Below are positions 1 through 64,000 of a stretch of 64,000 nucleotides of DNA, piece after piece; within the stretch, counting starts at the first letter, position 1; every line of letters begins with the position of its first letter. A program made the position numbers and the translations under genes. Under the pieces are notes generated by a model. That model was not told the DNA's origin. It did no database searches and saw only the letters and a list, made by a program, of their open reading frames with translations. The stretch is from a virus. The stretch is from positions 32,001-96,000 of the IMG/VR virus record IMGVR_UViG_3300045988_108212; one strand, written 5' to 3'.

Positions 1-2005
1 TGGTTCATCAACAACGAGTCTTAATTCAATGGTCAAAAAATGGACAGATGGGGCAGTAAGCGATACAACGCAGATCAATGGTGGATGGATTAAAGCAAAT
101 ACTATTACTGCTAGTAAGATAGCATTAGCTGACTTTACAAACTATTCTCAGCTAACCAGAGATACAGCAGCTACATATGGATTTGCAGTGACTGATGATA
201 CAGATGGTACATGGTTTAGTACGCAAGGCATTAGGCGAGATCAGTTTATTTCTGAAATATTCCCTTGCAATGGCGGTGAAAGTTATCTTATCGAATATGA
301 TATTTCCACCAATGCAAAGGGAGCAAACAATTCAACCGACACTAAAAATTATATTGGTGTAGCCATTGGTGTTTATGGATATACAGGAACTGTTGGCTCT
401 AATGGACTTCCAAACAAAGCAACAAATATTTGGTATGCGACTAGAGTAACTGGATCTGAAGCTGCTGCAGTAACACACGTAAAAACTACAATTACTACTT
501 CTACAGCTACAAAACAATTCCGAATATTTTTACAATCAAACGGATACTATTTTGAAGGCACAACAAAGATTAGAAACCTATCTGTTCGTAGAATGTATGG
601 CGGAACACTTATTGTAGATGGCTCTATCACAGCAGACAAAATTGCAACAGATGCCATTAAATCTCGTAACTACATCTCTTCTGGTGGTACACAAGGGTCA
701 TTTTTGAATCTGAGCGATGGTAGTTTTCAGAGTCCTAATTTAAGTTGGGATGCAAATGGTAATTTGATTGCCAAGAATGCGAACCTGAGTGGTGAGATTA
801 CAGCTACGAATGGTAGTATTGCGGGATGGACTATAATTAGCAATAAGATGTATACGACAGGATCTGGTAAATATACAGGTATTGGTAAGTACGGAAGTGC
901 TTATGCTTTCTGGGCGGGTGCAACAAGCAATGATAACGGAAATAGTGCCGTATTTAAGGTTGGTCACACTGGTAAATTAACTGCCACAGATGCAGATATT
1001 ACGGGAACAATTACTGCTACGAATGGTAAGATTGGTCGCTATGATATTACGTCAACATATCTGATGACAAACAGCGGAAGTAATGCATCTGGTATTGGTG
1101 GAAATCAGGCTTTCTGGGCTGGTGCTGAAGATAGCAATTCTGCTCCTTTTAGAGTTGGGTATGATGGAGTTTTGTGGGCAGAAAATGCCGCCATAAGAGG
1201 AAGTATCGAAACTGGAAATTTAGGAGATGAAGGAGATACTGTCTCTATAATAAACGGACATATAGGAATACAAGGTACGTCAAATAATGTTGAAATTTAT
1301 TCAACTGGATTTAAATTTGGTATTGATGGGGACTATTATTTAATGTCAGTTTCAGAAGGAGTCAAATGCTATCGAAATTTGTATGCAACAGATTTTGTAG
1401 CGGACGGTTGGCTTTATTGCTCAGAAGTGCATAGTTCTGGTGCAGTTGTCATTGGTGCTGATAGCGAATCTTTTTATTGGGCGCATGGGTACCAAATTGC
1501 ACGTGGAACATCGTGGGGAGGTGTATGTGTCGGTGATGATAGTCAACAATTGCGACTTTATGGTTCGTCTATCTGGGCATCACACAGCATTTCTACTTCA
1601 GACGAAAATCTTAAAGAAAACTTTACTACTCTTGATCAATATGAAAATTTCTATATGAATCTAAATCCTATAGGGTTCAATTACATTGGAGATTATGATG
1701 GTAAGAAAACTCATTTTGGATTTGGTGCTCATAAAACAGAAGACGTCTTAGAATCCGAGGGTTATGATGCTGATAAATTTGCTGTAGTAACACATAGACC
1801 TCTTGTACAGGAAGATATTGAAAAGCGTTTTGGCAAAGATGTTGAGGTCGATATTGAAACGGAATATGGTGTTTCTTATACAGAATTTATTGCATTAAAT
1901 ACCCATATGATTCAAAAGACACGAAGAGAACTTACCAAAGTCAAACAAGAAAAAGCCGACCTAGAAGTTCGATTACAAGCAATCGAAGCAAAGCTTGGAC
2001 TTTAA
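1..2005 (+). CDS. Tail fibre / receptor-binding protein (probably 5'-partial) with C-terminal intramolecular-chaperone (peptidase S74-like) domain
   Basis: Frame is open from nt 2 up to the first Met at 29, so the gene likely starts left of the window. Repeated G.ITA.NG.I..W.I shaft motifs. C-terminus HSISTSDENLKENF..NPIGFNY..HFGFGAHKTE followed by a coiled coil, the pattern of auto-cleaving fibre chaperone domains. Confidence 0.7.
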   Translation, partial: GSSTTSLNSMVKKWTDGAVSDTTQINGGWIKANTITASKIALADFTNYSQLTRDTAATYGFAVTDDTDGTWFSTQGIRRDQFISEIFPCNGGESYLIEYDISTNAKGANNSTDTKNYIGVAIGVYGYTGTVGSNGLPNKATNIWYATRVTGSEAAAVTHVKTTITTSTATKQFRIFLQSNGYYFEGTTKIRNLSVRRMYGGTLIVDGSITADKIATDAIKSRNYISSGGTQGSFLNLSDGSFQSPNLSWDANGNLIAKNANLSGEITATNGSIAGWTIISNKMYTTGSGKYTGIGKYGSAYAFWAGATSNDNGNSAVFKVGHTGKLTATDADITGTITATNGKIGRYDITSTYLMTNSGSNASGIGGNQAFWAGAEDSNSAPFRVGYDGVLWAENAAIRGSIETGNLGDEGDTVSIINGHIGIQGTSNNVEIYSTGFKFGIDGDYYLMSVSEGVKCYRNLYATDFVADGWLYCSEVHSSGAVVIGADSESFYWAHGYQIARGTSWGGVCVGDDSQQLRLYGSSIWASHSISTSDENLKENFTTLDQYENFYMNLNPIGFNYIGDYDGKKTHFGFGAHKTEDVLESEGYDADKFAVVTHRPLVQEDIEKRFGKDVEVDIETEYGVSYTEFIALNTHMIQKTRRELTKVKQEKADLEVRLQAIEAKLGL

Positions 2006-2050
2006 GAACGGATAAAAACAACTAAATAAAACATAAATTTGATCGTACAT

Positions 2051-2077
2051 AGAGCAGTTTTCGGACTGCTCTTTTTG
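2051..2077 (+). terminator. Rho-independent terminator after tail fibre gene
   Basis: AGAGCAGT (2051-2058) / ACTGCTCT (2065-2072) 8-bp stem followed by TTTTT. Confidence 0.7.
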
Positions 2078-2111
2078 TATGCTCAAAAACAGAAAGAAAG
2101 GTGAAATACAT

Positions 2112-2942
2112 ATGGTATACACAGTTAAATTAGATAGCTCTGACGACAAAGTATTTAATCTTATGCAGTTTAATTCTATGACTTTTGACATGGAATGTAA
2201 ACTTGTCGTTTGCACAGATGATCTAAAAACGGTTAAATCAGCATTTACAAACTTTAAAACATTAGACATTTACAGAGATGATGTGCAGATTGCAACTTAC
2301 ACATGCTTTAACAATTATAAAGAAATCTCTTTACAACAGGGATTATATAACAACACAAATGGAGAATGGGAAGATGCACTGATTGTATCTCTTACAAGAG
2401 CGAATATTGTAGAACAAGTGCAACGACTTGATGAAAAAGTTAATCAAATCGTAGATATTAATACATTAACTCTTGATGAATACAAGAACTATTTACAGGA
2501 GAAAAACAAAGCTGCTCTTGCTGAGTTCTTAGCAGATCAGAGCGTAGAATTCAATGGTAAGCCTTATGGAGTATCTGAAGAAGATCAGAATGAAATGGCT
2601 CTGAACTTTATGCAATATCAAGCTCTTACTACTGCTGGTCAGCAAGTAACTCTTGAATGGCATAGTAAGAAGAGTGCGTGTGAAACATTCACTGCTGAGG
2701 AATTTGTGCAATTAACAGCAATGATCAAAGCATTTATCTATCCTTATTTCCAACAGATGAATGTAACAAAAGCGCAAATTTTCAGTTCTACTAGCAAAGA
2801 AGAATTGGACAAGATTGAAATTAAATATGAAGTAATTCCTGTGCAGTCAACAGAACCTACTACTCCTTCAGAGGGAAAAGATTTAGTTACGACTGATAAG
2901 ACGGATGAGACAGGAAAAGATTCAGTTACGACTGAAGAATAA
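2112..2942 (+). CDS. Hypothetical tail-associated protein
   Basis: ORF 2079-2942. The internal ATG at 2112 is preceded by AAAGGTGA. It sits directly after the fibre gene. No motif I can name with confidence. Confidence 0.55.
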   Translation: MVYTVKLDSSDDKVFNLMQFNSMTFDMECKLVVCTDDLKTVKSAFTNFKTLDIYRDDVQIATYTCFNNYKEISLQQGLYNNTNGEWEDALIVSLTRANIVEQVQRLDEKVNQIVDINTLTLDEYKNYLQEKNKAALAEFLADQSVEFNGKPYGVSEEDQNEMALNFMQYQALTTAGQQVTLEWHSKKSACETFTAEEFVQLTAMIKAFIYPYFQQMNVTKAQIFSSTSKEELDKIEIKYEVIPVQSTEPTTPSEGKDLVTTDKTDETGKDSVTTEE

Positions 2943-2973
2943 TTAGTTTAACAGAGAAAAGGAGAAAATTAAT

Positions 2974-3396
2974 ATGGAAATGACAAATATGCAGGCAGAT
3001 ATGATCTTAGGACAGTTAAATACAATTTATGCATTCCTTATGAAAAACAGTGAATTAGTACCATGTACTTTAAGTGCTGGGCTTGCCAAGAATATTAGAA
3101 AGATTCAAGAAGAGCTGAAGGAATATTTTGAAGAAAAACGCAAACTCTTACAGAAATATGATATCACTACTGATGCCCAGATCAATAGCACAGAGAACGG
3201 ACAGAAATTCTTAGCAGAGTTTAATCCTTTAAGCATGGAAAACTCAGGGGTTGAGTTCCATAAGATGAGAATGACTTTTAGCGAAGTTTGTGATATTATT
3301 GAGAATTGTCAAGGAATTCTTGAGGGAGACATCATGATTTTACAGCTTATTTGTAAAGATGAAAGTGAGAACGAAGATCAAAAAGAAGGTGAATAA
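2974..3396 (+). CDS. Hypothetical protein
   Basis: SD AAAGGAGAAAA upstream of the ATG. Its stop TAA abuts the next ATG. Confidence 0.55.
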   Translation: MEMTNMQADMILGQLNTIYAFLMKNSELVPCTLSAGLAKNIRKIQEELKEYFEEKRKLLQKYDITTDAQINSTENGQKFLAEFNPLSMENSGVEFHKMRMTFSEVCDIIENCQGILEGDIMILQLICKDESENEDQKEGE

Positions 3397-3825
3397 ATGT
3401 TGCATGTAAAGAAATCATGTAAATATCTTATCTTATTCCTTATTGGAGCATTTGCTTATTGTGGAATTGAAATCATCTGGCGAGGATACACACATTGGAC
3501 AATGGGAATGTTAGGCGGTACTTGCTTCATTCTTATTGGGCTGATAAATAACAGTCGCTTCTTCTACCATCTTATGCCATTTCGTGAGCAGATGGTTCTC
3601 GGAGGATTGATTGTTACTGTAATGGAATTCATAGCAGGTTGTATTTTAAATTTATGGTTAGGTTTAGGCATTTGGGATTACTCTCAGATGCCTTTTAATC
3701 TGTGTGGGCAGATTTGCTTACCTTATACAATTTTATGGATTTTACTGAGTGCAGTATGCATTGTTGTAGATGATTCGCTGAGATATTTATTATTTGGAGA
3801 AGAAAAACCAGAATATGTTTGGTAA
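3397..3825 (+). CDS. Polytopic membrane protein (about 4 TM helices; resembles the DUF1113 / putative ABC-transporter type IV family)
   Basis: Hydrophobic segments LILFLIGAFAYCGIEIIW, GGTCFILIGLI, LGGLIVTVMEFIAGCIL, ILWILLSAVCIVV. Located in the lysis-cassette position. Confidence 0.5.
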   Translation: MLHVKKSCKYLILFLIGAFAYCGIEIIWRGYTHWTMGMLGGTCFILIGLINNSRFFYHLMPFREQMVLGGLIVTVMEFIAGCILNLWLGLGIWDYSQMPFNLCGQICLPYTILWILLSAVCIVVDDSLRYLLFGEEKPEYVW

Positions 3826-3868
3826 AGACTTAAAGGAGTGATTTTTATAAAATAATCGAGGTAATTAC

Positions 3869-4480
3869 ATGATAGAAAATTGGAATATTATAATTAATTT
3901 TTTATCTCAACATGGGGCTGCATTGACAGTGTTTGTCTTTGCGGTTCTTTTGTTTGCAGATAAAATTTTTGATGTCACTTCCAAATTAAACGAAAAGTTT
4001 GGTTTTGAGACACGTGCTTCGTTAGAAAAGAAACATCAAAAAGAAGTGATTGAACAACAACGCTTAATGATCGATAAGCATACAGAAACTTTGGATAAAC
4101 TAACACAGATTTTGAGCAATCAGAATAAAGATATTCAAGTTATCAAAGACATGATGAGAGAGCAAGCCGCATTATTAACAGACCAAAAGGTAGGCATGGA
4201 ACGACTATTTGCACATACAGCTGAACTGGCTAAAAAATTAGATGATGCGTGCGCAATGGACGTTGCTTTATCTGAAGGTGTTGCTGCAATGCTAAGAGAT
4301 AGAATCAAACAAGCCCACAGATATTACAAGCAAAAAGGTTGTATTTCCCCTACGGGGCTTGAAAACATCAATGCTATTTATAAGGTATACCATGACCAAT
4401 TACATCAAAATGGCGTTGGAGAAAAAATGTATAACGAAATTAAAGCATTGCCTATTAAGGATGAAGAGTCATTCTTGTAG
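3869..4480 (+). CDS. Membrane-anchored coiled-coil protein
   Basis: SD GAGGT upstream. N-terminal TM segment AALTVFVFAVLLFA followed by heptad-rich sequence. Confidence 0.5.
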   Translation: MIENWNIIINFLSQHGAALTVFVFAVLLFADKIFDVTSKLNEKFGFETRASLEKKHQKEVIEQQRLMIDKHTETLDKLTQILSNQNKDIQVIKDMMREQAALLTDQKVGMERLFAHTAELAKKLDDACAMDVALSEGVAAMLRDRIKQAHRYYKQKGCISPTGLENINAIYKVYHDQLHQNGVGEKMYNEIKALPIKDEESFL

Positions 4481-4510
4481 GTCTTTTTTATTGCAAAGGA
4501 GGATTGCATT

Positions 4511-4924
4511 ATGAACAAATTTAAAGAATTTTTGGCAAGTATTAATTGGAGTGAAGTTAAACCACATACTGTTGTAAGTCTGATTTTACAGGTGTTGGCG
4601 TGGATCAATATGGGATTAACTGCGGCAGGCAAACCAGTGATTGACGTACATGAAGATGTAATTAACCAAGTAGTTGGTATTGCTTTTGTAGTTGGAACAT
4701 CTCTGTATGGAGATTGGAAAAATCATAGTTTTACATGGACAGCTCAGTTTGCAGATGAAATTGCTTACGCTCTGAGAGACGGTAGATTAACTCTTGAAGA
4801 GGCTGAGGAAATCAAGAATAAGATTGGTCAAAAAGATGTGATCGTAAAAGTTGATAAGGATTTATTTGAAAAAGAATTAGATGATGTTACTGAAGGCAAA
4901 GAATCTGATGACATTGTTGGATAA
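4511..4924 (+). CDS. Putative holin (phi LC3 / XhlB-like family)
   Basis: SD AAGGAGG upstream. Two hydrophobic segments and the motif GDWKNHSFTWTAQ, which resembles the W-KNN-sFT hallmark of that holin family. Lies just upstream of the endolysin. Confidence 0.55.
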   Translation: MNKFKEFLASINWSEVKPHTVVSLILQVLAWINMGLTAAGKPVIDVHEDVINQVVGIAFVVGTSLYGDWKNHSFTWTAQFADEIAYALRDGRLTLEEAEEIKNKIGQKDVIVKVDKDLFEKELDDVTEGKESDDIVG

Positions 4925-4964
4925 TTTGCTAAGTGAGTAATTAGTTATTGAATAATTAGTTATT

Positions 4965-4996
4965 GAGCAGTTGCTGTTATGGTGACTGCTCTTTTT
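4965..4996 (+). terminator. Rho-independent terminator between holin and endolysin
   Basis: GAGCAGT (4965-4971) / ACTGCTC (4985-4991) followed by TTTTT. Same stem sequence as the terminator at 2051. Confidence 0.6.
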
Positions 4997-5022
4997 AGAT
5001 AAAAGAAAGGAGCCTGATATTT

Positions 5023-5754
5023 ATGGCATTAAAATTTAAAACAAGAACGGCAAAGAGCGTGAGCTACGGAAGTAAACGTAGCACGAGTTCTATTAAGTTT
5101 ATTGTAATCCATTTCACAGGGAATGACGGAGATTCCGCTAAGAACAATGCAGATTATTTTGCCACTGGTAATACGAGAGCTGCTGGGGCACACTATTTCA
5201 TTGATGAGGGAGATATTGTATGGAAATCTGTTCCTGTTAATCGAGTAGCATGGGCAGTTGGAGGATTTGTTACAAATGCTAATGGAGGTGCAAAATTTTA
5301 TAAGATTTGTACTAATGCAAACAGTCTAAGCATTGAAATGGCTAATTCTGTAGGAAGTGTTCCTAAGGCTACATATAAAAATGCTGTTAGTCTAACTAAA
5401 AAACTTATGAAAAAATACAATATTCCTGCCAGTCATGTTCTAAGGCACAATGATGTATCGGGAAAACAGTGCCCAGAACCTTGGTGTGGAAAAAATAATA
5501 AACAGTGGGCTAAATTCAAAGCAGACATTTCTGGTTCTACAGTAGTAAAACCAAAAGCATCTTCTAAGTTTAAATCATACAAAGTAAAAGTAACTGCTTC
5601 TGCTCTTAAGGTGCGTAAATCTCCATCTACGACGGCTGCTATTGCCAAAGATGCCTATAAGAAAGGCACAACAGTTACAATCAAAGCTGTTAAGAATGGT
5701 TGGGGTAAAACTAAAGATGGTTGGATTAAACTGTCTTATACAAAGAAATGTTAA
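5023..5754 (+). CDS. Endolysin: N-acetylmuramoyl-L-alanine amidase (Amidase_2/PGRP type) with C-terminal SH3b-like wall-binding domain
   Basis: IVIHFTGNDGDSAKNNADYF..AGAHYFIDEGDIV..NRVAWAVGG..SIEM..VLRHNDVSGKQCP amidase motifs. C-terminal YKVKVTASALKVRKSPS..GWGKTKDGWIKLSY. Confidence 0.85.
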   Translation: MALKFKTRTAKSVSYGSKRSTSSIKFIVIHFTGNDGDSAKNNADYFATGNTRAAGAHYFIDEGDIVWKSVPVNRVAWAVGGFVTNANGGAKFYKICTNANSLSIEMANSVGSVPKATYKNAVSLTKKLMKKYNIPASHVLRHNDVSGKQCPEPWCGKNNKQWAKFKADISGSTVVKPKASSKFKSYKVKVTASALKVRKSPSTTAAIAKDAYKKGTTVTIKAVKNGWGKTKDGWIKLSYTKKC

Positions 5755-5876
5755 GGGATATGAAAAGATATAAGAAACAGTTATGATTGATTTGACGATC
5801 AGTCGGTATTTTCTTTATTAGTTTTCTTTGTCAGTGATAAAGAATTGTTACTCTCTGCTGCGGAGAGGGTAAATAT

Positions 5877-5912
5877 GAGCAGAATAAACTAGGCTCTGCC
5901 TCTATTTTTTTT
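5877..5912 (+). terminator. Probable terminator after endolysin
   Basis: GAGCAGA / TCTGC(C)TC stem with one bulge, followed by TATTTTTTTT. Confidence 0.45.
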
Positions 5913-5923
5913 ATCAAAAAGTG

Positions 5924-5951
5924 TTGTATTTGTTTTGAATTTGTGTATAAT
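5924..5951 (+). promoter_or_regulatory. Sigma-70-like promoter for the repeat RNA / toxin-like cassette
   Basis: -35 TTGTAT (5924-5929), 16-nt spacer, -10 TATAAT (5946-5951). Confidence 0.6.
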
Positions 5952-6029
5952 GAAAGTAGGAATAGTAATATTCTCGATGAAAGAGCATCGTTAAAAGTTG
6001 TGCTGCAAGTGGAGCAGGGTAATTTTCCA

Positions 6030-6060
6030 CAACGAAAAGATATTTTAACTGGATATCACG
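6030..6060 (+). repeat. Direct repeat copy 1: CAACGAAAAGATATTTTAACTGGATATCACG
   Basis: Exact 31-nt match to 6114-6144. Contains an internal GATAT/ATATC hairpin. Confidence 0.95.
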
Positions 6061-6113
6061 TCTTGCGACTAGGAGTAAAGTCGTAGTCCATGCAGGGGAC
6101 TTAAGGATTTCTG

Positions 6114-6144
6114 CAACGAAAAGATATTTTAACTGGATATCACG
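6114..6144 (+). repeat. Direct repeat copy 2: CAACGAAAAGATATTTTAACTGGATATCACG
   Basis: Exact 31-nt match to 6030-6060, with an 84-nt period. The flanks are only loosely similar. Confidence 0.95.
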
Positions 6145-6182
6145 GCTGACAACCAGCAGAAAACTCTAATAAAGAATTATCG

Positions 6183-6212
6183 AAGAGTGTGGCTTCTGTC
6201 CCACTCTTTTTT
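6183..6212 (+). terminator. Rho-independent terminator immediately upstream of the toxin-like ORF
   Basis: AAGAGTG(T)GG / CCCACTCTT, 9 bp with one bulge, 7-nt loop, T-run to 6212. It lies 15 nt before the ATG at 6228. Confidence 0.75.
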
Positions 6213-6227
6213 ACGTATGAGGTAAAT

Positions 6228-6854
6228 ATGGCATCAAAAACACAAAAGAAAAATAAAATACGACAAGATATTATAGAGGCAGCGTCCATGTATGAACAAT
6301 ACCTAGCTGGCCAAGCATTTTTATATGTATATGGAAATGAATATTTTGAAGTGATGTTCCCAGTCAATAGATTTTTGCATCTTGCTGGCGTAGAAACTAG
6401 ATTGTTTGCAAAAAAATTTTATAAAAATGCCAGAGAAAAAACATTAACTACACAACAGTTTTATTTCTCTCCAAGACATCCTTTTGAAGTCTCTAAAAAG
6501 AAACTATCATGTCTCAAAAGATTATATGAATTAACAAACACGAAGGTTCGTATTCTTAGGAATATGGAAACAGCCAGTGTTGTTTATAAAGTTGGCATAT
6601 CGAACTTAGAGTTTACTTTGTGCTTAACAGAGAACAGAGATTCTAATGGAGAAAAAATTAATGAATACTTCTTGCCAATGTCGTTACGAGCAGGAAGAAA
6701 TTCAACGAAAAATGGTGATGATTATGGAGAAGTTGACTTCATTTTTCAAAAAGACGCAAGTCTTGGAAAGTATACAACTCTTCTGGTAAAGAATGAAAAC
6801 AAAGAGATTCCAGAATGTGTTCATCATTTGTTGCAAGGGAATTTATTACAATAA
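6228..6854 (+). CDS. Putative toxin-like protein (208 aa; possible BECR/PBECR-type RNase fold, unverified)
   Basis: SD GAGGT is 4 nt before the ATG at 6228. The track start at 6189 would span the terminator. Motif EVMFPVNRFLHLAGVE. Basic protein in a moron position. Confidence 0.6.
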   Translation: MASKTQKKNKIRQDIIEAASMYEQYLAGQAFLYVYGNEYFEVMFPVNRFLHLAGVETRLFAKKFYKNAREKTLTTQQFYFSPRHPFEVSKKKLSCLKRLYELTNTKVRILRNMETASVVYKVGISNLEFTLCLTENRDSNGEKINEYFLPMSLRAGRNSTKNGDDYGEVDFIFQKDASLGKYTTLLVKNENKEIPECVHHLLQGNLLQ

Positions 6855-6867
6855 GAATAAAAAATTA

Positions 6868-6906
6868 AGGGTACATCAGATTAATTTCTGGTGTACCCTA
6901 TTTTTT
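6868..6906. terminator. Bidirectional terminator shared by convergent cassettes
   Basis: AGGGTACA (6868-6875) / TGTACCCT (6892-6899), with an A-run before and a T-run after. Confidence 0.7.
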
Positions 6907-7147
6907 ACGATTTTTCTACTCTACACATATCATCTATTTCATGCTCAGACAAGTATAAAGGCATCCCACATTTATCATCGAAGAATGAAATGGTGTATTC
7001 TGTAGAATCAATTCTAGCTCCATATAAGACTGTTTTCACAGGCGTCTGAGAGTCAATTTCTGTGAGCTGTACTGTGTCACCTATATGGAATAATCCGCAC
7101 TCTGTATTGAGTGTCTGAGTGCTTTCGTTGTATTCGTATATTCTCAT
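6905..7147 (-). CDS. Hypothetical protein (80 aa)
   Basis: Second gene of a two-gene leftward cassette. SD AAGGAGGTG upstream of the ATG. Confidence 0.55.
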   Translation of the reverse strand: MRIYEYNESTQTLNTECGLFHIGDTVQLTEIDSQTPVKTVLYGARIDSTEYTISFFDDKCGMPLYLSEHEIDDMCRVEKS

Positions 7148-7158
7148 TATGCACCTCC

Positions 7159-7491
7159 TTACCTATTTAAGTAACTCTGTGATCGTAATAAGTCTGCATA
7201 TTCTCCGCAGAGATACCATGTTCCAGATGATGGAATGTATTTTAGTATCTTTGTCTTTGTAGAGATGTTAAATCGTTCTAACACTTCTATTCTGCTTTTG
7301 TAATATTCTACTTCACGTTCTTGCCTTGCTGAGTTGGTTTCTTTTCTAGTACCCTGTAGTAGTAATTCTCTGACGTGGAATTTTTGAAGCTTACCATAAG
7401 AATCTAACATAGACATCCAAATGTCTGGTGGTGTGTCTCCTGAAATGTTGATCTGTTTGGTAGCTTTTGGAATGTTTGTTGTATTGTACAT
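7159..7491 (-). CDS. Hypothetical protein (110 aa)
   Basis: SD AAGAGGTGA upstream of the ATG. Directly downstream of a strong promoter. Confidence 0.55.
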   Translation of the reverse strand: MYNTTNIPKATKQINISGDTPPDIWMSMLDSYGKLQKFHVRELLLQGTRKETNSARQEREVEYYKSRIEVLERFNISTKTKILKYIPSSGTWYLCGEYADLLRSQSYLNR

Positions 7492-7510
7492 TTTATTTCA
7501 CCTCTTGGAT

Positions 7511-7540
7511 ATTATAACACGAACGTGTGTTTGGTGTAAA
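7511..7540 (-). promoter_or_regulatory. Strong sigma-70-like promoter (extended -10) for 7491-6905 cassette
   Basis: On the minus strand: TTTACA, 18 nt, TGtTATAAT. -35 lies at 7535-7540 and -10 at 7511-7516. Confidence 0.65.
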
Positions 7541-7654
7541 GAGAGTTTTGATTTATGAGTATGCGAAAATATTCCTTGGATGTTGTGTTGCAAGAATACT
7601 TTAGTATAACCATAATTTTGTACTATAATTCAGATCCTTTTCCAAGTTATAAAG

Positions 7655-7980
7655 TTGACTCCAAAGTTGATCCCTTTGAAAATTTTTGACTCCTTTTTGA
7701 CTCCTTTTACGCATTAAAATACATCAAAATACATTAAAATATATGAAATCAAATGTTAAACAAAACTGCTCGGAGGGAAGCTGTACTTCCCGTATTTCCT
7801 AGCAATTTCAAGCTTTTTACTGTATTTTTGACTCCTCTAAGGTTATCTTCTAGTTATAGGATATCCCTATAACCACGGAGATTATATATCATTTTTCAAT
7901 GTCTTAAATTGCTTGATTTTACTAGGTTTCCGATACATCTTTTGACTCCTTTGAAATGCACTTGACTCCTTTTTGACTCC
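7655..7980 (+). repeat. Field of seven same-orientation TTGACTCC repeats (putative integrase arm-type sites / attP)
   Basis: Exact TTGACTCC copies start at 7655, 7686, 7697, 7828, 7942, 7962 and 7973. A variant TTGATCCC starts at 7667. Most sit within TTTTGACTCCTTT. The field is adjacent to the 3' end of int. Confidence 0.6.
7853..7873. other. Perfect inverted repeat GTTATAGG-ATATC-CCTATAAC (candidate attP core)
   Basis: 8-bp arms with a 5-bp spacer, located centrally within the TTGACTCC field. Confidence 0.4.
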
Positions 7981-7987
7981 TTTTTTA

Positions 7988-9208
7988 TCAATTCATGTCT
8001 AACAATATTTGCTCTTTAGTTATGTGTTGTTTTGGATATGCTGCGTTTAATTTATCGTTTTGTGATTCAATATGATCTTGTAATAAATGAACATAAATCT
8101 TTTCGGTAATCGTTACATTTGCATGTCCAAGATATTTTGAAATGACTACCATTGGAATTCCTGCCTCAAAACATCTTGTCGCAAAAGTATGTCTTAACCG
8201 ATGAACGGATACTGGCAAAAGATAATCTTTTTCATCCAATTGAAAATTAATTTGTTCCCTTGCACTTGCTAATACAGAATTTAGTGTTTGATTCGGCATT
8301 GGAGTATTGTATGGTGTGGTAAATAACAAATTTTTAAACTCAGATGATACATGACGATCTGCATATATAGATTTCTCTACACGTTGTTTTAATACGATTT
8401 GCTGTTGGAAAGCCTCGTATGCGACATCATTTAGTGGAATTTCTCTCACACTTGAAGGAGTTTTTGTATCGCCAATATAATATTGATATTTGCCATCAAT
8501 TTTATTTTTCTTTAAGGACTTTGTAATATGCACCGTCCTAGATTTCATATCAAAATCATTTATTGTAAGTGCGCCAACCTCTCCGTATCTTAACCCAGTT
8601 GTTAAAAGAAAAACATATAAATTATAATAGAAATGTCCATTCAAATAGTTAAATAACATTTGCTGTTGTTTAATAGTTAATGCCAGTACTTCATCTGAGA
8701 AAAGCTCTTTCTTTTTCTTTTTAACTTTGATCATTGTTACTGGGTTATAAGGAATACAATGTGCTTCTCTACTTTTTTCTAAGGTTTGAGAAATTATATT
8801 TTTTGCATTATCAATAGTTTTATCACTATATTTTTTCTTCAAAGTTTGAAAAAATGAATCTAATGTAAATTCGGTTATATCTACAACTCTAATATTTTTC
8901 AGACTTGGTGCGATGCAATTGTCATAAATCCATTCATATTGTTCCTGAGTATTTGGTGCCAAGTCAACAAATGCTATGCTTTTCCAACGAAAATACCAAA
9001 CTTCAAAAGTGTCAGTGCAATGTTTTGCATTTACTTTTAGATCGTCTTTTGCTCTTTCTTCTTTCAACCATTCCTTTACTTCTTTTAAACTTTTACTTTT
9101 TGTTTCGATGCGTTCTCCAAAACGATTCGTAAACCTTGCTTGATAACGTCCGTCCTTCCGCTGAGACAGGTACGTTCCAAGTTCTCTTCCTTTTAAATCT
9201 TTTCCCAT
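7988..9208 (-). CDS. int: Tyrosine integrase, Tn916-like
   Basis: N-terminus GRELGTYLSQRKDGRYQARF matches the Tn916 Int arm-binding region. C-terminus HRLRHTFATRCFEAGIP..LGHANVTITEKIYVHL carries the R..HxxR..Y catalytic residues. The start at 9208 has SD GGAAGGA; the track start at 9238 has none. Confidence 0.9.
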   Translation of the reverse strand: MGKDLKGRELGTYLSQRKDGRYQARFTNRFGERIETKSKSLKEVKEWLKEERAKDDLKVNAKHCTDTFEVWYFRWKSIAFVDLAPNTQEQYEWIYDNCIAPSLKNIRVVDITEFTLDSFFQTLKKKYSDKTIDNAKNIISQTLEKSREAHCIPYNPVTMIKVKKKKKELFSDEVLALTIKQQQMLFNYLNGHFYYNLYVFLLTTGLRYGEVGALTINDFDMKSRTVHITKSLKKNKIDGKYQYYIGDTKTPSSVREIPLNDVAYEAFQQQIVLKQRVEKSIYADRHVSSEFKNLLFTTPYNTPMPNQTLNSVLASAREQINFQLDEKDYLLPVSVHRLRHTFATRCFEAGIPMVVISKYLGHANVTITEKIYVHLLQDHIESQNDKLNAAYPKQHITKEQILLDMN

Positions 9209-9293
9209 GATTATACGTCCTTCCTTTTGTGTATTCATTGGAAAAGAATCTAAATTAAATTATAGTACAATTACAATATATCACATTTAGATT

Positions 9294-9509
9294 CTAATTC
9301 CTATCAATTACATAAGTATCTTCTAAATATTTTTCAAAAGCTTTTCGTTTAATAAGTCTTTTCTTGGTTCCTACATATAATTTAAATTCACAGTCTGGAT
9401 CATCTAGCATCTGATAAATTGTATTAATACCGATACTGCTATATGCCGATGCTTCTTCTGGAGTTATTGTAACTTTCTCCCATATTGGTACTATATATTT
9501 GTTTATAAT
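9294..9509 (-). CDS. xis: Excisionase, Tn916 Xis-like (71 aa), apparent ATT start; absent from the ORF track
   Basis: Minus-strand translation gives (I)INKYIVPIWEKVTITPEEASAYSSIGINTIYQMLDD..KKRLIKRKAFEKYLEDTYVIDRN. Compare my recollection of Tn916 Xis, ..IPIWERYTLTIEEASKYF.IG...IKRKQFEKII. GGAGG at 9515-9519 lies 5 nt before the ATT at 9507-9509. No in-frame ATG/GTG/TTG is available. Confidence 0.7.
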   Translation of the reverse strand: MINKYIVPIWEKVTITPEEASAYSSIGINTIYQMLDDPDCEFKLYVGTKKRLIKRKAFEKYLEDTYVIDRN

Positions 9510-9528
9510 ATATTCCTCCTTGCAATAA

Positions 9529-9558
9529 GAGAGAGAATCTAATAATAGAAACTCTCTC
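9529..9558 (-). terminator. Hairpin / probable terminator between ThyX-like gene and xis
   Basis: GAGAGAG / CTCTCTC 7-bp stem followed by TTATT on the minus strand. Confidence 0.4.
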
Positions 9559-9591
9559 CGTATATTATTTATCCATCATCAAATAAGGATT

Positions 9592-10353
9592 TTAAGATAT
9601 TTTCTTGAATCCTTGAATATGTTCTACAAGGTCTTTAAAATATGGTACATTGTCTAACATCCACTGGCAGAAGATTCTCCAATCCTTTACTGGATGTGTC
9701 TTTCGTGAAAAATACATATTTAAAAGCACTTCGTAAGTAAGAGAAAGATTTGCTGTGATATTATATCCCATAGGTAGCATTTCAAGAATTGCATTCCAAA
9801 TATTTTTATCCTTCGTTGCATTGTACTCATCTTTAAGTTCATTTAGTAACTGAATAGTATTTTCTGTATGTTGTTTAACTTTGTAGCCAAGCATATTTTC
9901 AACGTCTGAAATATTACTTTCATCATGGCTTGATAATGAGAATTTCTCAATTACAACATCAATACCTTCATGAGAAAAACTATCTAAGTCAAATTCTTTT
10001 TTATGAATTGTATGCATTTTAGAACAACTACATCTTGTTGTCCCAACTTTATATGTATCTGCTTGTGCCCACCATGTATGATGAGATGTAATTCGTAATC
10101 CAACTGGCAGTGACCGTAAGGCTTTTCTGTGATCCTTTCCTGCTCTTGCAAGTCTTTTAAATAAACCTAAATCCTTCTCTCCAATACAAAAACATGGATG
10201 CCAGATTTCTACGTTTCTTTCTTTATCATATTCTGTTGTGTGTCCAATGTGGCTATCGCTTAAGTGCCAACTATCATATGCGTTTCTAGCTCCTTCAATA
10301 GCAAACATCCACTGCTCTGGACTTGGGAATACTGGGTGTTCAATCTTAATCAT
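9592..10353 (-). CDS. Divergent ThyX-like (flavin-dependent thymidylate synthase fold) protein lacking the canonical RHR..S motif
   Basis: By-eye alignment to ThyX: GARNAYDSW vs AAR.S.D; GKDHRKALRS vs GHE.P.EH; C-terminal LSLTYEVLLNMYFSRKTHP..DWRIFCQWM vs the N.R.L.NF..LR....AQ.EIR helix. The RHR position reads DTYK. Confidence 0.4.
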   Translation of the reverse strand: MIKIEHPVFPSPEQWMFAIEGARNAYDSWHLSDSHIGHTTEYDKERNVEIWHPCFCIGEKDLGLFKRLARAGKDHRKALRSLPVGLRITSHHTWWAQADTYKVGTTRCSCSKMHTIHKKEFDLDSFSHEGIDVVIEKFSLSSHDESNISDVENMLGYKVKQHTENTIQLLNELKDEYNATKDKNIWNAILEMLPMGYNITANLSLTYEVLLNMYFSRKTHPVKDWRIFCQWMLDNVPYFKDLVEHIQGFKKIS

Positions 10354-10365
10354 ATATAAATCCTC

Positions 10366-10773
10366 CTATTTTAAATATGAAGAGAATACTAATTTCTCTT
10401 TATCTTTATCATCAACTGTTACATATCCGTGTACATTAGGCGGATGCCCTGACCAACTGATGTAGATTTTATAGTAATATCTCGTACAATCAACATATTT
10501 ACGTGTCACAATACAGACATATCCTTTATTCATGAAGTCTTCTAATACTGCAATACAAGAATCAAGTGACTTGTCAGTATCGCAAGACATTGATTGTGTC
10601 TTACGGTATGTTTCTGTTCTACCATTCATCTGTGCAGTTTCCCATATATCATTTACTAAGTCGTCATATAAGTCATCAAATATTTTACTTAATTGTGCAT
10701 TAGACTGCTGCTGTGAATACTCTTTCATATCCACAGCATTGATTAATCCTTTTGTTTGTGCAAAATAATTCAT
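10366..10773 (-). CDS. Hypothetical protein
   Basis: ORF abuts the dUTPase gene (TAA then ATG), co-directional. Confidence 0.55.
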   Translation of the reverse strand: MNYFAQTKGLINAVDMKEYSQQQSNAQLSKIFDDLYDDLVNDIWETAQMNGRTETYRKTQSMSCDTDKSLDSCIAVLEDFMNKGYVCIVTRKYVDCTRYYYKIYISWSGHPPNVHGYVTVDDKDKEKLVFSSYLK

Positions 10774-11295
10774 TTATTTACCTGTACTTCCAATTCCGCC
10801 AGTTCTTTCCTCAGTAACTTCTTCTCTATCAGCAACCCCATAGAGAGTAAATACACCTTGACAAAACGCTTCTCCTTTTTTAATTTTTAATGTATTTGGA
10901 CTACAATTCTTAATTTTTACAAAGATATGACCTTCGTTATCTGCAAAATAATAATCTTCATCAATAACGCCCGTTCCATTGCCAATCCATGCATCAGCTT
11001 TAATGCCAAGGCTACTTCTAATAAAAATAAACAATGTCCATCCTCTGAGGATCTTACATCTCATTCCTGTTGGAATAATGATTGCATCTCCTGATCTTAC
11101 AACAAAATCCGCTGGTGCAATAAAGTCATGTCCTGCTGATCCCTTTGTTGCTCTGGCAGGATATTTTAAACTACCATAAATTGATTCTTCTGGATATTTG
11201 TGAAATTTCTCTTCCCAGTCCTGTATGAACTGGTCAAACGATACTTTCTCAAACTCTGCAACTTTCATTAATCCGCTTTCTGTTAATAATCCCAT
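10774..11295 (-). CDS. dut: dUTP diphosphatase (trimeric dUTPase)
   Basis: GSAGHDFIAP, IPTGM, RSSLG, NGTGVIDEDYY, GEAFCQGVF and ERTGGIGSTGK motifs. The ATG at 11295 has GGAAAGGAAA upstream. The track offers a TTG start at 11343. Confidence 0.9.
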   Translation of the reverse strand: MGLLTESGLMKVAEFEKVSFDQFIQDWEEKFHKYPEESIYGSLKYPARATKGSAGHDFIAPADFVVRSGDAIIIPTGMRCKILRGWTLFIFIRSSLGIKADAWIGNGTGVIDEDYYFADNEGHIFVKIKNCSPNTLKIKKGEAFCQGVFTLYGVADREEVTEERTGGIGSTGK

Positions 11296-11367
11296 ATATG
11301 TATTTCCTTTCCATTTTCTTTGTGCAATTTTCACAAAATTCAATATTTCGTTATCATGTTATGTAAA

Positions 11368-11775
11368 CTATCGTTTACAAAGCATCAGAGGTAATCCGAC
11401 TTCGTTATAATAAGAATCCTCAAAAGTCATTTCTGGTTCGTCTTTGTACTGTTCTTTTAATTTTTCAACCAACAGATCTTTCTGTTTTTTCACTTCATCT
11501 TCAGTGCCATGCACAATTAAAGTTACATTGCCGTCATATACACCGTCATTAAATGTTTCAACTTCAATCATGTATAACTGACGATCTGTGTTAAGACTTG
11601 ACTTTTTAGCTGCCAGATATAGATAATCTTTTGGCAATTTATATTTCTTGAGTAGCTTGTCCACATCTTTAATGAAATCAAGTTTGTGTTTTTCTTCTTT
11701 AATCTGCTTCTGTAAACTTGCGTTTCCTACGTTTCTTTTATCGTTTTCAGTCATCATTACATTATTTGTACTCAT
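11368..11775 (-). CDS. Hypothetical protein
   Basis: ATGA overlap with the upstream gene. Confidence 0.55.
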   Translation of the reverse strand: MSTNNVMMTENDKRNVGNASLQKQIKEEKHKLDFIKDVDKLLKKYKLPKDYLYLAAKKSSLNTDRQLYMIEVETFNDGVYDGNVTLIVHGTEDEVKKQKDLLVEKLKEQYKDEPEMTFEDSYYNEVGLPLMLCKR

Positions 11776-12473
11776 AGTAAATTCTCCTTGCGTAGTTCAT
11801 TTTCTGTGTATCGGCAATATTCATCCCATAATCCTTTAGCATAAATATAATTTTTGCCTTTCAATCCCATCTTCTTCTGTTCTGCTTTCAAGTCTTGGAA
11901 TGTAAACTTGCGTGAGCATATCTTTTCTTTTAAGAATCTAGTTGCAATCTGCCCTACCTTATACATGTCCTCACGCTTCAAATTTGCAGTTAATTTCTTG
12001 TAGGTACTCAATTCATCATCTGGAATTTTGTAAGGTGTTTTTGGCAAGTTTTTCGGTGAAAAAGGTGAGATATATTTGTAAGTTCCATCATCACGGATTC
12101 TACTCTTCTGTGCCTTCAGTAACTCGGCAACAGTATCCAGATGTTTCACATCAAATCTAAACAACACTTCTTTATCAGTTTCTTCTATATAATAAGGAAT
12201 ATCTTTGTTTATCTCTCGAATCGCCTTTATAATGTTATGTCCTCTAATTAGTGAAGGGATATAAGCTACAAGGGTATATTCACCTCTATGCTTGCCTTTT
12301 CCGTAGTAATATATCTGATTACCAAATGAGCATTTTATGTACAAATCATCAAAGCTAGGATCTATTAATCCTGCATCAGTTCTAGGAAAATCATTAGTAT
12401 CCATGTTATGTGCTGCTACAACACGATACTTTCCAAAATATTCTTTACGCTGTAAGAAATTAGCCGTAGTAAT
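11772..12473 (-). CDS. Hypothetical protein (possibly ATT-initiated; conservative start ATG 12404)
   Basis: The ORF stays open 23 codons upstream of the ATG at 12404, back to TGA-ATT at 12473, just after AAGGAG. There is no SD before the ATG at 12404. Confidence 0.5.
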   Translation of the reverse strand: MTTANFLQRKEYFGKYRVVAAHNMDTNDFPRTDAGLIDPSFDDLYIKCSFGNQIYYYGKGKHRGEYTLVAYIPSLIRGHNIIKAIREINKDIPYYIEETDKEVLFRFDVKHLDTVAELLKAQKSRIRDDGTYKYISPFSPKNLPKTPYKIPDDELSTYKKLTANLKREDMYKVGQIATRFLKEKICSRKFTFQDLKAEQKKMGLKGKNYIYAKGLWDEYCRYTENELRKENLL

Positions 12474-12480
12474 TCACTCC

Positions 12481-12639
12481 TTATTTAGTTGATTTTGATT
12501 TAGTTGTCTTAGGTGTAATACCTGTTGGCGGTGCATCATTTGTATTTTTGTATACATCACGCACCATCTTCTGAATTGTTCGCAGACTCAAGCCATATGA
12601 GAGCTGTAACTCAATAACCGCTTTGGAAAGTTCTTCCAT
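12481..12639 (-). CDS. Small hypothetical protein (52 aa)
   Basis: [30 protein letters not shown]... The ATG overlaps the upstream TAA (TAATG). Below the track's size cut-off. Confidence 0.4.
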   Translation of the reverse strand: MEELSKAVIELQLSYGLSLRTIQKMVRDVYKNTNDAPPTGITPKTTKSKSTK

Positions 12640-12905
12640 TACTCTTCGTCCTCCTCGCCTGTAATAACGTCATCATTATCTTCATCAGACTTATCGTCTA
12701 ATTCATCGATCTCATCATCAATTTCTTCTCGTTCATGTTCGAGAAATTCAATCTTTTCTTCATTGTCATCAATCAATTCCTGGAGTCTAGCAATATCAAG
12801 TTTGCGAATAAGGAATCCGCCTGCTACCATAGCACCAAGAAATGTGCCAATGGCAACAGTTCCAAAATTGCAAAGCATAAACTGCCATAAGTGTAATTTA
12901 ATCAT
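12639..12905 (-). CDS. Single-pass membrane protein with a highly acidic tail
   Basis: The internal ATG at 12905 is preceded by GAGGAGG. TM segment [19 protein letters not shown], then a D/E-rich C-terminus. Confidence 0.5.
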
Positions 12906-13024
12906 CTGTATCCTCCTCGTCATCTGGATAATTTTGTAGTTCAAACTCTTCCTCTAACTCAAACTGCTCAGAATCGTAATAGCAAGGGTCGTTTAACTGA
13001 GCGTCTGGGTTAGGTGGGTTATAC

Positions 13025-14026
13025 TTAGGATTCATCGTTACGTCCTCGATTTTCAAGGATCTCTGTGCAAATATCTCTGTCTTTTCTTTTTGATGCTACT
13101 AAATCAGCGATATGCATATCCCATAAGTTATGATATTTTTTTGATCCAAAGCGTTTTGCCCATTTTGTTTCTGTTTTAGTATTGTTAGGCTTCCACTGGA
13201 ACGGTAACATATGGTAGTTAATATAGAAAGCAATGTCTCCTATATTATGATTCACAAATAAAGAATGCTGATTTGCAACCTCATAGACCAACATCATATA
13301 TGCACCAATATTTTCGTGTCCGTAATAGTGTGCCACACCATCTTCATCGAATGTCTGAGTGTATAATTTACCCATATCATGATATTTTGTAGCCACTGAC
13401 ACTGCATAATCGTTATGAATCTTTTTTGAAAAATCGTAAGCATCCGTCATATGTTTGCCAAGAGATTCCATATGATACGGATTCTTCTGGTCAAAGTCGT
13501 TATATATTTCTGAAACCCACGTACTTTCAAGTCTATAGTTATATTCGTCTTTATTGTGAATATGATCAACAAATTCAATCTTATCCCATCCTTCTTCAAG
13601 GAATGGAATCTGGAATTTTCTTGCCTGCTTCTCAATTACATAATCTGGTACTGGATGTTCTCTTCCAATGTTATCTTTTCTGCATTCATCAATTGGTTTT
13701 ACGATCACCACACAAACTTTCTCACAATCAATACCTTTAATGGCATTGAGAATAGATCGTCTTGACTTCATAGTAATATTCGTTGCTTCAGCCACAACGT
13801 CAATACCATTTTTAAGATATTTAACGATTAGACTATGAAATGTCTGAAATACTTCTTTATTTTTGGACTGATCTTCTACTCTTCCACATATATTTTCTCT
13901 AATACCATCTGTTGATATGGTGATAACTTCATTGCCACTGTCTTGTGAAACAGTGTTTATGTATTGTGATTTGCCTGATGCGGATAAACCACATAATAGT
14001 GTAAGTCTTGGTTTTCTTTCGCTCAT
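13025..14026 (-). CDS. Bifunctional polynucleotide kinase (P-loop) / HD-domain phosphohydrolase, RNA end-healing enzyme
   Basis: Walker A GLSASGKS with a downstream D..R kinase pattern. C-terminal HD motif [20 protein letters not shown]. Confidence 0.7.
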
Positions 14027-14035
14027 GATTCTCCT

Positions 14036-14797
14036 TTATTCTTCCTGATCTTGGTGTTTTAACAGATATTCTCTGCTAACATTTTTAAAACTCTGCCGTC
14101 CTGACATATCTCTGTATACAAATCCTTCTCTTTTAACTTTTGGATTGATAATACTGAATCCGTCAGCCTGAAGCTTAATCTCTTCCATTGTATCTGGCGT
14201 TTTGTAGTGTTCATTGATAATTGGCACATGTTCTAAGTTATTATCATCACAGAATTTTGCCATTTCCTGTGTACCTTTACGAATTCCTTCAACTACCAAA
14301 TTGAATACGAATAAACGATTCTCTTTAAATTTGTAAGGATTTCCTTGTACATTACCTGTACCTTCGCCCTGTAAAACAACACGATCATATTTATTTGCAA
14401 TGGCATAATCAGTTAAAACTTTTTCAATATTATATTTATCGGCAAGTTCCCAGTAAATATTAGAATCATGGTGACATTTCTGATCTCTGTCAGCTTGTCT
14501 AACATTTCTACTGCATACAATAAAGTCAAATTTGTTCTTGCCTTTCTTACGATCAACAGCATATGTACATGACGTTCCGTCAATCTTTTCTGTTTGAATC
14601 CATTCATTTGTTGATTCAAGCCATAGTGGGCAATTTTCAATTCTATCTTCATCGGTTTTTACAATCCATGATGGAAAATCTTTAGGATTGTCTCGTTTTT
14701 TACCGAAAATCATGAATAAGATTTTTCTACCGATGCTATATCTCATCATTTTTCTAATAATTGGTTTTGAGAAAACTTTTTTATGTCTGGCTACCAT
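14036..14797 (-). CDS. RNA ligase (DraRnl/DRB0094 type) nucleotidyltransferase domain, C-terminal fragment
   Basis: FPSWIVKTDEDRIEN, adenylylation motif EKIDGTS, LQGEGTG. No SD before its ATG. In frame with the upstream ORF across a single TAG. Confidence 0.7.
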   Translation of the reverse strand: MVARHKKVFSKPIIRKMMRYSIGRKILFMIFGKKRDNPKDFPSWIVKTDEDRIENCPLWLESTNEWIQTEKIDGTSCTYAVDRKKGKNKFDFIVCSRNVRQADRDQKCHHDSNIYWELADKYNIEKVLTDYAIANKYDRVVLQGEGTGNVQGNPYKFKENRLFVFNLVVEGIRKGTQEMAKFCDDNNLEHVPIINEHYKTPDTMEEIKLQADGFSIINPKVKREGFVYRDMSGRQSFKNVSREYLLKHQDQEE

Positions 14798-14803
14798 AGA
14801 CTG

Positions 14804-15208
14804 CTATTTAGCATTTGTATCTACTTTATTGGCTTTTCTTTTTGCAACCTTTTCAGAAGCATATGTAATTCTCAATTCTTTTGTGACGTCATCACCGATT
14901 TGTTTATCGGATAGTTCGGGGAATAATGCAATTGGCATCGCCAATCCCTGACTGAAGCATTTAAATTTTCCTAGTTTCATCGTTTTAATCTTGTAATGCT
15001 TTGTTTCCAAGAAAGCAAATCTCTCATCATCTTCTGGGCATTTACTGTCAATTTCAATAAATACCGCTTTATCTCCTACTTTAAATTCCCCAATTTGGGC
15101 AATCAGCACCCAACCAAGAACTCCAATCAATTCAATTTTATCTGCGCCCTCGATTGGCTTAATCCATGCAATTTCTTCAATATGTGCTAATGCTCTTTCT
15201 TTTGTCAA
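14804..15208 (-). CDS. RNA ligase (DraRnl/DRB0094 type) N-terminal OB-like domain fragment
   Basis: IEEIAWIKPIEGADKIELIGVLGWVLIAQIGEFKVGDKAVFIEIDS..FAFLE..KIKTMKLGKFKCFSQGLAMPI matches my recollection of the N-domain consensus of this ligase family. Ends at TAG 14804-14806. Confidence 0.7.
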   Translation of the reverse strand: MTKERALAHIEEIAWIKPIEGADKIELIGVLGWVLIAQIGEFKVGDKAVFIEIDSKCPEDDERFAFLETKHYKIKTMKLGKFKCFSQGLAMPIALFPELSDKQIGDDVTKELRITYASEKVAKRKANKVDTNAK

Positions 15209-15283
15209 GTTCCTTCTTACCTTAGTAAGTAGTGCGCACTTTATCCTATAGGAACTTTGCTAATTTTTCCTTTCCTTTAAAAT

Positions 15284-15949
15284 TTAATCTTCTATCATGT
15301 TTCCTTTTGCCTTATTGCAAATTTCACACATTAGTTGATAGTTGCTAATATCATCAATACCACCTTTAGATCGTGGTATAATATGATCTTTTGTTATTAA
15401 AATTTCATCACCATCATCATCGACTGCATATAAATTCAAGTGATAGCTCTTGTCTTTCAAACCTTTTTCTTTAGCAAAATATTTACCTTCGATTCCGCAC
15501 TTAACACATTTGCAGCCTTTAGTGAAGAATGTCTGATATCTCTGGCTATTGCCTTTAATCAAATCGCCATCGAATTTAACTTTTACTTTATTGTTTTGGC
15601 TCGCAAACATAACATTTTCCACTTTATCCCTAACTTCATCAATAGAATAAATACCCTTTCTGATATATTTATGAGTTGGTTTGTGAGGTTTCTGTTTTGC
15701 TTTAGTTAAATCAAAGCCTTTTAGGAGTCTTTTTACTTCGCCCAAACTATACGTCTCATCAAATAATGCACACCCCTTCCAAGCAACACAGGTAATCTTT
15801 GTGTCATTGGTTGGTGCCATAGGATTATTATGTTTATGAGAGTCGGTATCTAAATCTAATAACTCCTGTACTGTTCGAAATGATTGTTTTAGTCTCTTCT
15901 CACCGACCTGATAATATATTGTTAGCTTTCTTATCTGATGTTTGGACAT
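15284..15949 (-). CDS. HNH endonuclease (free-standing)
   Basis: C-terminal ITKDHIIPRSKGGIDDISNYQLMCEICNKAKGN, plus a CKCVKCG zinc motif. Confidence 0.8.
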   Translation of the reverse strand: MSKHQIRKLTIYYQVGEKRLKQSFRTVQELLDLDTDSHKHNNPMAPTNDTKITCVAWKGCALFDETYSLGEVKRLLKGFDLTKAKQKPHKPTHKYIRKGIYSIDEVRDKVENVMFASQNNKVKVKFDGDLIKGNSQRYQTFFTKGCKCVKCGIEGKYFAKEKGLKDKSYHLNLYAVDDDGDEILITKDHIIPRSKGGIDDISNYQLMCEICNKAKGNMIED

Positions 15950-15983
15950 GTTTATACTCCTTTCTTTATTTCAAAGCCAAATT

Positions 15984-16313
15984 TTATTTCTCTTGTTTCT
16001 TTTTGCTATAGTCACAGTCAATCGTAATTTTGATCCGTTTGATTATAGATGAATTCTCGTATTCGGTAACGTCTCTTGTTATTGAACCATTACACTTTTC
16101 ACACTGCTGCGAGTGTCTTGCTATCATATTTAACGTAACAGCCGCCATCTCTGCACATCTATGGCAAACATCTACCTCAGAAGAACCAAGAACTGACTGA
16201 TCAGGGCTATTGATTCCAAGGTATTCAACTGTTGGTATTGTTAATTTATGATGTTTGTCGGTACACTCTTTGTTGCAGAAATCACAGTAATATTTTGTTT
16301 CTGTTTTCTTCAT
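15984..16313 (-). CDS. Zinc-ribbon protein, paralogue A
   Basis: YYCDFCNKECT..CHRCA; similar to the neighbouring 16347-16712. Confidence 0.55.
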   Translation of the reverse strand: MKKTETKYYCDFCNKECTDKHHKLTIPTVEYLGINSPDQSVLGSSEVDVCHRCAEMAAVTLNMIARHSQQCEKCNGSITRDVTEYENSSIIKRIKITIDCDYSKKKQEK

Positions 16314-16346
16314 TAATTACATCCTCTGTTATATGCATTTTGTTAA

Positions 16347-16712
16347 TCATTCATCATATTCAATCGTCATTGTGTGTTCTGTTTTTGGATAACGATTACG
16401 GCTTGCAAATGAACCAATAGTGTCAATGTATGGGATCGCAAACTTATCTTGTTTGGCAGTTTGTTTAATTCCAACCTCATTCTTGCAAGCGTTTGAAAGA
16501 AATGTATTTATCCGAGCATTTATCCTCATGCATTTACCGCACAAATCTAATCGTTGGATTATAATAGAATTGTCATCTGGCTCGCCTGCACAGAATCTGC
16601 TTGAATATCCATTGGATGTAATGAAAGGGAGCGTAATGTCATAGTGATTGTGTGTACATTCAGCCCCACAAAAATCACAATAATATTCTTCAATTGTTTT
16701 TTCTTTCTTCAT
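16347..16712 (-). CDS. Zinc-ribbon protein, paralogue B
   Basis: YYCDFCGAECT..CGKCM; similar to 15984-16313. Confidence 0.55.
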   Translation of the reverse strand: MKKEKTIEEYYCDFCGAECTHNHYDITLPFITSNGYSSRFCAGEPDDNSIIIQRLDLCGKCMRINARINTFLSNACKNEVGIKQTAKQDKFAIPYIDTIGSFASRNRYPKTEHTMTIEYDE

Positions 16713-16715
16713 TCT

Positions 16716-17204
16716 TTAAACCCTCCAATCATATACACCTATTTGATCAATAATTTCATTTAAAAATTCAACAAGGTCGCTTGCATCGCCAACAAACATA
16801 TTGCCCTGTGTCTTGATTTCGTATTTATAAGATGACTCATTTTCAGCAAGCTCAACTAAATATCCATTTCGTGGATATCCACCTGTTGAATATTCAAAAA
16901 CTGAACCTTTGTTAACTGTTTCATATTTAGGGTTCAATGCAAATCCATCATTGACTCTTACGTCTTCATTGGCAATTCTTAAAGTACAATATCTATGATC
17001 GCCTTTTCTTGCATAACATTTTAATTTTGGTTTATCTTCAAAATAAATTTGCTTAGAACATCCGTTTTCGTCATAAACTCTACGGTATTTCTTAACGTGA
17101 AACATTACGCCATCTTTAACTTTATAAACATCCTCATAGTCTGATGCAAAAACCTGTTCCATATTTCTCCTTTCTGTGCTATAATAAATTTGCACATGAA
17201 TCAA
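16716..17204 (-). CDS. Hypothetical protein
   Basis: Co-directional ORF, 3 nt from the next gene. Confidence 0.5.
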   Translation of the reverse strand: MIHVQIYYSTERRNMEQVFASDYEDVYKVKDGVMFHVKKYRRVYDENGCSKQIYFEDKPKLKCYARKGDHRYCTLRIANEDVRVNDGFALNPKYETVNKGSVFEYSTGGYPRNGYLVELAENESSYKYEIKTQGNMFVGDASDLVEFLNEIIDQIGVYDWRV

Positions 17205-17238
17205 AAGTTATTTGAGAACGGTGTAATTTTGTATACGA

Positions 17239-17272
17239 GATACCACTTCTTAATTGAGGTGGTATCTTTTTT
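17239..17272 (+). terminator. Plus-strand-oriented intrinsic terminator inside the leftward operon
   Basis: GATACCAC (17239-17246) / GTGGTATC (17259-17266), then TTTTTT on the plus strand only. Confidence 0.5.
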
Positions 17273-17290
17273 GTACACAAAACATTTATT

Positions 17291-17707
17291 TTATGAATCC
17301 TGTTTTACTGGAACCCATTCAGTTACAGGAACCATTTTATCTACTCTCTTCACTTCGTATGGCTGATCATAGAATTCATCTCCCTGCATTTCTGTCAGCC
17401 CCTTAAACCAATCAATCGCAAAATACTTGTCTCGAATTTTAATAATGCTTGTCATTGGCTTAACCCATCTCAGGTCATCTCCTGAAATCTCATCTACATG
17501 TATGTGCCGATAATCATAAATTAATTCTTTAAGCTCGCCTTCCGTTAAATCAATTCCTTCTGTAATTTTGTCGTACATGATTTCTTTGAAATTTTTGCTA
17601 TAATAGTTTTCGTCATCCCATTTTGTTTTATCTGTAATCATTCTTCTATCTCCTTTTGTCAAATAATTATGATTGATCCATTTCTTTAACTTATCATTTG
17701 CATTCAT
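17291..17707 (-). CDS. Hypothetical protein
   Basis: Co-directional ORF with an ATGA overlap to the next gene. Confidence 0.5.
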   Translation of the reverse strand: MNANDKLKKWINHNYLTKGDRRMITDKTKWDDENYYSKNFKEIMYDKITEGIDLTEGELKELIYDYRHIHVDEISGDDLRWVKPMTSIIKIRDKYFAIDWFKGLTEMQGDEFYDQPYEVKRVDKMVPVTEWVPVKQDS

Positions 17708-18348
17708 GAGTGCACTCTCTCTACTAGTACATCTGATCTAAATGTACATACTGGACGAATGTTAAAAGACTCCGCACAATAACATTGTTTGACAACACCA
17801 CATGTATCAACAGCACAAATAGCTGAACAATTTTCTTCTGATACGGCAGTTAATAATACCCATTCAATATGACCTGGAAATTTTGTTGGGTACTCTAAAT
17901 ACTCCCTGTATAGCCTATATTCGTCTAAAGTTAGTAAAGAAACTTTATCAATACTTATTTCATTCGCCATTGTTCCATCAAGTGCCATTAAATCACGTTC
18001 CATATACTGCAACACATCATGATGACAATTATCTTCAATTTCACATCCGATATATTTTAAATCGTGACGAAGACGACTAGGTTCCCATCTGTTACAATAT
18101 GTGTCGAATGGCTTTGTATCACTCAAAAAATCTTTCATGATGCAAAAACAAGTTTGAGCATATTTAAACTGATTTAATACGATCCATTCATACCCTGCTA
18201 CCTTAAAGGTATCACCAGCATTTAATGTTTGAAGCTCTACTTTTTCTGAGGTACAATCATTTTCTTCCGACTTCATCATGTCTTTATCTTCAATTACTTT
18301 TACGACCGCCTTGGCAATGTCATAAATATCTTCTTTATCTAACGTCAA
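17704..18348 (-). CDS. Hypothetical protein (DUF6273-like pattern)
   Basis: GYEWIVLN..W..SRLRHDL..VSLLTLDEY..IRPVCTF resembles that Firmicute domain, from recollection. Confidence 0.45.
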   Translation of the reverse strand: MTLDKEDIYDIAKAVVKVIEDKDMMKSEENDCTSEKVELQTLNAGDTFKVAGYEWIVLNQFKYAQTCFCIMKDFLSDTKPFDTYCNRWEPSRLRHDLKYIGCEIEDNCHHDVLQYMERDLMALDGTMANEISIDKVSLLTLDEYRLYREYLEYPTKFPGHIEWVLLTAVSEENCSAICAVDTCGVVKQCYCAESFNIRPVCTFRSDVLVERVHS

Positions 18349-19348
18349 GTTTTCTCTCCTTTACAAATTTTCTATATTGTTTTGTATACTCATAAGAATC
18401 TTTAAATATATTACAGATACCGTTATACATTCTTGGCTCAAATTGTTTGACGATATCAAGTTCGTTTTGATAATCTTTACCGAACGGACACCCACAACAG
18501 CCTGTCCTTTTTAACCCATATCTGCTATAACAATCCGAGTGACTAATCTTAAAATATGCACAATATTCTGATTTGTCGCTATCCAAATACCAAAAAATTG
18601 GTCTATATTGATCACACTGCCCGACTTTTTTATCAAAACAGCTTTTATATCTTGATGCCCTTACTCCGCCTTCGGCTTTCCGAACACCTACAATACTTAG
18701 ATCGTACCCATTGTCTTTTATTGCTTTATGAGATACATCTTTCTTAGCATAGTTACAACACTTCCCAGAAATCTTAAATTGCGGTGGATTCTGGACTATA
18801 AATTCTTTTAAAAATCTGTTGTAGTTAATGTTGAAACTACTCAATCTTTTGCCATTATTTAATGTACCGTGTGAATCACACCACCACATAAGAGCAGATT
18901 TGCACTTCGGATACTTCTTGTATAAATCATCAAATGGTTTGTCTTCCCATTGGAATCCGTGACCTTGCAATCTATACATCATTTCGCTGACATACTTGGA
19001 CATAAATGGTTGCCCATATATCTTGCACGATAACGGAATTGCTTTAATTGCTTTCTGTCGGATGATCTCAATACCATATTTGGTTTCAAGATATTTCAGA
19101 TGATCTTTAGTTGCTTGATACTCTAAACCAGTATCAAACCACATGTAATCAACCTTGTTATGTATGTCGCATTTCCATATAATGTCTAGCATCACATCAC
19201 TGTCAGCTCCGCCAGAAATTGAGCATAAAATCTTTTTATAATCAGTTCTGTTTATAATTGACCATGCCCGAATCATGTTGTCACAAATTGTCTTGTTTAC
19301 AGGGCATGTGCCCAATAATTCATCAATATTCTTAGGTTTCTTAACCAA
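18335..19348 (-). CDS. PAPS reductase-like PP-loop enzyme, copy 1 (TTG start)
   Basis: PP-loop SISGGADS. C-terminal cysteine motif RTGCCGCPFG. The TTG at 19346-19348 lies 8 nt after GAGG. Confidence 0.7.
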   Translation of the reverse strand: MVKKPKNIDELLGTCPVNKTICDNMIRAWSIINRTDYKKILCSISGGADSDVMLDIIWKCDIHNKVDYMWFDTGLEYQATKDHLKYLETKYGIEIIRQKAIKAIPLSCKIYGQPFMSKYVSEMMYRLQGHGFQWEDKPFDDLYKKYPKCKSALMWWCDSHGTLNNGKRLSSFNINYNRFLKEFIVQNPPQFKISGKCCNYAKKDVSHKAIKDNGYDLSIVGVRKAEGGVRASRYKSCFDKKVGQCDQYRPIFWYLDSDKSEYCAYFKISHSDCYSRYGLKRTGCCGCPFGKDYQNELDIVKQFEPRMYNGICNIFKDSYEYTKQYRKFVKERKLDVR

Positions 19349-19525
19349 ATGTACTTCCTCACGAAAATTTATTTCGTTTTCCGTGAGGTAAAGCCATACT
19401 TGGTGAGTGTCTTTTTACATCACTATCACATTACTTTTTCGATACAATCTAACCAACGATCCGTTGAATCATATCTTCGTGAAAACCTTTATATTCTAAA
19501 GGTAATTAGCACAGATGGTTGAAGC
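19349..19525 (-). promoter_or_regulatory. 177-nt structured leader with SD-sequestering hairpin (19357-19388)
   Basis: Stops in the frame read through from the upstream gene (TAG, TGA, TAA) and no SD-preceded ORF found. CCTCACG/CGTGAGG stem, extendable to 11 bp, whose 3' arm holds the SD GAGG. Additional hairpins ACCTTTA/TAAAGGT and CAACG/CGTTG. Confidence 0.55.
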
Positions 19526-19882
19526 CTAACCAATCGGCAGCACAGCGTCTCCGATATATTTCATATCTAAGATTTCGCAATCTTTCATTGGATGATCTGG
19601 ATTCTCATTATTGTAATCTCTTACAAACATATCGAGCCAAAAATCAGAATACTCGTTATCATCTTTTGAGTTGAATACTGCATATCTGTATGCATTTTTA
19701 TAGTTTCCCTTTGCTGTAAAATATGCTAGTTTGATTTGATATACTGGCAATTCTATTCTTGTTTTGATAAAGTTCTTTGGGTGTGTATCACGTAGCTTAG
19801 ATCGTAATTCTTCATCAAAAATTTCAACTGTATCAATTCCTGTTCTGATAGCGCATTCATCAAAAAATCGGTTAGGATGCAC
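19526..19882 (-). CDS. Small protein, paralogue of 22548-22871
   Basis: IKLAYFTAKGNYKNAYRYAV..NENPDHPMKDCEILDMKYIGDAVLPIG vs YRYKTARGNDKTATKYMI..NEKHPERKLSNVEILDSTFLGKVYIPLE. Confidence 0.6.
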   Translation of the reverse strand: MHPNRFFDECAIRTGIDTVEIFDEELRSKLRDTHPKNFIKTRIELPVYQIKLAYFTAKGNYKNAYRYAVFNSKDDNEYSDFWLDMFVRDYNNENPDHPMKDCEILDMKYIGDAVLPIG

Positions 19883-19916
19883 TGCTTTTCACCACCTTTC
19901 TATCTTATTTTATATA

Positions 19917-20138
19917 TCAAACGTCGATTCTATAATTGCACTGCGGACATGTAATGTGACCGAATGCTTCAACATCTGGACAATCTATAATATATCCATG
20001 TCCAGTATCCCATGGAGAATTTTGACACCTACATACATCTTCCATTTCATAACTTAAAACTGCGCCACAATTTTTACAGGTTGTCTTTTTCTTTGTTCCT
20101 TCTTTTAAAATTTCAATCATTTGCCAATCTCTCCCCAT
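19917..20138 (-). CDS. Small zinc-ribbon protein
   Basis: CKNCG..CPQC pairs. Confidence 0.5.
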   Translation of the reverse strand: MGRDWQMIEILKEGTKKKTTCKNCGAVLSYEMEDVCRCQNSPWDTGHGYIIDCPDVEAFGHITCPQCNYRIDV

Positions 20139-20581
20139 CGTGGTGTAACAGAAAATACGCTAAAACTTGGGCAATTGTCATCATATGTAATAGAAGAAAT
20201 CGTCCATCCTTTGATCAACTCTTCAGCGTAATCAAGATCATCTTCTTCATAATATAATCTGTCATACTCGTATACTGCGTTGTCACTATTCAACCAATTA
20301 ATGATAATCTCTATCAACATATTGAAAGATGGTTTCATAATATCTCCAGACAATACAATATCCCACTGTTTCATATATTCTTCATCTAAAGCATCGTCAT
20401 CTCTGTTTTTTGTCGGTATCCATCCAAAGTATAACTTTCCGTCTACTTCTTTAATTCCACGTAATTCATCTGCTGTTTCTCCATAAATATCAACAATGAA
20501 TCTCAATGTCTTTTCCAACGTCCCGTTAAATGTATCTTTTAGACTTCCCGATACTATGAAAGGTTTATCGTTCGTGAACAT
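20117..20581 (-). CDS. Hypothetical protein
   Basis: Co-directional ORF. Confidence 0.5.
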   Translation of the reverse strand: MFTNDKPFIVSGSLKDTFNGTLEKTLRFIVDIYGETADELRGIKEVDGKLYFGWIPTKNRDDDALDEEYMKQWDIVLSGDIMKPSFNMLIEIIINWLNSDNAVYEYDRLYYEEDDLDYAEELIKGWTISSITYDDNCPSFSVFSVTPRWGEIGK

Positions 20582-20637
20582 ACGCTTACCACTCCTTTCG
20601 CAAATTAAATATTTCTTTTATGTAAATTGATTATTTC

Positions 20638-20862
20638 CTATGAAATAAGTACCACTGATCCAGAAATAAGCGTTCCGTTATCCAAGACAATGTCCTGAAC
20701 GTCAATTTCTTTTAAAGTGGTAATTGTTTCGTTATACGTATTAATTCCACTTATTATAATCAAGTCTTTATCAAATTTTTCTAGCTTAGAGATAAGATCT
20801 CTTACTGTAACAGGGTTGCGTCCAAAGACCCCATAGTCTTCTCTTGTTAATTTTTTAGACAT
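20638..20862 (-). CDS. Small hypothetical protein
   Basis: TVRDLISKLEKFDKD motif, shared with 20872-21057 (TVGQLKKELEKYSDD). Confidence 0.45.
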   Translation of the reverse strand: MSKKLTREDYGVFGRNPVTVRDLISKLEKFDKDLIIISGINTYNETITTLKEIDVQDIVLDNGTLISGSVVLIS

Positions 20863-20871
20863 AAATCCTCC

Positions 20872-21057
20872 TTAACAAATTCTCACAATCCTACAATTGC
20901 GATAACCTATTCCATAATCGATTGTGATAGTGTCGTCTTCAATTGTTTCAGCAAATTCGTCTTCCATATCGCAACCGAACAATACTGGCGTATCATCTGA
21001 ATATTTTTCTAACTCTTTTTTAAGCTGTCCAACTGTTATATAATTTGGTTCTTCCAA
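20872..21057 (-). CDS. Small hypothetical protein
   Basis: Similar N-terminal motif to 20638-20862. Confidence 0.45.
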   Translation of the reverse strand: MEEPNYITVGQLKKELEKYSDDTPVLFGCDMEDEFAETIEDDTITIDYGIGYRNCRIVRIC

Positions 21058-21069
21058 TTTAATCTCCTT

Positions 21070-22350
21070 TCAAAATAACTCACATCCTGCTTGTCTAAAC
21101 ATATCAATCTGATAATTCCATGCTTCAAAATCCCAACCATATTCTTTCATAAAACATTTCTTACAATAAAATTTCTCAATGTTTCTGCCATGTAATTTAA
21201 GATTCATACTCAAAACTTCTTTGTGTTTAATTCGTTTACCGCAGCAATCACATACTTTGTTAAAATATTTAATTGCCACTTTCTGATCAATTCCAGAATA
21301 TTCAGCAAACTCATTTATAACTTCTTTTGTTGGCTCATTCCTAAATGTTCCACCGTTCCAAGCTTGCGTTAAATATTCGTCCAATGTGCAATTCATAATA
21401 ATCCATTTCTTATTGCTTATAAAATCTTCTTTGAGAATATCTCTCCATCTTTGGTACGATTTCAGATACCAATATTTGTCAAGAATCCATGTAGATTTCG
21501 TATAAAATGGGCAAGCACAATGGCATCCAACTCTGGAATATCCTTTCTTATACTTAGGATTAACAGGAATATTTCTCCATATTGTATACAGCCAGATATC
21601 AAGCTCTGTCCATTTTCTAATAGGTAGAATTCCTTGCCAACAAGTCTTGCCCCATTCGGCTTTGTTAACCCATTCATCCTCATAAGAACTTCTTGTATTT
21701 GATTCTTCATTTCTCATTCCCATCCACAATAAATACGGATGATCATGGTCAAGTTGTGATGTCATCACGCCTGTTTTGAAAATTCTACAACAAAATCTTG
21801 AAAACCTAGTTGGAATCATATGATCAGATGCTACATATTGATAGAATCCTTTGTCTGGATTCATGATTTCACAATTCGTAAACTCTTTTACCATTTGATA
21901 TGTGTCTGCACAATCTAAGGATGTATTGTTAAATATTGCTTTTGTATCAGGATATAAACTTCTCACAAGATGACATGTAACTATAGAATCTTTTCCCATT
22001 GACACAGGAATAATCGAAGTATAGTTCTCGTATTTCTGCATCCTTTCTTTGATTAGATTCAATGACTCAGATTCAATTTGAATTAAATGTTCTTTATTTA
22101 AGTCGATTAGTTCTTTCCAACTGATTAAATCTATATCCTGTACGTTTTCATATGTTTTTAGTTTTTTAATTTCAACAGCTTCTAAATCATTAGAAACAAC
22201 AACTTTGTAAAATTTATGTATATTTCCTTGCTTGTCAAATCCTTTAATGATCTGTCTGTTAAGCCAAAAATATCCTTCTTTTAAATCTGGTAATTTTTCA
22301 CCAGACATTTCTCTTAAAAAATTAATATATCCATCATAGATTGGATTCAA
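21070..22350 (-). CDS. PAPS reductase-like PP-loop enzyme, copy 2 (IbrA/DUF3440-like length; TTG start)
   Basis: PP-loop-like VSMGKDS. RVGCHCACPF cysteine motif. C-terminal CDCCG..CKKC ribbon. TTG at 22348-22350 follows AAAGGAAG. Confidence 0.65.
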   Translation of the reverse strand: MNPIYDGYINFLREMSGEKLPDLKEGYFWLNRQIIKGFDKQGNIHKFYKVVVSNDLEAVEIKKLKTYENVQDIDLISWKELIDLNKEHLIQIESESLNLIKERMQKYENYTSIIPVSMGKDSIVTCHLVRSLYPDTKAIFNNTSLDCADTYQMVKEFTNCEIMNPDKGFYQYVASDHMIPTRFSRFCCRIFKTGVMTSQLDHDHPYLLWMGMRNEESNTRSSYEDEWVNKAEWGKTCWQGILPIRKWTELDIWLYTIWRNIPVNPKYKKGYSRVGCHCACPFYTKSTWILDKYWYLKSYQRWRDILKEDFISNKKWIIMNCTLDEYLTQAWNGGTFRNEPTKEVINEFAEYSGIDQKVAIKYFNKVCDCCGKRIKHKEVLSMNLKLHGRNIEKFYCKKCFMKEYGWDFEAWNYQIDMFRQAGCELF

Positions 22351-22547
22351 TTGTAATCTTCCTTTAACTTTTGGATTTTACCCATCCGTTAAAGGTGTTT
22401 ATCTTATACTTAGATACCAATTGTCTTAGGTCATGGCGTAAGATTTTACGTTTTAGCCATCATTGTCGCTATGTTTCATGGGTAATGCATGACATCTCAC
22501 TATACAACCCTGATTACAGGGAATTGATCACAATTGAGTTTTTATAT
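22351..22547 (-). promoter_or_regulatory. 197-nt structured leader with SD-sequestering hairpin (22361-22395)
   Basis: CCTTTAAC/GTTAAAGG perfect 8-bp stem whose 3' arm holds the SD. Nested GGAT/ATCC hairpin. Additional hairpins CCTG/CAGG and ATGGC..CGTAA/TTACG..GCCAT. Confidence 0.55.
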
Positions 22548-22871
22548 TTATTCAAGTGGAATATATACTTTTCCAAGAAATGTACTATCAAGAATTTCTA
22601 CATTTGATAGTTTTCTTTCTGGGTGTTTTTCATTGAACTCAGTAATATAATTTTTAAATTCATTGTCAATCATATCCCACGAAAATTCTTCTAAAATCAT
22701 ATACTTTGTTGCCGTCTTATCGTTGCCACGAGCAGTTTTATAGCGATACAGGACTTTCCAAATTGGAATTGGAATCTGATTACTTATAATCTGCTTTGGG
22801 TGGCAGTTTGTAAATTCTTCCAAATCACTATTGTTATATGTGCAATTTAATTGCAGTTCCGAAATTTTCAC
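22548..22871 (-). CDS. Small protein, paralogue of 19526-19882 (GTG start)
   Basis: See the 19526-19882 entry. Same position relative to a PAPS-reductase-like gene. Confidence 0.6.
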   Translation of the reverse strand: MKISELQLNCTYNNSDLEEFTNCHPKQIISNQIPIPIWKVLYRYKTARGNDKTATKYMILEEFSWDMIDNEFKNYITEFNEKHPERKLSNVEILDSTFLGKVYIPLE

Positions 22872-23218
22872 ATTCTCACCACTTTCTTATCTGCTAACTC
22901 TTTTACTCTATCAGTCAAAGTTACTGCCATCACATGTGTTCCCATATAAGCATCAAGAGCTTCGCCAATTAAATTGTATCCTTCATCAATAAGAACATGA
23001 TCATAATTCATTCCACGCTTGTTCTTACATTCTTCTACGGTCATAGGTACTGGAATAATTAAGTCAAGATCGTTTGCTTTGTCTAATAATAGCTTGATCT
23101 GTGAATGATTTTTTACAATAATCGGATACTGTGTTGTAGCACTCGTATAGAGTAATTGTGTAGTTTTGCCCGTTGCTCTGTCTTTAATAATCAGTGTTGT
23201 TGGTTTATTTGTTATCAT
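22868..23218 (-). CDS. Small P-loop NTPase
   Basis: Walker A-like DRATGKTT and Walker B-like HVLIDEG. Confidence 0.45.
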   Translation of the reverse strand: MITNKPTTLIIKDRATGKTTQLLYTSATTQYPIIVKNHSQIKLLLDKANDLDLIIPVPMTVEECKNKRGMNYDHVLIDEGYNLIGEALDAYMGTHVMAVTLTDRVKELADKKVVRM

Positions 23219-23235
23219 AGTTTTGCAATCTCCTC

Positions 23236-23646
23236 TTATATAAAATATCTCTGAAGTTTATCTTTGAATCTTAGTGGACTATCAACAATGGGCTGTGAAT
23301 ACTGAAACTGTCTTAAAAAATTCATAACAGTTCTAGCATCTGCACCGCTTAAAGGAATAAATTTTACATATTCAGGTCTCCCAGCAATACATACAACTGC
23401 CCACGAATGCTCTAAATCATGAAATCCAACGTCAACTGCTACATCGGTAATTTGGTTATACATTTTCTTCATCTCTTCATTTTGTTGTATTGAAATATGA
23501 CACTGACGAGCTGCCTCATCACAACTGCTTGTAGCAAAATTTAATCTAGTATTGCTTTCATTAATTTCATTTTTTAAGGCATCAATATCTGGTTGCAGAA
23601 TTTCTAGCAACCATTTTCTAATTTTCTCTTTTAATTTCTGAAACAA
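23236..23646 (-). CDS. Hypothetical protein
   Basis: Co-directional ORF. Confidence 0.5.
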   Translation of the reverse strand: MFQKLKEKIRKWLLEILQPDIDALKNEINESNTRLNFATSSCDEAARQCHISIQQNEEMKKMYNQITDVAVDVGFHDLEHSWAVVCIAGRPEYVKFIPLSGADARTVMNFLRQFQYSQPIVDSPLRFKDKLQRYFI

Positions 23647-23658
23647 TTAACTCTCCTT

Positions 23659-23868
23659 TTATATTTCACACGATCCATTTAATCCATATGGTTCATAACA
23701 CAAACCACTTACCCAAACCCAGTTATCGTCTTTGTATATGAGGAATTCAACTGTCTCAAAATCACAACAACTGTCACTATCTTTGTCTTCACGAACTGCA
23801 TATACAGTGATTGGTTTCTTAGGTGTTGGAGATCTACCAATTTCTTGTATCTTAAACATCTGAATCAC
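23659..23868 (-). CDS. Small protein, FLIY..WVWVS family (paralogue of 60253-60456)
   Basis: VEFLIYKDDNWVWVSGLCYEPY vs ADFLIYIKNSWVWVSSDYCVPY. Confidence 0.5.
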   Translation of the reverse strand: MIQMFKIQEIGRSPTPKKPITVYAVREDKDSDSCCDFETVEFLIYKDDNWVWVSGLCYEPYGLNGSCEI

Positions 23869-24262
23869 CTCTAAATATTTCTTCTGGCATAGTAAATGAT
23901 GGATTATTATTTACAAACGCCATATAATATTGATCTAATACATATTCATTTTCTTCGCTTTCATTATCATAGAAACAAAATAGTCCCAAACGTATAGCTT
24001 CAAGATGGAATAAAAATTCTTCTTTAGAAAATTCCCCTCGACGCACTCTTTGTTGTAATTCATCTCTTATAATAGGCAGACGATTTTGACGAATGCCTCT
24101 GTTTTTGCTTAATTCACATTGTTTGTATACAAAACATAAATGCATCGAATTCATGTTTTTGATATATCTCATTACACCATTTATATCTGTCCATACATTG
24201 TTGTCCCATACACCTTTTCGTTCCATGTAATCATCAAACATATAAATCCTTTCTAATTCCAC
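23852..24262 (-). CDS. Hypothetical protein
   Basis: Co-directional ORF overlapping both neighbours. Confidence 0.5.
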   Translation of the reverse strand: MELERIYMFDDYMERKGVWDNNVWTDINGVMRYIKNMNSMHLCFVYKQCELSKNRGIRQNRLPIIRDELQQRVRRGEFSKEEFLFHLEAIRLGLFCFYDNESEENEYVLDQYYMAFVNNNPSFTMPEEIFRGDSDV

Positions 24263-25127
24263 TCAAAATCCATTCAATTACTGGCTCTGTCCACCCATTG
24301 CCCATCAGACTACATCTTTTTGAATAACTTAAACTCCTGCTACCCATCTTAATATTTGTGTAATTATCAGGTAGTCCTTGTAATCTTTCGTACTCAATTG
24401 CCGTTAATTTTCTTGGCGTACCATGATCCAAAACTTTCTTTTCTTGATACCCACCATTTATACAAGTCAGTGTGCAACATTTAAACTCTGGGTTGTATAT
24501 TCTGCGATTCATTTCAAAAGTATTGACTTTTAGTTCACCACAGACACGTTTGTCCATATCTAATATTTCAAATGATTTGTTATAAAAATACTTTTGTGAT
24601 ACATCCGACTCCATAATATCCTTTAGTACCAATGAATTTTGCCTTGTTGGCAACGAATTAAGTGGAATATTTGTCCAATAATACCTTTCTCTTGACTGAG
24701 CACTGAATAATGCCGAATCAATCAAGATCGGATCAACACCAATGCAGTCAGTCATTTCTTTTAAATCATCATCATGTGACGGAATCACATTTTCAAACAT
24801 AAACCATTTAGGTTTTATAGTATTTAATGCTTCAACAGCTTTGTAAAAAATCCCAGATTTACCATTCAGTCCAGCATTTACATCTTTATCTTCAATACGC
24901 ACTCTTGATAGACTCTGGCAGCATGTACCAGCTAGGATCAGATCAAATCCTTCAAACTGTTTAAAATCTGCTTCATATAAATCGCCATGATGTATAATAA
25001 ATGGAAAATGATACGATGAAACCGCAATGGCTTCTGGTAGAATTTCATATGTATGATATTCTTCAATTGGAATATCAAGTTGTTGTAAAGCATATAATCC
25101 TGTTTCTACACCGCCACATAAACTCAA
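24234..25127 (-). CDS. DNA (cytosine-5)-methyltransferase
   Basis: Motif I LSLCGGVETG, motif IV GTCCQSLS, FMFENV, QSRERYYW, RKLTAIEYERLQGLPDNYT and GNGWTEPVI. TTG start; a TGA lies 11 codons upstream. Confidence 0.85.
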   Translation of the reverse strand: MSLCGGVETGLYALQQLDIPIEEYHTYEILPEAIAVSSYHFPFIIHHGDLYEADFKQFEGFDLILAGTCCQSLSRVRIEDKDVNAGLNGKSGIFYKAVEALNTIKPKWFMFENVIPSHDDDLKEMTDCIGVDPILIDSALFSAQSRERYYWTNIPLNSLPTRQNSLVLKDIMESDVSQKYFYNKSFEILDMDKRVCGELKVNTFEMNRRIYNPEFKCCTLTCINGGYQEKKVLDHGTPRKLTAIEYERLQGLPDNYTNIKMGSRSLSYSKRCSLMGNGWTEPVIEWILSGIRKDLYV

Positions 25128-25386
25128 AACTCTTAAACCTCTTGAAGTTTTGTTTTTATCTACATTTCAATTTCTGTAGGTAAAACAATACAAAAACAAA
25201 TACATAAGAAAGGTTTTATCAAGTAATCCTAGGTAAAACGCAGTGCGCTGCCTTGTAAATACAAGGTTTAAATGACAGAAAATAAAAACAAAATTTTAAA
25301 GTCATCATATGGAAGAAATAAGACATGTCTAATCTATAGATATTTCTCCTCGAATAGTCATCAGAAATGTAACTAGAAATGTTACA

Positions 25387-25584
25387 TTATATATAAGTTG
25401 CGATGCCAACACTAATTACACAAATATAACTTGTGATCATCGCCCATTGAATATAGAGCTTCAATAATCCTGAAGCCTTAAAATCTTTTATTGAGTCAAT
25501 ATTTCTCTTAACTATAGAAATAAATACTGCCACAATAAGCCACATCAACATGATTATTGTAATCGTTAAGCTTGTTGTTAACAT
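25387..25584 (-). CDS. Small two-TM membrane protein
   Basis: LTITIIMLMWLIVAVFISIV and MITSYICVISVGIATYI. Confidence 0.45.
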   Translation of the reverse strand: MLTTSLTITIIMLMWLIVAVFISIVKRNIDSIKDFKASGLLKLYIQWAMITSYICVISVGIATYI

Positions 25585-25662
25585 TGATTGTCCAATAAAA
25601 AAGAATATGTTTTTTAAGATTCTTTTACACCAACCTTTCTTAACATTTAATCAAAATCAATG

Positions 25663-25926
25663 TCATCTGCATGATGTCTCTCCTACTTTTTTAAATCTGT
25701 ATTTCTGTTCCACATCAGGGTATTTCTCGTGATCAACTTCACTCAGGAACATTTCTACTGGTCTAGCGTAAATATTGAAATCTCCATACATTGCCTGATA
25801 GATTACCAGCTGCTCATCTGTTTCTGTATGAGTTGCAATGTCAATCACTCTGTAAAAATGTCCTTTGAAGTGTTTGTAAATATCATCTTTCTTTGGTAAA
25901 TCTCTGTTATTCATGAATTGATTCAA
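25663..25926 (-). CDS. DUF1653-like protein
   Basis: [40 protein letters not shown]. Confidence 0.6.
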
Positions 25927-26326
25927 ACCTCCCTACTAAGCCACCAAGCACAAACCCTTTCCCAGTAATACTATCTTTATTGGCAAATTCAGATGAAATA
26001 AATCCATTGAGTCTGCAAGCTTTGTCATTTTTCAATTCTGTTTTATATCGTTTGTAAAAATCCACAAGATCATCTCGACTAACGCCAAGTGCAGAAACTA
26101 CAAATTCAAGCAATTCCTTATCACTGAAATCGTCTCCTCGGCAAAAATTACAACTACGAATTTCTTCCTCAGAGCCATCTTCGTGTGTAACCACTTCTTC
26201 TCTATATCCGTCTACTGCTGCACATTCCTCACTACACCAAGCCATACCACAATTGCAGAAAACAACTCCGTCTGCGCAATCAGCAAATGTCTCGCCACAT
26301 TCACATGTTCTATAATCTGTACTCAT
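25907..26326 (-). CDS. Cysteine-rich hypothetical protein
   Basis: CECG..CADG..CNCG..CSEEC..CNFC. Confidence 0.5.
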
Positions 26327-26328
26327 AT

Positions 26329-26658
26329 TTACTTACTCTCCTGTTCATTATCTTCTTTCACAAGAATTGCTTTCCAAGTTTTGCTGTTACATGAGGATGT
26401 TGAAATTTTGTAACCTGCATCTAAGTAATTGTCTACACAATTTTTAAACTTTTCAGAATTTTCTTCTTCTACAACTACACATCGACTACCATCCACTACA
26501 TGATCGATATTTTTCTGCACAATTTTTTTTAAAATATTGACTTGATGTAATAAATCATAAGTTGGAATTGATGTGATGTTATTAATGCTTTTATAGCTCA
26601 TGCAAACGCTTAGTGTACCAATAACTTCTCTTATATCATCTAAGGTTTCTTTTGTCAT
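26329..26658 (-). CDS. Hypothetical protein
   Basis: SD AAAGGAGAAGG upstream. Confidence 0.5.
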   Translation of the reverse strand: MTKETLDDIREVIGTLSVCMSYKSINNITSIPTYDLLHQVNILKKIVQKNIDHVVDGSRCVVVEEENSEKFKNCVDNYLDAGYKISTSSCNSKTWKAILVKEDNEQESK

Positions 26659-26670
26659 ACCTTCTCCTTT

Positions 26671-27042
26671 CTAAATTGTCTTCCACCATAGATCGTGTAC
26701 TTTTTTATAGCCACCTCGACTTGGTACATCTAATACTCTGCGAACTTTCTTATTGGACAGTTTCTTATGAAATCTGTAATCATCCCAAGCGCTGATATAA
26801 AATCTTTTATAGTAGGGTTTCTTACGTGGTATTTCATAGAATCCACAATAATACTTGTCCACATATTGCACAGGTTCAGGATACCCACCAACATTCTTAA
26901 ATCTCTCCAACCTTTGATGATAACTCTTCCTACGATTTCTTTTCTTTAACATTGTCTTGCGATTCTGCTGAAATTTTGTAGGAACATATTGTAGAAAGTC
27001 CGTATCCTGTGGACAATCTTTTGATTTTGGCATAATTAGCAC
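26671..27042 (-). CDS. Basic hypothetical protein
   Basis: Co-directional ORF rich in K/R/Y. Confidence 0.5.
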   Translation of the reverse strand: MLIMPKSKDCPQDTDFLQYVPTKFQQNRKTMLKKRNRRKSYHQRLERFKNVGGYPEPVQYVDKYYCGFYEIPRKKPYYKRFYISAWDDYRFHKKLSNKKVRRVLDVPSRGGYKKVHDLWWKTI

Positions 27043-27074
27043 ACTCCTTTCTATAGTGGGATAAAAGTGGAATT

Positions 27075-27656
27075 TTACTCTGTTATATTATTGTATGGTG
27101 GCAAAGGTTGATCTTTATCGGCTTCGTTCCACAAAACTACTTTGTTGGCACATATAGATATTTTTACATCAATCACTCTTTGGTTTGTTGATCCCGCCCA
27201 TGGATATGACATATCTTTCAATTCGTCTACATACTGTCCATCCACAAGAACATCTATATAAGGAAGAATTTCTTTTCTACAATAATTTGTTAGAGGATCA
27301 CTATTCAAATAATGCAAGTCTAAACCGATGTCTTCTGCCTTATTCCCTGTATATAACCAGATTTTTTTGCATGGTATAAATTCTTTCACAAATTTACATA
27401 TTGCAGAAACACCTGAAAGATTTTCTGGAGCCAACGGTTCTCCACCAAGAATACTTAATCTTGTATATTGCGGATTAGTTAGTGGACGTAACAATTCCAA
27501 CACATCCCACGTTGTTAATTCTTTACCACCATTGAAATCCCATGTTTCTTTATTGAAACAGTTCTTACAATGGAAGTGGCATCCTTGAACGAAGAGGGCT
27601 ACGCCAAGCCCTTCTCCGTTGCTAATGTCCATTTTTCTTATTGAAGCGTATCTCAT
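27075..27656 (-). CDS. nrdG: Anaerobic ribonucleoside-triphosphate reductase activating protein (radical SAM)
   Basis: GEGLGVALFVQGCHFHCKNCFN cluster motif. ATGA overlap with nrdD. Confidence 0.85.
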   Translation of the reverse strand: MRYASIRKMDISNGEGLGVALFVQGCHFHCKNCFNKETWDFNGGKELTTWDVLELLRPLTNPQYTRLSILGGEPLAPENLSGVSAICKFVKEFIPCKKIWLYTGNKAEDIGLDLHYLNSDPLTNYCRKEILPYIDVLVDGQYVDELKDMSYPWAGSTNQRVIDVKISICANKVVLWNEADKDQPLPPYNNITE

Positions 27657-30600
27657 TCATCTAACTCCTTGTCGTCTAAATGATAAACTCTATCATGAAT
27701 ATCTCCGTATCGTCCCTGATTGCCGCCATTTTTAGAAGTCCCAATATAACCACAGCATCTGAATGCGATATCCATTGTTGACCCATCTTCATTACCACAC
27801 TGAGGGCATCTCCATTTCAAAATACCATCTTCATCAACTAATGGAATATCTCCAGAGTATCCACATTTTTCACAATAACAACTCTTTGTATTAATTTCTG
27901 CATACATAATATGGTTGTACATATATTTAATTACTTCCAATAAAGCACTTACATTATGTTCCATATTAGGAGTTTCAATATAACTTATTGCCCCTCCTGG
28001 ACTAAGTTTCTGGAATTTTGCTTCAATACGAAGCTTGTCAAAGGCATCAATTTCTTCAAACACAGGAATATGATAGCTGTTTGTAATGTAATTTCTATCT
28101 TTGCCATCAATTTTTTCAAACACATCATTGCCAAATCGTTTCTTTAAACACTTGGCAAATTTATACGTTGTAGACTCTAAAGGTGTACCGTAAATACTGT
28201 AATCAATGTTTTCTTCATTCTTCCACTTCTCACATTTATCATTCATTCGCTTCATGATTTCTAATCCAAATTTTTCACCAATTCCACCATCTGAATGAGA
28301 ATGCCCAGTCATATATTTGACACATTCATATAATCCTGCATATCCTAATGAAATAGTTGAGTATCCATCAAATAATAACGGATCAATTACCTCATGTTTT
28401 TTTAATCTACTATACGCCCCATATTGCCAAAGAACAGGTGCGACATCCGACTTTGTTCCAAGAAGACGTTTATGTCTTTCTTTAAGTGCTTTATGACATA
28501 ATTCTGTTCGTTCATCAAACAATGCCCAAAATTCATCCATATTCTTTTTAGAAGATAATGCGATATCTGGAAGAGATAATGTAACGACCCCTTGGTTAAA
28601 TCTGCCATAATATTTATGCTGCTTTGGATCATAATTTTTTGCGTGTGCGATATTGCCAATTCCTTTGTCTGTGAAACGATCAGGTGTTAAGAACGACCTG
28701 CAATTGTGGCTATAAATACCACTCACTTCAAAGTGTCCGCTTTCAGTCGTTACATCATAACTAAACATTTTTTTATGAATCGGTTTAATTTCTTTAACTT
28801 CTGATTCTGCATAAATAATCATCGGAGACTCAATATAGTTATCACGTTTCTTTTTACACACAATATAGTCAATTAATCCTGCACATGGACGAAATTCAAC
28901 TCTATATCTAATAAGATCTGGATTTCGTTTGCTGTAATGATTATGATAAATCTTTGCAGGCATGCCTAAATTCTGCGCCAACGCCATTTGTCCTAATGCA
29001 AGTTCTTTGTTTGTTGAGCCAATCTGAACAGTACAAAAGCCTTTTTCGTGGTTATGAGAGTTGATATATCCATCTGCGTCAATCATCCCTGCTAAAAAAG
29101 CAAGCTTTGCTTCAATATCCCAAGAAAATACTTCATTTGGGATTCGTCTATTTGCTTTATTAATGCCACCAAATTTTGATGTGAAATAATTGATCGTAGA
29201 CTGCATTCCACCATTATTGTCTGAGATAACATTTAGATCTTTGTATGTACCTTTTCTTTCTCTTTCTTGTAAAACAGTTTTAGAATCCATTCCAAAATAT
29301 TTTTTAAATGTCTTATGAAATCTATCTTCAATTTCATCCTCTCCATTTGCTGCAATTGAAGCAAAAATGTGATTATTCTGGTAACATCCATCACACAACA
29401 TGAATCCTAACAGCCATGCTTTATCTTTGTGGAATAAATGCATATCTTCTCCATACTGCATTGAGTTAATTTCTAATTTTGAGCCAACCTGTAAATCTTT
29501 AGCATAAGTTTCCGTACCGTCTTTCAATGTAAATACATGATCAGTAGTACATAATAATCTGCGTCCATTAGAAAAATTAACATCCAACCATTCATCTGAT
29601 ACATTTCTGATAATACGATTTGTTTTCACGAAACCTTCTCGTGTGTCGTAAATTAAGACATCATGCAAATCCATGTAAAGGTTTGGATTATCGTCATTAA
29701 ACTGATGCTTAACTTCAAACTGATCTGATAATTTTTTCCATGCTCGCTCAAACGATTCAACATATAATTTCCCATTTACTTTATATGTAATCATCTCTTT
29801 ACCATCTACGCACCCCATACAAGTATAGACGTCGCCTTTTAACTCTTTCATAACCTTTTCAGAGATGTAATCTGGAACCAATCTTTTCGCAGAACATTTT
29901 GCTGCTAATTTTGTCAGATACCAATATTCTGTAGATTCGTCACAATTATCATCTTCCAGGACATAAATTAATTTTGGAAATGCTGGTGCAACAAATACAC
30001 CATCTTCATTTTTAACTCCTTCATCTCTTTGTCTAATCATCTCTTCAATCAATAAAGCCAAATCTTTTTTCTCTTGCGGTGTTTTAGCTTCATTCAGATA
30101 CATAAAAATGGAAATAAATGGGGATTGTCCGTTAGTCGTCATAAGCGTGATCAGCTGATACTGTATAATCTGTATACCTTTTTTGACTTCTTCATACAAT
30201 CTATTGGCTACAATTTTTTCAATATGCTGTTCTTTATATGGAATATCAATATGCGCCCATTCTAATTCAACTTCAGATCTAATTTTCTTTCTACTCACAT
30301 CTACAAATGGTGCTAAATGTGCTAAAGAAATACTCTGTCCGCCATACTGAGAACTAGCCACTTGTGCAATGCCTTGAGTCGTAATATTGCAAGCAGTGGA
30401 AAATGAATGTGGCTTTTCAATTAATACTTCGCTAATTACTGTGCCATTCTGAAGCATGTCTTCAATATTTAATAATCCACAATTATGCATTTTCTGTAAA
30501 AAATAATCTCTGTCATGGAAATGAATGATACCTTCCTTATGTGCTTGAACAATTTCTGGTGGAAGTAAATAGCGTTCTGTTGCATCTTCGCTAACGATAC

Positions 30601-31000
30601 CAGCAATATAATCTCTTTTTGTTGGATTTAATACAGAGTTTTTATTTGCATTTTCATCTTTAATTTCTTCGTTGGCATCCTCAATAAGCCCAAGAACTTC
30701 GCTGTCAATAGAGTCATAATTCTCTCTCTGGAACTCACGAACACTGCGATAACCTTCATAAGCTTTAGCTGTTAATTCCTGCCCTTTCTCAACAAGTTTC
30801 TTAAATACCATTGCTTCAATTGCAGAAATGTCAATTTCTTCTGGTAATTTACTGCAATCATTTTCGATTTCTCTTGCGATTTGTTTTGCAATATCTTCCT
30901 TAATTAACCCAGATCCATTTTTCATTGCTTTCATAATCGCTGTGTAAATTTTGGTCTTGTCGAAATCTACAACAGTACAATCTCTTTTAATTACTTTCAA
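27653..31000 (-). CDS. nrdD: Anaerobic ribonucleoside-triphosphate reductase (class III) containing an intein
   Basis: N-terminal ATP-cone. PDYIS..TCMG|C..N|CRSFLTP. C-terminal zinc ribbon CEKCG..CPQCG and glycyl-radical motif RCCGYIG. Confidence 0.9.
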   Translation of the reverse strand: MKVIKRDCTVVDFDKTKIYTAIMKAMKNGSGLIKEDIAKQIAREIENDCSKLPEEIDISAIEAMVFKKLVEKGQELTAKAYEGYRSVREFQRENYDSIDSEVLGLIEDANEEIKDENANKNSVLNPTKRDYIAGIVSEDATERYLLPPEIVQAHKEGIIHFHDRDYFLQKMHNCGLLNIEDMLQNGTVISEVLIEKPHSFSTACNITTQGIAQVASSQYGGQSISLAHLAPFVDVSRKKIRSEVELEWAHIDIPYKEQHIEKIVANRLYEEVKKGIQIIQYQLITLMTTNGQSPFISIFMYLNEAKTPQEKKDLALLIEEMIRQRDEGVKNEDGVFVAPAFPKLIYVLEDDNCDESTEYWYLTKLAAKCSAKRLVPDYISEKVMKELKGDVYTCMGCVDGKEMITYKVNGKLYVESFERAWKKLSDQFEVKHQFNDDNPNLYMDLHDVLIYDTREGFVKTNRIIRNVSDEWLDVNFSNGRRLLCTTDHVFTLKDGTETYAKDLQVGSKLEINSMQYGEDMHLFHKDKAWLLGFMLCDGCYQNNHIFASIAANGEDEIEDRFHKTFKKYFGMDSKTVLQERERKGTYKDLNVISDNNGGMQSTINYFTSKFGGINKANRRIPNEVFSWDIEAKLAFLAGMIDADGYINSHNHEKGFCTVQIGSTNKELALGQMALAQNLGMPAKIYHNHYSKRNPDLIRYRVEFRPCAGLIDYIVCKKKRDNYIESPMIIYAESEVKEIKPIHKKMFSYDVTTESGHFEVSGIYSHNCRSFLTPDRFTDKGIGNIAHAKNYDPKQHKYYGRFNQGVVTLSLPDIALSSKKNMDEFWALFDERTELCHKALKERHKRLLGTKSDVAPVLWQYGAYSRLKKHEVIDPLLFDGYSTISLGYAGLYECVKYMTGHSHSDGGIGEKFGLEIMKRMNDKCEKWKNEENIDYSIYGTPLESTTYKFAKCLKKRFGNDVFEKIDGKDRNYITNSYHIPVFEEIDAFDKLRIEAKFQKLSPGGAISYIETPNMEHNVSALLEVIKYMYNHIMYAEINTKSCYCEKCGYSGDIPLVDEDGILKWRCPQCGNEDGSTMDIAFRCCGYIGTSKNGGNQGRYGDIHDRVYHLDDKELDE
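28703..29812 (-). mobile_element. Intein (370 aa) with LAGLIDADG homing endonuclease, inserted at the catalytic MG-CRSFL site of NrdD
   Basis: Starts at Cys397 (CVDGKEMI), has block B TTDHVF, LAGLIDADG motifs LLGFMLCDGCY and LAGMIDADGY, and ends SHN followed by the +1 Cys (residue 767). Confidence 0.85.
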
Positions 31001-31034
31001 TAAAAGACCTCCAATAAATTATGTAATAATATCA

Positions 31035-31235
31035 TCATCTATATGTAACGCACCCGTCTCCTGCTTTCTTGCAGTTCAACGTATATCGTGCATCGTTACC
31101 ATCACCATCAATCTTTTCGGTTGATACGCTCTCAATCATCATTGTCTTACCTGTTTCTACATCCTTAACAAGTACCTCTTTTTCTATGTGTAGTTTAGAA
31201 ACTAAATTCCTAAGCTGATTAATTGTTCTGATCAA
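31035..31235 (-). CDS. Small hypothetical protein
   Basis: Co-directional ORF. Confidence 0.45.
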   Translation of the reverse strand: MIRTINQLRNLVSKLHIEKEVLVKDVETGKTMMIESVSTEKIDGDGNDARYTLNCKKAGDGCVTYR

Positions 31236-31809
31236 CTTCCTTTGTTGTCGCTCCTTCCGTGTCTCTAATCTGTCTTTTGAATCTCTCTAGCTCAGCCATA
31301 ATATTCAGACAAGTCATAGACAAACTTCCTTCATTATTAATAACTGCATCGCATAAATCATAAGCTTCTTCAAAAGCAGATTCGTCTTTTTTCATTCTTT
31401 CATCAATTACATCACTTGTATCTCCACGATCTTTCATTCTCTGAATACGTGTAGAACTTGGTGCATCAATACATAATGCCAAGATATGTTTCTTATGATA
31501 ATTTTCTTTTAACTGTTTTAATCCTGGAACATCAACTACATATACGTCTGCATCATCACACTGACTTTCTGTAGCACAATACCAATTGCCAGTATAATGA
31601 TTCTCTGCAACCTTGCCTGTAATTCTGGAATACTGGGCTAGATTTACATATGTATGATCATCAAGTTTGTCTGCTCTCTTCTCTCTGGTTGTATATGATC
31701 GTAGATATTTCAGACCGTAAATGTCTTCCAGATACTTCGCTGAGACACTTTTGCCTGCTCCAGATCGTCCAACCAGAGCGATTAAAACATTACTTTTATC
31801 TCCTACCAT
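31219..31809 (-). CDS. Guanylate kinase-like dNMP kinase
   Basis: P-loop GRSGAGKS, SYTTREKR, NWYCAT. Confidence 0.65.
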   Translation of the reverse strand: MVGDKSNVLIALVGRSGAGKSVSAKYLEDIYGLKYLRSYTTREKRADKLDDHTYVNLAQYSRITGKVAENHYTGNWYCATESQCDDADVYVVDVPGLKQLKENYHKKHILALCIDAPSSTRIQRMKDRGDTSDVIDERMKKDESAFEEAYDLCDAVINNEGSLSMTCLNIMAELERFKRQIRDTEGATTKEVDQNN

Positions 31810-31811
31810 CT

Positions 31812-31940
31812 CTATAAGTCCTTTTCTAATTTCTTGATTCTTCTATTGATTTTTGTTACGATTTTGCCGTTATCTTTGCCTCTAGCGATTAAGACGGCTT
31901 TTCTATCCTTTAATAAATTTAACTGATCTAATTTTGTCAT
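31812..31940 (-). CDS. Small hypothetical protein (42 aa)
   Basis: MTKLDQLNLLKDRKAVLIARGKDNGKIV..., with AAGGAG upstream. Below the track's size cut-off. Confidence 0.35.
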   Translation of the reverse strand: MTKLDQLNLLKDRKAVLIARGKDNGKIVTKINRRIKKLEKDL

Positions 31941-31967
31941 ATACTCATTTTCTCCTTAGGCTATATT

Positions 31968-32528
31968 TTAGTTTTCAGTTGCTGTTTCTGACGATTCCTC
32001 TACGACCTCAGCAGAATCATCATCTACATATTCAATATCTTCTTCTTTTACTTTTGTTGCAGGGTCGAGTCTTTCATAATCCTCTTCTGTGGCTGGCTCT
32101 GTTTTAACAGTTCCACATTTTTCGCAATAAGTTGTCCAATGATATCCATTCTCTTCATCATATGCAATTGTTTTTTCTGCCCACACATGATCACAGGTTT
32201 CATCTGCGTCATCTGGGTATTCTGGTTCTGTATAATCTGCATCGTCTGTATCGTCTGCGGTAGAATTTTCAGTATTTTTTTCTTCTTCTGTTGTTGCCGA
32301 TACATCATTTGTTGTATCTTTAGAATCTTCTTTGACGGCATTTTTCTTATTATTTTTCTGCTCTGTTGTGTTCTTTGTAGTTTCTGTAGTTGACTTACCT
32401 TCTGTTGTTGCAGAAACCTGTTTATCAGTGTTATTATTTAGTGTATCTGCATAAATAGTATATGCTGAAACGCATCCTACTGCTGTTAACATTAATGCTC
32501 CAGCGATTAATAATTTTTTAATTCTCAT
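31968..32528 (-). CDS. Acidic lipoprotein with C-terminal Cys/His cluster
   Basis: The start at 32528 (MRIKKLLIAGALMLTAVGC) has SD AAAGGAG and a lipobox-like AVGC. T/E/D-rich linker. CDHVW..YCEKCG. Confidence 0.55.
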   Translation of the reverse strand: MRIKKLLIAGALMLTAVGCVSAYTIYADTLNNNTDKQVSATTEGKSTTETTKNTTEQKNNKKNAVKEDSKDTTNDVSATTEEEKNTENSTADDTDDADYTEPEYPDDADETCDHVWAEKTIAYDEENGYHWTTYCEKCGTVKTEPATEEDYERLDPATKVKEEDIEYVDDDSAEVVEESSETATEN

Positions 32529-32769
32529 AATATATTCTCCTTTTAATCTATCAATCCATGAACGATGCCACCACATAGAAGGCGATCGCCATTAATACAA
32601 TTGCTACAATTACTACTACTCCAATTGGTATTACAATATTTGCTATCATCCAAAACGCAAATGCAAATACACCAACAGATATGAATGTTGCAATAAACCA
32701 GACGATGGTCAGTACAATCATCGACAAGAAAAATTTTAAGATTTTCTTTATGATATTAAATCACCTACC

Positions 32770-33609
32770 TTATGGTATTTCGTTATAAATTTTACTCACA
32801 TCATCCAACAACTCTTTTGGCAAATATCTTTCTAAAAGCTCATTCGAATTATCAAGTGTTTTCTTATAGAAATCTTCTGCGATACCACCGCCAATAGCAG
32901 CAATCGTATCTGTGTCACATGGCAAAGACAATACATTTCTTAAGAATGATTCATAATCTTCGCTCTCTAAGAAACATCTGATTGCCACAGGAACACTATC
33001 TTGAACTGTCGCAGACCAAACATAATTCTTTCTATAATCATCGAGTGGTCGATCAACACCATATGTATATTGACTGGATGGATAACTTTTTAATGCATAT
33101 TGATAAATTTCTTCTTTTGATTTACCCCATAGCGCCATAAAAGAACAGCCTGTTACAATCGATGCACCTTTGTAAGATTCCACATGACGATGAGTTTTCT
33201 CACATGTCCATTGTGCTAAATCTATGTAATAACTCAATACGTCTGGACGATCAGCAAACCCATTAAAATACATTGTGATAGGCGAAATTCTCATGGCACA
33301 TCCATTGCCAAAGCTTTCATTAACACGACTGCCATCATCGTGTAACCAGTCTTCGAACATTGCGCCATATCCCGTACCAGGATATTTCTTGCCATATTCT
33401 AAGTAGAACTCCCAAGGTTCTTTGTTATGCTTGTGTTCATCGTCATCATCTAACAACCACATACCTGTTGCAATACTGAGAACTGTATCATCTGTGTATT
33501 TACATTTATCTGTAAACAATTCACAGTTCTTCCAATCTAAATCGTGAGATCTGCGGAACTCATATTGAGAACCGCAAATATCTCCTAGAATCGCTCCAAT
33601 CAAAGCCAT
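32770..33609 (-). CDS. ADP-ribosylglycohydrolase family protein
   Basis: GAILGDICGSQYEF, YTDDTV, GNGCAMR and CDTDTIAAIGGGIAE. Confidence 0.75.
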   Translation of the reverse strand: MALIGAILGDICGSQYEFRRSHDLDWKNCELFTDKCKYTDDTVLSIATGMWLLDDDDEHKHNKEPWEFYLEYGKKYPGTGYGAMFEDWLHDDGSRVNESFGNGCAMRISPITMYFNGFADRPDVLSYYIDLAQWTCEKTHRHVESYKGASIVTGCSFMALWGKSKEEIYQYALKSYPSSQYTYGVDRPLDDYRKNYVWSATVQDSVPVAIRCFLESEDYESFLRNVLSLPCDTDTIAAIGGGIAEDFYKKTLDNSNELLERYLPKELLDDVSKIYNEIP

Positions 33610-33617
33610 TTAATCAC

Positions 33618-33851
33618 CTACCTGTTAAAGATGTTTTCTAAAATTGTAAGAATTATTGCGATAATCCATTTTGTTTTCGTTGGAACAATTAGCGGATTTA
33701 CCACAACAAAATGTAACAACCAAATAAACAAATTTACGATTGCAAAATTGACAGCAATTACAACCATTAATCCTAAGATTGTACCTAAGATTGTTCCTGC
33801 ATGATATTTGTCTTCAACAAATAGTGAAGTTAATAATTTCTTCATTCGCAT
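33618..33851 (-). CDS. Small membrane protein
   Basis: Two to three hydrophobic helices. Confidence 0.45.
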   Translation of the reverse strand: MRMKKLLTSLFVEDKYHAGTILGTILGLMVVIAVNFAIVNLFIWLLHFVVVNPLIVPTKTKWIIAIILTILENIFNR

Positions 33852-33854
33852 AAT

Positions 33855-35339
33855 CTACTTTCCTTTCAATCCCATTTCCATATACAATTCATCTATTGCA
33901 TTTCCTTTTCTCTGGAGGCAACTATAAATTTTCTCATCAATCGTATGTTTGCCTTGTAGAATAATATATGTGCATTTATTTTCTTGCCCAATTCTATGTA
34001 TTCGATCTTGGCTCTGGCGATACTCTTCATAACTGAAACTTAACGAATAGTAAATATTGTAAGTACAATTTACAAATGTCAAACCTTTACCAAGAAGCTT
34101 TGGGTGCACAAATAATTTCTGAATTTTGCCAGCTTTGAATTTCCGAATAATATCATCACGATCTTTATTCTTAGATGTGAGGGCAACACCATTATACTTT
34201 TCAGCCAGACGTTCAATCTCATGCTGGAATTGACACCATATAATAATTGGCTTGCCTCCAATTTCTTCAAATGATTGCTCTAGCACCTTATCTTTGTTTG
34301 TTTCGAAATCGTCAATATTACCTTCTTTATTGATAACAAAACCACTGACAATTTCTCGCAACTTCATAAGCTTTGCAGTAAATTCAAATTTAGACCATTC
34401 ATTGATATTGTCCTTGATGTTTTTAACCATATTGTTATAATGTCGTTTTTGTTCGCTGCCAAGATCAAACTCTTTAATTTGAAATACTTTAGGTGGAAGG
34501 TCTACGCAATCTTCTTTTTTCAAGAATACAGACTTCTCTCTCAAACGATTAAAATATGCTTCTTTATTCTCCTGTGTCTGATACCATCTATGAGGATTCT
34601 GCATATCCTGTGTAAAATAGTGAGCTTGGAATCCAAAAAAATTATTACCAAATACATCTGCGTCAACAAATTTCATCTGTGGGAATATCTCTGAATTATG
34701 GTTTGGTGTTGGTGTTCCGCTTAAAACGAATCTATGAGGAATCACATCAATCAATTGCAATAGTTCATTCGTAATCTGAGCACCCATGTTCTTCATTACT
34801 TGGCTTTCATCAACGATCACGCATTGAAAATCCATTGCTAAAATCTTCTTTTTCAAAATCTTAAAGCTCTCATAATTCATCACATAAACATCTGAGTCAA
34901 TATCCATTGCATCAAATCTCTTTTTACTTGACGTAGCCCAACAATTCGTAATTTCTAATTCTGGATAGAATTTCTTACAATCATCAACCCATGCAGTTTC
35001 AATAACTGATAGAGGACAAAGAATCAATGTTTTCCCGTAATGTTTTGCGATTTCAAGACCCATCAATGTCTTTCCTGTACCAGTATCAGCAAAAATACCA
35101 TAACTGCCTTCATTCAATGCTTTATTCACAATATCTTTTTGATATTTCCTCAGATGTGGAGAAAGTTCGTAATGAACAATCTCCTTCTTTGGAACTTCAA
35201 TATTGGTATCAATTAGACCATATTGCTGTAGTTTAGTGATCGCAGAATCAGGGAATTCCCACTTTCCTGCTCTAAATTTTCGTCCTTCAATCGTTCTAAT
35301 ATATGGAATTTTCTCTACTGGGACTTCTAAAGCTACCAA
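33855..35339 (-). CDS. SNF2-family helicase/ATPase (TTG start)
   Basis: GIFADTGTGKTLMG, VIVDESQ, LSGTPTPN, QSQDRIHRIGQ. Confidence 0.85.
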   Translation of the reverse strand: MVALEVPVEKIPYIRTIEGRKFRAGKWEFPDSAITKLQQYGLIDTNIEVPKKEIVHYELSPHLRKYQKDIVNKALNEGSYGIFADTGTGKTLMGLEIAKHYGKTLILCPLSVIETAWVDDCKKFYPELEITNCWATSSKKRFDAMDIDSDVYVMNYESFKILKKKILAMDFQCVIVDESQVMKNMGAQITNELLQLIDVIPHRFVLSGTPTPNHNSEIFPQMKFVDADVFGNNFFGFQAHYFTQDMQNPHRWYQTQENKEAYFNRLREKSVFLKKEDCVDLPPKVFQIKEFDLGSEQKRHYNNMVKNIKDNINEWSKFEFTAKLMKLREIVSGFVINKEGNIDDFETNKDKVLEQSFEEIGGKPIIIWCQFQHEIERLAEKYNGVALTSKNKDRDDIIRKFKAGKIQKLFVHPKLLGKGLTFVNCTYNIYYSLSFSYEEYRQSQDRIHRIGQENKCTYIILQGKHTIDEKIYSCLQRKGNAIDELYMEMGLKGK

Positions 35340-36362
35340 TTACTCACCTACTTCTGCTTTTGCAGCATCTTTAAGTTTTTTAATTTCTGATTTTTTCATA
35401 CCTAAAGCATTTAACTGCGCCTCTAATTCTTTAATTTCTGTACGAATATCTTTCTTTTTCTTTGTTAAAACTTTCTTTTCTTCTTTGGCTGCTTTTGCTT
35501 TAGCACTCTGTTCTTTACCAATCAGCAACTGCTCATTAAAACGATCTTTCATTGCTTCAATAGAATCATCTGTTTCAAACATTGAATCATCCCATAGGTC
35601 AAAGCGTTTTTCATTTGCTAAATCATAGAATTCTTTATTAAGTTCAATACCAATTGCATTTCTACTATTTTCAATGGCAACTTTGTTAACAGTTCCTGCG
35701 CCAGCAAATGGATCTAAAATTGTATCACCTGGGCAAGACCAAAGTTTAATACAGCGTTTAACTAATTCTTCAGCGAACGGGGTTGTATGTCCGATACCTG
35801 AATTACTGATGTTCCATACACCATCTGCCCAATCAGCCCATTCTGCCAATGTAATATCGGATGCTTTGATTAATTCACAATCTCCTGCTTTCTTATACAC
35901 GTAAACAAATCCAACATTAGCTGCAAGAATTGTATCTCTTGCTTTCATGTTTCTGTAATACAGATTTCCCTGCGCTAACATGGCTCTCTGTGCAGAATAT
36001 TTTCTCCAAAATGCTTTTGTCCAAAGTGAAAAATTATTATCTAAGAAAATCTGATTAATGGAACCAGTTAAGCTTTCCTGACCCATTTTGTTGTCTCTTC
36101 CAATGGTGTAATTGTAATCTTCAAACTGCATAATGAATTTGCCACCTGGCTTTAAAACTCTTTCACATTCTGCGATGACAAGCCCTAACAAATAATAATA
36201 TTCTTCATAGCTTTCACAGTTTGATAAATCGCTTGGATCATTGCTATAAACTCTAAGATTATGATATGGCGGAGATGTAATTACCATATCTACAGTCTCT
36301 GCATCCATCTTCTTTAATTCTTTTAAACAATCACCATTAATCCAGTTATTAAATAATTTCAT
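35340..36362 (-). CDS. DNA methyltransferase (beta class; SPPY motif suggests N4-cytosine or N6-adenine)
   Basis: DMVITSPPY followed later by DTILDPFAGAGT. The start at 36362 has SD TAAGGAG. Lysine-rich coiled C-terminus. Confidence 0.8.
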   Translation of the reverse strand: MKLFNNWINGDCLKELKKMDAETVDMVITSPPYHNLRVYSNDPSDLSNCESYEEYYYLLGLVIAECERVLKPGGKFIMQFEDYNYTIGRDNKMGQESLTGSINQIFLDNNFSLWTKAFWRKYSAQRAMLAQGNLYYRNMKARDTILAANVGFVYVYKKAGDCELIKASDITLAEWADWADGVWNISNSGIGHTTPFAEELVKRCIKLWSCPGDTILDPFAGAGTVNKVAIENSRNAIGIELNKEFYDLANEKRFDLWDDSMFETDDSIEAMKDRFNEQLLIGKEQSAKAKAAKEEKKVLTKKKKDIRTEIKELEAQLNALGMKKSEIKKLKDAAKAEVGE

Positions 36363-36405
36363 ATGTAACTCCTTAATATATTTTTTCATCAAAGATTAAT
36401 TTTAT

Positions 36406-36669
36406 CTATTCTACGATCATCCAATCTTCAGCCAACATATCTGTCTGACTTGCAAGCCAAGGAACTACATTCCCCTGTGCTGTTTTCATTGCAATATATG
36501 CTCCATATTCGACTAATCCGTCTTCATTCACAATGCTTTTTGCAATATCGGTACATGGCGCATAAGCTCCTGCTGGAACATAATATAAAAACATACCTTT
36601 CCCATTCCAACCTTTTCTTGCTACTTTTCTTTTATCTTTCATTGCATCAATTGCTGTTCCAAAATCCAT
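36406..36669 (-). CDS. DUF2829-family protein (Tad2-like candidate signal-nucleotide sponge)
   Basis: MDFGTAIDAMKDKRKVARKGWNGKGMFLYY..YIAMKTAQGNVVPWLASQTDMLAEDWMIVE matches the DUF2829 pattern as I recall it. Confidence 0.6.
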   Translation of the reverse strand: MDFGTAIDAMKDKRKVARKGWNGKGMFLYYVPAGAYAPCTDIAKSIVNEDGLVEYGAYIAMKTAQGNVVPWLASQTDMLAEDWMIVE

Positions 36670-36682
36670 AATAAATTCTCCT

Positions 36683-36946
36683 TTACTCTTTATTGTATGT
36701 GTATTTTACATAACTCCCTTTGTAGCTTACATTCGCCAAATCTTTTGACTTCCTCTGTTCTTCTTCTTTTCTAATTTTTTCCAAAAGATAATCTGTTTTA
36801 TCACTACATATTTTCTTATCTTCTCTAGTACACTTACCGTAAATATCACATTTTGTACATTTCGTCGCTATAAACTTAAATGCCTGCTGTCGATTAAAGT
36901 TTGTAACATCAATAAGTTTACCTATCATACTTTTCACTCCAACCAA
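36683..36946 (-). CDS. Small cysteine-containing protein
   Basis: Co-directional ORF with CTKCDIYGKC..C. Confidence 0.45.
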   Translation of the reverse strand: MVGVKSMIGKLIDVTNFNRQQAFKFIATKCTKCDIYGKCTREDKKICSDKTDYLLEKIRKEEEQRKSKDLANVSYKGSYVKYTYNKE

Positions 36947-37686
36947 TCATTGTCAATATAATAGAAACTATACGTTAGACCGCCAGTTAAGATAATCCAA
37001 AAAATCCAGAATATTGCTTTCAAAACTTCTCCACTCGACTTATATGACTCAACCGTTTTATGTAAATTTGACTTATTTAAATCACAAGTTGTCATAGTGT
37101 TATTTTTTAGTTTTGTGTAAACAGTTCCCTTAACTGGTTTTGCTTCCATACCATAGTATTCATACCTGACACGAGCAGAATGATAAATTCTTTTTAGGTA
37201 ATGACTTCCTATGAAATCAATCTTATCTTCCTTGAATTTTTTGCCTGCAAATTTAATCTGTTTACAAGTCTTACTTTCTCTCCACATGTCATCCCACGAA
37301 TACCAAACTCTCTTTCTGTAATGGACTTTTCCTTTACTGCCTTTTACTCTTTCAATTTTTTCATGTCTGCGATACTCTTGTCGGACTTTTCTGACATAAT
37401 AATACTTGCCGCCAATTTCTTTGTATGTAACTGTGTCTACAGGTTCTAACTTCCCATAAACAAAAGCGTTACCTACATTGGTTTCCATACCATATTGAAA
37501 AACATCATCATTTTTTATCTTAAGGGCGTGATTGTATTCTTCATTTTTATCAAGGATGGAATTATCAATATTACTACTGATAACGATTCCAAACACAAGC
37601 ATGACTGCGATCAATGTTACACTCGCTAAGATTTCCCTTGGAGTTATCTCATAATTACCAAAATTCAATCCTTTGTGTTGCTTCAT
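36934..37686 (-). CDS. Membrane protein (N- and C-terminal TM helices)
   Basis: SVTLIAVMLVFGIVI and IFWIFWIILTGGLTYSFYY. Confidence 0.5.
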   Translation of the reverse strand: MKQHKGLNFGNYEITPREILASVTLIAVMLVFGIVISSNIDNSILDKNEEYNHALKIKNDDVFQYGMETNVGNAFVYGKLEPVDTVTYKEIGGKYYYVRKVRQEYRRHEKIERVKGSKGKVHYRKRVWYSWDDMWRESKTCKQIKFAGKKFKEDKIDFIGSHYLKRIYHSARVRYEYYGMEAKPVKGTVYTKLKNNTMTTCDLNKSNLHKTVESYKSSGEVLKAIFWIFWIILTGGLTYSFYYIDNDWLE

Positions 37687-37689
37687 ATA

Positions 37690-38250
37690 TTACTCTCCAA
37701 ATAAATGCTGAGGTGCAGTTTCGGGAGCATCCTTATATTCTAAATAAGTATAGTTCTTTATTTCATATCCAAGATTATTTAAGAAAATTCGTGTTGGAAA
37801 TTTCTTTACATATCTGTTATATTCTTTAATCTGCTGATTATAGTTACTGCGATATTCGGCAATTAAATTCTCTGTGACAGATAATTCGTTCATTAACCTT
37901 TTATAGTTCTTATCCGCCTTGAGTTCTGGATAAGATTCTGTAACTGCTGCAATTGCTGTGCTTGCATTTTCAACAGTTCCTTTAGAACTACGTCCTTTAA
38001 CGATTTCTTTAAGTGTATTTGCCTCATGTTTATCATAAGATTTCACACAATCTACCAAGTTATAAATCAGATCAACCCTACGTTTCTCTTGTACATTAAT
38101 GTCAGATTTTGCTTTATCAACCTGTTCTTCTAATGAAATTGCATGGTTCTGCGAACTCTGAACCCCAAATGTGCAGGCTAGAAATACCGCCACAACTCCT
38201 ACTAGAATAATTACTGGAATCTTCCATGCTGTGCTTTTTTCTTTGCTCAT
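37690..38250 (-). CDS. LemA-family membrane protein
   Basis: TM helix, then EEQVDKAKSDINVQEKRRVDLIYNLV..YNRYVKKFPTRIF. The start at 38250 has SD AAAGGAG. Confidence 0.7.
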   Translation of the reverse strand: MSKEKSTAWKIPVIILVGVVAVFLACTFGVQSSQNHAISLEEQVDKAKSDINVQEKRRVDLIYNLVDCVKSYDKHEANTLKEIVKGRSSKGTVENASTAIAAVTESYPELKADKNYKRLMNELSVTENLIAEYRSNYNQQIKEYNRYVKKFPTRIFLNNLGYEIKNYTYLEYKDAPETAPQHLFGE

Positions 38251-38266
38251 ATTCAATTTTCTCCTT

Positions 38267-38608
38267 TTAAAACTTAGGTCGTTTAATCTCTTTCTGTTTC
38301 GACCAATCAATTTCTGAAGGTTCTACACCTGTCTGCTGTTTGTAGAATTCATAATCTTCTGTCCAAAACTCTGCATCTTCATCTTTAACGAAGTAACTCT
38401 CGTCAAAAACTAGATCCATCTCGTCTGGAGTAGCAAGATATTTTACTTTACAACGTCTACCATATTTGTATGTTTCTCCGTTATAGCAAATTGAACACGG
38501 CTCCCAGATGCGATATTCTACATAATTGTCTTTTACAACAAACCTTTCGATTTTGCTTTCTGGGATTCCCTGTCTAACAAAACATTCGTAAATGGTTAGT
38601 TTATTCAC
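38267..38608 (-). CDS. Hypothetical protein
   Basis: Overlaps the ligA stop. Confidence 0.5.
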   Translation of the reverse strand: MNKLTIYECFVRQGIPESKIERFVVKDNYVEYRIWEPCSICYNGETYKYGRRCKVKYLATPDEMDLVFDESYFVKDEDAEFWTEDYEFYKQQTGVEPSEIDWSKQKEIKRPKF

Positions 38609-40592
38609 TCGTATCTCCCTTCAGAATCTTGATTAATCCATCTTCATCAATGATCGGAATGCCTAACTGTTGTGCTTTTTTATTCTTACTGCTTGTAGAA
38701 TTCACATCATTGTTCACAAGATAATTCGTATTCTTTGATACAGATCCTGCAACCTTGCCACCTCTGGACTCAATTTCATCTTTGATCGCATTACGATTGG
38801 CAAACTTATTTACTTTACCAGTCACAACAAAAGTCATTCCTGTGAGATCAACCATTGATTCTTTTTTGCTTTCTGGCATCTCAAACTCAAGCTCTTTAGC
38901 TAATTTCTCGACCATTTCAATGTTTTCTTTGAAATAATCATCCATTGACAATGAAGTATTGATACCAATACCATCAATATGTCCAAAATATTTTCTCTTT
39001 TTGATTCTTTCGATAAACACATCATATGGATTTTCGTTATTCGATAGAGAAATCTTATCAATAAGCTTGCAAATATCCTTTGCCGTTGACTTCCCAACAA
39101 GTTCAATGCCAAGTGCTGTTACGAAATTAACCAGTTTACACTTACGACTTTCCTCGATGCTATGTAATAAGGAAGAAACACTTTTTACACCAAATCCATC
39201 AAGGTTCTTCATCTCAGGTTTATACTCTGCTAAATTATAAATATCTGTATAATCTTTTAGCCATCCAAGATCAATAAATCTTTTCAGTGTTGCCTCAGAT
39301 AAACCTTGAATATTCATTGCATCTCTGGAAACAAAGTTCACAAACTTGCTTAATAGCTTTGCCTTGCAGTCAGGATTCATACATTTCAGAACCTTACTGC
39401 CATTCTCGTTGATGATTTTTGCTTCGCCACCGCAGGTTGGACAAGTATCTGGAATCTTGAATGTATTGCTTCTTGTCAGATTATCGTGTACTTTTGGAAT
39501 TACCATATTACTACGATAAACCTGAATCGTATCGCCTGCACCAAGCTCTAATCCTTCAATGTAACTTACATTATGTAATGTAGCTCTTGTGGTTTCTGCA
39601 CCATCAAGATCAATTGGATCGAATACTGCGACTGGATTAATCAACCCTGTACGAGATGTATTCCATTCAATATCTCTGATTGTTGTTTCGTAGAGGTCAT
39701 CAGACCATTTCATCGCAAGCATATTTAAGGGGAATTTACTCGTTGCCCCAAGAGATTTCCCATACTGATAGTCGTTATAAGTGAAAATCAGACCATCAAC
39801 AGGATATTCATATGCCTCTGGATCAAATTTCTCAATATATTCTTCAACATTATCTCGATCAACAATCTGATGTTCTACAACGTCAAATCCCTGCTCTGCA
39901 AGATATTTAAAACTATCAGCAATACTTGGCATTTCTTCTTCAGATACGCCATCAATTTTGACTAACTCAAATGCTTTGTAAGCAAGTTTTCTTTCCTTTG
40001 CTACATTCGCATCTAACTGCCTGATTGTACCTGCTGCCAGATTTCTTGCGTTCTTGTATTTACCATGCAACGCTTCATTGATTTTCTGGAAGTTTTCATA
40101 ACTAATAACTGATTCGCCACGTACCTCAATACTACGCTTATCAGGAATCTCAAGAGGTAAATTGAAAATCATACGTGCTGTATGAGTCACATCTTCTCCA
40201 ATTTCGCCATTTCCCCTTGTAATTGCTTGTTTTAAGCGTCCTTTTTCGTACCTTAGTACCACCGTCAAACCATCTTCTTTCCACGATAAAACACCAATTT
40301 TATCCGCAAGAAATTTTTTGACCTCATTGACATCCTTCGTCTTCTGAGCTGATAACATTGGGCGTGTATGCTTTACTTTAGCCAAAGAATCAATTATAAA
40401 TCCTTGAACGTGGTGGATGGGTGAATTATTCAAAACAACGCCAGAATCTCTCTCAAGTCGTTCTAAAGCAGCGCATAAATCGTCAAATTCTTTATCTGAA
40501 ATGAGCGGATTATCCTCTGCGTAGTACGCATATGAAGCATCATTGATTCTGTCGATCAAGACATTCATTTCTTTCACATATTCAGTTTTCAT
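38601..40592 (-). CDS. ligA: NAD-dependent DNA ligase
   Basis: N-terminal YY..D.P.ISD.EFD, adenylylation region SWKEDGLTV, Cys4 zinc finger CPTCGG..C.NPDC, HhH repeats, and a C-terminal BRCT (TFVVTGK..). Confidence 0.85.
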   Translation of the reverse strand: MKTEYVKEMNVLIDRINDASYAYYAEDNPLISDKEFDDLCAALERLERDSGVVLNNSPIHHVQGFIIDSLAKVKHTRPMLSAQKTKDVNEVKKFLADKIGVLSWKEDGLTVVLRYEKGRLKQAITRGNGEIGEDVTHTARMIFNLPLEIPDKRSIEVRGESVISYENFQKINEALHGKYKNARNLAAGTIRQLDANVAKERKLAYKAFELVKIDGVSEEEMPSIADSFKYLAEQGFDVVEHQIVDRDNVEEYIEKFDPEAYEYPVDGLIFTYNDYQYGKSLGATSKFPLNMLAMKWSDDLYETTIRDIEWNTSRTGLINPVAVFDPIDLDGAETTRATLHNVSYIEGLELGAGDTIQVYRSNMVIPKVHDNLTRSNTFKIPDTCPTCGGEAKIINENGSKVLKCMNPDCKAKLLSKFVNFVSRDAMNIQGLSEATLKRFIDLGWLKDYTDIYNLAEYKPEMKNLDGFGVKSVSSLLHSIEESRKCKLVNFVTALGIELVGKSTAKDICKLIDKISLSNNENPYDVFIERIKKRKYFGHIDGIGINTSLSMDDYFKENIEMVEKLAKELEFEMPESKKESMVDLTGMTFVVTGKVNKFANRNAIKDEIESRGGKVAGSVSKNTNYLVNNDVNSTSSKNKKAQQLGIPIIDEDGLIKILKGDTSE

Positions 40593-40676
40593 AATTTTTG
40601 GATTTTCCTTTTCTTGTTTATATTGTTTAGTTAATTATTTTAATTTGTGTTTTCTATGTCTTTCAGTAACTGCCAA

Positions 40677-41315
40677 TTACTTCACTACATATATTTTTCT
40701 GTGCTGTTGCACATTTATTGTTTCGGAATGTGTTGATTTGAACACGTCTACATGCATTCCTTTTACTTTGCCTCCGCAATCTTCTGCCACAAAGATTGTG
40801 TCACCGTATCCCTCAATCTTAACTCTTGTTCCATAAGGGATAATGTTTTTATCAACCGCAATCGTATGATATGGTCGAGCAAATTTATGCCCTGCATGAT
40901 TCCAAGCAATCTTAGATCCATATCCTTCAGAACATTCATAACATGGACAATATGCCGTGATCAAAAATGTTCCAAGTGAACTCTTTTCAAGTTCTCGCTT
41001 TCGCTTCAGCCGCTGTCGTTTAATTCGCAATCGTTTCTTTCGAAGTTTTTCTAATCGAATCTGTCTTGCTTGCTCTTCATCAGCTTTCTTACATTTCTGA
41101 TAATGCTCATGAACATCTTTTAATGCAACGCTTTGGCTGATTGGATTGTCTGAAATCACATTGCCTTGCTTATTTTCTGCAACAGTTGTCTCTGTTGATA
41201 AGGTTGAAGCCTCTACCGAGGGTCGCTCCTCTGCTTTAACCGTGTGAGTCATAAAGCCCGAACACATTGCTAAAAAACTAAACGAGACAACTTTCATTAA
41301 AAATCTTTTTCTCAT
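40677..41315 (-). CDS. Secreted 3D-domain (MltA/RlpA-like) protein
   Basis: Signal peptide MRKRFLMKVVSFSFLAMC. C-terminal TAYCPCYECSEG..IAVDKNIIPYGTRVKIEGYG..VAEDCGGKVKGMHVDVF. Confidence 0.7.
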   Translation of the reverse strand: MRKRFLMKVVSFSFLAMCSGFMTHTVKAEERPSVEASTLSTETTVAENKQGNVISDNPISQSVALKDVHEHYQKCKKADEEQARQIRLEKLRKKRLRIKRQRLKRKRELEKSSLGTFLITAYCPCYECSEGYGSKIAWNHAGHKFARPYHTIAVDKNIIPYGTRVKIEGYGDTIFVAEDCGGKVKGMHVDVFKSTHSETINVQQHRKIYVVK

Positions 41316-41392
41316 TTTCACATTTCCTTTCCTTAGCATATTGGTATCTTATCATACTTCTTGCACCCTGTCAATAGGTGCAAAGAATAAAG

Positions 41393-43666
41393 TTAATTTT
41401 TTAGGCTTAACCAAGTGCGCCTCTTATTATGATTTGTCATAATACATCTCTTAAACGCTTCTGGCTCTGCAAGGAGTGCAAATCTTTTCTTAGCTCGTGT
41501 CAACATTGTATATAACATACAGTTATCAAGCAATTTGTAATGTGTATTGTCAATAATACCGATCACAGTTTGCGCAGCTGATCCTTGAAGTTTATGCGTG
41601 GTTAATGCATATGCTAATTGCAGTTGTCCTAACTGAGCGAAAGAATATTCAATCAGCTTTTCTTCAATATTTGCATTCATAGACACCAAACATATTTCTT
41701 TTTCTTTGTCAATCTCTGTAATGTATCCAATATCACCATTGAATACATCTCGCTCGTAATCATTTGAAGTCTGTAATACCTTATCTCCTAAATAGTATTT
41801 ACGATCTTTGAATTCAACAAATGGTTTGTTACTACTAGCAAATAATTCTTTCTGTACTGCTTTGTTCAATTCATCTGTGCTGTTCGTACAATTACTTCTT
41901 CGTGGAGAAATAATCACAACATTGTCAAGCCCTTCCTCTTTGACAGATTTGATATACTGCTTTACTGCCATATTGAACAATGATTCTCTATTCTTCCTGA
42001 ACAAATAAAACATATCATTTAGTTCACCATGAACAATTTTTAATTGTGGGCTATCCAATGGATTAATCCCTCTGCGAATCTTTCTTGCATCCGTTAAAAT
42101 ACCAGATTTTTCTGCTTGTCTCATCGGTTTGGTAAGCTGTACACTATTTAAACCTTTCTTTTTCAACAGATCCGAGAAAATATTACCAAATCCAATCGGT
42201 GGCAACTGCATATAGTCACCACAAAAAATTAATCGTGTTCCTGGTCGAATTGCCAATAAAAAATTATAGAAAAGGCTCGCATTTGTCATGCTACTTTCAT
42301 CCATGATTACTACATCAGCAGGTAATGGGTTATCTTGGTTATAACAAAAACTATCAATACCTTCTGCTACAAGTAACCTATGAATAGTCCGTGAGTCTAA
42401 GCCTGTTGCTTCTTTAATTCTTTGGGCTGCTTTTGCAGATAAAGCACACGCAACAATGCTATTATTTCTTTTTTGGTAGCATTTAATAATTGGTTTCAGA
42501 ATTGTTGTTTTACCAGTTCCAGCTTCTCCAGAAATAAACACAACTTGGCAATTTAATGCTTTGTTAACTCCTGTAATTTGTTCTTCTGAAAACATAAACC
42601 CTTCTTCATCTTCAACTTCAGAAATCGTCTGACTAATCTCACTATCTGTTATTGGTTCGTAATCTGTTGTATTTCCAAATGAATATTTCTCCATATCTTT
42701 AATAAATTCGTAAATATCCATTTCAATTTTATAATACGATTTCAGACCAATTTTATCTCCAGATGTATATAAATAATTTGGTAATTTTTTATCTGATTCT
42801 TCATCAAACCATTCGTCAAATATAGGTAAGCATTCAGACGCTGCATTACTAATATTGCTTCTTAAATTTTTGATATACACATATGTATGTCCATCATTAT
42901 CACCAACTTGATGCAAGTCGTAAGAAATAAATGCGTTTAACCGTTGATTTGAGCATCGCAATTCTGGTTTTAATTTGAGCGCAATATCATCAACTCGTTT
43001 AAAGCCCATGCCCTTTACCCTAGTTAGTATATATGGATTTTGTTCAATCTGTTTTTTTAAAACACTTGGATTAGGTTCGGATTTCAATAATCTTTCAATC
43101 GTTGGTAACGTAACCCCATATGGTTGCAACATTACAACAATATCAGAAATCACATAGTTTTTAATAATTTTATCTCTAAGCTTCTTCCAAGTTTTATCTC
43201 CTAGTCCTTTGATTTCTGAATGGTCAATCATCTCTAACTGACCATTCATTACATCTTCAACAACATTAGGATATTTCGCAATTAACTGATCTGCGATCAC
43301 TGCGTTCGTCTGTGTTTTTAAAAATACCTTTTGTGCTTCAAAAGTTTTAGGAACTTCAGCAACTATAGAAAGTGGTTTATATTGGTATTCATTGTATTTC
43401 TTAGAATATGTCATATTGGCTTTAACCTTATATTTCGTTCCTAAATACAACTCCTGCATATTACCAACCAATTTGCCACATTTATTCATTTTTTTATCGG
43501 ATAAGTCATCAAAATCATTATTATTATATGGTTTACATTCTGGTAAATCTTCTGCTGTACAGAATGTGTAAATCCCAAATAAAGATTCTTCATTATAATA
43601 AATCTGATATAATGGGACAATCTCAAACTCATATTCTTTTGTACTATCCACCACTTTAGGCGACAA
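41393..43666 (-). CDS. RecD/TraA-like SF1 helicase
   Basis: ISGEAGTGKTT, VIMDESSM, and C-terminal YALTTHKLQGS. Confidence 0.8.
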   Translation of the reverse strand: MSPKVVDSTKEYEFEIVPLYQIYYNEESLFGIYTFCTAEDLPECKPYNNNDFDDLSDKKMNKCGKLVGNMQELYLGTKYKVKANMTYSKKYNEYQYKPLSIVAEVPKTFEAQKVFLKTQTNAVIADQLIAKYPNVVEDVMNGQLEMIDHSEIKGLGDKTWKKLRDKIIKNYVISDIVVMLQPYGVTLPTIERLLKSEPNPSVLKKQIEQNPYILTRVKGMGFKRVDDIALKLKPELRCSNQRLNAFISYDLHQVGDNDGHTYVYIKNLRSNISNAASECLPIFDEWFDEESDKKLPNYLYTSGDKIGLKSYYKIEMDIYEFIKDMEKYSFGNTTDYEPITDSEISQTISEVEDEEGFMFSEEQITGVNKALNCQVVFISGEAGTGKTTILKPIIKCYQKRNNSIVACALSAKAAQRIKEATGLDSRTIHRLLVAEGIDSFCYNQDNPLPADVVIMDESSMTNASLFYNFLLAIRPGTRLIFCGDYMQLPPIGFGNIFSDLLKKKGLNSVQLTKPMRQAEKSGILTDARKIRRGINPLDSPQLKIVHGELNDMFYLFRKNRESLFNMAVKQYIKSVKEEGLDNVVIISPRRSNCTNSTDELNKAVQKELFASSNKPFVEFKDRKYYLGDKVLQTSNDYERDVFNGDIGYITEIDKEKEICLVSMNANIEEKLIEYSFAQLGQLQLAYALTTHKLQGSAAQTVIGIIDNTHYKLLDNCMLYTMLTRAKKRFALLAEPEAFKRCIMTNHNKRRTWLSLKN

Positions 43667-46600
43667 CCCCCTTCACTTTCTTAATATCTTCTAGCCATTG
43701 TTTATATGGTTTAATTTTCTTTGCGATAACCTTCTCTTCTGAATCTTTTCTGCATAACATCGCAATCTGATTTCCTTTGGTAATCATATCTTCATATTCT
43801 TTTAATTGCGAATGCCAGACGATTGCCTCAGTCAATCCAAAACTAGAATATAAATTCACATACGCAAATGTCTTTTTATTTTTGTCTTTCTTTTTATCAA
43901 CTTTAGCGATCACTGCAACCACAGTACAATCATCTCCATTTTCAACATCTTGAAATTGTTTTGACATATACTTGTATGCCTGATCAAATGGGTTATCGTT
44001 GATAAAGATTTGCAATGCTTCAAATTCCCAAAAATCTTCATTCTCAAGATATTTTTGATTCTGTGCGATAAATTTCTGAAATCGTTCTTTTTCCTTATCT
44101 TTGTACAATTCATACTTTTTATCGTTATAAACTTTCAATATTGCATCTTTGTCGTAATCATATTTCTTCTCACCTATACGGTAATCTTCAGCGTCAATAT
44201 CCCATTTAATAAGTAATTGTTTGTAACTCGGTGCTTTTGCAACTGGCTTGAATGTTGTTGGCTGATACATAGATTTCAAATACTGAATTAAAGTTTTACG
44301 CTTATTCTTTGTTGGAATTGCACCTGCTTTGATCAACTGAATAACCTGTGATTTACTTGGATTAATACGTTCGCAAAAGTTTTCAAATCCTATGAATTTA
44401 CCATTTTTATCACGGTCTTCAAGAATTACCTTTGCAATTTTTTCTCCAATGCCACTGATAGCCGATAATCCAAACAATATATACACATCGTCAATACTGA
44501 AATTCATCATTGATTTGTTTAAGTTTGGTGGTAACACTTGAATCTTAAACGCCTTAGCATCAAGAATATATTTATTTACCATTCCTGCCTTATCTTTATT
44601 GCGATTCAATAATGCCTTAAAAAAACACAACGCATAATGTTTCTTTAAAAACGCTGTTTGTAAGCATAATACAGCGTAGGAGTACGCATGACTTTTGTTG
44701 AATAAGTATCCCCCTTTTTGGGATAATGTCTCGCTAATCTGTTTTGCAATTTCTTCGGGGTATCCATTCTCAATAATCTCGTAATAAAGCTTTTTAGATT
44801 CAGACTTTACAAGTTCAATATTCTTCTTACCAATCGCCTTACGGAATAAGTCAGCTCCTCCATAACTTCGACCACCAAATTTACGAACAATATCAAGTAA
44901 TTGCTCCTGATAAATCATACATCCATACGTTTCCTTTAAGATTGGCTCCATATCTGGATGGATATATGCAATTTTCTCTGGATGATGTTTATACTCAATG
45001 AATTCTTCTAAAACATCCATTGCATCTGGTCTATACAGTGCTAATACAGCTGCCAACTCTTCCATGTTTGAGACTTGTAACCTAACCAGCAAATCCTTCA
45101 TACCAGCACTTTCGACCTGGAAAACACCATTCGTCATTGCACTACGCAATAATTCATATGATCCTTTATCCATTTCAAACTTTGGATTGTTAATATTTAC
45201 ATCAAACTCAGTTAACCCTGCGTCAATTTCGGCTTCTTTTACAGTGTTCAATGTAGCAACACCCAAAATATCAAATTTAATAATCCCAATCTCTTCAACG
45301 ATACGTTTATCTACTTGGATGACGTGTTCTCCATCAGTTCCAAGTTTCATTGCCATATAATCGCTAATATCTGTATCTACAATTCCAACACCACCTGCAT
45401 GAGAAGATACTGTTTTTACTCTACCTGCAAGATGAGATGCAACGTCAAAAAGCTCTTCATATCTTGGATTCTCTGCTAAATCTCTGTTATTCCATAAAGA
45501 TTCTTCAATCGTGTCATATACAAATTTTTTACTTAGTTTGTCCATCTCGTGATAATTGAACCCTAAAACCTTGCCAACATCTTTGATTGCCACAATTGGA
45601 GTAATAAAACTGAAATTGATAATCTGGCATACTCTGTTTTCGCCATACTTATCGATCAAATATTGGATAATCTCATCTCGTGTACCAACATCTGTATCTG
45701 TATCTGGCATTGAAATTCGTTCTGGATTTAAAAATCTTTCAAAAATCAGTCCATATTTGATAGGATCTAAGTCTGTAATTGTAATCGTGTAACACACCAA
45801 ACTACCTGCACAACTACCTCGACCAGCACCAATTGGAATACCATTTTCTCTTGCAAAATTGATAAAATCCCAAACAATCAAGAAGTATCCATCGAATCCC
45901 ATTGAATGAATAATATCTAACTCATAATCAATTCTTTCTTTTCTGAGTTTCTGCTCATCTTCTGGTAATTTATCGAATCCTCGTTTTACCCACCCTGTAT
46001 CAATCAGATACTTTAAATAAGAATAATTATCTTCAAATCCTTCTGGTAATGGGAAAGATGGTAACTGAGGTGCCTGAAATGGCATGTGAATTTCATCAAT
46101 TAAATCTGCAATCCTATCAGTTTCTTCAAGTCCTTTAGTTACTGCGTCTTCTCCAATTTGGTTATCCATAATTGCATGAATTTCATCGTCAGATTGTAAA
46201 TAACATCCTTCATAAATTTCTGCTGCGGTTTCAGTATCGTGAGCAAGCTTTACATGCCAGTTCTGATAATACAGATCTTCTTTTCTAGCAGCGTGACTAT
46301 CAGTTGTGATAATGTATGGTGTATTAGTGTCTACTGAAAGCTGTAAGATTTTCTGATTATATACCATTTGATCCTGATGTGAATGTGACTGCATTTCTAA
46401 ATAAAAATGTGGAAAAATCTCTTTGTATTCACGAACATATTTAACACATTTCTGATAATCTGGCTCTCTGGCAAGTTTAGATGCTAAACAAGCACTACTC
46501 ACAACCAGATCCTTAGCATATGGTTTCAACGCATTCAGATCAATTCGTGGCTTATAGTAAAATCCATGAAAATTTGAATCAGTTACCAATTGATTAATTG

Positions 46601-46889
46601 CTTTTCTACCATTCTCATTCTTTGCTAATACAATTAAATGGAAATATTTGCTATCCTTATTCTGTTCTGTCATATCAAAGCATTCATAAAATTCAACTCC
46701 AAAAATCAATTTAACACTTGGATATTTCTCATGAAGCTTATCATAATAGCACCAACTATACTCATTGCCATGTTCTGTGATAGCCAGGGCTTTTAGTCCT
46801 ATCTCTTCTGCTCTTTGTAAGTTTTCTTCAGGTAATGCATATCCATCTAACAATGAATAATGCGAATGTGTATGTAATGAACTGCTCAC
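43656..46889 (-). CDS. dnaE: DNA polymerase III alpha-type replicative polymerase (PHP N-terminus)
   Basis: LHTHSHYSLLDG PHP motif, PDTDTD active-site region, 1077 aa. Confidence 0.85.
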   Translation of the reverse strand: MSSSLHTHSHYSLLDGYALPEENLQRAEEIGLKALAITEHGNEYSWCYYDKLHEKYPSVKLIFGVEFYECFDMTEQNKDSKYFHLIVLAKNENGRKAINQLVTDSNFHGFYYKPRIDLNALKPYAKDLVVSSACLASKLAREPDYQKCVKYVREYKEIFPHFYLEMQSHSHQDQMVYNQKILQLSVDTNTPYIITTDSHAARKEDLYYQNWHVKLAHDTETAAEIYEGCYLQSDDEIHAIMDNQIGEDAVTKGLEETDRIADLIDEIHMPFQAPQLPSFPLPEGFEDNYSYLKYLIDTGWVKRGFDKLPEDEQKLRKERIDYELDIIHSMGFDGYFLIVWDFINFARENGIPIGAGRGSCAGSLVCYTITITDLDPIKYGLIFERFLNPERISMPDTDTDVGTRDEIIQYLIDKYGENRVCQIINFSFITPIVAIKDVGKVLGFNYHEMDKLSKKFVYDTIEESLWNNRDLAENPRYEELFDVASHLAGRVKTVSSHAGGVGIVDTDISDYMAMKLGTDGEHVIQVDKRIVEEIGIIKFDILGVATLNTVKEAEIDAGLTEFDVNINNPKFEMDKGSYELLRSAMTNGVFQVESAGMKDLLVRLQVSNMEELAAVLALYRPDAMDVLEEFIEYKHHPEKIAYIHPDMEPILKETYGCMIYQEQLLDIVRKFGGRSYGGADLFRKAIGKKNIELVKSESKKLYYEIIENGYPEEIAKQISETLSQKGGYLFNKSHAYSYAVLCLQTAFLKKHYALCFFKALLNRNKDKAGMVNKYILDAKAFKIQVLPPNLNKSMMNFSIDDVYILFGLSAISGIGEKIAKVILEDRDKNGKFIGFENFCERINPSKSQVIQLIKAGAIPTKNKRKTLIQYLKSMYQPTTFKPVAKAPSYKQLLIKWDIDAEDYRIGEKKYDYDKDAILKVYNDKKYELYKDKEKERFQKFIAQNQKYLENEDFWEFEALQIFINDNPFDQAYKYMSKQFQDVENGDDCTVVAVIAKVDKKKDKNKKTFAYVNLYSSFGLTEAIVWHSQLKEYEDMITKGNQIAMLCRKDSEEKVIAKKIKPYKQWLEDIKKVKGVVA

Positions 46890-46900
46890 TAACTTTCACC

Positions 46901-48649
46901 TCAATCCCAAATATCTTCGTCTAATTCTTCATCTGTTGTGATGCTCAGAACATTAATATCATCAACCGCAATTTGATATTGTCTAATTCCGTTAAAGATA
47001 TTAGTCTGTGCAGTTCCTACTAATTCAAATGTAACTGTGCCTTCGTCAGAAAAATCATTCATAATCCAATCATAAATCTTATTTTTTTCATTACATCTAA
47101 ACATCACGCATGGAATATCATTAATCTTGAATTGCATTGTATCCATTTTCTTACCAACAACATTAATTTCTTCCTTATTTAATGTGATATTCTCGACAGC
47201 AATCATCGGATCATCAATGCCCTGCCCGCGAATATCATCCAATTTAGACATTTCCTGTAGTAGTTCAAAATCTAATCTACAAGCATCTACAATGAAATCA
47301 ACTCTATAAGTTGAATCATATTTAATATCTTTCAGCTTGTCGTTTAATTCTGTGAGTGCTCCAGAGATATTATCTGTCGAACATCCAAATGCATTGGCGT
47401 GACCTTTTGCCCATAAAAATGAATTTGTTTCGGATATCACATCTTTCAAACTATCAATCGGGCTATGGTCTACATTTCTTGCACTACCACTCATTTCTAC
47501 TAATCCTGTTTCTGGATTAATATGTTTTCGTAATAACAAACATGGTCTGTTCATATCTTCAGCAATCTTAATAGCAACCAATCCTGTCAAACTGCTATCT
47601 AATGTTTCTGTAACATCAAGAATAGTAATCTTACTATCTTTATCTTTTTCTGCCTCTTTCATAATAATCGGAACCATCTTTTTCTTTTGACGATCCTGTT
47701 TGCCTTTAGCATTTTTGCATAATCGAGCGGCACGATCGTAAATATTCTCTTTGATTACTTCCGCAGGGTTGTTTTTTGTTGCTCTTTTCTTATAGTCAAA
47801 TACCTCATAGTCTTCAATAAATGCTCTAAAAACTAATTCTTTATCTTTCAAAGAACCAAATCGTACCATACCATTGATAATTGGAACGATATACCACTGA
47901 ACATTATGGATATTAACAATACTATGCATTGAATAATCTTGTGCCTGAATTAGTGCTTTAAAGCATTTATTCTGAATATTCTGAAGCCCTTTATCCACTA
48001 ATCGACGTGTCTCAAATGATCTCATATCCATGACATCACCGATATTCGCTAATGCACATAAATCTAAATAATCATCAGCATAATTGATCCATAATTCGTC
48101 ATCCATTGCTTGCAAAAATCTATAAACAACGCCTGCCCCACATAAGTCTTTGTTCTTATAGCGTGGACTGCACTGGTTATTTACAATTACAACTTCCTCT
48201 GGCATTTTAATTTCAGATTCTTCTTTTTCATGGTGATCAAGAATTACAATCTGTACGCCACGATTTACAAGTTCTGTACATTGTGCTACATCATTGGTGC
48301 CTGCATCTGGAATTATTAGAAGTTTCACGTCTTCAGGTATAGTAATATCTTCACTTAATCCATGAGCTTTTGCTTTTTTATGTAATAAGTAACAAATGTT
48401 ACTCTTACCATCATAAAGTTCATTATTAATGCGATTTAAGTACATATATGCCATCGAAGCCGAGCAAAATCCGTCTACGTCCTCGTCAATTAAAATACCG
48501 ATTTTATGTCCATTTTCAAGTGCAAAAATCGTTGTATTTACTGCATTTTTGATACCCTCTAAATCAGCATAATCTTGAATTACGCTATCATCGAGGTTCA
48601 AATACGTTTCATAATCATCAATCCCTCTATTTCTTAAAATTTCTGGCAC
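46901..48649 (-). CDS. DHH-family phosphoesterase, RecJ-like exonuclease
   Basis: DEDVDGFCS, IIPDAGTND, ILDHHE, GHANAFG. Confidence 0.7.
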   Translation of the reverse strand: MPEILRNRGIDDYETYLNLDDSVIQDYADLEGIKNAVNTTIFALENGHKIGILIDEDVDGFCSASMAYMYLNRINNELYDGKSNICYLLHKKAKAHGLSEDITIPEDVKLLIIPDAGTNDVAQCTELVNRGVQIVILDHHEKEESEIKMPEEVVIVNNQCSPRYKNKDLCGAGVVYRFLQAMDDELWINYADDYLDLCALANIGDVMDMRSFETRRLVDKGLQNIQNKCFKALIQAQDYSMHSIVNIHNVQWYIVPIINGMVRFGSLKDKELVFRAFIEDYEVFDYKKRATKNNPAEVIKENIYDRAARLCKNAKGKQDRQKKKMVPIIMKEAEKDKDSKITILDVTETLDSSLTGLVAIKIAEDMNRPCLLLRKHINPETGLVEMSGSARNVDHSPIDSLKDVISETNSFLWAKGHANAFGCSTDNISGALTELNDKLKDIKYDSTYRVDFIVDACRLDFELLQEMSKLDDIRGQGIDDPMIAVENITLNKEEINVVGKKMDTMQFKINDIPCVMFRCNEKNKIYDWIMNDFSDEGTVTFELVGTAQTNIFNGIRQYQIAVDDINVLSITTDEELDEDIWD

Positions 48650-48716
48650 AACATTAGAGGTATCATTTGTGCCACCTTCATATAATTTGTATTTTATATG
48701 TATAACCTGCCTGTTC

Positions 48717-49745
48717 TTATTTAAGTGTATACAAATAGTTATTTAACAATAGTTCCCATTTTTTAGGATCATCAGTAGGTGATTCTTTTTCATCAAGGAT
48801 TCCTTCTTTTGAGTTATCCATGATGTATGAAATCGGAACTCCATCAATAAAACGATCGCCAAGCTTTTGAATCTCTTCTAACTCAACATCTTTGTCAAAA
48901 ATAAATACTACTTCAACTCCGAGTCTTGTTAACATATCAATTTGCTGTCTTGAAACTTGCTTGCCGCCAGTTGCTACAACATTTTGATATCCATATGACC
49001 ATAGCTGCATGACAGCTTTTTCTGCTTCTGCAACATATACTCTTCCAACCCTTTCTATATAAGGTAGAGTTTTATTCAATCCGTATAAGATTCTTTGTCT
49101 AGCGCATGGCTCAATATATAAATATTTCAAATCATGTTTATCTAACTCTTTCTTGAACAATCGTCCTTTAACACCTACCAAATCACCAATTTCAGAAAAA
49201 ATAGGTATTGTAATTCTGTTTGTATCTTCGTCATAGCCAATATTAAATTCTTTCTGTGTTAAATAAGTAATATGATCTTCATAAAACAGATCATTAACAT
49301 AGTCCTTATAATAAGAAAGAATTCGTTTTGAAATTGGTTTGACTGGTTTATCTTCTTCGGTTTCTATATTTTCTTTCATATCATGAATCAATTGAGTGAT
49401 CTGCAAACTTTCTGGCAGTTGCTCATTAAAATCATGATAATAATCTATGCCGATCAAATTGGCTAGATATTTTAAACCGTCTGGGAAAGACAGACTTTTT
49501 GTAAAGCATACCAAGTCAATTAAATCTGTCTGTCTTTCTTTTGCTGTCATTTTTCTTGTATAATTTGTGCAATTTAGGTTTTCGTTGTTATATGTAATAA
49601 CTGCGGATTCATTATCCCCATCTTTATTTGCACAGCTCCAATATCCAGACGAATGATATTTAATATGATGACAGCCTATATCTTTCAGAATATTTTCTAC
49701 ATAATTATTGTCGTATATATATTCTTTTAGCTGTGCTACATCCAT
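48717..49745 (-). CDS. DNA primase (Toprim)
   Basis: N-terminal Cys/His motif CHHIKYHSSGYWSC. Toprim-like VYVAEAEKAVMQL..FDKD. Confidence 0.6.
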   Translation of the reverse strand: MDVAQLKEYIYDNNYVENILKDIGCHHIKYHSSGYWSCANKDGDNESAVITYNNENLNCTNYTRKMTAKERQTDLIDLVCFTKSLSFPDGLKYLANLIGIDYYHDFNEQLPESLQITQLIHDMKENIETEEDKPVKPISKRILSYYKDYVNDLFYEDHITYLTQKEFNIGYDEDTNRITIPIFSEIGDLVGVKGRLFKKELDKHDLKYLYIEPCARQRILYGLNKTLPYIERVGRVYVAEAEKAVMQLWSYGYQNVVATGGKQVSRQQIDMLTRLGVEVVFIFDKDVELEEIQKLGDRFIDGVPISYIMDNSKEGILDEKESPTDDPKKWELLLNNYLYTLK

Positions 49746-49748
49746 AAC

Positions 49749-51302
49749 CTACGCTCCGTTTTTCTCTCGTTTTATGACATATCCTATTTCGTCCCAAGTA
49801 TTTAAATCCAAATTGATTTCAAAAATTGGAATAACATTTTTGTTACCGCCTCGGTTTTTATCAACCTTAATACAGAAATATGTCTTGTCCTTTTTTAGAT
49901 CGTGCGCCTGTGGCTCTCCCCAATCACTAATTGATATATACTGATATTTGTAATATTCGTCAGGATGTAATCTTTTACCAAGCATTAAGATATCAGCAAC
50001 GTGCTTAATCTGTTTTGCATTGGCAATATTATTACTACTTAGTTGGAATATATCTGTATACACTGTGTCATCTGTTAACTGGAATACAGAAAAACAAAAC
50101 ATATGGATCTCTTTCATAAGCTCTTTAATTTTTGTGGCTGTCTGTTTCACCGTTTGCCAATCATCAATACGATAACCTTTTAACGTGTCATAACCACAAT
50201 ATTTCACATCATATAACATACGATGTTTTCTAAATTCAAACTCTAATGCCGAATCTGAGTAATCAGAGCCAACATCTTTGAAATATAATTTTCCTTGACG
50301 TTTCTGATCTACCCATTTTGCAACTTGCATAACTTTTTGAAACTCATCTGACGTCGTAGCTACTCTATGTCTGTACTCCTCTTCTGTTTCAATAAAGTCG
50401 CCATTTTCATTTGTTTTTCTTTCAATCACATTGCCATTGTTGTCTCTGTAAATACCAAGAACTATTTCTTCTTCTGGCTTTTCAATATCAACCCCATGAA
50501 GCTCTTTAAAACATTTGTTGTTGATCACTGTAACGACTAAGCAATTTCGCAAATCGTCTTCATCCATTTCGTTACTGAGTAATAAAAATTTCTCATCCAT
50601 TGCCAATACGATATATGCGATCAACAACATCATATTTCTTGATTTTCCTTCATTACTTAAGAATCCATTAAAAATTACCTTTCCAAGTCGACACCCTCTG
50701 AACATCTTATTGAGAATCCCCCAAGGTAACGGAATCCCTAAATCTGGTTTTGATAAAAATGATTCAACCTGTGATTCAACACCACTATTCAATAAGACAG
50801 AATCTTCGCCTGCGCTAATAACAGTATTAATTTTGTCTGCCTGAGATCGAATCACTCTATAAATATCTTTTGCTTCCCATTTTTCAAATAACCTATGGTT
50901 TAAAATTCGTTGAACAGGATATCCATTTCTGTCATACTCTCTTACAAGAGAATATTTCTTAACGAGATTATAATATTTTTTAAAATCATCACAATCTGCA
51001 ACCTGCATCCATGATGAAATCGTCTTCCACCCTTTGTATCTTTTGTATGTCCTAAGTCTTTCATCTGATTGACTCATGAACATATTTACCTTATCCTCCT
51101 CAATCGTCTGAGTAAATGTTTTATACATAATCTCAAACATATCATAGAAGAATTTACATGCCTCATCGCTGAAATCATACTGACTTCTCATATATCCACC
51201 ATAAGAAACATATAAATCTGGCTGTTTATACAAAGCACCGATAAACATCATTTCACTCTGAATGTTAGTTACACTTTTACGTTCTACTGCTTCTTCTGTC
51301 AA
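49749..51302 (-). CDS. DnaB-like replicative helicase (TTG start)
   Basis: N-terminal IQSEMMFIGALYKQPDL pattern. P-loop-like GFLSNEGKSRNM. Adjacent to the primase. Confidence 0.6.
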   Translation of the reverse strand: MTEEAVERKSVTNIQSEMMFIGALYKQPDLYVSYGGYMRSQYDFSDEACKFFYDMFEIMYKTFTQTIEEDKVNMFMSQSDERLRTYKRYKGWKTISSWMQVADCDDFKKYYNLVKKYSLVREYDRNGYPVQRILNHRLFEKWEAKDIYRVIRSQADKINTVISAGEDSVLLNSGVESQVESFLSKPDLGIPLPWGILNKMFRGCRLGKVIFNGFLSNEGKSRNMMLLIAYIVLAMDEKFLLLSNEMDEDDLRNCLVVTVINNKCFKELHGVDIEKPEEEIVLGIYRDNNGNVIERKTNENGDFIETEEEYRHRVATTSDEFQKVMQVAKWVDQKRQGKLYFKDVGSDYSDSALEFEFRKHRMLYDVKYCGYDTLKGYRIDDWQTVKQTATKIKELMKEIHMFCFSVFQLTDDTVYTDIFQLSSNNIANAKQIKHVADILMLGKRLHPDEYYKYQYISISDWGEPQAHDLKKDKTYFCIKVDKNRGGNKNVIPIFEINLDLNTWDEIGYVIKREKNGA

Positions 51303-51994
51303 TCAAGTCCCTCACCAAAAATATCACTTAAAATGTCGTCCATGTTATCGTCTTGTGTGGCTGTTACTACAGTTTTCTGAGTTGTGATATTATTTGTTTC
51401 AACAAAAGATTTTGCAAATTTTTCATTATTCTTTTTGTCTACTTCATTTAATTTCTGTTTCTCTTTCCATCGTAAATAACTATCATACTTTCCTACTAAA
51501 ACTGCCAAATCATAATTAACCTGGTGCGTTGGATTATCTTTATCCATCGTTCCTTTTTGTATCAAAAATGTTCGATTTTTCTTAAGATATTTCATTTGAC
51601 GCTTCCACATATCTAAAAGATCACTTGGTGGAATTGGTTTCGCCAGACCACGATATGTACCTTTATAAATACTTTTCAATTTTGTAAAAACATATGCTGG
51701 TACAGAACCAATGTAGTTATAATTATCAAGAATAAACCGATATACTTTGTCTTCTAACAATCTTGGTTCAAGTAACACTCGTGCTTTCTGATTATATTCA
51801 TCAATCTTAGACAATGCAGATAACCATTTGTCATGTTTAGTATTTTTGGATAATAATTTTGCTTTACACATTTTGCGGAAACATTCTTTGTGATAATAAC
51901 TATTGTCATATTTAACAATCTCTTGCACTTTATCTAAATCAAGTTCAATTACTTCTTTACAATAAGCGCATTTTACTGTTAAAACATCTGCCAT
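51299..51994 (-). CDS. Hypothetical protein with N-terminal zinc motif (possible helicase loader/initiator by position)
   Basis: CAYC..HKEC. Position is upstream of the helicase. Confidence 0.4.
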   Translation of the reverse strand: MADVLTVKCAYCKEVIELDLDKVQEIVKYDNSYYHKECFRKMCKAKLLSKNTKHDKWLSALSKIDEYNQKARVLLEPRLLEDKVYRFILDNYNYIGSVPAYVFTKLKSIYKGTYRGLAKPIPPSDLLDMWKRQMKYLKKNRTFLIQKGTMDKDNPTHQVNYDLAVLVGKYDSYLRWKEKQKLNEVDKKNNEKFAKSFVETNNITTQKTVVTATQDDNMDDILSDIFGEGLD

Positions 51995-52073
51995 GCTACA
52001 GTTACTCCTCGTCCAATATCAAAGGATTAGGTAGCCAAAATGGCTACCACATAAACCCTTTTGTAATTTCACC

Positions 52074-53288
52074 TTATCCTTCCTGATCTTCTTTGATTTT
52101 TTTCACTAAGATTTCTTCAATCTTCTTTAGCTGATCAAGATCATTAAGACGACTAAAGGCGGTAGGTAATCCTTCTTTGGCGAGCTTATCTTTCATTTCC
52201 TGTCGTTTTGGAGGAGCTAATTTTTTGATTCTGTCAGAAATTCGTTTTTTTACATCCTGAACAGAATCTTTTTTACTAGATGATTCACTGGATGACGCAC
52301 CAGATTCTTCTTTTTCTGCTTCCTCTTCGGAAACTGGCTTACCTGCTTCTCCAAGAATTTCTCTCTTATAGATTTTCTGTTCAACATCTACTGCTTTTGT
52401 AAGAGCATTACCAAGTGTAAACTCTTTGTTTCCAACAGAATTATCAATAACTTTCTGCCAAGCTAACATCTGTGGATCTTCTACAATCTCATTCTTTTTA
52501 TATGTATGCGTTCTATCTTTTACAATCTGAGCACAAACCATGTCAGTTTCATTATCAACGAATGTACGAATTACTGTTTTTGCGTTATAATCCATACCTT
52601 TAAATCCATCAATAATCTTACGACCTGTCGTAACAGTTTCTCTTTTACCGTCAATCATCTTAGATTCTGTTTCATCTTTTTCTCTTGCTGTTACAACACA
52701 ATGTGCTCCAGAAGCTAATAAATCAAGGATTAAATCCTGACCTTTAAAGTTTACAGTCTGGTAATCTTTTAATTCCATACCTGCACCTTCAATCTTGACA
52801 AGTCTGGCTTCACCTGTCATATTTGCAGCATCCGCTTTTACACGATTTCTTTTCTTAGAGAACTCAATCAATCCCTGTTTTGTAGTCAGATTTAAGATTG
52901 TTGATCCATCCACAACAATTGCGTCAGCTCTAAATGGAAGACCATCTGCGTCTAAAACTACATCATCAGTTTCTTCTCCATCGTCATCAAGCTCGTAGAA
53001 GTCACCGTTTGTTTTAACTGTATCAATATAATGTCTTACTTCTCCTAAGCTCTGAGTGTAAACAATGTAAATGTTTTCGAGATTTACACCATTTTCCTCT
53101 AATTCTGGTAAATAATCATCAATACTTCCTGATTCAGAGTCTAGGTATAAGACTCTGAAAGGCTTCCCATCTGGGCGTTTAAAATACGCTAACTGCATTG
53201 CCAGTGTACTTTTACCAGTAAAAGGTTCTCCATAAATAATAGTCATCAATTTACTCTGTGTTTTTGCTGCTTTTCTTGCTTTTGCCAA
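52074..53288 (-). CDS. RecA-like/AAA ATPase with acidic C-terminal region
   Basis: Walker A GEPFTGKST and Walker B AIVVDGS. Confidence 0.55.
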   Translation of the reverse strand: MAKARKAAKTQSKLMTIIYGEPFTGKSTLAMQLAYFKRPDGKPFRVLYLDSESGSIDDYLPELEENGVNLENIYIVYTQSLGEVRHYIDTVKTNGDFYELDDDGEETDDVVLDADGLPFRADAIVVDGSTILNLTTKQGLIEFSKKRNRVKADAANMTGEARLVKIEGAGMELKDYQTVNFKGQDLILDLLASGAHCVVTAREKDETESKMIDGKRETVTTGRKIIDGFKGMDYNAKTVIRTFVDNETDMVCAQIVKDRTHTYKKNEIVEDPQMLAWQKVIDNSVGNKEFTLGNALTKAVDVEQKIYKREILGEAGKPVSEEEAEKEESGASSSESSSKKDSVQDVKKRISDRIKKLAPPKRQEMKDKLAKEGLPTAFSRLNDLDQLKKIEEILVKKIKEDQEG

Positions 53289-53352
53289 ATGTAAAACTCC
53301 TTTATGTATATATTGTTTTGTTATTTATTTGTGAAATGATTTAGAATTGTTC

Positions 53353-54474
53353 TTACCAAACATCGCCTTCAGTATCATCTGAAGAATCATCAAAACCAGA
53401 TCCCCATTCATCATCTGTAGAAGAGCTACTTGTCTGTTCGTCATCAGACTCACCGAAATCACTTCTTGCTGCTTCTGCCTTTTTAATAGCTTCAATCGCT
53501 GCATCAATTGCTTCTCTGGTGTATGTTTCTGAATCAATACTATCTTTGCTTGCGCCAGTGATAATAAGTTCTTTTCTTGCAGAATCTACGACTCTCTTTG
53601 TAGGATCTGCTTCTCCCCATCCATCATCTTCTACTTCAACTTCTTCTGTCTGAATTTCTGTCTTAATATGTCCCCAAACTTCGATAGATGAATATGGCTT
53701 AACATTCTTCTTAAAAGTTTTTGCTAATTTCTTATTTGTCATATAGAATTCAGCATCATCAACAGATGAATAACCAATAATCTTTCCATAAACGATAAAA
53801 CGTCCTGTTGGCACATCATCTTCTTTTTCCTGTTCAATATTTGTAAAAACCATTGTCTGTTTAAAATCAGATCTTACCTTATGCTCCTCATTATCAAGAT
53901 CAATTTCTTTACTTGTTAAACTAATTTGTGTTGGAGACATTCTTGACCACTGGCGTTTAGTTCCGTTTTCCCCAGTAAAACTTCCATATTCAATATCTCC
54001 TTTAATGAATACACTCTGGTTATCTGCCATGTGTTCTGAAGCATATTTTGTTAAATCAAATGGATCTAATACCAGTTTTTTGTTAACGACCTGTCCTTTA
54101 TCATTAGTCTCTTTCTCAAGACCAACCCTTGAACCAATCAATGACCAATCATCTCCAAGCCCAAGCTCCTTAACAGATTTAAAACGGTCAGCCCAAGGAA
54201 TATCCTTAGTTTTGTATGTAGTTTTTTTACCGTTCTTTTCTCTTTTAAGGAAATAAACTTTTGGTTTTTCAAATGCCTGGATTTTACATCTAACTTTTAC
54301 GTCAGGTTCTACTTTAACTCCGAAAGATAACGTTCGTTTACCTTTGCCTTTCTGCGTTTTACCTTCCTTATAAAAGTCGTCTTTTGCACAATCAGTGATT
54401 AATCCTTCTAACTGAAATGTACCTTTAGTTTCTGGTAAGTTGAAAAGTCTTTTAGATTTTGTGTTTTCTGCCAA
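53353..54474 (-). CDS. Putative ssDNA-binding protein (TTG start)
   Basis: Position in the replication module, and an acidic terminal tail DDEWGSGFDDSSDDTEGDVW of SSB type. Confidence 0.4.
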   Translation of the reverse strand: MAENTKSKRLFNLPETKGTFQLEGLITDCAKDDFYKEGKTQKGKGKRTLSFGVKVEPDVKVRCKIQAFEKPKVYFLKREKNGKKTTYKTKDIPWADRFKSVKELGLGDDWSLIGSRVGLEKETNDKGQVVNKKLVLDPFDLTKYASEHMADNQSVFIKGDIEYGSFTGENGTKRQWSRMSPTQISLTSKEIDLDNEEHKVRSDFKQTMVFTNIEQEKEDDVPTGRFIVYGKIIGYSSVDDAEFYMTNKKLAKTFKKNVKPYSSIEVWGHIKTEIQTEEVEVEDDGWGEADPTKRVVDSARKELIITGASKDSIDSETYTREAIDAAIEAIKKAEAARSDFGESDDEQTSSSSTDDEWGSGFDDSSDDTEGDVW

Positions 54475-54647
54475 ATAAATTTACCTCTTTCTGTTATTAA
54501 ATTTGTTTAGTTAGTTTTTAGTTTGTAAATAAGTCATCAATTTATATCCACTGTCAACTCTGCCAAAGTCAACAGGAACAAAAAATAATTTTATCTGATC
54601 GGCTTATATTGTTATAATCGTTCTATTACGTTTATAACAAATGCGTC

Positions 54648-54676
54648 AAAAAAAATAATAAAAGCAAAAAGCTTTT
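54648..54676 (-). terminator. Weak terminator after sigma-factor gene
   Basis: AAAAGC/GCTTTT stem, then ATTATTTTTTTT on the minus strand. Confidence 0.35.
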
Positions 54677-54682
54677 TTGAAA

Positions 54683-55219
54683 TTATAAGGATGGGATTAA
54701 TTTATTTTTAATTTTTTTCAATTGATATTGAATTGCTTGATATGTAACACCAAGGGTATTTCCTATTTCTTCGTTCGTATACCCTTTTGCCTTTAAATTA
54801 ATAATTAACCTGTCCTTATTATTTAGTATTCGCATTTGCTCATCAAAACACAAAAAGAAAATTAATTTTTTTTCATTATTTTTTTTATCAGCTAGCAAAA
54901 AAGAATATTCTTTTTCGTCTTCATCTAAATCATTCATTAACTGATTGTACGATAAGGTAAGTCGTTCATCTCTTTTATCTGCAAATCTCCATCGAGTATA
55001 TGCTATAATTTCTTTTTGCATACATTTATATGCATATGTAGAGAATGATTTAGCTTTGGATTCATCATAATCAATTGCTGCCTTACACAACCCAATAGCA
55101 GCGAATCCATAATAGTCATCAAAATCTTGTCTGCGGATACCGCATTTTGTCATAGCAGAGTAAATCAAATTATGATTTTGTTCTACCAATTTTCTCTGTT
55201 CATCATTTAATTTCTTCAC
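54683..55219 (-). CDS. Sigma-70 family (ECF/SigK-like size) RNA polymerase sigma factor
   Basis: Region 2: DDYYGFAAIGLCKAAIDYDESKAKSFSTYAYKCMQKEI. Region 4 HTH: GYTNEEIGNTLGVTYQAIQYQLKKIK. Confidence 0.7.
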   Translation of the reverse strand: MKKLNDEQRKLVEQNHNLIYSAMTKCGIRRQDFDDYYGFAAIGLCKAAIDYDESKAKSFSTYAYKCMQKEIIAYTRWRFADKRDERLTLSYNQLMNDLDEDEKEYSFLLADKKNNEKKLIFFLCFDEQMRILNNKDRLIINLKAKGYTNEEIGNTLGVTYQAIQYQLKKIKNKLIPSL

Positions 55220-55988
55220 ATTTTTTATCCTCCTGTTCTTTAATGAATTTTTGTACTTCCTCTACATAGCTTAATTCAAAATATCTTTCAATATACCCGC
55301 CCATTGGAACTCCAGTATATTTAAAATTAGGAATAGTTTCTTTTAGTTGACCACAAACCTCGGATCTAAATGTGTTTGTATATTTTTTCAAATCATTCAT
55401 GGAATATGTTTGTTTAAAATATGGCATATCAAGAGTGTTAAATAGTCTCCATAAAAAACTACTATTTCTATACTTTGTTAACTTACTGTCACGCAATACA
55501 TCCATAAAATCTCTCATAAATCGGATTATCTTATCAACATCTTTTGATGCTAATTCAAATACTAAATTTTTTGATTCATCATAATATGTATAATCATCAT
55601 ATTTCGTATTTGAATAAATCTTGTATACCTCATTTTCGCCTGATAGATTTGCTGATATATTATTAACACTCAAAACTTTGCCATTTTTCATAACTATTTC
55701 ATTGCTACACAATATCGCAGGAGATGTTATAGAGAATTTATCCAATAAAACATATTGTGGGTTATGATTGAAATAGGGATTATGATTGTCAAAATTACCA
55801 AACATATCTGACAGCTCAATCCAATCTTTATTTTTCAATGAATCAATTTCCGTCCATTCATCTCCAAGACAAATACCACGAACTGTTTTTAAAACTCTTT
55901 TACCATAAATTTCAACATCGGCTTCCCAATCTGGATCTCTGTGTTTACTAAAAGCAAGTTCAATTTCTCTTGTATTTTTCCTTGACAT
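55203..55988 (-). CDS. Hypothetical protein
   Basis: Co-directional ORF overlapping the sigma gene start. Confidence 0.5.
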   Translation of the reverse strand: MSRKNTREIELAFSKHRDPDWEADVEIYGKRVLKTVRGICLGDEWTEIDSLKNKDWIELSDMFGNFDNHNPYFNHNPQYVLLDKFSITSPAILCSNEIVMKNGKVLSVNNISANLSGENEVYKIYSNTKYDDYTYYDESKNLVFELASKDVDKIIRFMRDFMDVLRDSKLTKYRNSSFLWRLFNTLDMPYFKQTYSMNDLKKYTNTFRSEVCGQLKETIPNFKYTGVPMGGYIERYFELSYVEEVQKFIKEQEDKKCEEIK

Positions 55989-55991
55989 ACA

Positions 55992-56945
55992 TCACACTCC
56001 TAACACATATTTATCACTTCTGAACCCAGCTGCATTTGGATGACCGCCACCACCATATTTCACAGCAAGCTCATACACATTTACTTTATCCTGTTCTGCG
56101 GATCGTAGCTGGTATTCCCACATACTTCCATTGAATGAAAAACCGATGAACATATCGTATTTAGAAGCGTCAATAGATTCGAAGAAATCAGAATTGATTA
56201 ATGCTCGATTGATTGCATAGACTTTATGCCCTTCAAATATGGTTTCAAAACCATATGCTCTAAGATATTGTTCTGCATTTGCTGCTAAATACTCAATAAT
56301 TGATAAGCCATCTGCTATCATATCACCAATAATTTTTGCTGCTTCATAAATTCCTTGATCTTTATTTAACGTGTTTAGCAAAGGACTTAACGCATCAAAA
56401 TCATACGATTCAAATGCATAGTGAAATGCTTTTACGAATTGTTTTGACGTTTCACCAAAATAAAATGTATCCCACATGGCTGTATATTCTACCAGTTTTG
56501 GATAATCTGCTTTATATTTATATATATTGAGTAATCTTTTTACATTTTTCTCATCCGTCCTCTCAATTTGCTCCCAATTTTCATCACACATATATTTAAA
56601 ATATAACCATGTCAAATTCGCTCCTGAAATACCCGCTCCAGTAATTCTGATTCCTTTTACATCACACTTGAAATCTTTATACGCTTCAATCGTAGACTGA
56701 TGATGGTCGATCCAAAATACATTCTTTGTAATACTGAGCAACTGCCACATCTCTTCTGGCTCAATACTGTAGTCTACAATAAACACAAATTCATCCTGCT
56801 CAATGTCATGAAACGGGAATTTCATACCGTAATTAATTTTTCGAAAGTCCTCTGGTTCAAATGCCAAGCCTCGCTGTTCGCAAGCTTTTCTGACGTAGAA
56901 TCCAGACACGATTCCGTCTTGATCCACATGATAAAAACATTTCAT
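55992..56945 (-). CDS. DHH/DHHA1 phosphoesterase (NrnA-like)
   Basis: HVDQDG, FIVDYS, WIDHHQS, GGGHPNAAGF. Confidence 0.7.
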   Translation of the reverse strand: MKCFYHVDQDGIVSGFYVRKACEQRGLAFEPEDFRKINYGMKFPFHDIEQDEFVFIVDYSIEPEEMWQLLSITKNVFWIDHHQSTIEAYKDFKCDVKGIRITGAGISGANLTWLYFKYMCDENWEQIERTDEKNVKRLLNIYKYKADYPKLVEYTAMWDTFYFGETSKQFVKAFHYAFESYDFDALSPLLNTLNKDQGIYEAAKIIGDMIADGLSIIEYLAANAEQYLRAYGFETIFEGHKVYAINRALINSDFFESIDASKYDMFIGFSFNGSMWEYQLRSAEQDKVNVYELAVKYGGGGHPNAAGFRSDKYVLGV

Positions 56946-56995
56946 TCTTTAGTCCTCCTTCTCATTTCTCTGTTTATATACAAACATCTACTAAT

Positions 56996-57625
56996 CTATC
57001 TTTTTGAAAAGATATAATCCAATTGATTTTTAATATCATTCAAAGACAAAATTTCTTTCTTATATCGTTTAAATTGAATGTCATGCAGTATCTTTTCATA
57101 TTCTCTCTCTTTCTTATAGTGATCCAAGATCAACTCTTTAAGACGAATAGAATATTTCATATGATATCTGTTTTGAAAAATCATTCCCCTCAAAATATTT
57201 AGATCAATATGTGGATTTTCTTCTAATACAATATCTAATGTATTGCTTTCCTTTGCCTTTATATAAAGCTCATCATACCATACGTTTCTTTTTATGTCGT
57301 ACACTAAAGAATCTAAGTTGAAAAATACAGTAAAAGGTAAATTCTTTAGATAATCTTCTTCAGAACAGTTAATGATATTCTCTCTATATGCCCATGTTTG
57401 CTCTATTCTCCATACATCAACAACAATGTCATGGTAGGTAATTTTATATCCATCAAAAAAGTTCTTTCTGGCATGATATTTTTTACAAACTGCATCAAAC
57501 TTATCTGTTTCTTTTGTATCAATCACAACGTCAATATCTTTTGCATCTTTAATGTTGCCTGTTTCTAAAAATTCTCTTGGGGCTCCGCCTATCAAGTAAA
57601 GATCCCCTGTATTATACAGTTCCAT
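56996..57625 (-). CDS. Pol-beta superfamily nucleotidyltransferase (minimal CCA-adding/poly(A) polymerase-like head)
   Basis: LIGGAPREFL..DIDVVI resembles GG.VRD.LL..D.D of tRNA nucleotidyltransferases. Confidence 0.5.
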   Translation of the reverse strand: MELYNTGDLYLIGGAPREFLETGNIKDAKDIDVVIDTKETDKFDAVCKKYHARKNFFDGYKITYHDIVVDVWRIEQTWAYRENIINCSEEDYLKNLPFTVFFNLDSLVYDIKRNVWYDELYIKAKESNTLDIVLEENPHIDLNILRGMIFQNRYHMKYSIRLKELILDHYKKEREYEKILHDIQFKRYKKEILSLNDIKNQLDYIFSKR

Positions 57626-57699
57626 AAATAATTGTTGTGCTGATTTATAATGATTTAGACAGTTTTCAATACTGTTGTTTTCATAGCCCTTCTTAGTTT

Positions 57700-58011
57700 T
57701 TATTCTTTTTCCTCCTTTACAAGCTTAACTTTATAACCAAGTTCCTTTTCAATTTCTTCAATCGTCATTTCTTTTGGCGGAGAATAACTCATATTCAAAC
57801 TATCAATATCAGTTTCCATATTCCAAACACTTCTGTAAATCAATCTTCCTACCAAAATACAAATTGCTTTCTTAACTTCTTGTGCTGTCGGTGGATAATG
57901 ATCTAATGATGCAATAATATGTTTGTAGTTTTCTTCATTCAATAAAACACGCTTAGAGTCAAGCGATGAATCCTCTTCTTCTCGTGATTCAATATATAAA
58001 AAGTGGTTCAT
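57700..58011 (-). CDS. Hypothetical protein
   Basis: Co-directional ORF. Confidence 0.5.
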   Translation of the reverse strand: MNHFLYIESREEEDSSLDSKRVLLNEENYKHIIASLDHYPPTAQEVKKAICILVGRLIYRSVWNMETDIDSLNMSYSPPKEMTIEEIEKELGYKVKLVKEEKE

Positions 58012-58178
58012 GTTATCTCTCCTTTCTCAATTTCTTCTTTAATAATTCTATATGCAAGAGCCTCATCAGACTCTTTGTCATTAATTCCATTTCTTTCTAA
58101 TAGCCTGTCCAATTCGTCTGGGCTCAACTGATCAAAGAATCGTTTTATTTCTTGTTTACGTTCTTGTCTTGTTTTCAT
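58008..58178 (-). CDS. Small hypothetical protein (56 aa)
   Basis: MKTRQERKQEIKRFFDQLSPDELDRLLERNGI... ATGA overlap with the next gene. Below the track's size cut-off. Confidence 0.35.
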   Translation of the reverse strand: MKTRQERKQEIKRFFDQLSPDELDRLLERNGINDKESDEALAYRIIKEEIEKGEIT

Positions 58179-58385
58179 TTTTTTGTTTAAATTCCTTTAG
58201 TTCTGTTATTTTTTATAGTTGCCAAACCCCCAAATAACATAAATCCGACAAAATAACATAGATTTTAGTGAGTGCTATAACAAACCTCACTTTTGGCGTA
58301 CTCAAAAACTATTTGAGCAGAATATTTTTATATTCCAAAAACACACCAAATATTTTAAAATTTTTATTTTGTTTCTTAGCCATAT

Positions 58386-58571
58386 CTACTTCACTACCTT
58401 ACCATCTGGCATTATAAATTCCCAATACCCATCACTATTTTCAACTTCTTTTGGCTCTTCTTTATCTATTTTCTCCATCAACTTCTGCGCTCGTTCAATA
58501 TCTTCTTTTGTCCAATTTTCTACTTCGTCAATCAAACCTTGCAAAAACTTCAATGATTCTTGTTTACTCAT
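58386..58571 (-). CDS. Small hypothetical protein
   Basis: Last ORF before the 58190-58385 intergenic region. Confidence 0.45.
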   Translation of the reverse strand: MSKQESLKFLQGLIDEVENWTKEDIERAQKLMEKIDKEEPKEVENSDGYWEFIMPDGKVVK

Positions 58572-58576
58572 GAGTC

Positions 58577-58858
58577 TTATTCCTCACATTTTCTACCATA
58601 TAGTAAGAATCCAAGATCTCGTATTCTACCTATCTTACGATCATCCTTGTTTTCAAAAAATTCTAAAGAGTAAATATCACGATTAGAGATGTTTACTGGT
58701 TTGTCAAATTTAACGGTCATATATCTATACCCATATCTACGACCAATCTCATCTGTTCCGATGCGAGTAATTGTACCTTTGTCGTTATTTCTAACCAAAC
58801 CTCCTTTAGCCGCTGGCTTCATTCTATAAATATAAACTCTATCTCCGACCTTTAGCAT
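58577..58858 (-). CDS. Hypothetical protein
   Basis: Abuts the upstream gene. Confidence 0.5.
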   Translation of the reverse strand: MLKVGDRVYIYRMKPAAKGGLVRNNDKGTITRIGTDEIGRRYGYRYMTVKFDKPVNISNRDIYSLEFFENKDDRKIGRIRDLGFLLYGRKCEE

Positions 58859-59167
58859 TTACTTACCTTCCATTTCTTCATAAAGCTCTCTAAATTTTCT
58901 AAAATCATCCACACTACCACCATTGTCTGGATGACTTTTCTTCATTGCATACTTCACTGCATCCTTAACATCTGAACGAGTTTCTTCCTTATTATATGTA
59001 CCATTTTCTTTGTCGTTCGCATCAGCCATGAATGACATTTTATCTAAGATCAGATTTACATTTGTCTGTCTCATCCGATCTAACTTTCTTTCATATCTTA
59101 GAAATACAATCACTCCAACGATACAAAACCCAATGGCAAACTCAATATTAGCTCCCATATTAATCAC
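58859..59167 (-). CDS. Membrane-anchored J-domain-like protein
   Basis: TM segment FAIGFCIVGVIVFL, then DAVKYAMKKSHPDNGGSVDDFRKFRELYEE (HPD tripeptide between two helices). Confidence 0.5.
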   Translation of the reverse strand: MINMGANIEFAIGFCIVGVIVFLRYERKLDRMRQTNVNLILDKMSFMADANDKENGTYNKEETRSDVKDAVKYAMKKSHPDNGGSVDDFRKFRELYEEMEGK

Positions 59168-59355
59168 CTCCCTTTACATAAAACTCAGATTTTACTCTAT
59201 TACATATCTTTTCTCACAACCACATTTCTTGCAGCGATAAACTTTTTCACACTTATAAGGCTTAGTTGATTTATTGCTCCAATATATATCTGAATCAAAT
59301 ATCTGTTCCCACTCATGTTTGCAGAAACAAGATCTTATATACCAAATTAATTTTC

Positions 59356-59538
59356 TCATTCATTATCATCCTCTTCTGGTCTTAACATAATACCAAGACC
59401 CGTACACATTCCAGTAAGTTTCTTGTCCATTGCCTTAATTCTTTTGTAATTGTAATAGGTCATATATGGTACTCCAACACCAATTGCTATGATCACCATA
59501 AACGCCAATATCCAAATTATGTAAAATAAAACGTCCAT
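59356..59538 (-). CDS. Small membrane protein
   Basis: FYIIWILAFMVIIAIGVGVPYM. Confidence 0.45.
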   Translation of the reverse strand: MDVLFYIIWILAFMVIIAIGVGVPYMTYYNYKRIKAMDKKLTGMCTGLGIMLRPEEDDNE

Positions 59539-59539
59539 T

Positions 59540-59806
59540 TTATCTTTCTCCTTTTCTTCGATCTCTTTCTATTTTTCTGAGATACCTTCTTTGTTTTTCG
59601 ACCACATTAAATGCAAAATCATCTATGTGTCCATACGATGCAAAGTTTCGTGCCATTGTCAAATCTCCATAAATCTTATGATATGTTTCGTTTTTGACCA
59701 TTTCTTTTCTGCAATAATACAATGCGTTACATAATGTTGTTAGCTCTGTTGCATCCAATCTAATGATCGCCTCACTATCTTCTTTGGAAAGATTTAAAAT
59801 CTGCAT
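59540..59806 (-). CDS. Hypothetical protein (88 aa)
   Basis: The internal ATG at 59806 is preceded by AAAGGAG. The longer track ORF would overlap the upstream gene by 116 nt. Confidence 0.45.
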   Translation of the reverse strand: MQILNLSKEDSEAIIRLDATELTTLCNALYYCRKEMVKNETYHKIYGDLTMARNFASYGHIDDFAFNVVEKQRRYLRKIERDRRKGER

Positions 59807-59831
59807 ATCAACAACTCCTTTCTGTCTACTA

Positions 59832-60305
59832 CTATCTCCTAAAATCAAACCACCATACTGTGTAAAAATTCTTCTGAAAATATGTATCGTCTCCGTCATC
59901 AAGTTCTGTGAAATATTTTCTGCCTCGTTCCTTAACATCGTCTTCATTAAAATAACTATATGCCCATGCAGGAATTGTGTAAGATTCCTTATCTTCTAAG
60001 CAAAGATTCAACAAATCTTTGACCATCATCTGCAATTCTTCTTCATCATATCCCTGTGTCATTACGTCAAAATATGGGATATATGCCATATATGGAACCG
60101 AGTCATTCTCATCTTTTAGAACTACGACAGGAAATGTTAGATTGTAATTCATATCAGCCTTGCTCCCTTGAATTGTAAATATTATTTTTTCTTCATCGGT
60201 TGTATCGTCAGTAAGTGCAAATAGCGAAACATCTCTAAGTGCGTATCTGTATCTAATATCGTTTACCCTCTTCCTTCTTATGTTTTTTCTTTTTGTATGG
60301 TACAC
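59832..60305 (-). CDS. HicB-like (UPF0150 fold) domain protein
   Basis: FPVVVLKDENDSVPYMAYIPYFDVMTQGYDEEELQMMVKDLL..YTIPAW resembles the HicB N-terminal domain. Ends in three consecutive TAG codons. Confidence 0.4.
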   Translation of the reverse strand: MYHTKRKNIRRKRVNDIRYRYALRDVSLFALTDDTTDEEKIIFTIQGSKADMNYNLTFPVVVLKDENDSVPYMAYIPYFDVMTQGYDEEELQMMVKDLLNLCLEDKESYTIPAWAYSYFNEDDVKERGRKYFTELDDGDDTYFQKNFYTVWWFDFRR

Positions 60306-60456
60306 AATAATCAGAAGATACCCATACCCAACTATTTTTTATATAGATTAAGAAATCTGCACCCTTTTCATAGTAATAACCTTGTGTGTATGGGCTAGGG
60401 CTTACTCCATACACTTTGTATGGCTTACCTTTATATAAAACTTTCATACTATTCAT
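60253..60456 (-). CDS. Small protein, FLIY..WVWVS family
   Basis: Paralogue of 23659-23868. Confidence 0.45.
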   Translation of the reverse strand: MNSMKVLYKGKPYKVYGVSPSPYTQGYYYEKGADFLIYIKNSWVWVSSDYCVPYKKKKHKKEEGKRY

Positions 60457-60982
60457 CCAACTCACAATCAACATCAAATAGATATTTTATGATGCGTTTT
60501 GCTCCAACCTTGTTGGCGGCATCCTCAGCGATTTCTTTAGAAGAAAAATATACCTCATTTAGGCGTCTAAGTTGTACGGCAGGGATTTTTGCCAAATCAT
60601 CCTCAGTCACATCATATCCAATATAATAATGAAAATTCGCTCCATCCCATTCTTCTTGATCAGGATCATTATGTTCATCAGCATATATTTGCAATTCAAC
60701 CCTAACCTTCTGCTTTTCAATAGCAAACTCTGTATCCTTTTCAGTCTTAAATACATTACCTAAAGCTAATCTTCTAAAATCTGATGCTCTACCTTGCCAT
60801 TTTGCCATACAGATATGCCCATCATCAGTGATGAAATAATACGTATCCCCATTCTTTAAACCACATGAATTAGCTTTTTCTTCTTTTTCTGATCTTTCAC
60901 AAAATTGCTCAAATAATGATTTGAATAAATTCTGTTGTGCTTCAGATAATTTTGAAATATCAATTGTCTTTTCTGTACCCAT
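60449..60982 (-). CDS. Hypothetical protein, tandem paralogue A
   Basis: TIDISKLSEAQQNLFKSLFEQFCER..LGNVFKTEKD.. vs its neighbour. Confidence 0.55.
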   Translation of the reverse strand: MGTEKTIDISKLSEAQQNLFKSLFEQFCERSEKEEKANSCGLKNGDTYYFITDDGHICMAKWQGRASDFRRLALGNVFKTEKDTEFAIEKQKVRVELQIYADEHNDPDQEEWDGANFHYYIGYDVTEDDLAKIPAVQLRRLNEVYFSSKEIAEDAANKVGAKRIIKYLFDVDCELDE

Positions 60983-60998
60983 TTTCTTTCACCTCACT

Positions 60999-61511
60999 TT
61001 ATGCTCCAAAGATGTATTTAATGATTCTGTCTCTTCCGATTGCTTCAATTGCATCAACTAAAACATCTTTTGATGTAAACATAACTGTACCCTGTATTTT
61101 TGTTGTAGCCCATGTATCGCAAAGAAGTCTTTTTCCGTCTTCTTCACATCGAATACAATAACAACGATTGGCAAATTCTGTGCCATTGTGTTCCTTTGCA
61201 TACCGCTCAAGTTCAACTTCTACTTTTCTTTTCTTTCTTGCAAATACTGCTTCTTCTTGTGTTTTAAATACGTTGCCTAATACCCATCTACCGTTATCGA
61301 CAATGCTATTAAACCATATTGCACTATAAATAGATCCGCTACCATCAATGTAATGATATCTTTCACCGTATTTTGGTTTCCAAACTTTAGACCCTGAATT
61401 AGTTTTTTCTTTTGGTTTCGCTCTTTCACAACATTTATCAAATAATGCTTTTATTAGATCCTGTTCTGCCTCTGGCAGCACTGAAATATCAATTGTTTTT
61501 GTTGTACTCAT
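60999..61511 (-). CDS. Hypothetical protein, tandem paralogue B
   Basis: TIDISVLPEAEQDLIKALFDKCCER..LGNVFKTQEE.. Confidence 0.55.
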   Translation of the reverse strand: MSTTKTIDISVLPEAEQDLIKALFDKCCERAKPKEKTNSGSKVWKPKYGERYHYIDGSGSIYSAIWFNSIVDNGRWVLGNVFKTQEEAVFARKKRKVEVELERYAKEHNGTEFANRCYCIRCEEDGKRLLCDTWATTKIQGTVMFTSKDVLVDAIEAIGRDRIIKYIFGA

Positions 61512-61904
61512 TTATTTCCCCTCACTTTTAAACTCTTCAATCTCTCTCCACGCCAAAACACTTTCGTCGTTATAGTATAAAATGTTACTGTTACGCCTTC
61601 TCCATCCATGAGAATCGTGCCATGACCTATGAGTGCATTCACCTTTTATAAAAACCCAAACGTACTTAATATCTTCTGGCAGATCATCAGGATTCTTTCT
61701 TAAGTCATGCCATCTATACTTTTCTTTATATTCTTTTAACTCTTTCAATTCTCCCAGCCACTTCGCAAGTTGCTCATGATTTAAGGCACAGTCAATCAAT
61801 CCATCAAGTTCTTCATCGTCTGGATTCGCATGACACAACATGGCTTCTGTGTATTTCTTTGTTGCCATATCATTTGCGCATTTGATAGTTTCTTCTAAAT
61901 TCAT
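61512..61904 (-). CDS. Hypothetical protein
   Basis: Abuts the upstream gene. Confidence 0.5.
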   Translation of the reverse strand: MNLEETIKCANDMATKKYTEAMLCHANPDDEELDGLIDCALNHEQLAKWLGELKELKEYKEKYRWHDLRKNPDDLPEDIKYVWVFIKGECTHRSWHDSHGWRRRNSNILYYNDESVLAWREIEEFKSEGK

Positions 61905-61919
61905 TTGTTTCTCTCCTCT

Positions 61920-62207
61920 CTAATCAATATCTGCGATACTCTCTACAAAACAGTTATAATAAATATATCTCTTACCTTTGTAGTCAAACTTGACATATCC
62001 ACCATCATTTGTATCAATATCAATTTTTCCTTTATATTCAGCAATCTTCTTACCGTCTGCCGTGTATACTGTAATGACTCTATTCATACCACCATTCCAA
62101 TTGCTTTTCATATCAACAACTCCTCTTTTGAATCCTGCGGTACATCCTGTCATTGATCCTAAGCAAATCGTTGTTCCTAGAACCGTTGCCAAAATTTTCT
62201 TTCTCAT
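61920..62207 (-). CDS. Small lipoprotein
   Basis: MRKKILATVLGTTICLGSMTGC signal sequence plus lipobox. Confidence 0.6.
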   Translation of the reverse strand: MRKKILATVLGTTICLGSMTGCTAGFKRGVVDMKSNWNGGMNRVITVYTADGKKIAEYKGKIDIDTNDGGYVKFDYKGKRYIYYNCFVESIADID

Positions 62208-62615
62208 TTATTTCTCTCCTTCTTCCTTATAGTAATATCCATACAAGCAACAATCTCCAGAATCCCATGTGTCGTAATAACAACCGTCTGAAATTGCAAC
62301 TACATGATTCGCAACATTTACCAAGTAATTGCCTTGTTTATGATCTTTTGCAAAACTTTCAACTGTTGGTCGTTTAGATCCTTTTCGGTTGCTAATACCT
62401 TGATAAGCAAACCCATTATCGAATAAATATTCTTCGTAACATTTTCGCTCTGATGGCATACACTGCATATCCCTTGCGTATGGTAACAAATCATCAAATG
62501 TTGTTAACCATTCTTTATCAAGCACTTTTGTTAATGCTCTGATCACGCAATCTGAATGATTGTCTTTTGTATCTTTATCGTTTGGTTGATAATATCTGTA
62601 AATTTTATTTGACAT
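62208..62615 (-). CDS. Putative papain-fold Cys/His hydrolase (first gene of leftward operon)
   Basis: HSDCVIRAL ... ANHVVAISDGCYYDTWD gives a Cys..His..Asp order typical of papain-like peptidases/amidases. Family not identified. Confidence 0.35.
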   Translation of the reverse strand: MSNKIYRYYQPNDKDTKDNHSDCVIRALTKVLDKEWLTTFDDLLPYARDMQCMPSERKCYEEYLFDNGFAYQGISNRKGSKRPTVESFAKDHKQGNYLVNVANHVVAISDGCYYDTWDSGDCCLYGYYYKEEGEK

Positions 62616-62671
62616 TTTCTCACTCCTTCATATTTCATTTTCTTGAAGTTTACCTTTCATTTGTTGAATAT

Positions 62672-62700
62672 AATATACCACTTCTTGCACATAGTGTCAA
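62672..62700 (-). promoter_or_regulatory. Leftward early promoter
   Basis: Minus strand TTGACA (62695-62700), 17 nt, TATATT (62672-62677). Confidence 0.6.
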
Positions 62701-62731
62701 TGCAAAATCTTCAACTTCTTGAATATTTTAT

Positions 62732-62760
62732 TTTACATCCTGTATATAATATGTTACAAT
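62732..62760 (+). promoter_or_regulatory. Rightward promoter for XRE regulator
   Basis: TTTACA (62732-62737), 17 nt, TACAAT (62755-62760). A second candidate, TTGAAT at 62719, overlaps it. Confidence 0.55.
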
Positions 62761-62781
62761 ATAGATGTGGAGGTATATCAT

Positions 62782-62985
62782 ATGATAAGTTATAAACCGC
62801 TTTTCGTAACTTTAGCGAAAAAGGGTATGACAAAATCTGATTTACGAACCGCTTTAAATATGGGGTCTGGTACAATTGCCAAGATGGCAAAGAATCAGTA
62901 TATCAGTCTCGAAAACATTGACAAAATTTGCTTATATCTTGATTGCAAAGTTGAAGATGTTATCGAGGTCATACCAAACGATTAA
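62782..62985 (+). CDS. XRE-family HTH transcriptional regulator (67 aa, YozG-like)
   Basis: GGAGG lies 8 nt before the ATG at 62782. KKGMTKSDLRTALNMGSGTIAKMAKNQYISLENIDKICLYLDCKVEDVIE. Confidence 0.75.
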   Translation: MISYKPLFVTLAKKGMTKSDLRTALNMGSGTIAKMAKNQYISLENIDKICLYLDCKVEDVIEVIPND

Positions 62986-62989
62986 CCAA

Positions 62990-64000: not shown

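Follow-up and report, generated by a model that had tools for sequence, protein, structure and literature searches.

The 64-kb stretch of viral DNA analysed here (the window) carries, just 3' of the lysis genes of a gut-bacterial prophage, a cassette in which a conserved, highly folded non-coding RNA of ~250 nt is followed by the gene of a predicted RNase, PBECR4. On balance, and judging from sequence comparison, we favour the view that this cassette is a type III-like toxin-antitoxin or abortive-infection module in which the RNA would bind and neutralise PBECR4, with both the RNA and the toxin family being undescribed in these roles. The elements of the cassette are as follows.

5924..5951, + strand: promoter, with -35 TTGTAT at 5924-5929, a 16-nt spacer and a perfect -10 TATAAT at 5946-5951 (read from the sequence)
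5958..6212, + strand: predicted non-coding transcript of ~255 nt, structured core plus terminator
5959..5990, + strand: 5' hairpins P1 (GGAAUA/UAUUCU, 5959-5964 with 5969-5974) and P2 (CGAUG/CAUCG, 5975-5979 with 5986-5990)
5991..6031, + strand: invariant single-stranded AAAAGUUG, then the module 1 H-type pseudoknot, with stems S1 (CUGC/GCAG, 6003-6006 with 6014-6017) and S2 (GUGGA/UCCAC, 6008-6013 with 6026-6031), also + strand
6030..6060, + strand: first copy of the exact 31-nt repeat, with hairpin B1 (6039-6057; 6-7 bp stem, loop U-U-A-A-C-U-G)
6061..6084, + strand: linker pseudoknot between the modules, with stems S1 (UCU/AGG, 6061-6063 with 6071-6073) and S2 (GCGAC/GUCGU, 6065-6069 with 6080-6084)
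6085..6116, + strand: module 2 H-type pseudoknot, with stems S1 (AGUCC/GGACU, 6085-6089 with 6097-6101) and S2 (UGCAG/CUGCA, 6090-6095 with 6111-6116)
6114..6144, + strand: second copy of the 31-nt repeat, with hairpin B2 (6123-6141), identical to B1 in the window phage
6143..6167, + strand: invariant 3' element GGCUGACAACCAGCAGAAAACUCU, with a possible hairpin (GCUG/CAGC, 6145-6148 with 6154-6157)
6182..6212, + strand: intrinsic terminator between RNA and ORF, an 8+3 bp hairpin (6182-6209) with U6 (6207-6212)
6219..6854, + strand: Shine-Dalgarno (SD) sequence GAGGT (6219-6223) and PBECR4 ORF of 208 aa, from ATG at 6228 to TAA at 6852-6854
6868..6899, + strand: strong terminator ending the cassette, a 13-bp stem then a T-run (-22.3 kcal/mol)

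Direct reading of the locus finds every sequence feature listed in the initial annotation, and the layout of promoter, RNA, terminator, SD and ORF is real and conserved in homologues, placing an RNA gene directly upstream of a putative toxin gene on the same strand, under one promoter and with an intervening terminator, as in type III toxin-antitoxin systems. The promoter, described there as good, has both hexamers, the 16-nt spacer and a conserved -10 box, but its -35 agrees with TTGACA at only 3 of 6 positions and is weak, with a consensus scanner consequently not listing a promoter at 5924-5951. Similarly, the terminator described as strong has its hairpin and U6 and is conserved in position, but is of moderate stability (-13.1 kcal/mol, ViennaRNA), with an internal mismatch in its stem and no listing at 6182-6212 by a simple scanner; the U-tract is often weaker in homologues. 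Promoter and terminator are credible since the -10 box and the terminator hairpin keep their positions across dozens of homologous loci, with the distance from the -10 box to the first RNA helix also kept. Transcription is predicted to start at ~5958. The gap of 15 nt between terminator and start codon is too short for a promoter, so the ORF would be expressible solely via read-through. A blastn search of INPHARED phages gave a sole match, of 48 nt, at the downstream terminator.

The conserved structured RNA occupies the whole ~215-nt stretch from the -10 box to the terminator, and is under selection as RNA. In an alignment of 50 non-redundant homologues of the window RNA (alignment A2), the 62 base pairs of the structure are formed in 96.4% of cells, compared with 35-48% in slid controls, with compensatory changes in 38 of the 62 pairs, a level reached by 0 of 500 shuffles. 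The level of covariation is similar to that supporting accepted Rfam families. The RNA is non-coding, and a 47-aa ORF at 5943-6086 is unconserved, with a stop in its frame in 47 of 49 homologues. Within the window, nhmmer returned a single RNA match (5954-6167). The covariance models of Rfam 15 gave no family match at E≤10 for the window RNA, with the best score in 5958-6215 being that of L20_leader (14.8 bits, E 9.4). A sister RNA of the same architecture and different sequence (type B), likewise lacking an Rfam match, lies upstream of a more distant PBECR4 clade.

The RNA is one large multi-pseudoknot structure built from two homologous pseudoknot-plus-hairpin modules, rather than a simple tandem-repeat array like ToxI. 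The modules, of 84 nt each, derive from an ancient duplication common to the whole RNA family; they are diverged outside the 31-nt core and sit within a larger fold with unique 5' and 3' parts, so that an array of near-identical short repeats, as in type III antitoxins, is not what the window RNA presents. Compensatory changes are found in 6/6 pairs of P1 and 3/5 of P2, the latter closing a conserved AAGAG-type loop. In module 1, whose arrangement is the same in the type B RNA despite a different sequence, 4/6 pairs of S2 are compensatory and S1 is mostly invariant, with one compensatory pair. The hairpin B1 stem has 6/7 compensatory pairs, and the linker pseudoknot 3/3 in S1 and 4/5 in S2, with linker positions 6068 and 6081 covarying between the window and the homologous locus L130. 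In module 2, S2 is compensatory at 5/6 pairs and S1 is invariant in alignment A2, with compensatory changes in S1 read from the alignment in the divergent loci L070 and L084.

The 3' element GGCUGACAACCAGCAGAAAACUCU is invariant in 50/50 sequences except at one G/U position, and an exact-pattern search with it found 50 viral and at least 120 metagenome stretches. Its AACU (6162-6165) is able to pair with AGUU (5996-5999), and alternative pairings exist; as the positions are invariant, these pairings carry no covariation support. GUUG/CAAC and GCUG/CAGC were weighed as closing helices, none being selectable with all positions invariant, and the only signal is non-canonical, with alignment column 58 being A whenever column 211 is G (3/3 cases).

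The 31-mer CAACGAAAAGATATTTTAACTGGATATCACG occurs exactly at 6030-6060 and 6114-6144, 84 nt apart and with a hairpin in each copy as the initial annotation stated, and these are its only two matches in the window, even at 3 mismatches, with 0 expected by chance. Each hairpin pairs GAUAUUU with GGAUAUC (7 bp including two G.U pairs) and closes a 7-nt loop of family consensus UUNACUG, the third position being the most variable and the second being U in 50/50 (B1) and 45/50 (B2) sequences. The suggestion of an old 84-nt tandem duplication with its 31-nt core kept identical holds as regards the duplication, but only the window's sub-clade shows exact identity, a result of concerted evolution there, and the stems of the two B hairpins differ from each other in most relatives. 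The likeness of the B hairpins to an anticodon loop is no more than a lead. ARAGORN found no tRNA in the window.

The RNA is tightly coupled to PBECR4. It lies upstream in 74 of 74 non-redundant protein-defined loci that include sufficient DNA on that side, bearing out the expectation that homologous ORFs would follow a repeat-plus-terminator structure. Every intact stand-alone PBECR4 examined, in prophages and at ordinary chromosomal sites, follows the RNA or its type B version, with no intact PBECR4 ORF lacking the RNA among these loci. The position of the cassette in a classical prophage moron slot, as annotated, is true of the window's phage lineage, but elsewhere most homologues lie between housekeeping genes or beside IS elements, with others in prophages. 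When other loci were examined for neighbours homologous to the endolysin, holin and integrase of the window, such genes were largely limited to that lineage, with only distant integrase matches (5 loci) among 80 species-representative genomes, so that the moron slot is no general property of the cassette.

Loss within the cassette is asymmetric. Non-redundant metagenome loci defined by the RNA comprise 24 with an intact ORF, 25 with a truncated ORF and 36 without an ORF, an asymmetry built in part by sampling, with the RNA search having demanded the intact 24-nt motif and some ORF-less loci representing one deletion event. RNAs at ORF-less loci still form a median of 93.5% of their pairs, and one-module RNAs are found with truncated ORFs only. 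In L128 and L102, sister phages syntenic with the window, homology to it stops after 6167 and restarts at 6857, such that the RNA is kept and 6168-6856, comprising the terminator and ORF, is replaced by ~42 nt. Stand-alone promoter-RNA-terminator units are found at L159 and L175, and a second RNA copy lies beside a complete system at L161 and L140. The stand-alone copies that we read through are mostly deletion remnants keeping the terminator, the SD and the first PBECR4 codons. One truncated RNA copy is fused to a tRNA array.

Within the lineage of the window, divergence of the ORF goes along with divergence of both 31-nt hairpin cassettes. Between the window and L130, flanks of 93-99% identity enclose an ORF of only 71% nucleotide and 62% amino-acid identity, with 20 of the 25 RNA differences falling inside the two 31-mers. 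Both B hairpins always change together between alleles in the window's sub-clade, their loops differ between protein alleles, with UUAACUG in the window allele and ACAAAUG in that of L130, and L102 carries a mixed-hairpin RNA with one hairpin of each allele. Such co-divergence of hairpins and protein allele fits recognition of a protein better than that of a small-molecule ligand.

The resemblance of the ORF to PBECR nucleases, which had been suggested without a search, proved correct, with residues 14-186 aligning to positions 1-183 of the 188 in the Pfam profile PF18813 (PBECR4; E=8.1e-26, 92 bits against a cut-off of 27). PBECR4 is the sole Pfam match, with no ToxN/AbiQ, CptN or TenpN-type match for the ORF and no match in PADLOC, in agreement with the annotated lack of a ToxN/AbiQ-like motif. 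The ORF belongs to PHROG 18856, of unknown function. Queries with the window protein and with a distant relative returned 315 and 487 homologues respectively, nearly all stand-alone and of ~205-215 aa, with H51, H84, S152 and R154 conserved. An AF2 model from a 48-sequence alignment reached a pLDDT of 90.3 (an earlier model from a shallow 20-sequence alignment, with a pLDDT of 53, was discarded). Foldseek of this model against the PDB found no neighbour (best E 0.26, TM<0.2), a profile (HMM) search of PDB sequences found no relative, and in BFVD the fold is common to two unnamed phage proteins only. PBECR4 is predicted to be a metal-independent RNase of the BECR assemblage, an assignment for which, with no similar solved BECR structure found by Foldseek, the Pfam profile and Iyer et al. 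2017 provide the basis. These authors (Iyer, Burroughs, Anand, de Souza and Aravind; PMC5512222) predicted RNase activity, noted solo PBECR versions in phages, and described PBECR domains, fused to MuF, portal or polyvalent proteins, as effectors that are injected. No RNA partner is described there, in contrast to the stand-alone PBECR4 found here, with its dedicated upstream RNA and often at non-phage chromosomal sites, and the literature found for PBECR4, and for PBECR with antitoxin and RNA, likewise describes none. The searched parts of Fremin & Bhatt 2021, which lists thousands of unnamed gut RNA candidates, contain a single mention of PBECR4, beside a Streptococcus/Lactococcus candidate RNA that is also near ToxN, TenpN and CptN genes.

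In a toxin-antitoxin module of this kind, the single promoter would give rise to a ~255-nt highly structured RNA ending at the intrinsic terminator, with a minority of transcripts passing the terminator and allowing PBECR4 to be expressed. The abundant RNA would bind PBECR4 directly and hold it inactive, with the two B hairpins on the double-pseudoknot scaffold most likely providing allele-specific sites of recognition, perhaps one for each protomer of a PBECR4 dimer. Should RNA synthesis stop or the RNA be degraded, upon phage takeover or loss of the element, free PBECR4 would cleave cellular RNA and the cell would arrest, whilst RNA-only copies in related phages and chromosomes may serve as immunity or anti-addiction decoys. 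This is consistent with an element order that is the same as in ToxIN and AbiF/RCd22 and leaves no room for a second promoter, with an RNA that is non-coding and selected as RNA (38/62 pairs compensatory), with coupling at 74/74 loci that extends to the type B RNA of a distant clade, and with the loss or truncation of the ORF while the RNA persists, L128 and L102 lacking exactly the terminator and ORF. Furthermore, the ORF and both hairpins diverge from L130 between near-identical flanks, the BECR RNase assemblage to which PBECR4 is assigned is widely used as toxins, and scattered sites between housekeeping genes, beside IS elements and in prophages are typical of toxin-antitoxin modules.

The closest analogue of the cassette is AbiF_Cd/RCd22, from the phi027 prophage of C. 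difficile (Saunier et al. 2025, doi 10.1101/2025.04.15.648962, PMC12373285), in which a ncRNA carrying a conserved hairpin motif twice is transcribed from a SigA-type promoter, and the toxin gene beyond its terminator lacks a promoter and is co-transcribed by read-through, with RCd22 neutralising AbiF in cis and in trans by direct binding. The two share the order of promoter, RNA, terminator and toxin, two repeated RNA motifs, and a place beside the lysis genes of a clostridial prophage. However, the C. difficile toxin is of the Abi_2/AbiD/F type, compared with PBECR4 here, and its RNA is ~100-130 nt, with that of the window being about twice as long and made of pseudoknot modules; neither a Pfam match to Abi_2 nor a match to RF03085 (abiF motif) at E≤10 was found. 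ToxIN, CptIN and TenpIN likewise place an RNA, a terminator and an endoRNase toxin under one promoter, with direct repeats and pseudoknots in the RNA, and their phage-defence and addiction logic would be applicable, but their toxins are ToxN, CptN and TenpN, of which Pfam gives no match here. The repeats of type III antitoxins are near-identical and of 36-45 nt, in contrast to two diverged 84-nt modules in one larger conserved fold. According to PMC8860590, such short-repeat arrays are cut by the toxin into units that form cyclic complexes. AvcID of Vibrio (PMC10511110), in which a small RNA antitoxin controls a deoxycytidylate deaminase, is also a type III-style pair beyond the ToxN toxins, but its toxin is a deaminase and its RNA and host range are unrelated. 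As AvcID and AbiF/RCd22 are known, the pairing of an RNA antitoxin and a non-ToxN toxin has precedents, contrary to what had been supposed, and the cassette would be no new kind but a variant of such pairs.

Several observations sit less easily with a toxin-antitoxin module, in that known type III antitoxins are much smaller and less conserved than the RNA, which has two diverged modules and no processed array of identical repeats, the ORF-loss asymmetry is partly built into the sampling, Foldseek found no similar solved BECR structure (best E 0.26), and the protein is absent from the PADLOC models. Additionally, the invariant 3' ACUCU could pair with GGAGU/AGAGU in the 5' arm of the terminator, and the possible AGUU/AACU closing helix resembles a riboswitch P1. 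There is a modest chance that the RNA is a cis-acting leader only, riboswitch-like or protein-responsive, that sets read-through into PBECR4 with no neutralisation. An aptamer-like domain, a terminator and a gene follow the classic order of attenuation, the conservation and multi-pseudoknot complexity are at riboswitch level, and a leader could employ the possible AGUU/AACU closing helix and the 5-bp alternative pairing of ACUCU with the terminator 5' arm; RCd22 itself lowers abiF transcription in a riboswitch-like manner (PMC12373285). However, intact RNAs lack a downstream gene at many loci (L128, L102, L159, L175, L161, L140), and both hairpins co-diverge with the protein allele. The terminator is conserved, with ACUCU pairing to GGAGU/AGAGU as its only candidate competitor, and this candidate antiterminator of 4-5 bp, invariant and without covariation, faces a stem of ~11-12 bp.

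It is improbable that the RNA is instead an obligatory cofactor, guide or substrate of PBECR4 in an active ribonucleoprotein effector, and not an inhibitor, with the hairpin loops, for example, selecting target RNAs such as tRNA anticodon loops. PBECR4 was never found without the RNA, the 7-nt B loops with their U at position 2 and variable third position resemble an anticodon loop or displayed triplet, the loops differ between protein alleles, and PBECR domains have been proposed to attack specific host RNAs (PMC5512222). That the ORF is so often lost or truncated while the RNA is kept would nevertheless be unexpected if the RNA served the protein only, and the variable part is 1-3 nt of loop, with no long variable guide-like segment. 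We know of no precedent for an RNA-guided BECR nuclease. It is very improbable that the RNA functions independently, for example as a novel self-cleaving ribozyme or as an sRNA acting in trans, with only a secondary linkage to PBECR4. Nested pseudoknots, many invariant nucleotides, many stand-alone copies and the copy fused to a tRNA array would suit such an RNA, but every intact PBECR4 of the clade has it directly upstream in a fixed arrangement, the stand-alone copies read through are mostly visible deletion remnants, and no known ribozyme family matches. An explanation of the 31-mers as DNA operators of a phage repressor, or as a duplication that is recent or due to chance and lacks RNA function, is close to untenable. 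Whilst each copy holds an inverted repeat just 3' of the promoter, as operators might, there are no further copies in the window, the element also occurs at non-phage chromosomal sites, and the stems covary across 50 homologues, with pairing collapsing when partners are slid; this covariation effectively refutes the operator explanation.

Blower et al. are said to have described, in 2012, escape phages that used a pseudo-ToxI, and the RNA-only copies found here could act alike. More speculatively, the cassette could represent a new class of RNA-protein conflict module, in which the two anticodon-stem-loop-like hairpins (7-nt loop U-U-N-A-C-U-G) displayed on the double-pseudoknot scaffold would be pseudo-substrates or specificity elements, particular to each allele and open to exchange, for a nuclease of BECR type that may target tRNA, with RNA-only or mixed-hairpin copies, as in L102, serving phages and chromosomes as decoys against each other's nucleases. 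If true, such decoys would form an RNA-based immunity network among gut Lachnospiraceae prophages.

If the toxin-antitoxin reading is true, RNA-antitoxin (type III-like) systems would include a further toxin family, the fourth or fifth, and PBECR4, hitherto known from sequence analysis only, would for the first time have a functional context. The catalogue of structured RNAs would likewise gain a large, abundant class from human-gut Firmicutes and their phages. Furthermore, one scaffold with varied hairpin loops and toxin alleles, together with RNA-only phages, would offer a natural series for RNA-protein specificity and for phage-versus-prophage immunity.

Direct reading of the sequence finds every feature listed for the cassette in the initial annotation, and these are given here with the elements of the predicted RNA and the two small ORFs lying between the cassette and the integrase.

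5924-5929: -35 hexamer TTGTAT, 16-nt spacer to the -10 box
5946-5951: -10 box TATAAT
5959-5990: two 5' hairpins, separated from module 1 by the invariant AAAAGUUG
6003-6031 and 6039-6057: module 1, H-type pseudoknot and hairpin B1
6061-6084: small linker pseudoknot
6085-6116 and 6123-6141: module 2, pseudoknot and hairpin B2
6030-6060 and 6114-6144: exact 31-mer, two copies, each with a hairpin
6143-6167: invariant 3' element GGCUGACAACCAGCAGAAAACUCU, followed by the terminator
6182-6209: terminator hairpin (-13.1 kcal/mol), with U6 at 6207-6212
6219-6223: SD GAGGT
6228-6854: 208-aa ORF, ATG at 6228
6905-7147 (-): small ORF, 80 aa
7159-7491 (-): small ORF, 110 aa

The promoter and terminator claimed are both present. 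Owing to a weak -35 hexamer and an internal mismatch in the terminator stem, a consensus scanner listed neither the promoter nor the RNA terminator; both are backed instead by conservation at homologous loci. DNA alignment upstream of homologous ORFs reveals conservation all the way from -10 box to terminator, extending beyond the 31-mers, with a 47-aa ORF within the RNA region showing no conservation. The 31-mer has no matches beyond its two copies in the 64-kb window with three mismatches permitted, the chance expectation being none. The sole INPHARED match within 5760-6900 is to the downstream terminator (6861-6907), where 48 nt align at 92% identity with MT835469.1, a phage of 176 kb from human faeces.

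The structure of the predicted ~255-nt transcript (5958-6212, type A), obtained with RNAalifold and completed by hand with pseudoknots, comprises 12 helices and 62 pairs. In an alignment of 50 non-redundant homologues (A2), paired cells amount to 96.4%, compared with 35-48% when partners are slid, and compensatory changes occur at 38 pairs, with the observed values reached by 0 of 500 shuffles. This covariation effectively excludes the reading of the 31-mers as DNA operators. The 84-nt period does reflect duplication, as proposed; what was duplicated, long ago, is a pseudoknot-plus-hairpin module that forms part of a larger fold. The hairpin-B loop has the consensus U-U-N-A-C-U-G, its third position being the most variable, and no Rfam 15 family matches the window RNA. 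Columns 58 and 211 of A2 (window 6001 and 6149) correlate non-canonically, with A at 58 and G at 211 exclusively in L050, L074, and L082, and may mark a tertiary interaction of the 5' AAAAGUUGN with the 3' GGCUGNCAACC.

The ORF product matches Pfam PBECR4 (PF18813, E=8e-26), bearing out the BECR resemblance noted in the initial annotation. Hundreds of homologues, nearly all stand-alone and of about 205-215 aa, are present in Lachnospiraceae and other Clostridia, with residues H51, H84, S152, and R154 conserved. With 48 diverse homologues as input, AlphaFold2 gave a confident model (pLDDT 90.3), and the same fold occurs in two unnamed phage proteins in BFVD. As neither Foldseek nor profile search gave a PDB neighbour, the predicted RNase assignment draws on the Pfam profile and Iyer et al. 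2017 (PMC5512222). PADLOC holds no model for this protein, and its PHROG family is of unknown function.

The initial annotation proposed looking upstream of homologous ORFs for repeats followed by a terminator, and the RNA is indeed present at all 74 non-redundant protein-defined loci with sufficient upstream DNA. The sole apparent exception, L087, carries a sister type B RNA, which precedes PBECR4 in a more divergent clade (at about 40% identity with the window protein) and resembles type A in layout and pseudoknot modules but not in sequence. Type B (alignment A4; L087:660-935, L267:2225-2503, L285, L287, L289) comprises TTGACA-17-TATAAT, a closing helix CACUGG/CCAGUG, two pseudoknot modules, and a terminator; it shows compensatory changes and has no Rfam match.

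The invariant 24-nt 3' element also served as a protein-blind query against public collections. A PBECR4 match follows within about 60-100 nt in 40 of 50 viral-contig loci; of the other ten, one has no DNA past the motif and L140 has a distant PBECR4 that lies about 290 nt further on. Non-redundant metagenome RNA loci comprise 24 with an intact ORF, 25 with a truncated ORF, and 36 without, counts that reflect a search needing an intact motif and include loci sharing one deletion event. Many ORF-less loci retain the terminator, SD, and opening PBECR4 codons (L148, L166, L197/199/214, L220), L159 and L175 are clean promoter-RNA-terminator units, and at L161 and L140 a second RNA gene adjoins a complete system. 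ORF-less RNAs retain a median 93.5% of pairs, and single-module RNAs occur exclusively with truncated ORFs.

At L161 (oriented copy, 10440-11760) there is a complete RNA-PBECR4 unit and, after it, a second promoter, RNA, and terminator lacking an ORF; L140 has an ORF-less type A RNA, then a second promoter, another leader, and the distant PBECR4. PBECR4 is truncated or stop-bearing in chromosomal remnants of Anaerostipes, [Ruminococcus] faecis, Blautia, and others (L077-L080, L085, L091, L094); L077 retains the hairpin motif, the 84-nt spacing, and both copies, and in the remainder the RNA is down to one module, apparently through recombination between hairpins B1 and B2. L186 (metagenome contig JAEIGA010099311.1, 2550-4017) lacks the PBECR4 ORF and has a 5'-truncated RNA in which the two B hairpins, the linker and module 2 pseudoknots, and the 3' element survive, with a tRNA array (Thr-UGU, Leu-UAA, Ser-GCU, Lys-UUU) 7 nt past it; this single case might hint at a link to tRNA-targeting nucleases.

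Homology between the window and the syntenic phages L128 and L102 ends at 6167 and restarts at 6857, the RNA being kept and precisely the terminator and ORF swapped for about 42 nt. Against phage L130, nucleotide identity is 96% in the endolysin, 99% in the promoter, 93% in the terminator, 88% in the RNA core, and 71% in the ORF (62% amino-acid identity), with 20 of the 25 RNA-core differences falling within the two 31-mers. Within any one RNA of this sub-clade B1 equals B2, the alleles differing between RNAs (UUAACUG, ACAAAUG, AAAAAUG, GCAACUG), and L102-type orphan RNAs mix two alleles, one hairpin from each. The two hairpins thus evolve concertedly, along with the protein, which suggests hairpin B as a candidate protein-recognition element.

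The window cassette lies between lysis genes and the two small ORFs preceding the integrase, near a tail-fibre chaperone, SPP1-type holin, and Amidase_2 endolysin. The "moron slot" originally described therefore fits this lineage but is specific to it, with other members sited between housekeeping genes (tyrS/MFS, spoIVB/spo0A, NAD synthase/S1, PBP/PRPP synthetase) or beside IS200/IS605 elements. Such scattered placement is typical of TA modules. At these loci uncalled DNA always precedes the PBECR4 start, over a length of about 290 nt or more (measured, at the tyrS locus, from the shorter of the gene calls). In one widespread lineage (L273-L276, around 2000-5700) IS200/IS605 genes, either Y1_Tnp with OrfB/TnpB or an RRXRR-HNH IscB-like gene, flank the cassette on both sides, which suggests hitch-hiking or insertion hot spots. 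Both small ORFs, without Pfam or PHROG matches, are conserved in sister phages with or without PBECR4. Upstream of the holin, the tail-fibre/lysis region also encodes a membrane protein matching ABC_trans_CmpB (PF06541; 3397-3825).

A type III-like toxin-antitoxin or abortive-infection module is the best-supported reading of the cassette, and one we consider probable though far from assured. The abundant terminated RNA would bind and silence the predicted RNase, itself expressed by terminator read-through, loss of RNA supply would free the toxin, and RNA-only copies would confer immunity. That the RNA is instead a purely cis-acting attenuator of the ORF beyond its terminator is unlikely, the ORF-less units speaking against it; a role as cofactor or guide of PBECR4, favoured by the constant presence of the RNA ahead of the protein but opposed by the same units, is more doubtful again, and an independent functional RNA, given that constant presence, appears quite improbable.

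Among experimentally studied systems, this toxin-antitoxin-like module has its closest analogue in AbiF/RCd22 from the C. difficile phi027 prophage, which shares its element order, two RNA motifs, and site beside lysis genes (Saunier et al. 2025, PMC12373285). The initial annotation expected an RNA antitoxin with a different toxin fold to be new, but Vibrio AvcID already pairs one with a non-ToxN toxin (PMC10511110). As listed in supplementary file 1 of Fremin & Bhatt 2021 (PMC8040213), one candidate gut/oral RNA, chiefly from Streptococcus and Lactococcus, has among its neighbour domains ToxN, TenpN, CptN, PBECR3 (16), and PBECR4 (15), so some PBECR genes may lie near classical type III loci. 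The literature searched gave no description of an RNA partner for PBECR4, and this RNA could still be listed without a name in the large gut-microbiome RNA catalogues, which were covered in part. The type III-like RNA-antitoxin principle is known; what would be new is the toxin family and its unusually elaborate RNA.

Follow-up and report, generated by a model that had tools for sequence, protein, structure and literature searches.

A candidate translational control RNA between a small-protein gene and a DndC/SspD/BrxP-like enzyme gene in a gut phage

Judged by sequence comparison, the two intercistronic spacers analyzed here are members of one new structured leader-RNA family, about 165 to 225 nt long, that would be co-transcribed with the surrounding minus-strand genes. 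The RNA copies, of about 180 to 200 bases, lie in a gut phage, each between a small gene and a gene for a DNA-modification-type enzyme, and the family is present in more than 110 related loci. We established the fold of the leader, how well it is conserved, and that it always sits between a gene of one small-protein family and a DndC/SspD/BrxP-like PP-loop enzyme gene. Since the fold buries the ribosome-binding site and the start codon of the enzyme gene, the leader is a strong candidate for a previously undescribed element of translational control. An earlier note on this DNA had proposed a candidate new cis-regulatory RNA class preceding a poorly understood modification enzyme; conservation, compensatory change, the lack of an ORF, and the lack of an Rfam match all support this proposal, with the regulation itself inferred and not demonstrated. 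The leader family should be of genuine interest to those who study RNA or phages.

Two copies of one gene arrangement

The window (the whole stretch of 64,000 nucleotides that was analyzed) contains the order small ORF, spacer, enzyme gene twice on the minus strand, and all coordinates and motifs reported for this layout were verified. In copy 1, the type 1 small ORF (19526..19882; 118 aa, GTG start, C terminus ..AVLPIG followed by TAG) is separated by a 177-nt spacer (19525-19349) from enzyme 1 (18335..19348; 337 aa, TTG start), a PP-loop PAPS-reductase/DndC-like protein with the motifs SISGGADS and RTGCCGCPFG. In copy 2, the type 2 small ORF (22548..22871; 107 aa, C terminus ..IPLE followed by TAA), whose GTG start overlaps the upstream stop, is followed by a 197-nt spacer (22547-22351) and enzyme 2 (21070..22350; 426 aa, TTG start), a PP-loop PAPS-reductase/BrxP-like protein with VSMGKDS and RVGCHCACPF. 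For both enzymes, the assigned TTG is the earliest possible start past the upstream in-frame stop. Both enzymes passed Pfam PAPS_reduct (1e-13 for enzyme 1 and 4e-26 for enzyme 2); enzyme 1 matched BrxP at 2e-8 and SspD at 6e-6, and enzyme 2 matched BrxP at 1e-34.

The small proteins are paralogues, as had been claimed (28% identity, E value of 1e-15), and they belong to a stand-alone small-protein family that matches nothing in Pfam or PHROG. The AF2 model of the type 1 protein (pLDDT of 88.8) has a beta-beta-alpha-beta core, and the small protein of this family carries a conserved beta-hairpin segment with a net charge of +6.

Fold of the two leader types

The type 1 leader RNA (19343..19525, minus strand; CM R1, 193.9 bits) comprises the 177-nt spacer and six initial coding bases that are paired in P1; its alignment included 86 relatives. 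The 5' strand of P1, AACCAUCUGUGCU (19508..19520), starts 5 nt past the small-ORF stop codon, and its 3' strand, AGUACAUUUGGUU (19343..19355), spans the start codon UUG (19348-19346) plus the codon after it. Compensatory variants of P1 were found in L200 (GGCAAU/AUUGCU), L193 (GUC/GAC), and L164 (AUG start). P1 encloses the P2 hairpin CCUUUA..UAAAGG (19486..19502), in which pair 35/41 is A-U in 26 cases and G-C in 25 and after which a conserved UU follows, and the long hairpin P3 (19441..19475) with its conserved 9-nt loop GGAUCGUUG at 19462-19454. In the pseudoknot core (19399..19429), helix B (GUGA, 19429-19426, with UCAC, 19406-19403) surrounds three elements: GUGAU (19423-19419), which is the 3' strand of helix A and pairs with UUCAC (19483-19479); a conserved GUAAA; and the 5' strand of helix C (AAGACA, 19413-19408), which pairs with UGGCUU (19391..19396) around a conserved central A.G mismatch. 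Helix C is invariant across type 1, with a variant AUCACA/UGGGGU in L277, and the homologous type 2 helix covaries. The SD hairpin, P-SD (CCUCACGGAAAA..UUUUCGUGAGG, 19357..19388), has 11 of 12 pairs covarying and holds the SD GAGGAAG (19360-19354). Its apical AACGA (19378-19374) forms a kissing loop with UCGUU of the P3 loop.

The type 2 leader RNA (22347..22547, minus strand; CM R2, 258 bits) comprises the 197-nt spacer and four initial coding bases, again paired in P1. Here the 5' strand of P1, UCAAUUGUGAUC (22526..22537), starts 10 nt past the stop codon, and the 3' strand, GAUUACAAUUGA (22347..22358), includes the UUG start codon (22350-22348); the pairing is kept in relatives with an AUG start (L144 and L272). 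The region that follows (22471..22521) consists of the P2 hairpin (22521-22508), the junction UUGUAUAG, and hairpin H3 (22495-22471). The pseudoknot (22397..22460) is formed by helix B/H4 (AUGGC, 22460-22456, with GCCAU, 22437-22433) and helix C (AUCUUA, 22444-22439, inside helix B/H4, with UAAGAU, 22406-22401), with an optional hairpin H5 (22431-22416) between. The SD hairpin CCUUUAAC..GUUAAAGG (22361..22395) covers the SD AAAGGAAG (22365-22358), and its apical GGUAA (22382-22378) kisses the H3 loop UUACC (inside 22487-22481).

These pairings are supported by comparison with controls in which the partners were slid. Among 55 distinct type 1 sequences, 93.1% of cells were paired, compared with 34 to 47% in the controls, and compensatory change was seen at 36 of 51 pairs, compared with 10 to 18; helix B, absent from the search model, was 99.5% paired and covarying. 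For type 2, 95.7% of cells were paired in 27 distinct sequences (26 to 43% when slid), with 27 of 53 pairs covarying compared with 3 to 6, and a plain MAFFT alignment gave 95.1% against 27 to 43%. Type 2 helix C was 100% paired with four covarying pairs and occurred as four perfectly complementary variants, AUCUUA/UAAGAU, AUCUUU/AAAGAU, AUUUCA/UGAAAU, and ACUUCA/UGAAGU. The kissing loop likewise changed in step, as UCAUU/AAUGA (27 sequences), UCGUU/AACGA (18), ACGUU/AACGU (4), and UCGUU/AGCGA (2) in type 1 and as UUACC/GGUAA (19), UCACC/GGUGA (5), and UCAUC/GAUGA (1) in type 2; UUGC/GCAA and UCAC/GUGA were read by eye in distant members. The start codon is UUG in nearly all members and sometimes AUG, and P1 tracks it through the change to AUG or through an altered second codon. 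G-U pairs are common, making the fold strand specific, which indicates that the element functions as RNA.

The SD hairpins, 10 to 12 bp across the family, proved to be real and stable alone (-14.0 and -13.4 kcal/mol, with z of -3.9 and -3.7, for copies 1 and 2, respectively). The arms of P1 contribute -13.1 (type 1) and -14.7 (type 2) kcal/mol, and folding of the whole spacers beat that of shuffled sequences (z of -3.6 and -3.4). The earlier note had inferred covariation from the preserved pairing of SD-hairpin arms that differ in sequence between the copies; alone this is weak evidence, but compensatory change turned out to be abundant once relatives were compared. Its short islands TTGTAT, AGTGA.GATG, and ATGGCT are indeed present but occupy nonhomologous positions of the two folds. 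The islands truly common to both types are GGUU (after P2), AUAGYGAC, YGUAAA, and AAGWAU, and about 40 unpaired positions of the fold are invariant. Two leaders bridge the types and support a single family: that of L277 was matched by both models (R1, 56 bits; R2, 18 bits), and that of L272 is a mixture of type 1 and type 2 features. The long-range helix that buries the start codon, the pseudoknot, and the kissing loop had all been overlooked at first reading.

Conservation and gene linkage

The leaders are kept in related phages with nucleotide identities of 67 to 83%, compared with 57 to 77% for flanking coding DNA. No conserved ORF that might encode a small protein was found in the spacers on either strand, no promoter- or terminator-like site was found within the leaders, and a search of Rfam 15 with the window and nine divergent relatives gave no match, in line with the earlier failure to recognize a known riboswitch. 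Three conditions that would have refuted the earlier note were checked (leaders unconserved in related phages, leaders without covariation, and spacers encoding small proteins), and none of them applied. Junk, promoters, and hidden genes can be ruled out as readings of the spacers. An RNA thermometer or plain hairpin is too simple a picture for a fold of about 190 nt with a pseudoknot and a kissing loop.

In every one of the 80 type 1 leaders whose flanks are complete, the small ORF comes before the leader and the enzyme after it, and a type 2 small ORF precedes every type 2 leader. The stop codon of the small ORF lies 3 to 9 nt (type 1) or 10 to 14 nt (type 2) from P1. Distant relatives of the small protein keep the order of small ORF, 168- to 224-nt gap, and PAPS_reduct gene, with the exception of one that has no neighboring enzyme, and downstream of the RNA lies a DndC/SspD/BrxP-like PP-loop enzyme in all close relatives and in most of the distant ones. 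Both leader and small protein are missing next to the enzyme relatives of Clostridium phages CS266P1-4, of Bacillus phage BC-6, and of two unannotated contigs of fecal phages, MT835730 and MT837034; in CS266P1 the leaderless enzyme gene starts within the gene before it, with an overlap of 4 nt. A natural in-frame deletion was also observed in which the entire leader is gone and the enzyme ORF is still open.

Possible modes of action

We suggest that the leader gates translation of the enzyme gene and that the small gene upstream, inherited together with it, operates this gate, a function inferred without data on binding, switching, or translation and one for which we consider the case evenly balanced. 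P1 closes the fold by pairing bases just past the small-ORF stop with the spacer and the UUG or AUG start codon, the SD hairpin pairs the Shine-Dalgarno sequence, and the H-type pseudoknot (helices B and C) together with the kiss between P3/H3 and the SD-hairpin tip joins these parts into a single compact body. With the ribosome-binding site fully double stranded, we infer that 30S subunits cannot initiate unaided, and the enzyme would be made only when the fold is loosened. The small-gene product most likely would bind the RNA, as the phage MS2 coat protein binds the replicase operator, possibly with help from ribosomes that complete the small ORF at the foot of P1. The outcome would be a potentially harmful DNA-modifying enzyme held at a low level that is tied to the small protein. 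A terminating ribosome, from its published footprint and helicase positions, would abut P1 and not melt much of it. No conserved alternative pairing that frees the SD was found, and since the SD hairpin is stable by itself, its opening remains unexplained. The charged beta-hairpin segment of the small protein and its weak resemblance in fold to ribosomal protein eL20/LX speak for operation by the protein, which is weakened in turn by its acidic character overall (median pI of 5.1) and by Foldseek matches that were weak (best E value of 0.03, TM of 0.39) and carried no annotated RNA-binding function. A further point against it is the subtype mismatch in L049 and L275, where a type 2-like protein accompanies a type 1-like leader.

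The main rival to a gate operated by the small gene is a metabolite- or ion-sensing translational riboswitch, which we regard as possible, if the less favored reading. The conserved junction and pseudoknot bases would form a small-molecule pocket for a ligand related to the chemistry of the enzyme, for example a nucleotide, an intermediate of sulfur transfer, or the precursor of a modified base; the ligand would stabilize the closed fold and turn translation off, and the small gene would be merely a co-inherited neighbor or a partner of the enzyme. The size of the fold (about 180 to 220 nt), its many invariant unpaired bases, and its combination of an H-type pseudoknot with a loop that kisses the regulatory helix are more typical of riboswitches than of most protein operators. 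The multihelix junction, the single-stranded islands shared by otherwise diverged types, and the A.G mismatch conserved in helix C also speak for this reading. Riboswitches are established in phage genomes, and in SAM-II, preQ1-II, and cobalamin riboswitches the SD lies inside the aptamer or is reached by a kissing loop. The leader resembles these OFF switches (for cobalamin, the L5-L13 regulatory kissing loop) in its conserved tertiary fold, which includes an H-type pseudoknot and lies directly 5' of the controlled gene, and in a loop-loop interaction that would tie the SD helix to the sensing domain. It differs in matching no Rfam class in sequence or structure, in showing no evident ligand-free conformer, in holding SD and start codon in separate helices, and in its obligatory upstream small ORF. 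Also against a riboswitch, the SD hairpin is stable without tertiary support, and the reading leaves unexplained that the enzyme occurs apart from the small-protein gene whereas the RNA never does. As the RNA is tied to a single gene family, its genomic setting says little about what a ligand might be. Because its link to the small gene upstream is strict, we rate a gate worked by protein or by translation as no less likely than a metabolite riboswitch.

It is unlikely, though not implausible, that the leader is a constitutive device without a switch, in which the fold permanently blocks independent initiation, the start codon is held beside the small-ORF stop, and enzyme synthesis depends entirely on rare re-initiation after the small ORF, shunt-like across the base of P1, at a fixed low ratio of enzyme to small protein. 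The geometry fits: the stop invariably precedes the 5' strand of P1 by 3 to 14 nt, the outer end of the 3' strand contains the start codon, starts are weak (UUG nearly throughout), no alternative conformer was found, and the 4-nt stop/start overlap of the leaderless CS266P1 enzyme is a classic coupling arrangement. Coupling of downstream to upstream translation by long-range pairing is established for MS2 coat/replicase and Escherichia coli rpmI-rplT. Such a device, however, requires neither one particular conserved small protein nor the pseudoknot, kissing loop, and many invariant unpaired bases, and it does not account for an SD kept at proper spacing although always paired. In the 35S leader shunt of cauliflower mosaic virus, a short ORF likewise stops a few bases short of the foot of a stable structure, on whose far side translation picks up again, but that process is eukaryotic, cap and scanning dependent, and lands beyond the stem and not within it. 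We know of no bacterial precedent for such a shunt, the comparison bears on this speculative reading only, and to our knowledge re-initiation across a helix base is undocumented in bacteria.

That the RNA is functional itself, as a self-cleaving ribozyme, a processed stable noncoding RNA, or a molecule that serves the small protein and the PP-loop enzyme as cofactor, scaffold, or substrate, with incidental overlap of the ribosome-binding site, has in its favor a complexity on a par with ribozymes and RNP RNAs, the strict co-inheritance of protein, RNA, and enzyme, and the precedent of TilS, ThiI, and TtcA as PP-loop enzymes acting on RNA, but appears very improbable, as P1 and the SD hairpin are made from the ribosome-binding site and covary with it even through start-codon changes, enzyme relatives work without the RNA, the natural deletion drops the leader while the enzyme ORF stays open, and the window has one copy per type with none in other contexts.

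For a gate operated by the small gene, a close likeness is to the coat operator and the Min Jou long-distance interaction of the RNA coliphages MS2 and Qbeta, where the product of an upstream gene represses the next gene, as the small protein might, the RNA element includes the ribosome-binding site of that gene, and a long-range helix placed relative to upstream translation masks the downstream start. The MS2 operator is, however, a single hairpin of about 20 nt compared with a pseudoknot and kissing-loop fold of about 190 nt in the phage leader, and the coat proteins are unrelated to the small protein, itself only a putative RNA binder. The E. coli rpmI-rplT (L35-L20) leader combines a protein-binding pseudoknot with translational coupling through long-range structure and shares with the phage leader a pseudoknotted mRNA, a downstream ribosome-binding site masked by long-range pairing, and a regulator (here a candidate) from the same operon. 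There, L20 represses the first cistron and coupling relays the effect, whereas the phage structure lies between cistrons; no homology of RNA or protein was seen. RNA motifs bound by Aca2 and Aca1 lie in the 5' untranslated regions of phage anti-CRISPR operons, and phage PAPS reductases (DndC/SspD homologues) were noted among the regulated antidefense candidates (PMC13551039). Like the gate proposed here, these systems join a small phage-encoded regulator, a structured leader, and the translation of a counterdefense-type gene (PMC13551039). The Aca proteins are HTH or RHH binders of DNA and RNA, and the motifs they bind consist of one or two simple hairpins located at the operon's 5' end (PMC13551039), whereas in the phage module described here the protein fold is different and a far more complex RNA lies between two cistrons.

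Leader RNAs of two minus-strand modules

The earlier note had described two copies of one arrangement, and every item of it was present at the minus-strand coordinates. Module 1 comprises a small ORF (19882-19526; 118 aa, GTG start), a 177-nt spacer, and the enzyme 1 ORF (19348-18335; 337 aa, TTG start). Module 2 has the identical gene order on the same strand, with a small ORF (22871-22548; 107 aa, GTG start), a 197-nt spacer, and the enzyme 2 ORF (22350-21070; 426 aa, TTG start). The two small proteins were confirmed as paralogues (28% identity, E value of 1e-15) and matched no Pfam, PHROG, or NCBIfam family. The PAPS reductase-like assignment was also confirmed, with both enzymes passing Pfam PF01507 PAPS_reduct (52 and 92.5 bits; cut-off 22.5), and both matched phrog_424. 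The PP-loop motif (SxGxDS) is SGGADS in enzyme 1 and SMGKDS in enzyme 2, and the similarity between the two enzymes is only marginal. Among the PADLOC models, enzyme 2 matched BrxP (1e-34), while enzyme 1 matched BrxP (2e-8) and SspD (6e-6). Both scored far below the cut-offs of models for true CysH/APS reductases and are therefore not assimilatory reductases. Judged by sequence, both enzymes belong to the PAPS reductase/DndC/SspD/BrxP PP-loop superfamily.

The covariance model of the leader RNA in module 1 (type 1) was built from 16 sequences, and a search of the collected loci with this model returned 86 instances (55 distinct), some of them diverged. The fold contains P1, a 13-bp long-range helix between AACCAUCUGUGCU, which starts 5 nt past the stop codon, and AGUACAUUUGGUU, which holds the UUG start; the hairpin P2; helix A (UUCAC/GUGAU in the window and GUCAC/GUGAC, GCUGU/GCAGC, or GCCGC/GCGGC in relatives); P3, a 12-bp hairpin with the conserved loop GGAUCRUUG; helix B (GUGA/UCAC in the window and GCGA/UCGC, GUGG/CCAC, or CGGU/ACCG in relatives), which crosses helix A; helix C (AAGACA/UGGCUU, in which an A.G mismatch is fixed), which crosses helix B; and the SD hairpin, P-SD. 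Standard pairs filled 93.1% of the alignment cells, compared with 34-47% when the partners were slid by 1-3 columns, and two-sided changes were found at 36 of 51 pairs, compared with 10-18 in the slid controls. The alignment had been fitted to the covariance model and is thus biased toward the modelled helices. Helix B was absent from the model, yet it was 99.5% paired, and two of its four pairs covary. A kissing interaction between the P3 loop and the P-SD tip, not part of the model, also covaries, as UCAUU/AAUGA (27 sequences), UCGUU/AACGA (18 sequences), and the rarer ACGUU/AACGU (4 sequences) and UCGUU/AGCGA (2 sequences). P1 tracks the start region: at locus L200 the second codon has become CUG and the 5' strand GGCAAU, at L193 the pairing is GUC/GAC, and at L164 and L049 the pairing is maintained with an AUG start. 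G-U pairs are frequent, indicating a fold on this strand only, that is, in the RNA.

For the leader of module 2 (type 2), a plain MAFFT alignment of 16 sequences had 95.1% of cells paired, compared with 27-43% in slid controls. With metagenome loci added (27 distinct sequences), these values were 95.7% and 26-43%, and 27 of 53 pairs were compensatory, compared with 3-6 in the controls. The elements are P1 (UCAAUUGUGAUC with GAUUACAAUUGA, the UUG start included), P2, a short UGU/ACA helix, the hairpin H3, helix B/H4 (GGC/GCC or GGU/ACC), the pseudoknot helix C in four perfectly complementary versions, an optional hairpin H5, and P-SD. The H3 loop kisses the P-SD tip, as UUACC/GGUAA in 19 sequences, UCACC/GGUGA in 5, and UCAUC/GAUGA in 1; a UCGC/GCGA version was identified by eye at locus L272. 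Both helix C and the kiss were missing from the search model.

The two types of leader are one family. Direct cross-detection failed, neither covariance model matching members of the other type, and the link was provided by the leader of locus L277, which was matched by both models (56 and 18 bits) and in which helix C is AUCACA/UGGGGU with the A.G mismatch retained. The L272 leader has the type 2 core with the type 1 apical loop CGAAAUA, and the L280 and L278 leaders were judged by eye to be additional members. In the shared core, the 5' strand of helix B is followed by YGUAAA directly joined to six bases of helix C, a C, and the 3' strand of helix B, and then by AAGWA directly joined to six bases of helix C, and P-SD. 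GGUU after P2 and AUAGYGAC are also common to both types. The short islands listed in the earlier note as shared did not hold up as equivalents, since they sit at non-equivalent places of the two folds.

That note had recognised no known riboswitch, and this was borne out by Rfam 15 (4227 models, among them those of every riboswitch, ribozyme, intron, and leader family), which gave no leader match at the gathering threshold either in the window or in nine divergent leader relatives. The sole match in the window at this threshold was a tRNA at 63026-63163, and at E values of up to 10 the region 19250-22700 returned only sub-threshold snoRNA and CRISPR-DR noise. A full-text literature search turned up no description of the RNA; the search did not cover supplementary tables, and the RNA may be listed without a name in bulk compilations of candidate structured RNAs. 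A leader that hides the ribosome-binding site (RBS) is of a well-known kind, the closest working analogues being the MS2 operator together with the Min Jou interaction and the L20 leader, and also riboswitches whose SD lies within, or is kissed by, the aptamer. New here are the RNA family, the double locking of SD and start codon, the kissing contact with the SD hairpin, and the constant association with a small gene upstream.

Selection on the spacers and the leader cassette

The close relatives of this phage are contigs of ~150-200 kb, the majority from a single IMG/VR dataset of metagenome assemblies. Among them the spacers retain 93-100% nucleotide identity, compared with 76-89% amino acid identity for the small proteins, and in more distant relatives the leader identity (67-83%) is always above that of the coding DNA on either side (57-77%). 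The spacers are under selection and non-coding. Antisense ORFs of 57 and 78 aa cross the spacers of the window, and a hidden gene was rejected for type 1, where the antisense ORF is disrupted by stops and 1-nt indels across the relatives and no sense ORF is kept; the type 2 antisense ORF was seen only in one close relative. A promoter or terminator was rejected because there were zero minus-strand sites within either leader and regional counts equalled the shuffle expectation. The U-stretch after the P2 hairpin is not U-rich in most relatives.

All 80 type 1 leaders with complete flanks had the small ORF before and the enzyme after them, all type 2 leaders examined follow a type 2 small ORF, and the modules are able to stand in tandem. 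The small-protein family (176 close clusters and 215 clusters at 50% identity) contains only short proteins or two to three tandem copies and no fusion to the enzyme, and the proposal that a split gene left the small protein as the N-terminal domain of the enzyme was rejected on these grounds. Four of five distant members that were looked up keep the small gene, a gap of 168-224 nt, and a PAPS_reduct gene, and one breaks this order. Two relatives, P0135 (L276 2001-2618) and P0226 (L278 1801-2655), have two or three tandem small-protein domains, and in both a PAPS_reduct gene still lies 3' after a gap of ~200-220 nt. Where hosts are named they are Lachnospiraceae-type Clostridia, and large phages infecting human-gut Clostridia commonly carry the leader family.

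Leader and small protein are both missing from the enzyme 1 relatives of Clostridium phages CS266P1-4 (56% identity), two unannotated fecal phage contigs, and Bacillus phage BC-6. The enzyme gene of CS266P1 has a 4-nt overlap with the gene before it, which is unrelated to the small protein (hhalign probability of 0.4%). A natural in-frame deletion at L032 (IMGVR_UViG_3300023498_000020, 4001-5170) removes codons 54-118 of the small ORF, the entire type 1 leader, and the first two bases of the TTG, creating a 389-aa fusion of the small-protein N terminus with the enzyme, which can serve as a natural control without the leader. RNA and small gene are thus a cassette dispensable for the enzyme.

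At L003 (2537-3300) and L036 (IMGVR_UViG_3300045988_128026), an intact type 2 small ORF and leader precede a truncated enzyme 2 of 79 aa, and the two ORFs that follow enzyme 2 in the window are absent. At L128/L129 (700-3700), the enzyme gene after the type 1 leader is interrupted by a stop just past the PP-loop. Two further PAPS_reduct genes lie upstream there, separated by a 152-nt spacer (1606-1758) with a P2-like hairpin followed by UU and a GUAAAAU motif; this spacer was undetected by the type 1 model and may be another leader type without a small ORF.

Proposed control of enzyme translation by the fold

In the fold the entire RBS is double-stranded, with the SD in the 3' arm of P-SD (-14.0 and -13.4 kcal/mol) and the start codon in the 3' strand of P1, whose arms, holding the spacer and start codon, have values of -13.1 and -14.7 kcal/mol. 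P-SD is additionally locked to P3 or H3 through the kiss. By the work of de Smit and van Duin on initiation at structured sites, free 30S subunits would have essentially no access to a site of this kind. The SD motif, 7-9 nt from the start, is nevertheless conserved and so must be used once the fold loosens. No conserved anti-sequestor was found by eye in the alignments, candidates such as GUGAYGUAAA with UUUACCUCAC failing at locus L131.

Our first-ranked explanation, for which the evidence is weak, is that the upstream gene would operate the gate. Its product is inferred to bind the leader RNA, much as the MS2 coat protein binds the replicase operator, and ribosomes terminating at the P1 foot may assist it. 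Among the ranked options only this one explains the obligatory cassette of small gene and RNA. As expected of an operator, the candidate regulator lies in the same operon and co-occurs with the RNA throughout the leaders examined, and the leaderless enzyme loci lack the small protein. The hints that the small protein binds RNA, a conserved basic beta-hairpin and a marginal eL20/LX-like fold, are weak, and the protein is acidic overall, which counts against binding.

Ranked second is a metabolite riboswitch. The leaders have the marks of this kind in a conserved structured domain backed by covariation and a base-paired SD and start codon, and both the architecture and the conserved unpaired islands common to the two types favour it, but the small gene is then not accounted for.

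A constitutive coupling or attenuating device was ranked third. The distance from stop codon to P1 (3-9 nt in type 1 and 10-14 nt in type 2) places a terminating ribosome against P1 and not through it, which weakens simple coupling by unwinding and leaves a shunt-like hand-over as a speculative possibility. The RNA would then be a rigid bridge carrying bacterial ribosomes across ~180 nt of structure, perhaps with help from the small protein. Only a few bases separate the end of the small ORF from the P1 foot, the weak UUG start lies on the opposite strand of the same foot, and the SD would be permanently masked from free 30S subunits, so that a just-terminated ribosome would be handed straight to the start codon. 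If true, prokaryotes would have an equivalent of the ribosome shunt of caulimoviruses; we consider this reading improbable. A free-standing functional RNA, ranked fourth, is disfavoured because the helices consist of, and covary with, the RBS.

Several other identities were rejected. RNA thermometers such as ROSE and fourU have a short, marginally stable, mismatched SD hairpin and no elaborate tertiary fold, whereas the SD hairpins here are stable and lie within a ~190-nt fold with a pseudoknot and a kissing loop. Programmed translational bypassing of the T4 gene 60 type was excluded because the frames are wrong and no matching take-off and landing codons connect the two ORFs in frame: landing on GGU in the start region of copy 1 meets a stop codon immediately, and landing on GAA in that of copy 2 meets one within four codons. 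The stop and start regions do share a repeat (aUUGGUuag and UUGGU in copy 1, cUUGAAuaa and UUGAA in copy 2), which is lost in L200, L193, and L164. Its start-side copy varies freely (UUGCU, UUGAC, AUGG) in covariation with the 5' strand of P1, and its stop-side copy is fixed by the C terminus of the small protein, arguing against a target-site duplication or a take-off/landing repeat. A group I or group II intron was rejected, as there was no Rfam intron match and no long fused homologue among the 176 and 215 small-protein clusters; the boundaries of the L032 deletion, between C and AUAUUU at one end and between CAUUU and G at the other, are unlike group I or II sites. The remaining candidates failed on single features: one non-repetitive element per module rather than the tandem pseudoknot repeats of a ToxIN-like type III toxin-antitoxin system, C termini of ..PIG or ..LE without the GG of a sulfur carrier, and one copy per type in 64 kb, with none in other contexts, for a mobile element.

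Large pseudoknotted leader RNAs with dense conserved unpaired bases have mostly proved to be riboswitches or specific RNP partners, and each new class has revealed a previously unknown ligand or regulatory protein. What chemistry DndC/SspD/BrxP-type enzymes perform in phages is, to our knowledge, not established, and roles in DNA modification and counter-defence are suspected. If the factor that opens the RNA were identified, be it a metabolite or the small protein, this would offer a direct route to the function of these enzymes and to the reason for limiting their dose so tightly. The leader family offers natural variation sufficient for structure determination, and the leaderless relatives and the leader-deleted fusion are natural controls.

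Neighbouring features

An ORF at 24234-25127 on the minus strand, with a TTG start, resembles DNA cytosine methyltransferases, its match to the PHROG profile being confined to the C-terminal portion (positions 212-493 of 779). This ORF and the two PP-loop enzymes mark the region as a DNA-modification/counter-defence block. On the plus strand at 22144-22200, opposite the enzyme 2 coding region, a sub-threshold match to Rfam CRISPR-DR49 (30 bits versus 41; E value of 0.035) is probably due to chance. The tRNA-like gene at 63026-63163 (minus strand; 46 bits on the Rfam tRNA model) is 138 nt long and has ~81 nt in place of the 15-nt anticodon arm. ARAGORN called no tRNA anywhere in the window, and the gene may be an intron-containing, interrupted, or decoy tRNA. 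Between the two modules, at 19917-20138 on the minus strand, lies a third small CxxC..CxxC ORF (phrog_2834), and two adjacent paralogous zinc-ribbon-like ORFs, both starting ..YYCDFC, are found on the same strand at 15984-16313 and 16347-16712.
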